This document shows, piece by piece, positions 1 through 7,496 of a stretch of DNA of 7,496 nt. The translations under genes were made by a program, and so were the position numbers. Each line of letters begins with the position of its first letter. Positions within the stretch are counted from its first letter, which is position 1. Origin of the DNA: a virus (taxonomy: Duplodnaviria > Heunggongvirae > Uroviricota > Caudoviricetes); IMG/VR virus record IMGVR_UViG_2660238126_000008, one strand, 5' to 3'. Under the pieces are notes generated by a model that saw only the letters and a list, made by a program, of their open reading frames with translations, made no database searches and had not been told where the DNA came from.

Positions 1-330
1 AGAGATGGCCGTCGATTTAACCCCAGTGTTTTTAAAGATACTTATCAATATGGTTATACAAGCTCAGGTCAAAATACCTGGGGTGTACAAGGCTCAGTAG
101 GTATGTCTACGGGGTGGTTAGCTAATACCAGTACAGATGGTAATCATAGCCACTCACTGTCCGGCACAGCAGCATCTGCAGGTGCACACGCGCATACTGT
201 CGGTATTGGTGCTCATACGCACTCCGTTGCGATTGGTTCACATGGACACACCATCACCGTTAACGCTGCTGGTAATGCGGAAAACACCGTCAAAAACATC
301 GCATTTAACTATATTGTGAGGCTTGCATAA
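1..330 (+). CDS. stfR: Phage side tail fiber protein, C-terminal end (5'-partial; runs off the window start)
   Basis: Frame 1 is open from base 1 to the TAA at 328-330. The translation ends ...[41 protein letters not shown]...NYIVRLA, with four HxH motifs typical of tail fiber tip domains. It is followed directly by a tail fiber assembly gene and a pin-type invertase. The symbol rests on the downstream gene order (pinR-ynaE-uspF-ompN) as in E. coli K-12 Rac, recalled from memory. Confidence 0.8.
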
Positions 331-905
331 TGGCATTCAGAATGAGTGAACAACCACGGACCATAAAAATTTATAATCTGCTGGCCGGAACTAATGAATT
401 TATTGGTGAAGGTGACGCATATATTCCGCCTCATACAGGTCTGCCAGCAAACAGTACCGATATTGCACCGCCAGATATTCCGGCAGGCTTCGTGGCTGTT
501 TTCAACAGTGATGAGGCATCGTGGCATCTCGTTGAAGATCATCGGGGAAAAACCGTCTATGACGTGGCTTCCGGCGACGCGTTATTTATTTCTGAACTCG
601 GTCCGTTACCGGAAAATGTTACCTGGTTATCGCCGGGAGGGGAATATCAGAAGTGGAACGGCACAGCCTGGGTGAAGGATACGGAAGCAGAAAAACTGTT
701 CCGGATCCGGGAGGCGGAAGAAACAAAAAACAACCTGATGCAGGTAGCCAGTGAGCATATTGCGCCGCTTCAGGATGCTGCAGATCTGGAAATTGCAACG
801 GAGGAAGAAATCTCGTTGCTGGAAGCATGGAAAAAGTATCGGGTATTGCTGAACCGTGTTGATACGTCAACTGCACAGGATATTGAATGGCCAGCACTGC
901 CGTAG
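330..905 (+). CDS. tfaR: Tail fiber assembly protein (Tfa family)
   Basis: 191-aa ORF whose ATG overlaps the upstream stop (TAATG at 328-332). The protein ends ...[17 protein letters not shown], a typical Tfa/gpG-like C-terminus, and lies immediately 3' of the tail fiber gene. Confidence 0.85.
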
Positions 906-1002
906 GGTAAAACATATAAATTCTATAATTAGATGTATCTTTCCATTTACGGCAAGGAAGGGGGCTTGGAAGACGTAAAGCATCTCACACCGAGATTATT
1001 TT

Positions 1003-1593
1003 TTATATGTCAGGTGTCTGAAGTTTTGCTTTGGCTCTTAAAATGGTTTGCCGCGAGGTTTTGAATTCCCGGGCAATGGCACTTATACTTACACCTGACT
1101 TAATTCGTTCGAATACCACCTGTTTCTGTTCTTCATTTAACACAGGTGGTCGACCAAAACGTTTCCCTGCGCCGCGGGCTCTTACTATCCCGGAATGAGT
1201 GCGTTCAAGTAAAAGGTCTCGTTCAAATTCAGCGACTGCTGAAATTACTTGCATCATCATTTTTCCTGTTGGACTGGTCAGGTCAATGCCAGCCAATGCT
1301 AAGCAATGCACTCTGATACCTGTTTCGGTCAGTTGTTCCACTGTTTTCCTGATATCCATTGCATTACAACCAAGGCGATCCAGTTTTGTCACAATCAATT
1401 GATCACCACATTTCAGGCGAGCAAGCAACCGGTTAAAACCAGGACGCTCACTGGTTGCTGCTGAGCCGCTAATGTGTTCTTCGATTATTTGCTGAGGTTT
1501 GATTTTAAAACCTGCACTTTCGATTTCCCGGCGTTGATTTTCGGTGGTCTGATCCAGCGTTGATATCCGACAGTAAGCAAAAATTCGAGACAT
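1003..1593 (-). CDS. pinR: Serine recombinase, DNA invertase family (Pin/Gin/Hin/Cin-like, 196 aa)
   Basis: N-terminal YCRISTLDQ motif with the catalytic Ser, a resolvase catalytic-domain pattern ([13 protein letters not shown]...) and a C-terminal HTH region ([20 protein letters not shown]). Convergent with tfaR, ATG at 1591-1593. Symbol from remembered K-12 PinR and gene context. Confidence 0.88.
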
Positions 1594-1909
1594 AGTGAGA
1601 CTCTATACGAAATTGGTGTTCATATCATAATGCATCTCAGAAAATAATTATGATTATTTTTGTGCATATTTGTATGTACACGTTCGAAAATAAACGAATG
1701 CGTATGCAACCCCGTAATTTTGGTGAGACCCAAAATCGATTTTGTGAAAAATGGCTTTAACTCGGTTTGTTTTTCGAGTTCCGGGCGGACTCAAGGAAGA
1801 AGAATAGTGTTGCGTGTTATTTTAACCAGATTTCAAGTTGTTTGGTCGTGGAAAAGTGGAGCAAAATGTTGTTAAAGTGGAAAAATGATAAAAAAGTAAG
1901 TTTATTATA

Positions 1910-2143
1910 TTACATTTTACCATTTAAATTTTGGTTGTCTTTAAGAACTGATATCGCTGTTTGTAATAATTCTTTGTTATCCAGCCATGATTTTTTCTTT
2001 ATGTTTCCTTCAATGTAATCAAGCAATGTTCTGGTATTGATAGGTCTTCCCTGTTTTGCTACTTCCACTACAGCATTCCCTAGGATAATTCTTACTTCAG
2101 GAAGCTGCGCAGGGAACCACTTTAGGGTGTCTTTTGATTTCAT
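1910..2143 (-). CDS. ynaE: Small Rac-prophage protein YnaE (YdfK paralogue family, 77 aa)
   Basis: The ORF-track entry 1910..2176 has an internal ATG at 2141-2143 preceded by AAGGAA about 8 nt upstream (minus strand). The product MKSKDTLKWFPAQLPEVRIILG... matches my recollection of YnaE/YdfK. The longer 88-aa start at 2176 has no RBS. Confidence 0.6.
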   Translation of the reverse strand: MKSKDTLKWFPAQLPEVRIILGNAVVEVAKQGRPINTRTLLDYIEGNIKKKSWLDNKELLQTAISVLKDNQNLNGKM

Positions 2144-2250
2144 GAAGATATTCCTTAAAATATTATTGATTTTCATTGCGATATTGTATGTCTGATTCAG
2201 GATATGTTGACTTATACATCGGTTTTGTCTGGGTTATTGGATATGCCAAT

Positions 2251-2267
2251 CCCTAATTTTATTAGGG
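2251..2267. repeat. Perfect 17-bp palindrome CCCTAAT-TTT-ATTAGGG
   Basis: Read directly from the sequence: 7-bp inverted arms around a 3-nt centre, about 110 bp upstream of the ynaE start, in an AT-rich non-coding stretch. Confidence 0.6.
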
Positions 2268-2722
2268 CATGACTAAAAATGCTGAATATGATAAGGAGAG
2301 ATGTGATTATCAGTATGCTGTTCATATAGCCTCGAATTAGTAATGTGTTATATATGATATAGTTGACAATTTTTATCTTGGGTGTTCTTAAAGTTCGTAG
2401 ATAAACATTGTCGTTTCAGGTATACAGGAATGCTAACAGGTGGCAGCAAAAATCAGGCGGTTTATGGCGCAAGCTGAAGCGGCAACTGCAAACTATCTTA
2501 TGCAGAGACTCTACACAGATTGGGTTTAAAAGTATACATAGATAACAGTTTTTATCTGAAGAAGAAAAATATCAAGGTGATATAGCCTATATGCCTATGA
2601 TGCGGAGGAATGAATGTGATGGGAGTGATGTATCTGAATAGTTGAAAAACCGCAGTCACGTCGTATGCAAGAACGTGCTGCGGTTGGTTTGACTTTGATT
2701 GAGACGTTTTGGAATTTTTTTT

Positions 2723-2775
2723 GTGGCAAAAATGGGGCAAAACGCTGCAAAAGGGGCAAAAAAGGGGCAAAAAAA
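2723..2775. repeat. Array of about five phased G-rich/A-tract units (GGGGCAAAA-like, period ~10-11 bp)
   Basis: Sequence reads gtggcaaaaa / tggggcaaaa / cgctgcaaaa / ggggcaaaaaa / ggggcaaaaaaa. A-tracts recurring at roughly one helical turn are the classic signature of intrinsically curved DNA. Confidence 0.7.
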
Positions 2776-3068
2776 GAGTGGATTATCGTAGTTTATTGTT
2801 CTCGCTGATGATGTTTAACACATTGAAAAATAAGTAAAACACTTATGAGTCAGATAGTTGTGATTTTTGCCCTTACTTGTTCAGGTTGTATTGTTCTTTC
2901 TTACTAATTTCTTGATTTTGCGACATTTAAAAGCGACTCAATTCGTTATATGGCATCAGAAGAGTATGCGTCATGCCGGAACGCCCAGCATAAGAAATCT
3001 GATATAAAAACTGTGGCGTGTATGGTACGGATTAGAGGGGAAAATGTCAGCACATTTGCGAAATGAAT

Positions 3069-3095
3069 CAAAAAGCCCGCAGCAATGTGCGGGCG
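3069..3095 (-). terminator. Rho-independent terminator downstream of uspF
   Basis: GCCCGC-(8 nt loop)-GCGGGC hairpin at 3075-3094, followed on the minus strand by a TTTTT run (plus-strand AAAAA at 3070-3074), starting 7 nt after the uspF stop. Confidence 0.6.
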
Positions 3096-3101
3096 TTAGT
3101 G

Positions 3102-3617
<516 letters not shown>

Positions 3618-3643
3618 TTAGATCAAAGGAGGAAGAATAAGCA

Positions 3644-3668
3644 GAAAAAGCCCGCCATAACAGCGGGC
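3644..3668 (-). terminator. Rho-independent terminator downstream of the ompN 3' end
   Basis: GCCCGC-(7 nt loop)-GCGGGC hairpin at 3650-3668, followed on the minus strand by TTTTT (plus AAAAA at 3645-3649), just 3' of the porin stop codon at 3677-3679. Confidence 0.65.
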
Positions 3669-3676
3669 AGGAGGAT

Positions 3677-3979
3677 TTAGAACTGATAAACCAGACCTAA
3701 AGCGACAATATCATCGGTAGAGATGCCATTGGCAGCGTAGAAACTGTCATCTTCATCCAACAGGTTGATTTTATAGTCAACATAAGTGGACATGTTTTTA
3801 TTGAAATAGTAAGTCGCGCCAACATCGGCGTATTTAACCAGATCTTTATCATCAACACCTGCCGGGTTGTCTGCACCACCGGCAGCGTGCAGGTCACGGC
3901 CTTTAGACATCAGGAAAGAGACTGCCGGACGCAGACCAAAATCAAACTGGTACTGTGCCTCATGGGGTTGGCTGAACAA
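3677..3979 (-). pseudogene. ompN: Porin (OmpC/OmpF/OmpN family) C-terminal fragment, about 95 codons; 5' three-quarters of the gene absent
   Basis: Translation ...[12 protein letters not shown]...[19 protein letters not shown]...[12 protein letters not shown]-stop, including the conserved C-terminal YQF of general porins. The minus-strand frame runs into unrelated sequence above ~3962 and hits a stop at ~4019, so no N-terminal barrel or signal peptide is present. Symbol from its position next to uspF. Confidence 0.75.
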
Positions 3980-4165
3980 TGTATCCCTGTATGGTGGTTC
4001 AGTTTTAACAAACCGTGATTATCAATCTCTGGCTGCCGGCGTTGGCTTTAACCTTAACTCATTGGGTTCATTATCTTTTGATGTCACACGATCTGATGCT
4101 CAGTTGCATAATCAGGATAAAGAAACGGGTTATAGCTACCGCGCTAACTATTCAAAACGTTTTGA
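3969..4165 (+). pseudogene. Internal fragment (~65 codons) of a fimbrial usher (chaperone-usher pathway outer-membrane protein)
   Basis: Part of ORF 3867..4211 translates ...[65 protein letters not shown], matching remembered usher motifs (NWSLYGG; xSxDxTxSxAxL; SxRxxYSKRF). The first ~33 residues of that ORF are just the antisense of the porin fragment. No start codon, signal peptide or downstream usher sequence. Confidence 0.55.
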
Positions 4166-4950
4166 ATCATATCGGCAGCCAGTTTTTCACTGTTTTCCTG
4201 CTCTTTGTTGACCAGCGGGAAATACTTGTCAGACAGCAGTTCACGACCGCAAATCACCACCAGATCGTCATCGTCCTGGTAGACCACATCGATAAGCTCA
4301 TTGACGGCATCCATCACTACGGCGTCCAGGTTGGCATATTCGCCACCTTTCCCGACTTTCACCGCGCCCGGTGTGGTTTCACCGCCCGTGGTGGTGCTGC
4401 CCATGACGTGATCCGGTGCATCCTCACGGATTTTCTGCAGCCAGCCTTTGTTCACATCCTGCAGCAGCGGGTTTTCGCTACGGTTGGAGGTTTTCGCACG
4501 CTTCACGCCGTTAAAGCCGATCATGATGCGGTCCAGTGCCTGACGTTTCACGATGGCGTTACGGATACGCACCTGGAAATCCTGAAACTTCGCCCACAGG
4601 TCCAGCTTCGCGTAGGTCAGCACCGTGTCAAAGTTGGTCTGTTCGCATTTGTATTCCACATCGACCATCAGCGTCGGATCGACAGGTTCTCGCTCTTTCG
4701 CGGTGGTATCAGTGGTTCCGGCAATGGTGCTGCCAACACCCAGCCCCAGCAACTGACCAGACTGCTCAGTCACTGGCGTGACGTTAATCAGCGTCAGGAA
4801 AGCGGCGGACTGCTGGATCTGGTCTTCCAGCGTCTGCTGCACGGACGGCTCTACGGTGAACTTGCTGGACAGTTCTTCAACTGCCACACCGTTCAGACGC
4901 GCCAGCTGCTGCAGGTAAGCGTTAAAAGCAAAGCGGGTATTCTTCTTCAT
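4144..4950 (-). pseudogene. P2-family major capsid protein (gpN-like), N-terminal ~262 residues; C-terminal third missing
   Basis: Translation MKKNTRFAFNAYL...FTVEPSV...LDLWAKFQDFQVRIRNAIVKRQALDRIMIGFNGVKRA...KVGKGGEYANLDAVVMDA...KYFPLVNKEQENSEKLAADMI closely parallels my recollection of P2 gpN. After ...AADMI it reads QNVLNS-stop, which is the antisense of the usher fragment. ATG at 4948-4950 with GGAG upstream. Confidence 0.8.
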
Positions 4951-4966
4951 CGGGTTTTGTGCTCCA

Positions 4967-5800
4967 TCAGCAATTGGTCAGAGTGTCAGCGGGGGCGTTA
5001 CCGCCTGTTGCACGCTGGCGGTAGTCCTGGCGGCTGTCTTCATGACTCAGCTTATTCACCAGTTCGTTAAAGGCGGTCTGCTGTGCCTGCAGGGCAGTCT
5101 CCAGCTCAGACAGACGTTCTTCCTGCTCAGACAGGGATTTTTCGGTGCGTGCGCTCAGGTTTTGCTGCTCAGTGGCGACCAGCTCCACGGCCTTATGCAC
5201 ATCAGAGAACCGGGCATCGTCGGACTGCTCTTTTTTGGTAAACAGCGCCGTGACACGGGCAAACAGGGACGGTTTGTCCTCCTGGATTTCTTCCAGTTCG
5301 ATCACTGTTTCCTCTGCGGCGGTAAAGAGATTGGCGGGATTCTGCTTGCGGTTTGCCAGCGGGTTATGGGCTGCACTGGCGCTGAATGTCAGCATTTCCG
5401 TACCCAAACTGGCAGGGTCATCAGTGGCAGCCAGGCCGACCAGGTAGGCTTTGCCCGTATCAGCGAACTTCGGGCTGACTTCCATAGAGGTGAATAATTT
5501 CTGGCCTTTTTTCACCAATTCCACCAGGGACTCCGTTGGCTCAACGTCGGCATACAGCGCCATCTTGCCTGCCAGCGGGCCTTCCGTGATTTCTTCAGCA
5601 AACAGCGCCGTCACCTTGCCGTAACGGTTAAAGGTGCTGTCCGGGAGATAAGACTTGATGTGCTCAAGGTTAATCAGCGCGGTATACACCGCCGGGTTGT
5701 AGCTGGCTGCCATCTGTTCCAGCCATTCACGCTGGATTTCGCGTCCGTCGGTGGTGGCACCTTCCACCCCGATGCGAAAACGCTTTGCTTTCACTGTCAT
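4967..5800 (-). CDS. P2-family capsid scaffolding protein (gpO-like), 277 aa, apparently full length
   Basis: Translation ...FRIGVEGATTDGREI...INLEH...GKAYLVGLAATDDPASLGTEMLTF...SDDARFSDVHKAV...ATGGNAPADTLTNC parallels remembered P2 gpO. ATG at 5798-5800 with GGAG about 11 nt upstream. It sits directly upstream of the capsid gene (16-bp gap), as in the P2 O-N arrangement. Confidence 0.85.
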   Translation of the reverse strand: MTVKAKRFRIGVEGATTDGREIQREWLEQMAASYNPAVYTALINLEHIKSYLPDSTFNRYGKVTALFAEEITEGPLAGKMALYADVEPTESLVELVKKGQKLFTSMEVSPKFADTGKAYLVGLAATDDPASLGTEMLTFSASAAHNPLANRKQNPANLFTAAEETVIELEEIQEDKPSLFARVTALFTKKEQSDDARFSDVHKAVELVATEQQNLSARTEKSLSEQEERLSELETALQAQQTAFNELVNKLSHEDSRQDYRQRATGGNAPADTLTNC

Positions 5801-5878
5801 GAGCCGTGCTCCGTTAGAAATAACTTACTGGAGCCTTATGGTTGCGGTGATGGGGGCAGTGAAACAATGCGCGGTATT

Positions 5879-5896
5879 TGTACCGACAACCACACA
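5879..5896. promoter_or_regulatory. TGT-N12-ACA dyad, candidate Ogr/Delta-type late-activator site in the divergent O/P intergenic region
   Basis: tgtACCGACAACCACaca read directly from the sequence, centred about 87 bp upstream of the scaffold-gene ATG. In P2-family phages late promoters carry this dyad near -55 relative to the transcription start. A possible weak -10 (CATAAG, minus strand, ~5834-5839) lies in between. The transcription start is not known. Confidence 0.4.
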
Positions 5897-5942
5897 AACC
5901 GCAGGCGGGGAAAGCCTTCATTCAAGGCTGTAGGTTTGTGCC

Positions 5943-7290
5943 ATGAACACCACACTGACACCCGCAGATCTCGATCCCCGTCGGCAGGCCATGCTGCTGT
6001 ACTTTCAGGGATACCGCGTAGCCCGCATTGCTGAAATGCTGGGCGAGAAAGTTGCAACCGTTCACAGCTGGAAGAAACGCGACAAGTGGGGTGACTATGG
6101 GCCGCTGGATCAGATGCAGCTCACCACCGCCGCACGTTACTGCCAGCTCATTATGAAGGAGCACAAAGAAGGGAAAGATTTCAAAGAAATTGACCTGCTG
6201 GCGCGCCAGTCGGAGCGCCACGCGCGGATCGGCAAGTTTAACAATGGCGGCAACGAAGCCGACTTAAACCCTAACGTCGCCAACCGCAACAAAGGCCCGC
6301 GCCGTCAGCCGGAAAAGAATGTTTTCACCGATGAACAGATAGAGAAACTGGAAGAAATCTTCCATTCCTCCATGTTCAACTACCAGCGCCACTGGTGGGA
6401 AGCCGGAAAAACCAACCGCATCCGCAACCTGCTGAAGTCACGCCAGATCGGCGCGACCTTTTACTTTGCCCGTGAAGCCCTGATTGACGCCCTGCTTACC
6501 GGACGTAACCAGATTTTCCTTTCTGCCAGTAAGGCACAGGCTCACGTCTTTAAGCAGTACATCATCGACTTCGCCAAAGAAGTCGAGGTGGAGCTGAAAG
6601 GCGATCCGATGGTGCTTCCTAACGGGGCCACGCTTTACTTCCTCGGCACCAATGCCCGCACGGCGCAGAGTTACCACGGCAACCTGTATCTGGATGAATA
6701 TTTCTGGATACCGAAATTCCAGGAGTTGCGCAAAGTGGCTTCCGGTATGGCTATTCACAAGAAATGGCGACAAACCTATTTTTCCACGCCATCCAGCCTG
6801 ACCCACAGTGCTTATCCGTTCTGGTCCGGTGCGCTGTTCAACCGTGGACGCAACAAAGCTGACAAGGTGGACATCGACCTGTCCCACAGCAATCTGGCCC
6901 CCGGCCTGCTGTGCGCAGACGGGCAATACCGCCAGATAGTCACCGTGGAAGATGCGGTGCGCGGCGGCTGTAACCTGTTCGACCTCGACCAGCTGCGCAT
7001 GGAGTACAGCCCGGACGAATACCAGAACCTGCTGATGTGCGAGTTCGTGGACGATCTCGCGTCCGTGTTCCCGCTCAGCGAACTGCAGGCGTGCATGGTG
7101 GACAGCTGGGAAGTCTGGACCGACTTTCATGCACTGGCCCTGCGCCCGTTTGGCTGGCGCGAAGTGTGGATCGGTTATGACCCGGCAAAAGGTACGCAGA
7201 ACGGCGACAGTGCCGGATGCGTGGTGGTGGCTCCGCCAGCCGTGCCGGGTGGTAAGTTCCGCATTCTTGAGCGTCACCAGTGGCGCGNGA
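5943..7290 (+). CDS. P2-family terminase large (ATPase) subunit (gpP-like), 3'-truncated at the N cluster
   Basis: About 449 codons from the ATG at 5943-5945, with a Walker-A-like SRQIGATFYF and a Walker-B-like NLYLDEYFWIP. Divergent from the scaffold gene as P is from O in P2. The reading frame stays open to the window end only because of N bases; recognisable terminase sequence stops near ...ILERHQWR (~7287). Confidence 0.82.
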
Positions 7291-7299
7291 TGNNCNNCN
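7288..7299. other. Cluster of six ambiguous bases (N at 7288, 7293, 7294, 7296, 7297, 7299) at the terminase/purL breakpoint
   Basis: Read directly from the sequence (gcgngatgnncnncnt). Two further N bases occur at 7473 and 7477. Confidence 0.95.
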
Positions 7300-7301
7300 T
7301 C

Positions 7302-7496
7302 ACGCACTTCCACGCGCCCTTCACCATGAGAGACAGCAATCGGCATTTGCGAGCCCACCATCCCCTGCAACAGCAGCGACGGGCTTTGGGTCACTTCAAC
7401 CAGGCTGAAACGCGCTTCAAAGCGATCGGAGGTATTGCGCACAAAACGTGGCCACAACTCACTACCTGGGATNATTNGAGAATCGCCGGCAGGTGA
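7302..7496 (-). CDS. purL: Internal fragment of phosphoribosylformylglycinamidine synthase (PurL), glutaminase-domain region; partial at both ends
   Basis: Minus-strand translation from the window end reads ...[57 protein letters not shown], with the amidotransferase HGEGR motif, matching my recollection of E. coli PurL near its C-terminus. The M of ORF 6438..7457 is a TTG codon inside this fragment. Below ~7300 that ORF is just the antisense of the terminase gene. Confidence 0.6.

Follow-up and report, generated by a model that had tools for sequence, protein, structure and literature searches.

The short repeat array at positions 2723–2775 of a Rac-type prophage sequence is probably the P-arm cluster of arm-type sites for the prophage integrase, IntR. 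Positions refer throughout to the window, the whole 7,496-nucleotide stretch of DNA that was analyzed (IMG/VR record IMGVR_UViG_2660238126_000008). We read the array as two pairs of GGGGCA hexamers plus one degenerate unit and give this reading a probability of about 0.8. The conserved element is the G-rich half of each repeat unit, not the A-tract that follows it. GGGGCA pairs with hexamers 11 bp apart were found on both att arms of all IntR-family phages examined, and we therefore regard them as a likely signature of integrase arm-type sites. The predicted DNA curvature of the array is an accessory, lineage-specific extra to these sites. That IntR binds the array, that recombination needs it, and what the two pairs each contribute, we infer from these comparisons.

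Sequence, phasing and curvature of the array

The predicted outer arm-type pair of the P arm (2723..2743, + strand) consists of GTGGCAAAAAT and GGGGCAAAAC, and the predicted inner pair (2753..2775, + strand) of GGGGCAAAAAA and GGGGCAAAAAAA. The hexamers are 11 bp apart in each pair, and the inner pair starts 30 bp past the start of the outer pair. The middle unit between them, GCTGCAAAA (2744..2752, + strand), is degenerate, lies 10 bp past unit 2 and 9 bp ahead of unit 4, and is probably a spacer or a weak site. A TTTGCAA resembling it comes after the corresponding pair at the other prophage end. Unit 1 (GTGGCA) and the middle unit (GCTGCA) both deviate from the GGGGCA consensus, so the count of functional sites is uncertain.

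The C of the GCA in the five units falls at 2727, 2738, 2748, 2757 and 2768, giving unit-to-unit spacings of 11, 10, 9 and 11 bp. The five phased G-rich/A-tract units named in the preliminary description are therefore present, recurring every 9–11 bp. The A-tracts start at 2728, 2739, 2749, 2758 and 2769 and are 5, 4, 4, 6 and 7 bases long. Tandem Repeats Finder reports the array with a period of 11, 4.8 copies and a score of 52. With at most one mismatch, GGGGCAAAA occurs seven times in the window versus 2.7 expected, and four of the seven are co-oriented, phased copies of the array. On the two strands of the 7.5-kb window together there are four exact copies of GGGGCA, and the array holds three of these. 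The pattern is real and beyond chance.

We predicted DNA curvature using our own wedge-model script with Bolshoy/Trifonov and AA-wedge parameters. Under both parameter sets the array is the curvature maximum of the window, and none of 200 in-place shuffles reached its curvature. Intrinsically curved DNA calls for at least four A-tracts of 4–7 bases phased at ~10.5 bp, with predicted curvature above background, and the array fits this pattern, in keeping with the strong curvature proposed for it in the preliminary description. A T8 tract beside the array (2715..2722, + strand) raises the predicted curvature further. This tract is indel-prone (T8 here, T7CG in K-12) and lies outside the conserved arm.

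Together with the AT-rich context, this curvature speaks for another explanation. The array may function mainly as curved A-tract DNA, either as a structural element or as a nucleation site for H-NS or another nucleoid protein at the prophage edge, silencing or modulating excision or transcription without sequence-specific integrase binding. We consider this possible but doubtful, for reasons given below.

Position of the array within attR

In the window, a Rac-type prophage comes to its right end and gives way to uspF, ompN and nifJ/ydbK. The nifJ/ydbK coding sequence contains eight ambiguous bases (N), scattered over 7288–7477 close to the window's right edge. Prophage-free E. coli genomes align to the window only from 2877 onward and have an intact ttcA annotated there, which places the prophage boundary at 2876/2877. 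The K-12 annotation, converted to window coordinates with an offset of 1432083, places the end of Rac at the ttcC pseudogene. A right boundary near the array had been expected from the outset, and the array does lie just inside it, in phage-derived DNA 100–150 bp into the Rac prophage and to the left of the core. It is therefore part of an arm of attR in the lysogen and of the P arm of attP once the prophage has excised.

Comparison of attL (K-12, L003) with attR revealed a 26-bp att core, the crossover region, at 2877..2902 (+ strand). It reads TTGTTCAGGTTGTATTGTTCTTTCTT at both ends, contains no GGGGCA, and is annotated as attB/attP in the Rac-SA53 record. The ttcC pseudogene (2875–2925, − strand) is the displaced original 5′ end of ttcA on the B′ side of attR. 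Within ttcC, on the bacterial side, 2905–2917 match the IHF consensus exactly (TAATTTCTTGATT). On the phage side, the part of the P arm that separates the predicted arm sites from the core (2776..2876, + strand) holds an IHF-like candidate, TAACACATTGAAA, at 2816–2828. It matches YAANNNNTTGATW at 12 of 13 positions, is kept in O157 and has a similar counterpart in 933W. An inverted AGGGCAAAA at 2865–2873, abutting the core, was also considered. It is not conserved in O157, and we take it as a chance occurrence.

The surroundings of the array had been described as gene-free and AT-rich. The stretch is indeed AT-rich (GC 0.32–0.46), but it is gene-free only roughly, as ynaM (2212–2325) lies in the same spacer and the ttcC pseudogene is also present. 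Just outside the att arm we observed a hairpin followed by a U-run (2645–2685, − strand; −20 kcal/mol, z = −5.2). About 45 bp of this hairpin are 91–98% identical in HK97, mEp460, HK106, 2H10 and other lambdoid phages. The hairpin is likely a terminator that shields the prophage cargo from transcription coming in across att. Our terminator scan did not report it, probably because its loop exceeds the 8-nt limit of the scan.

Conservation among prophages at ttcA

We compared four prophages that occupy ttcA and carry unlike cargo: Rac, SPF_0923 (sitABC), Rac-SA53 and O157 CP-933R (effector genes). Immediately upstream of the array (2660–2722), three unrelated prophages share only 38–49% identity with the window, versus 98% in K-12 Rac. 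Identity rises to 91–100% across the array itself (2723–2775) and falls to as low as 69% (O157) over the rest of the arm (2776–2876). The homology border among ttcA prophages thus coincides exactly with unit 1, and the conserved att arm reaches outward no further than this unit. In K-12, whose Rac attR had been suggested for comparison, the array is identical.

Both GGGGCA hexamers of the inner pair are invariant in five of five aligned arms from ttcA prophages. The middle unit varies, reading GCCGCA in O157 CP-933R and differing in Rac-SA53 as well. The A-tracts and the predicted curvature are kept among the E. coli ttcA prophages. The P arm was found in 1857 of 5426 complete E. coli genomes, so the array is not missing from related genomes, an outcome that would have spoken against its significance in the preliminary description.

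The other prophage end and the IntR integrase

At attL of K-12, ATGGGGCAAATTGGGGGCAAACTTTGCAAC stands between the ttcA start codon and the intR stop codon. The pair it holds, GGGGCAAATTG GGGGCAAAC (L003:1474–1493), has two GGGGCA hexamers 11 bp apart. This P′ pair has the same orientation as the array and lies 49 bp from the core. In the reconstructed Rac attP, 198 bp separate the start of the inner P pair from that of the P′ pair. The short P′ arm of Rac carries the motif with no phased A-tract run, which argues against curved DNA as the main function of the repeats.

IntR contains both a catalytic domain and an N-terminal Arm-DNA-bind_2 domain (PF12167; residues 5–69, E = 3.9e-26), and it is accompanied by a DUF1233-type excisionase. 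This N-terminal domain, also known as DUF3596, has been described as the arm-binding domain of the integrase subgroup IntBPP-1, whose phage members, including those of an Stx2a phage and Gifsy-2, were termed putative integrases (Smyshlyaev et al. 2021, PMC8138268). A sequence search of the PDB with IntR returned catalytic domains only (Tn1549-type Int and XerA) and no arm-domain structure. The preliminary description had proposed that the array could be a platform for a protein linked to recombination, and predicted IntR arm sites would be such a platform, given the motif on both arms and the arm-binding domain of the integrase.

The motif across the IntR family

We then examined phages with related integrases. 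Beside IntR homologues of 68–71% identity at ttcA in Enterobacter, Erwinia, Hafnia and Citrobacter, a GGGGCA-N5-GGGGCA pair abuts the int stop codon. The pair is also found at the int stop beside homologues of 49–52% identity that use another host gene in Enterobacter and Pantoea. The sequence flanking the pair differs across both groups. A search of IMG/VR with an Int alignment gave mostly prophage fragments that end at the int stop or contain host ttcA, and the far arm was absent from these.

We therefore turned to attP sites that are contiguous in the sequence record. These came from 933W, an Stx1 phage, HannyBb, CharmingMan, CobraSix, IdasGreatGrand and Klebsiella KPP5665-2, with integrases 42–44% identical to IntR, and from Aeromonas pAEv1818, with an integrase 35% identical. 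Enterobacter phages are thus represented beside those of Klebsiella and Aeromonas. All eight have GGGGCA pairs on both arms and cores other than that of Rac. In an unbiased survey of the family att regions, the top shared repeated hexamer was GGGGCA on the strand opposite int, with 22 copies observed in the att zone versus 1.1 expected (P ~ 5e-21). The hexamers inside a pair are invariably 11 bp apart. The starts of the inner P pair and the P′ pair are 207–211 bp apart in the relatives versus 198 bp in Rac, which is one helical turn fewer. The motif follows the integrase family, not the core, attB or cargo, as it is kept beside unrelated cargo and whether the core is that of ttcA, wrbA-type or another.

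Exactly 2 + 2 sites are present in five of the eight att regions that we compared, a number that would give each protomer of an Int tetramer its own site. P-arm pairs are duplicated in Rac, 933W and CharmingMan. A 31-bp unit with one GGGGCA pair is present in three copies in 933W and in two in the Stx1-converting phage, where the record labels the units merely as "repeat_region, region III." The att regions of these two Stx phages (933W L083 versus L166), nearly identical in other respects, thus differ in their number of predicted arm sites.

The A-tracts do not show this conservation. The spacers between the hexamers in relatives are CTATT, TGGAT, TATAT, CGTCT or TTTTT, and neither A-tracts nor curvature are conserved across the integrase family. 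The non-A spacers indicate that the A-tracts are a feature of the Rac/ttcA lineage. Predicted curvature of the P array is the locus maximum in four of eight members (Rac, 933W, CharmingMan and pAEv1818). It is marginal in HannyBb and is not the maximum in KPP5665-2, CobraSix or IdasGreatGrand. If the repeats served mainly to curve the DNA, the A-tracts would be expected to be the constant element, but what is constant across the family is GGGGCA at 11-bp spacing.

Some more distant phages have the same layout with other letters. In phiCTX (L171, Y13918.1), whose Int is 31% identical to IntR, TGGGAAC pairs take the place of the GGGGCA pairs. They are likewise 11 bp apart and flank both sides of a tRNA-like core, about 300 nt downstream of int. 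Pseudomonas phage KT1, with 28% identity to IntR, has AGGGCA pairs.

A separate conserved element, GCTCTTGG(A/G)CGATCTTTGTC, was observed about 60–100 nt from the P′ pair in L083 (933W), L167, L168, L169 and L085. Its carriers are non-Rac family members with differing integration sites. The Rac counterpart, TTCTCGCTGATGATGTTT at ~2799–2816, is weak. This element is a candidate excisionase site or core-proximal site.

Scan of IMG/VR for the paired motif

We also scanned IMG/VR for exact GGGGCA-N5-GGGGCAAA, which returned at least 119 stretches; the matches listed are not a random sample. Among the 119 stretches listed, 70 encode a tyrosine integrase. Among the matches listed in the integrase-bearing stretches, 70 of 77 lie within −120 to +450 nt of the int 3′ end, and 63 of the listed matches near the int 3′ end sit on the strand opposite int, as in Rac. 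Among the matches listed, 19 integrases are merely 23–31% identical to the IntR set. Several of these are Firmicutes-type, with N-termini beginning MWIEELPNGKYKF and no Pfam match to an arm-binding (AB) domain.

Pairs on both arms were found in L273, which has a Firmicutes-type integrase, and in L216, which has 56% GC and lies beside a tRNA gene. The pairs at L273:11800–12180, L241:7480–7900, L216:4380–4820 and L240:12080–12317 lie beside phage integrases 24–28% identical to IntR. In these four stretches they often lie on both sides of a putative core, about 207–215 bp apart. The GGGGCA pair motif may thus be common to several integrase subgroups and phyla.

Candidate ligands of the array

The preliminary description had suggested a recombination-directionality factor as one possible ligand. 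It is improbable, in our judgment, that the repeats are sites for the excisionase XisR comparable to lambda X1/X1.5/X2 or the P2 cox boxes. An arrangement of tandem direct repeats on the attR side, in the P arm, is typical of excisionase sites, and beyond the DUF1233-type excisionase of IntR itself, genes annotated as excisionase adjoin int in the family phages examined. However, in a single EMSA experiment His-tagged XisR shifted the AttR fragment (294 bp) and left AttM (291 bp) unshifted (Liu et al. 2015). We mapped the primers from Table S2 of that study on K-12, which places AttR at ~2709–3001 and AttM at ~2587–2876. Both fragments include the whole array. As AttM was not shifted, the array alone is not an XisR site in that assay. 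Furthermore, the motif is present on the P′ arm abutting int as well, and the 2 + 2 copies of minimal members fit an Int tetramer.

XisR bound solely the fragment that contains the core and the bacterial side, with ttcC and the old ttcA promoter region, and not the one with the complete P arm. Excisionase sites are normally found in the P arm, which makes this binding pattern unusual.

Kasho et al. 2021 reported an IHF peak at attL and none at attR; the attL peak falls on a consensus situated between core and P′ pair. The lack of an IHF peak at attR would suit an array whose role is mainly structural, since an intrinsic bend could replace a protein-induced one.

As to H-NS, the ynaE/uspF spacer contains an H-NS-associated "promoter island," 1432784_339, whose H-NS mark comes from the Oshima data set. 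We mapped the island to ~2677–3016 using a genome-version offset. The same spacer is flagged HNS in RpoD genomic SELEX tables, and H-NS was reported to control Rac excision (Hong 2010, as cited in Liu et al. 2015). These observations would fit a curved nucleation site for H-NS, but the H-NS data are too coarse in resolution to single out the array. Nucleoid-protein binding at the array, as raised in the preliminary description, is possible, and H-NS could be an additional or competing ligand beside IntR.

Promoters, small genes and RNAs near the array

It is very improbable that the array belongs to a small gene or noncoding RNA, or that it serves as an UP element or other upstream promoter element. 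Phased A-tracts are able to serve as UP elements, and the region has been called a promoter island. However, a scan of both strands showed no sigma-70-like site adjacent to the array, and the upstream promoter element suggested earlier is thus not supported. The sole nearby match is at 3050–3022 (− strand), upstream of ttcC. This sigma-70-like CTGACA-17-TACCAT corresponds to the promoter given to "ynaE*" by Shimada et al. 2014. By its position, it would be the orphaned native ttcA promoter, which in the lysogen would drive only the 51-nt ttcC stub and read into attR.

Some RefSeq/PGAP annotations, including that of BL21(DE3), place a hypothetical CDS, WP_001157925.1, across the array (2665–2808, + strand). 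We judge this call to be spurious because it begins in DNA specific to Rac, beyond the conserved block, and because its frame is broken by homopolymer indels. The earlier statement that no ORF explains the array is therefore still accurate. A structured RNA was considered as well, but neither strand of the array folds better than shuffled sequences (z = −0.5 and +1.0). An Rfam search of the whole window at gathering thresholds gave no match at the array. Its one match was to IS009 at 673–871 (+ strand; 220.9 bits, full length), within the tfaR tail-fibre-assembly gene.

A model for the proposed IntR arm sites

In our proposed model, IntR would be a heterobivalent tyrosine recombinase whose N-terminal arm-binding domain engages the array and the pair beside the intR stop codon, with its C-terminal domains acting on the 26-bp core at 2877–2902. 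Folding of the arms would allow an Int tetramer to span arm sites and core sites at once, in the manner of the lambda attP and attR intasomes. The bend could be supplied by IHF on the P′ side and by intrinsic A-tract curvature, possibly together with IHF, on the P side. As long as the prophage is integrated, the array would be the attR arm needed for excision, and after excision it would form the P arm of attP.

Phage lambda is the closest familiar system. Both lambda Int and IntR are heterobivalent integrases with an N-terminal arm-binding domain. Like lambda attP, with its P1, P2 and P′1–P′3 sites, Rac has sites in both arms, from tens to about 150 bp from the core, and neighboring sites are 10–11 bp apart. 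An IHF site lies between the core and the P′ sites in both, and the IHF position at Rac attL corresponds to the lambda-like H′ layout. The excisionase gene is beside int and the int-proximal arm is short in the two phages alike.

There are also clear differences. Rac has the GGGGCA motif and the AB domain PF12167, while lambda has another motif, (C/A)AGTCACTAT, and an AB domain of another Pfam family, PF09003. The lambda P2 site is inverted. The predicted sites of Rac are all direct and paired, with the pairs duplicated in Rac and 933W. As all copies in the array are in direct orientation, the intasome geometry may differ from that of lambda. Unlike lambda, Rac has its core within the 5′ end of a protein gene, ttcA.

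Intrinsically curved DNA is also relevant here, as Goodman and Nash are said to have found in 1989 that it can functionally replace the IHF-induced bend in lambda attP. The Rac P arm likewise joins arm sites to strong A-tract curvature, and its attR lacks an IHF peak. However, the predicted curvature in Rac is inside the arm-site cluster, not between the arm sites and the core, and it is not kept in all relatives.

A similar motif has been noted in Enterococcus phage phiEf11, whose attP has direct repeats on both sides, AAAGGGGCAAA on the P arm and AAAGGGGCA on the P′ arm, that were put forward from sequence alone as integrase-binding (Stevens et al. 2025, PMC12540744). We find the same pair motif beside Firmicutes-type integrases that are 24–28% identical to IntR. 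phiEf11 differs from Rac in host phylum, core (ffs) and integrase subgroup, and the paper uses a generic "GGGC" consensus, with neither the paired 11-bp format nor family-wide conservation (PMC12540744).

In the literature we searched, mostly outside subscription journals, no arm sites are described for Rac or 933W-type integrases, and no arm-site binding by IntR or a 933W-type Int is described either. In concept the finding is unsurprising, since an integrase that is heterobivalent would be expected to have arm sites. What is new is most likely the mapping of such sites for an integrase family in which we found no earlier mapping; the kind of site is itself well known.

Implications for Rac and related phages

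About one in three complete E. coli genomes has Rac or a relative at ttcA, and the IntR family also mobilizes Shiga-toxin phages, such as 933W and Stx1 phages. Arm-type sites would explain why otherwise unrelated prophages share exactly the same ~155-bp end and why Stx phages differ in the copy number of the 31-bp "repeat region." The predicted sites provide precise targets for the study of excision and integration by IntR, XisR, IHF and H-NS.

A broader scheme can be put forward tentatively, although we think it somewhat unlikely as a whole. GGGGCA-N5-GGGGCA on both arms, ~200–210 bp apart, might be a shared arm-site code of a broad clade of AB-domain integrases, comprising IntBPP-1/DUF3596 members (Stx-phage and Rac) and Firmicutes phage integrases less than 30% identical to IntR. 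The Rac spacers would then have evolved into phased A-tracts, making a self-bending arm that replaces the IHF bend and draws H-NS, which would explain the H-NS control of Rac excision. If true, this code would make attP arms and prophage ends predictable from sequence alone. For the IntR family itself, the paired motif offers a simple sequence signature for finding attP arms and prophage boundaries, and should aid annotation of the integration modules of Rac and Stx phages.

Follow-up and report, generated by a model that had tools for sequence, protein, structure and literature searches.

Chimeric contigs of draft genomes, produced by translocation-type misjoins, are the closest described counterpart of the locus analyzed here. 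Misjoins introduced by de Bruijn assembly typically occur at shared repeats. Disruption of ompN mid-gene by insertion sequences is known in other E. coli, with IS1 annotated within the gene in strains 33-6, 58-3, Ec1120 and others. Integration of a P2-family prophage places P2-like genes next to chromosomal DNA, and a true integration junction of this family lies at the phage att site beside the integrase. Repair of double-strand breaks with a templated or captured insertion is rare in E. coli.

We analyzed a stretch of DNA of 7,496 nucleotides, hereafter called the window, in which the gene ompN switches to a fimbrial usher gene. A six-frame list of open reading frames (ORFs) showed a minus-strand ORF of 100 aa (3677 to 3979) and a plus-strand usher frame at the switch. 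The locus shares several features with draft-genome misassemblies: the flanks are collinear with different, distant loci, the join is present in one record only, one contig carries several joins, and ambiguous bases stand at joins. It differs from them in the unusual density of the joins, seven in 11 kb, and in a regular alternation of long pieces with pieces of about 200 to 500 nt. Like the IS-mediated disruptions, it has ompN cut mid-gene, but an internal piece of another gene takes the place of the IS. Like a P2-family prophage integration, it has P2-like genes adjoining chromosomal DNA, but the P2-like block starts within the capsid gene N, 274 nt from its end, and breaks off within the terminase gene P. 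We conclude with high confidence that the ompN/usher switch is an artifact of assembly or contig merging and not a biological rearrangement. That it is an artifact of one kind or another is practically certain.

The window corresponds to positions 3 to 7498 of contig CCBV01000312.1 (11,245 bp), which belongs to the draft E. coli assembly GCA_000936365.1 at NCBI. No mention of CCBV01, CCBV00000000 or GCA_000936365 was found in the literature. The contig consists of eight unrelated collinear pieces strung together by seven joins (J1 to J7) within 11.2 kb, and this mosaic structure was observed directly. Four of the seven joins, J1 to J4, fall in the window. Besides J1, the ompN/usher join, these are located at 4166-4168, 7288-7299 and 7473-7477, and all three were missed in the original prediction.

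Block A (1-3958) contains the right end of the Rac prophage (stfR', tfaR, pinR and ynaE), uspF and the 3' end of ompN. It is followed by an internal fragment of a yqiG-type fimbrial usher gene (3959-4168, plus strand) and by block C (4166-7292), a P2-like N'/O/P' prophage piece of 3127 nt. An internal piece of purL follows on the minus strand (7288-7477), about 190 nt long including two zones with N bases (7300-7472 without these zones). The next piece is a fragment of the type VI secretion system (T6SS) gene tssA on the plus strand (7473-7967, about 495 nt, or 491 nt when counted from 7474 to 7964), which runs past the end of the window at 7496. The contig continues outside the window, in window coordinates, with an rbfA'-truB-rpsO-pnp' block (7965-10854), a wcaE piece of 243 nt (10845-11087) and an eighth piece formed by the terminal 157 nt (11087-11243), which maps away from wcaE. 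Excluding the contig start and the eighth piece, the pieces are cut inside genes at both ends; the cuts lie within ompN, the usher gene, P2 genes N and P, purL, tssA, rbfA, pnp and wcaE. Long pieces of about 3 to 4 kb alternate with short ones of about 190 to 500 nt. A short piece is wedged between long ones at J1/J2 (210 nt), J3/J4 (190 nt) and J6/J7 (243 nt), and N bases are present at the latter two sites but absent at J1/J2.

Local alignment fixed the breakpoint of J1 at 3958/3959. On the left side, 2877-3958 matched the uspF-ompN locus of strain 120899 with 99.8% identity, and the match stopped exactly at 3958, which is nucleotide 282 of the 1134-nt ompN gene counted from the stop codon. 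The ompN 3' fragment (3677-3958, minus strand) thus comprises the final 282 nt of the 1134-nt gene with its stop codon and aligned with positions 255 to 337 of the 337-position Pfam profile Porin_1 (E = 1.4e-32). On the right side, 3959-4168 was 100% identical to nucleotides 1152 to 1361 of a 2505-nt yqiG-type usher gene in a ygiL-yqiH-yqiI operon (3001-3210 of the usher reference locus). Positions 189 to 256 of the 549-position Usher profile were found at 3960-4166 on the plus strand (E = 5.6e-24). The abrupt switch described from the ORFs is therefore present in the deposited sequence. The breakpoint is sharper than had been described: the porin end had been placed at about 3960 and lies exactly at 3958, and the usher start had been placed at about 3969, which was too far downstream, as the usher sequence begins at 3959. 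The usher piece, estimated at about 200 bp, measured 210 nt.

J1 is blunt. When the contig was aligned together with the two parental loci, every base could be assigned to the ompN or the usher parent, leaving a microhomology of 0 nt, an overlap of 0 nt and no N. Neither an IS end, nor a terminal inverted repeat, nor a target duplication was found at 3958/3959 or at 4166-4168. A search of 3300-4800 for repeats and att-like sequences gave only chance-sized, imperfect matches of up to 20 nt, and no tRNA gene was detected in the window. The statement that intergenic DNA, IS ends and repeats are lacking at the switch was thus borne out. Separate mapping of the two sides, as had been proposed, placed them at distant loci of strain 120899, ompN at 4.97 Mb and the usher gene at 3.04 Mb.

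From position 4166 onward, the sequence is that of the P2-family major capsid gene N (4166-4950, minus strand; Pfam Phage_cap_P2), of which the 3'-terminal 274 nt are missing. The scaffold gene O (4967-5800, minus strand) and nucleotides 1 to 1350 of the 1767-nt terminase ATPase gene P (5943-7292, plus strand; Pfam Terminase_5 and Terminase_6N) follow. Block C was 99.97 to 100% identical to P2-like prophages of complete genomes, for example that of strain A7. At J2, the trinucleotide ATC (4166-4168) is common to the usher gene and gene N, giving a perfect 3-nt overlap without N, and all the bases flanking it belong to one or the other of the two genes. A perfect 18-nt palindrome, ATTCAAAACGTTTTGAAT, lies at 4150-4167 and directly abuts J2. 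Since it also occurs at 3192-3209 of the usher reference locus L002, this sequence is native to the usher gene and was not created by the join. The palindrome may have contributed to the original end of a contig at this position.

To examine the ambiguous bases, we aligned the contig to both parental references across each join. The contig contains 17 Ns, all of which lie within J3 to J7. Sixteen of them, at J3 to J6, were testable; the remaining one lies at J7. J3 is a merged zone of 12 nt between P2 gene P and purL (7288-7299, NGATGNNCNNCN), in which the six Ns stand exactly where the two genes differ and the six called bases exactly where they agree. At J4, between purL and tssA (7473-7477), the Ns at 7473 and 7477 are both at parental mismatches. 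Over J3 to J6, parental disagreement was found at 15 of the 16 Ns and agreement at 11 of the 14 interleaved called bases (Fisher exact test, p = 8.9e-5), and the agreement of the called bases exceeded the 25% expected by chance (p = 4e-5). This link between Ns and mismatches was observed directly; as a rule it is imperfect, since three called bases in the N zones take the base of one parent, and a single N stands at an agreeing position.

In a real DNA molecule, every position is occupied by one defined base. Ambiguity exactly where two unrelated loci differ therefore indicates that two ends were overlaid by software, and that the sequence was not read from one molecule. This mark of consensus conflict was seen at J3 to J6. 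J1 and J2 are without N, which is compatible with their overlaps but is no positive sign of merging, since an overlap of 0 nt and a perfect overlap of 3 nt would leave no N under the same process.

We then evaluated whether the joins occur elsewhere. When 3400-4700 was compared with 5,426 complete E. coli genomes by megablast, none covered at least 80% of the query across J1, and all ompN matches stopped at query position 559, corresponding to 3958 of the window. The usher/P2 join was likewise absent from the 5,426 complete genomes. Junction-spanning 30- to 32-mers were absent from the GTDB representative genomes, the JGI metagenomes and IMG/VR. In a gene-position index, the 100-aa ORF spanning J1 was found on one contig only, CCBV01000312.1. 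The same was true of a 268-aa ORF in which capsid gene N is fused to antisense usher sequence, a fusion that is possible only because of J2. In a collection of 15 billion proteins, each of these two ORFs was present on one contig, given without accession or name. A 517-aa "terminase" ORF (5943-7496) and a 339-aa minus-strand ORF (6438-7457) result from reading through J3/J4 and are likewise chimeric.

These results suggest how the contig arose. A step after assembly, either contig merging or scaffolding, would have strung unrelated contigs end to end, with the contig ends overlapping by 0 to 12 nt at each join. At overlapping positions, disagreement would have been written as N and agreement kept. 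J1, having no overlap, and J2, having a perfect overlap of 3 nt, would both have remained free of N. No shared repeat is present at the joins, which suggests that the fault lies in a later merging or scaffolding step and not in the assembler graph. We infer the responsible software step from this pattern. The process that produced the N-marked joins presumably also made J1 and J2; for these two, the artifact reading is argued from their likeness to the other five joins, their uniqueness and the biological implausibility of the arrangement. A chimeric assembly or artificial join had been the first choice of the original prediction, and the distant loci, the uniqueness of the join and the six further joins on the contig, five of them marked by N, agree with it.

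Among the other explanations, a chimera made in the library is the most probable, but we consider it very unlikely; for J1 and J2 it retains a small probability. According to this explanation, ligation or amplification generated chimeric molecules that were then faithfully assembled, so that the error would be a wet-lab artifact. The blunt J1 and the 3-nt J2 fit blunt-end ligation, and the short pieces of 190 to 500 nt have the size of library fragments. However, seven successive joins would need a deeply sequenced concatemer that out-competed the true paths. The Ns also argue against it, as they stand at parental mismatches, and the consensus at J3 to J6 reflects both intact parental sequences.

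A real, complex rearrangement, in which illegitimate recombination put a 210-bp usher fragment and a partial P2 prophage inside ompN, is extremely unlikely. The sequence does stand in a public record, and loss of ompN is tolerated, the gene being naturally disrupted in other strains. However, J1 lacks an IS end, a target duplication, an att site and any useful microhomology, and both limits of the P2 block fall within genes, N and P, away from the phage attachment site. The join was found nowhere else among the genomes and collections searched. Five more joins on the same contig carry Ns, which at J3 to J6 mark a consensus conflict, and a real rearrangement would have had to gather truncated pieces of purL, pnp, rbfA and wcaE within 11 kb. 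The very unusual rearrangement that had been offered as the alternative to an artificial join is thus not supported. It is no more credible that J1 and J2 alone are real, with ompN and a P2 prophage both broken and the 210-bp usher piece captured as filler between them. If the two joins were real, they would represent the scar of a double-strand-break repair with a templated or captured insertion.

The remaining candidates were rejected. Microhomology-mediated illegitimate recombination has 0 nt to act on at J1 and 3 nt at J2; it would also have to connect loci that are megabases apart and to take up a 210-nt filler from a third locus. An event mediated by an IS or transposon was ruled out, since neither IS sequence nor target duplication nor flanking repeat is present at J1 or J2, and a P2 integration junction was ruled out by the block being bounded inside genes N and P. 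IS1 within ompN as the cause of a contig break was also rejected, as CCBV01000312.1 contains no IS sequence. The natural disruptions of ompN in other strains indicate that the gene is dispensable and are unrelated to the chimeric join. Fragments annotated as "porin, partial", 61 to 104 aa long, share a 90% cluster with the chimeric 100-aa ORF.

Under the preferred reading, an artifact of assembly or contig merging, the ompN/usher join has no biological significance, and its value lies in data hygiene. CCBV01000312.1 gives rise to spurious ORFs, namely the 100-aa "porin", the 268-aa "capsid" and the 517-aa "terminase", the last of which reads into purL antisense, and spurious ORFs of this contig have already entered large protein collections. 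Other contigs of GCA_000936365.1 are probably serial chimeras as well. Searches for unusual gene neighborhoods, gene fusions and pseudogenes should leave out this contig and probably the entire assembly. Where a reading frame breaks, Ns scattered among called bases offer a cheap and useful flag for false joins.

We also analyzed the other pieces of the contig. The purL piece was 100% identical to purL of complete genomes and matched Pfam GATase_5. The tssA piece was 99.4% identical to tssA and was matched in only 94 of the 5,426 complete genomes, 43 times on plasmids and 51 times on chromosomes. Judged from this match, the isolate probably carries a T6SS island or plasmid of this kind. The gene content of block A was taken from the annotation under the genome matches and from the Pfam families on the source contig. 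Positions 1-3958 were 100% identical to and collinear with many complete E. coli genomes, and this block is natural, contiguous E. coli DNA. In strain 120899, ttcA and not the Rac prophage adjoins uspF, and the match to the window starts only at 2877, including the first approximately 50 nt of ttcA. This start of the match suggests that the right boundary of Rac (attR or the ttcC remnant) is located near 2877. The region from 1650 to 2900 is markedly AT-rich, with a GC content of 31 to 40%. A full-length match to the Rfam family IS009 (RF02111) was detected at 673-871 on the plus strand, with 220.9 bits against a gathering score of 117, and sits within the tail-fiber-assembly gene tfaR of the Rac prophage.

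Follow-up and report, generated by a model that had tools for sequence, protein, structure and literature searches.

An orphan fimbrial usher fragment joined to a truncated P2-type capsid gene: very probably a false join in a chimeric Escherichia coli draft contig

Described arrangements that resemble the junction

Inter-locus misassemblies in draft bacterial genomes, the relocation/translocation class of assembly-quality tools, share with the contig analyzed here the joining, within genes, of pieces that each match a distant intact locus exactly, the presence of ambiguous bases where pieces meet, and a configuration confined to a single draft assembly. The present contig, CCBV01000312.1, is unusually dense for this class, with seven joins in 11.2 kb and kilobase contigs alternating with read-sized pieces, and it differs in that two of the joins, including the one between the usher fragment and the capsid gene, are seamless and contain no N.

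Two natural situations offer partial parallels. Filler-DNA insertions occur at junctions formed by illegitimate recombination or end joining, and the locus resembles them in having a short orphan fragment between two deletion endpoints with 0–3 bases of microhomology. However, filler capture would have to be repeated along 11 kb to produce the present contig, and it cannot explain Ns at positions where the parental sequences disagree. Degraded remnants of P2-family prophages provide another likeness, a truncated capsid gene beside intact scaffold and terminase genes, whereas the P2 piece considered here is 99.7% identical to an intact prophage and is cut at both ends by unrelated core genes. 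The truncation is therefore a property of the contig rather than of the prophage.

Finally, the PDSM model concerns chimeras that form between strands of one molecule or of similar molecules and lead to low-frequency variant calls (PMC10908179). The breakpoint between the usher fragment and the capsid gene coincides with the end of an 18-base palindrome, as in these palindrome-associated chimeras, but its partner is an unrelated locus ~0.5 Mb away.

Composition of the source contig

The window, i.e., the whole stretch of DNA that was analyzed (7,496 nucleotides; IMG/VR record IMGVR_UViG_2660238126_000008), corresponds to bases 3–7498 of the reverse complement of CCBV01000312.1, an 11,245-bp draft contig of the NCBI draft assembly GCA_000936365.1. 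Contig coordinates, in the orientation of the window, are obtained by adding two to the window position. The whole contig was mapped, parental loci being found by megablast against 5,426 complete E. coli genomes and by local BLAST against the fetched parents, and the gene content of the window was read from the ORF listing and Pfam scans.

Eight E. coli pieces originating from eight unrelated loci follow one another in the contig (Table 1). All seven boundaries between them fall inside genes. Three of the pieces are multi-kilobase and five are read-sized (156–491 bp). The pieces are ~100% identical to intact genes, and no decay was seen in them.

Table 1. Coordinates of pieces, genes, and junctions (window positions unless marked as contig positions)
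Feature	Position	Strand	Description
Rac/uspF/ompN piece	contig 1–3960		
Usher piece	contig 3961–4170		210 bp
P2 capsid, scaffold, and terminase gene piece	contig 4168–7294		
purL piece	contig about 7290–7474		about 185 bp
tssA piece	contig 7476–7966		type VI secretion gene; 491 bp
rbfA/truB/rpsO/pnp piece	contig 7970–10846		
wcaE piece	contig 10857–11088		about 232 bp
yrbG piece	contig 11090–11245		about 156 bp
Segment A	1–3958		Rac-type prophage end and chromosomal neighbours: stfR 3' end, tfaR, pinR, ydfK, ynaM, uspF, ompN 3' part
ompN remnant	3677–3958	-	stop codon and C-terminal 93 codons (285–377 of 377)
Junction 1, ompN–usher	3958/3959		blunt; zero shared bases; zero N
Segment B, yqiG-type fimbrial usher gene, internal orphan fragment	3959–4168	+	210 bp; codons 384–454 of 834
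Chimeric ORF	4144–4950	-	268 aa; P2-family major capsid residues 1–262 of 352 and 6 foreign residues
Perfect palindrome ATTCAAAACGTTTTGAAT	4150–4167		18 bases; native to the yqiG-type usher gene; ends at the junction 2 breakpoint
Junction 2, usher–capsid	4166–4168		parents share only ATC; zero N
P2-family capsid scaffolding protein gene (gpO family)	4967–5800	-	intact, 277 aa; Phage_GPO profile positions 2–268 of 268; L002 annotation
P2-family terminase ATPase subunit gene (gpP family)	5943–7287	+	first 448 of 588 codons; cut by junction 3
Junction 3, terminase–purL	7288–7299		12-base zone; 50% parental identity
Segment D, internal purL fragment	7300–7472	-	about codons 1148–1209 of 1295, including the N zone; 100% identical to L004
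Junction 4, purL–tssA	7473–7477		N at 7473 and 7477, both parental disagreements; tssA continues past the window end
Further joins: tssA–rbfA, pnp–wcaE, wcaE–yrbG	past the window end		

Segment A matches many complete E. coli genomes at 100% identity across all of its 3958 bases and is authentic contiguous E. coli DNA. The genes read in it from the ORF listing and Pfam include a tail-fibre assembly gene, a Pin-type invertase, and uspF. At its right-hand end, the ompN remnant is without the N-terminal 284 codons (in parental coordinates), and the minus-strand ORF at 3677–3979 covers only positions 255–337 of the 337 positions of the Porin_1 profile (Pfam). Within tfaR, positions 673–871 of the plus strand give a full-length Rfam match to IS009 (RF02111), scoring 220.9 bits where the gathering score is 117. 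The mechanical ORF of uspF (3102–3608, minus strand) encodes 168 aa from a GTG start, compared with 144 aa in the RefSeq annotation (window 3102–3536); the longer version probably reflects just an in-frame start codon further upstream.

The P2-family piece (window 4166–7292) is 99.7% identical to a P2-family prophage in E. coli chromosomes, and its terminase gene maintains 99.7% identity to the locus L002 up to the join. Both ends of this piece are cut inside genes and joined to unrelated genes, with neither IS elements nor attachment sites at the cuts. The head-gene block (4166–7287) also matches records in phage collections at ~97.4–97.6% identity, mostly Klebsiella phages (e.g., 4LV2017). 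Taken together, the Klebsiella-phage and E. coli prophage matches indicate that near-identical head modules are common to Escherichia and Klebsiella.

Among the smaller pieces, the tssA piece (3280–3770 when the contig is read in its own orientation) matches a type VI secretion gene at 99.4% identity. Only 94 of the 5,426 complete E. coli genomes have this gene, in about half of the cases on large plasmids, and the source isolate probably carries a tssA-bearing plasmid or island. Compared with intact wcaE, the wcaE piece lacks one base of an AA run beside junction 6 (CTGGATAT vs. CTGGAATAT), which may be due to a read error of the homopolymer type or to the conflicting consensus.

The two breakpoints around the usher fragment

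Junctions 1 and 2, which are 210 bp apart, were located by in-register three-way comparison. The original prediction had placed a mid-gene junction between usher and capsid sequences at about position 4165, and this breakpoint was confirmed to within 3 bases. The proposed orphan usher fragment also stands: it is 210 bp long, comes from the interior of a usher gene of 834 codons, matches the intact copy at 100% identity (parental locus L001, 3001–3210), and spans positions 188–257 of the 549 positions of the Usher profile (PF00577). A functional fimbrial usher would be a complete protein of ~830 aa with its own start and with chaperone and subunit genes as neighbours; the fragment does not have this form, and no chaperone or fimbrial subunit genes are situated alongside it.

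On the other side of junction 2, the capsid gene is 100% identical to its parent from position 4166 onward. Its truncation, the second element of the original prediction, was borne out in position and corrected in size. Aligned to the full-length 352-aa protein, the translation covers residues 1–262 and ends with ...KLAADMI, as had been predicted, while the number of missing codons is 90 (91 counting the codon split by the join) rather than ~95. The tail QNVLNS and the stop at 4144 are the usher fragment read antisense, and the capsid alignment falls short of this stop, up to which an untruncated gene had been suggested to align. The match to Phage_cap_P2 (Pfam PF05125) is confined to profile positions 1–252 of 327; hence, the product shows neither the whole-profile match nor the length of ~350 aa of a full-length P2-family major capsid protein. 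Similarity does not simply fade out by chance at this break, because both flanks keep 100% identity to their parents as far as the join.

The palindrome ATTCAAAACGTTTTGAAT is the sole one with arms of at least 9 bases in the 11.2-kb contig, with 0.04 expected, and the chance of one of its ends lying within 2 bases of any of the seven junctions is ~0.006. Past the shared ATC, the junction 2 parents retain a weak gapped similarity to ~4182 (14/17 bases), the local alignment score being exceeded by 1.5% of random pairs (p ~0.015). Parental similarity above chance was also observed at junction 3 (p ~0.02); at junction 1, local similarity of the parents is no higher than chance, and the same holds for junctions 4, 5, and 6. 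This pattern of sequence similarity is suggestive, but not decisive, of homology-driven joining at junctions 2 and 3.

Restriction-site or cloning scars were searched for by eye at the junctions, and none were seen. The GAATC on the usher side is unmatched on the capsid side, and the TGATCA of the capsid parent is lost at junction 2. With no such scars, ligation of restriction fragments is unlikely.

The original prediction held that the configuration would prove real if it recurred in independent assemblies; such recurrence was looked for, and none of these assemblies has the joins. In the search of 5,426 complete E. coli genomes, where pieces within ~1 kb were merged into one place, no place covers more than 49% of window positions 3600–4700. 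Hence, the ompN, usher, and capsid pieces occur together in none of these genomes (0/5,426). In strain 120899, for example, ~523 kb separate the usher piece (3.04 Mb) from the capsid gene (3.57 Mb). A 36-mer spanning junction 2 has zero exact matches in GTDB species-representative genomes, IMG/VR viral contigs, and JGI metagenome contigs, and a 38-mer spanning junction 1 has zero exact matches in GTDB species-representative genomes and JGI metagenome contigs. In an index of 153 billion gene positions, the exact chimeric 268-aa capsid protein is encoded by one contig only, CCBV01000312.1.

A P2 prophage residing beside the usher operon, followed by a deletion, was considered as a source of junction 2 and rejected: no genome has both within ~1 kb, and this scenario is also opposed by the usher piece being just 210 bp long with ompN on its other side.

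Ambiguous bases and the origin of the joins

The non-ACGT characters of the contig are not randomly placed. They cluster exactly at junctions 3–7, with none at junctions 1 and 2. At junction 3, the terminase sequence in register reads G GATG GA C TT C C and the purL sequence A GATG CG C CG C A, and the contig reads N GATG NN C NN C N. Thus, N stands at all six parental disagreements, and all six agreements are kept. Ns are likewise restricted to parental disagreements at junctions 4 and 5, and at junction 6 most of them are at such positions, the register there being blurred by a 1-base gap. No physical DNA molecule encodes the disagreements between two parents, but such a pattern can arise when two superimposed read sets are merged into one consensus; hence, the junctions with Ns were made, or at least polished, in software. 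Masking by the data provider, a trivial source of Ns, was rejected, since the separately fetched public contig has identical Ns and these track the parental disagreements.

We consider with high confidence that the usher–capsid junction is a false join in a chimeric, misassembled draft contig. Three hallmarks of a chimeric contig were found here: pieces from non-adjacent loci, joins that are not reproduced in independent assemblies, and ambiguous bases at five of the joins. The view that two breakpoints ~200 bp apart around an orphan fragment are hard to explain naturally is thereby supported, the usher–capsid junction being one of seven mid-gene joins on the same contig. The flanks are 100% identical to intact parents up to junctions 1 and 2, which fits copies of intact genes of the same strain. 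The signature of conflicting consensus is seen at the other five joins only and is extended to junction 2 by association: as junctions 1 and 2 belong to the same chain, have flanks identical to intact genes, and are absent elsewhere, they are probably artefactual as well. It also counts against a misjoin that a standard assembler would not accept as an overlap the 12 bases of junction 3, over which the parents are 50% identical.

An assembly or finishing step would have strung together three genuine contigs of several kilobases (Rac/ompN, P2 head genes, and rbfA–pnp) and, in the same process, taken in five short read-sized pieces (usher, purL, tssA, wcaE, and yrbG). The faulty step was presumably computational, i.e., permissive end-joining or gap closing, and the Ns may stand for columns of conflicting consensus, either directly or by conversion from an ambiguity code. 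The end of the usher piece at 4168 probably reflects a read or sub-contig that terminated at the 18-base palindrome; permissive end-joining would then have attached the usher piece to the P2 contig. We infer that behind the join there is no fused gene, decayed prophage, or product of recombination in the organism itself. The join, almost certainly an artefact, would then have no biological novelty or importance.

There is a small chance that the chimera is physical, made in vitro by ligation or polymerase template switching during library preparation or whole-genome amplification and then faithfully assembled. A blunt junction 1 and three shared bases at junction 2 are expected of ligation or microhomology-primed chimeras, the parents around junctions 2 and 3 are more alike than ~98% of random pairs, and the short pieces are of read size (156–491 bp). 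Moreover, the junction 2 breakpoint is at the end of the only 18-base palindrome of the contig, and chimeric artefact reads associated with palindromes or inverted repeats have been documented in NGS libraries (PMC10908179). Two considerations weigh against this origin. Firstly, a single molecule has one sequence and would not alone place N at parental disagreements. Secondly, for seven such events to follow one another within 11 kb, many chimeric molecules of independent origin would have to be strung together. A library-level chimera is, however, a possible contributor to junction 2, and even if the in vitro explanation were true, the feature would remain an artefact.

A real chromosomal rearrangement appears very improbable. 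By this account, illegitimate recombination or break repair deleted the 3' end of the capsid gene and the 5' part of ompN, and captured the 210-bp usher piece as filler. Degraded P2-like prophages do occur in E. coli, there is no N at either junction 1 or junction 2, and the 3-base microhomology with weak flanking similarity at junction 2 fits microhomology-mediated end joining. A natural rearrangement of this kind would be recognized by its junction in related strains; no related genome or assembly has it, and either join is absent from the complete genomes and other assemblies searched. The contig has five further mid-gene joins marked by Ns (those involving purL, tssA, rbfA–pnp, wcaE, and yrbG), and its pieces are ~100% identical to intact genes and free of decay. 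That junctions 1 and 2 alone are real, owing to break repair seeded at the palindrome, while the other five joins are separate assembly errors, is scarcely credible.

With a false join as the preferred explanation, the significance of the contig is one of data hygiene. CCBV01000312.1 feeds chimeric proteins into public protein collections and could lead to wrong conclusions about prophage boundaries, synteny, or gene fusions. Similar contigs could be flagged automatically by isolated Ns at parental disagreements together with read-sized orphan pieces between kilobase blocks. The junction-spanning gene calls on this contig include, besides the 268-aa product combining capsid and antisense usher sequence, products of 517 and 250 aa.

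Follow-up and report, generated by a model that had tools for sequence, protein, structure and literature searches.

The window considered here (the whole stretch of 7,496 nt that was analysed) carries three head-morphogenesis genes of a P2-like phage, N'-O-P', with both outer genes truncated, and this raises the question of what such an isolated module represents. A decayed prophage remnant, a piece of a helper exploited by a satellite and a misassembly had all been left open in the preliminary description; of these, misassembly has gained support, while the remnant and the satellite have lost it. Judged by its sequence, the window is very probably part of a chimeric contig, and the isolated, truncated state of N'-O-P' an artefact of assembly that lacks biological reality. 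Misassembly is the reading chosen because the block is base-identical to an intact prophage, its neighbours are unlinked pieces of ~200 bp, a string of Ns lies at the conflicts between phage and purL sequences, and the whole source contig combines pieces from at least eight loci.

Phage DNA occupies the window from 4166 to 7287–7292 (up to 3,127 nt). The span first given to the block, 4144–7290, does not hold, as positions 4144–4165 are antisense usher DNA. Pfam matches and the strand layout confirm three P2-family head genes that follow the order of P2: O and N lie on the minus strand, and P is transcribed divergently on the plus strand. The major capsid gene N' (4166–4950, minus strand) retains codons 1–262 of 352 and is missing 90 C-terminal codons; its product matches PF05125 (E=2e-108, profile positions 1–252 of 327). 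The open reading frame runs on to 4144 (4144–4950, 268 aa), where the antisense usher DNA happens to supply six codons foreign to the capsid gene (QNVLNS) and the stop. The gene for gpO, the capsid scaffolding protein/serine protease (4967–5800, minus strand), is complete with 277 aa, precedes N on that strand with a gap of 16 nt, and its product covers the whole of PF05929 (E=2e-113). By family membership gpO is predicted to act as the procapsid scaffold and in the proteolytic processing of gpN. The large terminase (ATPase subunit) gene P' (5943–7287, plus strand) retains codons 1–448 of 588, and its product matches PF06056 (E=2e-27), PF03237 (E=3e-65) and, in part, PF17289, of which the first 35 of 155 positions are present. 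The ATPase domain is whole, and the C-terminal nuclease domain breaks off after these ~35 profile positions; the full protein is predicted, again from its family, to be the ATPase/nuclease subunit that packages DNA via the gpQ portal. Neither the window nor the rest of the 11.2-kb contig in which it lies carries the genes Q (portal), M (small terminase) or L (head completion), and their absence near the block is attributed to the assembly.

The same genes are found intact elsewhere. The prophage at the ssrA site of E. coli A7 (NZ_CP028767.1, 3,586,444–3,608,255) has the same gene order and shows zero called-base differences across window positions 4166–7292 (3,127 nt). Its gpO (WP_000216248.1) is identical to that of the window, and the 262 and 448 residues of gpN' and gpP' are identical prefixes of its 352-aa capsid protein (WP_000742526.1) and 588-aa terminase (WP_001098431.1). 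The difference is that N and P are full length in A7, whereas the window copies end at joins. On the N side the A7 prophage continues with M, L, lysis genes, tail genes, D and ogr, and on the P side with the portal gene Q. About 980 further complete E. coli genomes share the same element. The gene index searched lists the exact gpO protein in 6,127 blocks, and in 8 of the 8 contexts examined it lies between a 588-aa terminase with portal and a 352-aa capsid with M and L. Full-length capsid and terminase genes, named in the preliminary description as an observation that would refute it, are what all these other occurrences show. The capsid and terminase of the window are indeed cut, as had been described, but the cuts almost certainly mark where an assembly fragment stopped and are no property of a genome.

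Among named phages, the closest is Klebsiella phage 4LV2017 (NC_047818, Elveevirus, Peduoviridae), with 97.3% nucleotide identity over 98% of the block and the same N-O / P-Q arrangement. It differs in the host genus of its record, in about 2.7% of nucleotides and in the annotated start of P, which is placed 16 codons further downstream. P2 itself (NC_001895, Peduovirus; Q-P / O-N-M-L) shares the protein families, and its P and O-N genes likewise diverge from a common late-promoter region, but it has only ~69% nucleotide identity, over ~50% of the block, and phage 186 has ~67%. The suggestion of a diverged P2 relative, distinct from P2, is borne out by these values, and by sequence comparison the block belongs to the family Peduoviridae, in a different genus from P2.

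The region between the divergent O and P genes (5801–5942) is where, by analogy with P2, two late promoters are expected; P2 has one shared activator site between two transcription start sites. Alignment of this region with the annotated activator site of P2 is poor and gives no convincing match. One copy of the TGT-N12-ACA motif (Ogr-type late promoter) is present in the region, at 5879–5896. Over the window there is no enrichment of the motif (6 copies where 2.35 would be expected; 8 of 200 shuffles reach 6), and as a late-promoter site the copy at 5879–5896 is a weak lead only.

To the left of the block, positions 1–3958 are genuine contiguous E. coli chromosome outside the P2-like element, comprising the right end of the Rac prophage remnant, uspF and ompN', with 100% identity to many complete E. 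coli genomes. As annotated in the corresponding stretch of strain EC21Z-014, this segment carries the Rac genes stfR' (1–330), tfaR (330–905) and pinR (1003–1593, minus strand), then ydfK/ynaE followed by ynaM, and uspF (3102–3536, minus strand). Tail genes, which had been described as lacking, are therefore present in the window (stfR' and tfaR, at 1–905), though they are those of Rac and not of the P2-like element. The 3' part of ompN (3677–3958, minus strand) follows, and the match ends at 3958. Outside the phage block, no part of the window other than this segment can be taken as real, continuous chromosomal sequence. Between it and the block lie 210 bp from within a fimbrial usher gene (3959–4168, plus strand). 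This chimeric filler constitutes no gene and is 99.1% identical to an interior stretch of a gene annotated as a fimbria/pilus usher in 3,246 of 5,426 genomes. To the right of the block is an internal fragment of purL (7300–7472, minus strand, about 175–185 bp), which is 100% identical to purL in all genomes searched, and from 7478 a fragment of the type VI secretion gene tssA, reached through an N-marked merge zone at 7473–7477.

The whole window is included in CCBV01000312.1, an 11.2-kb NCBI draft contig of E. coli (GCA_000936365.1). This contig is pieced together from at least eight fragments of unlinked loci, with seven joins in 11.2 kb: ompN'-Rac, the usher (210 bp), the phage block N'-O-P' (3.1 kb), purL (about 180 bp), tssA (491 bp, with top matches on plasmids), pnp'-rpsO-truB-rbfA' (2.9 kb), wcaE (232 bp) and an unidentified piece of 156 bp. 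Around the phage block the neighbours are ~200-bp pieces from unlinked genes. In complete genomes (strains MB06173 and SW071618) ompN and the phage block are 570–580 kb apart, and in strain 503025 the usher gene is ~490 kb from purL. It resembles chimeric or mis-scaffolded contigs of draft bacterial assemblies: short fragments of unlinked loci stand head to tail, the joins carry ambiguous bases and are confined to one assembly, and split 'genes' are built from two unrelated halves. What differs is the density of joins, which is unusually high (7 in 11.2 kb). A literature search found no mention of the contig accession or of GCA_000936365.1.

A three-way comparison of the window, the A7 prophage and a purL reference shows that the merge zone between phage and purL (7288–7299) has six Ns, each at a mismatch between the phage and purL sequences, while its called bases, GATG, C and C, are those common to both. 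The purL/tssA zone was likewise compared with both of its references. Ns are present at five of the seven junctions of the contig, and at the four junctions tested against both parents, that of P' with purL among them, they coincide with parent conflicts within a pseudo-overlap of 3–12 nt. A low-stringency consensus merge gives just such a placement. Collapse of repeats in a de Bruijn graph was also considered as the cause of the joins and was rejected, the shared junction sequence being only 0–12 nt and imperfect. As this is too short for typical k-mers, low-stringency overlap or consensus merging, or chimeric reads, fits better.

The two joins on the left are of another kind. That between ompN' and the usher (3958|3959) is blunt, with no Ns and 0 bp of overlap, and that between the usher and the phage block (4166–4168) has a 3-bp overlap, ATC, again with no Ns. 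Taken alone, the sequence of these N-free joins resembles that of clean illegitimate-recombination joints, a feature that speaks against an artefact.

Joins of this clean type, together with inserted fragments of 180–490 bp, about the size of a read or an insert, could also arise if chimeric molecules had formed in vitro (by blunt ligation or template switching while the library was built or amplified) and had then been assembled faithfully. A molecule of this origin has a single definite sequence and fails to explain the Ns at conflict positions at four other junctions, and so as the sole origin of the contig this route is unlikely. Computational merging and in-vitro chimeras could both have contributed, and by either route the structure remains artificial, with no change to the biological conclusion.

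Under the favoured explanation, an assembly chimera, positions 4166–7292 would be an assembly fragment of 3.1 kb that stems from the late, head-coding region of an ordinary and widespread Elveevirus-like prophage of the P2 family, the parent of which is complete in other E. coli genomes and adjoins ssrA. The cuts in N and P would then be the ends of this fragment in the assembly and not deletions made in a cell. On the right, the fragment would have been merged with the ~180-bp purL piece via a short, imperfect pseudo-overlap in which conflicts were written as N, the step that is displayed in the contig itself. On the left, it would have been joined to the 210-bp usher fragment via the 3-bp overlap, and this in turn bluntly to ompN; chimeric reads or inserts may be the cause of these left joins, or else the same merging step where it met no conflicts. 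We infer, rather than observe, that the missing ends of N and P are elsewhere and that read support across the junctions is absent.

Were the block instead a genuine decayed prophage remnant, deletions and rearrangements would have left N'-O-P' between the ompN/usher fragment and purL. The truncation of both outer genes, the lack of other P2-type genes in the window and left junctions that are unambiguous, with the 0–3 bp of microhomology usual in illegitimate recombination, all agree with such a history. However, there is no decay: across 3,127 nt the block agrees with an intact prophage at every called base, and its gpO is undamaged. A remnant would further need the simultaneous truncation of ompN, usher, purL, tssA, rbfA, pnp and wcaE within 11 kb, and no IS elements are found in the 11-kb contig. 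Its right junction lacks a definite sequence, with Ns at the parent conflicts of 7288–7299, and its left junction, although defined, enters a usher fragment of 210 bp. Nor do the junctions occur in any other genome or contig; none of the 5,426 complete E. coli genomes carries any of the three junctions in the window. A remnant is therefore very improbable.

An even more improbable case is that the junctions are real, with a perfectly conserved 3.1-kb head piece spliced to shards of ompN, usher, purL, tssA, rbfA/pnp and wcaE. This would imply shattering and religation, or a patchwork of captured fragments, made of 200–500-bp shards and without IS elements, and the Ns would then reflect heterogeneity in the population.

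The choice of genes in the block could also bring a phage satellite to mind, since satellite P4 redirects gpN and gpO of P2, and both are represented here. The block would in that case have been captured or exploited by a capsid-redirecting satellite (P4-like or PICI-like), or be a helper segment retained to that end. But the window has no sid, psu, delta, alpha primase, integrase or cos, and the rest of window and contig consists of Rac-uspF-ompN, usher, purL, tssA, pnp-rbfA and wcaE, at 99–100% identity. A capsid protein minus 90 C-terminal residues and a terminase minus its nuclease domain are, moreover, not expected to work. The probability of a satellite connection is close to nil.

The finding of an assembly chimera is one of caution only, as the three genes make up a prophage head module of E. 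coli and Klebsiella that was known before and is very common. The isolated and truncated N'-O-P' should be left out of any count of prophage remnants, satellite-related elements or pseudogene sets. Other contigs of GCA_000936365.1 probably also contain chimeric joins. The joins have a further consequence, in that they yield fictitious fusion open reading frames that are now in protein databases: a capsid-usher product of 268 aa, an usher-ompN product of 100 aa and a terminase-purL-tssA product of 517 aa. In an index of 153 billion genes, the first two are each present on this one contig only.

The ORF listing and similarity searches split the window into unlinked pieces. Positions 1–3958 are 100% identical to a contiguous stretch of chromosome in many complete E. 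coli genomes, and carry, in order, stfR', tfaR, pinR, ydfK/ynaE and ynaM (the right end of Rac), followed by uspF and the 3' portion of ompN. Next come 210 bp from the interior of a fimbrial usher gene (3959–4168, 99.1% identity), the P2-type block (4166–7292), an internal piece of purL lying on the other strand (7300–7472) and, from about 7478, a fragment of the type VI secretion gene tssA. N bases occur only at 7288, 7293–7294, 7296–7297, 7299, 7473 and 7477. Two unrelated prophages are represented, the Rac remnant (1–1593), to which stfR' (the end of a Rac-type tail-fibre gene), tfaR (tail-fibre assembly) and pinR (invertase) belong, and the P2-like block. The pinR–uspF interval (1600–2900) has 32–39% GC, against about 45–55% elsewhere, and contains ydfK/ynaE and ynaM without long ORFs; it is the normal Rac–uspF region, 100% conserved in other genomes.

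The preliminary description saw here an isolated P2-family head module with both outer genes truncated, and its three gene identities are upheld by profile matches. The major capsid ORF (gpN', 4144–4950, minus strand) matches PF05125 (E=2e-108, profile positions 1–252 of 327), the full-length scaffold/protease ORF (gpO, 4967–5800) matches PF05929 (E=2e-113), and the terminase ORF on the plus strand (gpP', from 5943) matches PF06056, Terminase_6N and, for the Terminase_6C nuclease domain, no more than profile positions 1–35 of 155. P is divergent from O–N, as described and as in P2. From family membership, gpO would scaffold and process gpN into the procapsid, while gpP, together with gpM, would package DNA through the gpQ portal. 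Compared with an identical prophage in which all three genes are full length, gpO is the same at 277/277 residues, gpP' comprises residues 1–448 of 588, and gpN' residues 1–262 of 352 plus six foreign residues. Since the tail of the gpN' ORF is antisense usher DNA, the phage DNA starts at 4166 and not at 4144; it ends at 7287–7292. N and P are incomplete in the window, as claimed, but their isolation and truncation are almost certainly not a real feature.

In the divergent O/P intergenic region there is a TGT-N12-ACA motif (5879–5896), which has the form of an Ogr/Delta activator site as found in the late promoters of P2. It lies about 55 nt from the expected O transcript start. It would put the P start at about 5942, favouring the downstream ATG at 5991, where P also starts in the annotation of Klebsiella phage 4LV2017. 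The motif shows no statistical enrichment, and the region around it does not align to P2.

The divergence from P2 proper that had been noted is confirmed, with about 69% nucleotide identity over about half of the block; phage 186 reaches about 67%, whereas 4LV2017 (Peduoviridae, genus Elveevirus) is 97.3% identical. Of 5,426 complete E. coli genomes, about 980 carry the block at ≥80% coverage. In strain A7 all 3,127 positions match without a single called-base difference, the sole discrepancy being the N at 7288. There the block lies within a P2-like prophage adjoining ssrA, with full-length N, M, L, lysis genes, tail genes, D and ogr on the N side, and full-length P and the portal gene Q on the P side. 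The exact gpO protein occurs in 6,127 blocks listed in the gene index, and all eight contexts read have a 588-aa terminase and portal on the P side, and a 352-aa capsid, small terminase, gpL, gpX and holin on the N side. A satellite-related reading has no supporting genes at all and is extremely improbable. The P2-like element, abundant and described before, offers no new biology.

Four joins were aligned, the contig against both parent sequences. At P'/purL (7288–7299) the phage sequence is GGATGGACTTCC and that of purL AGATGCGCCGCA; all six mismatches appear as N in the contig, which calls the shared bases (GATG, C, C), just after an imperfectly similar 11-nt stretch. Ns likewise fall at parent mismatches at purL/tssA (7473–7477, one conflict being resolved as tssA), rbfA/tssA and wcaE/pnp. 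Ns at the mismatches of two superposed sequences are the signature of a consensus from a short, low-stringency pseudo-overlap. The two left joins have no Ns: ompN/usher is blunt (3958|3959), and usher/capsid shares only ATC (4166–4168), close to which 10 nt are imperfectly similar when shifted by one base. Chimeric reads or inserts could have produced these joins, as could the same kind of merging if no bases conflicted. Physical library chimeras, a variant of the artefact explanation, may account for these two joins, but are unlikely overall because any one DNA molecule, be it natural or a chimera made in vitro, carries one base per position; the N-marked joins are thus computational. A query spanning both left junctions (3900–4400) found no single place with ≥80% coverage in any of the 5,426 genomes. 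With 4160–7496, the best-ranked places stop at the end of the phage block (94% coverage), so in none of these genomes does purL lie close enough to be joined to the truncated P.

The chimeric 268-aa capsid product was found by gene-index look-up on exactly one contig, CCBV01000312.1 (GCA_000936365.1, 11,245 bp), as was a 100-aa usher–ompN fusion product. The window is the reverse complement of its positions 3748–11243. The contig consists of at least eight segments, with seven joins in 11.2 kb: 156 bp without an assigned locus, a wcaE fragment (232 bp), pnp'-rpsO-truB-rbfA' (2.9 kb), a tssA fragment (491 bp, best matches on plasmids), then purL, the phage block, the usher fragment and ompN–Rac. 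None of the seven joins carries an IS element. Positions 1–3770, outside the window, are also a patchwork with Ns at each join, and fusion ORFs are called there (a 415-aa pnp–wcaE and a 250-aa rbfA–tssA product). In complete genomes the pieces lie far apart: ompN and the phage block by 570–580 kb (strains MB06173 and SW071618), the usher gene and purL by about 490 kb (503025), and the usher gene and pnp by about 130 kb (120899). A literature search found no papers citing the assembly or contig accession.

The seemingly isolated, doubly truncated module is thus very probably a fragment of contig size from an Elveevirus-like prophage that is itself ordinary and probably intact; an error-prone draft assembly would have attached it to unrelated pieces. 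N and P would break off simply where this assembly fragment ended. A real decayed prophage remnant is highly improbable: the block shows no decay, its right junction is undefined, the junctions are found on this contig alone, and seven more core or accessory genes would have to be broken within 11 kb.

The late region of the A7 prophage is complete. Directly beyond its portal gene lie an IS3 and unrelated genes (24587–26238 of the A7 locus), and the annotation shows no integrase, repressor or replication region nearby, so this copy may itself lack the early region. In each of the other identical-gpO genomes (loci L012–L019, positions 1–1040) the slot just past Q holds a different cargo: reverse transcriptase, GmrSD, KAP NTPase, HIRAN protein, AAA_15/AAA_21 ATPases or a DprA-like protein. 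A7 also has a reverse-transcriptase gene beside ogr (1590–2505). This cargo, all of it outside the window, looks like that of the variable hotspots for anti-phage defence known from P2-like prophages.

Follow-up and report, generated by a model that had tools for sequence, protein, structure and literature searches.

On the plus strand of the window, by which we mean the whole stretch of 7,496 nucleotides that was analysed, an open reading frame begins at position 5943 that encodes a large terminase of the P2 gpP type, with the Pfam domains Terminase_5 and Terminase_6N, and whose translation up to position 7286 ends with ...GGKFRILERHQWR. The nuclease domain of this protein (Terminase_6C in Pfam) is represented by just profile positions 1–35 of 155, so that the gene is cut in mid-domain. 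Up to position 7292 the sequence is 99.97% identical to prophage terminases, and when the region 6800–7496 was compared by megablast with 5,426 complete Escherichia coli genomes, every match to a terminase stopped at 7292. A few nucleotides further on, the minus strand takes over: positions 7302–7472 encode an internal fragment of the glutamine amidotransferase domain of PurL comprising 57 codons, which matches positions 117–168 of the 260 positions of the Pfam profile GATase_5 (E = 2.7e-13). Base-for-base identity to purL from E. coli strain 503025 extends over positions 7300–7472, while bases that are compatible with purL reach back to 7277, and the purL match covers 7277–7472 in every one of the complete E. 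coli genomes. The first-pass annotation of this DNA had described a switch from the terminase gene to an antisense purL segment across a cluster of N bases, with a minus-strand segment of the PurL glutaminase domain starting near 7302. This description proved accurate within a few bases, with terminase sequence running to about 7292 and purL sequence occupying 7300–7472, and the assignment to the glutaminase domain is borne out by the Pfam match.

The window contains eight N in total. Two of them are found at positions 7473 and 7477, and the remaining six (7288, 7293, 7294, 7296, 7297 and 7299) lie within 12 nt between terminase and purL, just as had been counted before. A three-way alignment of the terminase reference (CCAGTGGCGCGGGATGGACTTCCG), the window (CCAGTGGCGCGNGATGNNCNNCNT) and the purL strand (CCAGTGCCGCCAGATGCGCCGCAT) revealed that the two references agree at 15 out of 24 positions in the zone from 7277 to 7300 (binomial p = 1e-4). 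At the first two mismatches (7283 and 7287) the window carries the terminase bases, and from 7300 onwards it carries those of purL. In between, at 7288–7299, each of the six positions at which the references are discordant is an N and each of the six concordant positions is a called base, which is one split in 924. The distribution of N at this join is thus beyond chance. When the proposal was followed to check whether the unmasked bases continue the terminase or purL, it turned out that they fit both, and that N stands exactly where the two differ. This coincidence of N with the discordant positions implies that the data included the natural continuation of each of the two genes. The strain A7 prophage has the terminase gene in its intact form, which extends for a further 417 nt and is succeeded by the portal gene; past the join, the terminase would continue naturally as ...GGGATGGACTTCCGCGCC, followed by the portal gene, and the intact sequence running from terminase into portal reads ...GGCGCGGGATGGACTTCCGCGCC. 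The natural continuation of the purL strand is ...GCCGCCAGATGCGCCGCATCACG. As both continuations were present in the data, the sequenced strain most likely possesses an intact terminase with the portal gene after it and, elsewhere on the chromosome, an intact purL gene.

The truncated terminase is part of a block of 3.1 kb (4166–7292) with 99.97% identity to the strain A7 prophage and 97–99.97% identity to known P2-like prophages. It comprises the gpN capsid gene without its last 274 nt (minus strand, called as an open reading frame at 4144–4950), the gpO scaffold gene (minus strand, 4967–5800) and the gpP terminase ATPase gene without its last 417 nt (plus strand, 5943–7292). The gene order N-O / P-Q is that of the strain A7 prophage, and the block shares order and orientation with the intact P2-family module (Q-P / O-N-M), in which capsid and scaffold genes lie on one strand and the terminase ATPase gene is divergent. 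Whereas the module is intact in the relatives and all of them have a portal gene after the terminase, the block in the window lacks the portal gene as well as the 3′ end of the capsid gene and is truncated inside genes at both ends. A phage gene that abuts a host gene could suggest a junction formed by prophage integration or excision, with purL serving as the attachment site, or a capture of host DNA similar to that in specialised transduction. We consider this the least probable of all explanations, so improbable that it can practically be set aside. The phage side stops inside the terminase gene, 417 nt before the stop codon, at a place where there is neither an att site nor an integrase gene, and the other end of the block lies inside the capsid gene, 274 nt before the stop codon, where it abuts a fimbrial usher fragment of 210 nt. 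With both ends of the phage block falling within structural genes, an att junction of a prophage is excluded. Nor is the flank on the host side a piece of normal chromosome, since about 185 nt of purL are succeeded at 7473–7477 by tssA, and purL was never located next to this prophage in any of the 5,426 complete E. coli genomes.

The origin of the window sheds light on its composition. It is the reverse complement of the GenBank draft contig CCBV01000312.1 (GCA_000936365.1, E. coli, 11,245 nt), with an offset of 2 nt; a literature search for GCA_000936365.1 gave no match. BLAST comparison with reference sequences resolved the contig into eight E. coli pieces that stem from unlinked loci and are connected by seven joins, and the source loci account for all bases of the contig without any filler DNA. 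Five of these source loci and four false joins make up the mosaic of the window (1–7496). In the numbering of the window, the first piece spans -1 to 3958 and is identical (100% over 3958 nt) to many complete genomes. Within the window, at 1–3958, it carries the right end of the Rac prophage with the 3′ end of a tail fibre gene, tfaR, pinR, ydfK and ynaM, followed by uspF and the end of ompN, of which the last 282 nt are present as a 3′ fragment on the minus strand (3677–3958) that is cut at 3958. This piece is a genuine contiguous E. coli stretch with a normal Rac right end and nothing unusual about it; pinR encodes an invertase. It is followed on the plus strand by an internal fragment of a yqiG-type fimbrial usher gene (3959–4168, 210 nt) that is 100% identical to the usher reference. 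A gapped alignment with 94.8% identity seemed to extend the usher match to 4207; this extension is spurious, and the true piece is 3959–4168. The block with the phage genes N, O and P (4166–7292) comes third and the minus-strand purL fragment fourth (about 185 nt from the glutaminase domain; 7277–7472, identical at 7300–7472). The fifth piece is a plus-strand fragment of the type VI secretion gene tssA (about 490 nt, 7474–7964), only the beginning of which is included in the window. The part at 7474–7496 is a match of 23 nt that is weak when taken alone (E = 0.3) and is supported by the match obtained with the full contig (491 nt at 99.4% identity).

Beyond the end of the window, and again in its numbering, BLAST of the source contig identified rbfA-truB-rpsO-pnp from 7968 to about 10860, wcaE at about 10855–11086 and yrbG at 11085–11243. 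The best matches of the tssA fragment are located on large E. coli plasmids (e.g., pSTEC299_1) and not on chromosomes, and for this reason the contig appears to mix chromosomal, prophage and probably also plasmid DNA. In complete genomes, the source loci lie 0.1–3.7 Mb apart: in CP025892, purL and yqiG are found at 2.71 and 3.20 Mb, respectively; in CP025856, Rac/ompN and purL are found at 0.62 and 4.28 Mb; and in CP025916, yqiG and rbfA-pnp are found at 3.04 and 2.91 Mb. The two sides of the join between terminase and purL likewise map on their own and with near-100% identity, and the loci concerned are not neighbours in finished genomes.

The joins themselves are of different kinds. According to a three-way alignment, ompN and yqiG meet bluntly at 3958/3959, with no common base and no N. 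The overlap of two alignments with 100% identity places the transition from yqiG to the P2 capsid gene at 4166–4168, where three bases (ATC) are common to both sources and where there is likewise no N. Between purL and tssA (7473–7477) the two N at 7473 and 7477 both mark positions at which the sources differ. N are also present at the three joins beyond the window, i.e., between tssA and rbfA (7965–7967), between pnp and wcaE (10845–10854, six N) and between wcaE and yrbG (11087). The six N between pnp and wcaE form a regular pattern, NN..NN..NN, and are accompanied by a deletion of 1 nt relative to wcaE. In one of two possible alignments of this join, one N falls on a concordant base, and a simple hand-over from left to right is not seen there. 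Taken over the whole of CCBV01000312.1, 17 N are grouped in five clusters, each of which is situated at a breakpoint (chance about 3e-9). With a single exception, the N stand at positions of disagreement between the left and right sources (16/17), while the called bases interleaved with them mostly coincide with positions of agreement (11/14; Fisher p = 9e-5). All genes that lie at the breaks are cut in mid-domain.

At none of the joins did we find the end of a mobile element, an IS element, an inverted repeat, an att site, an integrase gene or a target duplication. Rearrangement by an IS element or a transposon was considered as a possible cause and dismissed, as the bases of the window are fully covered by the five source loci and no extra DNA is left over. 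Co-ligation at restriction sites was likewise discarded. By eye, we noticed a GATC motif in purL near 7470 and, immediately ahead of 3959, a GAATTC motif in the usher reference; neither is placed as a ligated cut site would be.

None of the junctions was encountered elsewhere. We asked whether any place in the 5,426 complete E. coli genomes covers at least 80% of the region 6800–7496, of the entire window or of the remaining contig; none of the genomes has one (0/5,426), and the best single place in these genomes accounted for no more than 53% of the window and no more than 76% of the rest of the contig. A search pattern for the join between terminase and purL, with wildcards at the N, was run against GTDB representative genomes, JGI metagenomes and IMG/VR and did not match anywhere, and the same result was obtained in these three collections with a pattern for the join between ompN and yqiG. 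In the INPHARED phages and the PLSDB plasmids, the separate pieces found matches and the joins never did. An exact look-up of the chimeric capsid protein of 268 amino acids returned one contig from one sample. The first-pass annotation had suggested that the N at the breakpoint are typical of a contig join, a low-coverage scaffold or a collapsed repeat. A join, and a false one, is supported by the absence of the junction from 5,426 genomes and by the cuts in mid-domain; the collapsed repeat has to be abandoned, as the two sources share 15 of 24 bases and nothing more.

Could the joins be real nevertheless? A region of the chromosome might have been shattered in vivo and stitched together again by illegitimate, microhomology-mediated end joining, with the N representing low-quality calls or a mixture of rearranged and unrearranged cells. 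The short stretches of microhomology at 7277–7300 (15/24) and at 4166–4168 (ATC) do resemble junctions formed by illegitimate recombination, and a mixed population could in principle give rise to ambiguous calls. Still, we regard such a rearrangement as very improbable. It would have required that eight fragments from all over the chromosome plus a plasmid-type tssA locus were joined within 11 kb, and it would have interrupted ompN, yqiG, purL, pnp, rbfA, wcaE and yrbG in addition to the phage capsid and terminase genes. None of the joins bears the mobile-element or att features looked for above, and no other genome or metagenome that we searched has any of the junctions. Furthermore, the placement of N exactly at discordant positions implies that both intact continuations were contained in the data. 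There is equally little to recommend the related notion that a subpopulation of the isolate carries a re-stitched molecule composed of chromosome, P2-like prophage and a T6SS-bearing plasmid, so that the joins would be real and the N would reflect mixed copies.

A physical chimera formed in vitro and then assembled faithfully deserves more attention. Such a molecule could have been produced by co-ligation during library construction, by template switching in the PCR or by whole-genome (multiple displacement) amplification, and N would then have been introduced wherever reads of the intact loci extend beyond such a chimeric read. The sequence common to both sides of a join amounts to 0 nt, 3 nt, about 5 nt or an imperfect 15/24; a short or absent overlap is typical of ligation or template switching and is too short for an ordinary overlap or k-mer assembler. 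In size, the small pieces of 160–490 nt correspond to individual reads or to fragments of a library, and two of the joins are clean and do not contain N. In their exact common sequence of 0–6 nt and in the small size of the fragments, the joins indeed resemble those of known in vitro chimeras. In spite of these similarities we judge this origin to be unlikely, albeit clearly less so than a rearrangement in the living cell. Seven events in a contig of 11 kb would demand an extraordinarily chimeric library, and where coverage is normal, one chimeric read alone would seldom determine the consensus. Multiple displacement amplification mostly generates inverted joins between template segments that are near each other, with short microhomology; reportedly, the joined segments lie close together on the template. 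Short microhomology is observed at some of the joins of CCBV01000312.1, but the segments are 0.1–3.7 Mb apart, unlike what is mostly reported for displacement-amplification chimeras. The contig further differs from in vitro chimeras in drawing its pieces from the entire chromosome and not from inverted neighbours, in combining several events in succession within one molecule, and in its ambiguity codes at the joins, which speak for a consensus step.

The explanation that agrees best with all of these observations is that the switch from terminase to purL is a misjoin, which probably arose during assembly, scaffolding, gap closing or polishing of the draft genome. We hold this with considerable confidence on the basis of the sequence comparisons; the probable origin is a computational step, and not a molecule in the library. 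The ends of two unlinked sequences, the P2-like prophage and purL, may have been overlaid across a short and imperfect overlap of 24 nt with 15 matching positions. In the consensus, the terminase would then have supplied the bases of the left part and purL those of the right part, and disagreements in between would have been called as N. This kind of overlap-and-consensus event would have been repeated at least four more times in CCBV01000312.1, in addition to two further joins without N. The latter two (3958/3959 and 4166–4168), with almost no common sequence and no N, are not explained by a single uniform overlap-and-consensus process; they could reflect chimeric reads or the action of a scaffolder.

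The switch is not a biological feature. It belongs to an ordinary kind of artefact, namely draft contigs that are chimeric and carry ambiguity calls in columns of conflict. Like other chimeric draft contigs, CCBV01000312.1 is composed of perfectly matching blocks from unlinked loci, its genes are cut in mid-domain, its joins are unique to the record, and its ambiguous bases mark a conflict between two populations of reads. It differs from them in its unusual density, with seven joins in 11 kb, in its alternation of blocks of 3–4 kb with read-sized blocks of 160–490 nt, and in the sequence common to both sides of the joins, which is far below the usual overlap or k-mer length. A consensus rule that treats a conflict as ambiguous, as implemented in assemblers and polishers, would yield N at differing columns. 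At 7288–7299, the differing columns are all N and the agreeing columns are all called, in line with consensus conflict calls made as N or IUPAC codes. Normally, however, such calls mark mixtures of strains or copies of repeats that are nearly identical, whereas the two sources at the join between terminase and purL are unrelated and agree in 15 of 24 columns.

The value of these findings is one of data hygiene only: they constitute a quality warning about a public contig, CCBV01000312.1, in which eight unlinked fragments follow one another. The earlier advice that nothing downstream of the breakpoint should be taken as linked to the phage genes is well founded and can be extended to the other side, because the phage block is just as unlinked to the sequence upstream of 4166. 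In other words, the P2 block at 4166–7292 has no link to its apparent neighbours on either side, be it Rac, ompN and yqiG upstream or purL and tssA downstream. Anyone who concluded from the window that the phage genes reside beside purL, ompN, an usher gene or a T6SS gene would be wrong, and the same applies to conclusions about prophage borders, cargo genes or integration sites. The occurrence of N exactly where two perfect reference matches disagree can be used as an automatic filter for joins of this kind.

Two chimeric proteins have entered the databases as a consequence of the joins. One is a "terminase" of 517 amino acids (5943–7496, plus strand), the last 70 residues of which are antisense purL read through the N, and the other is the capsid protein of 268 amino acids (4144–4950, minus strand), whose end residues are derived from antisense usher sequence. 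The ends of the window coincide with the ends of called genes.
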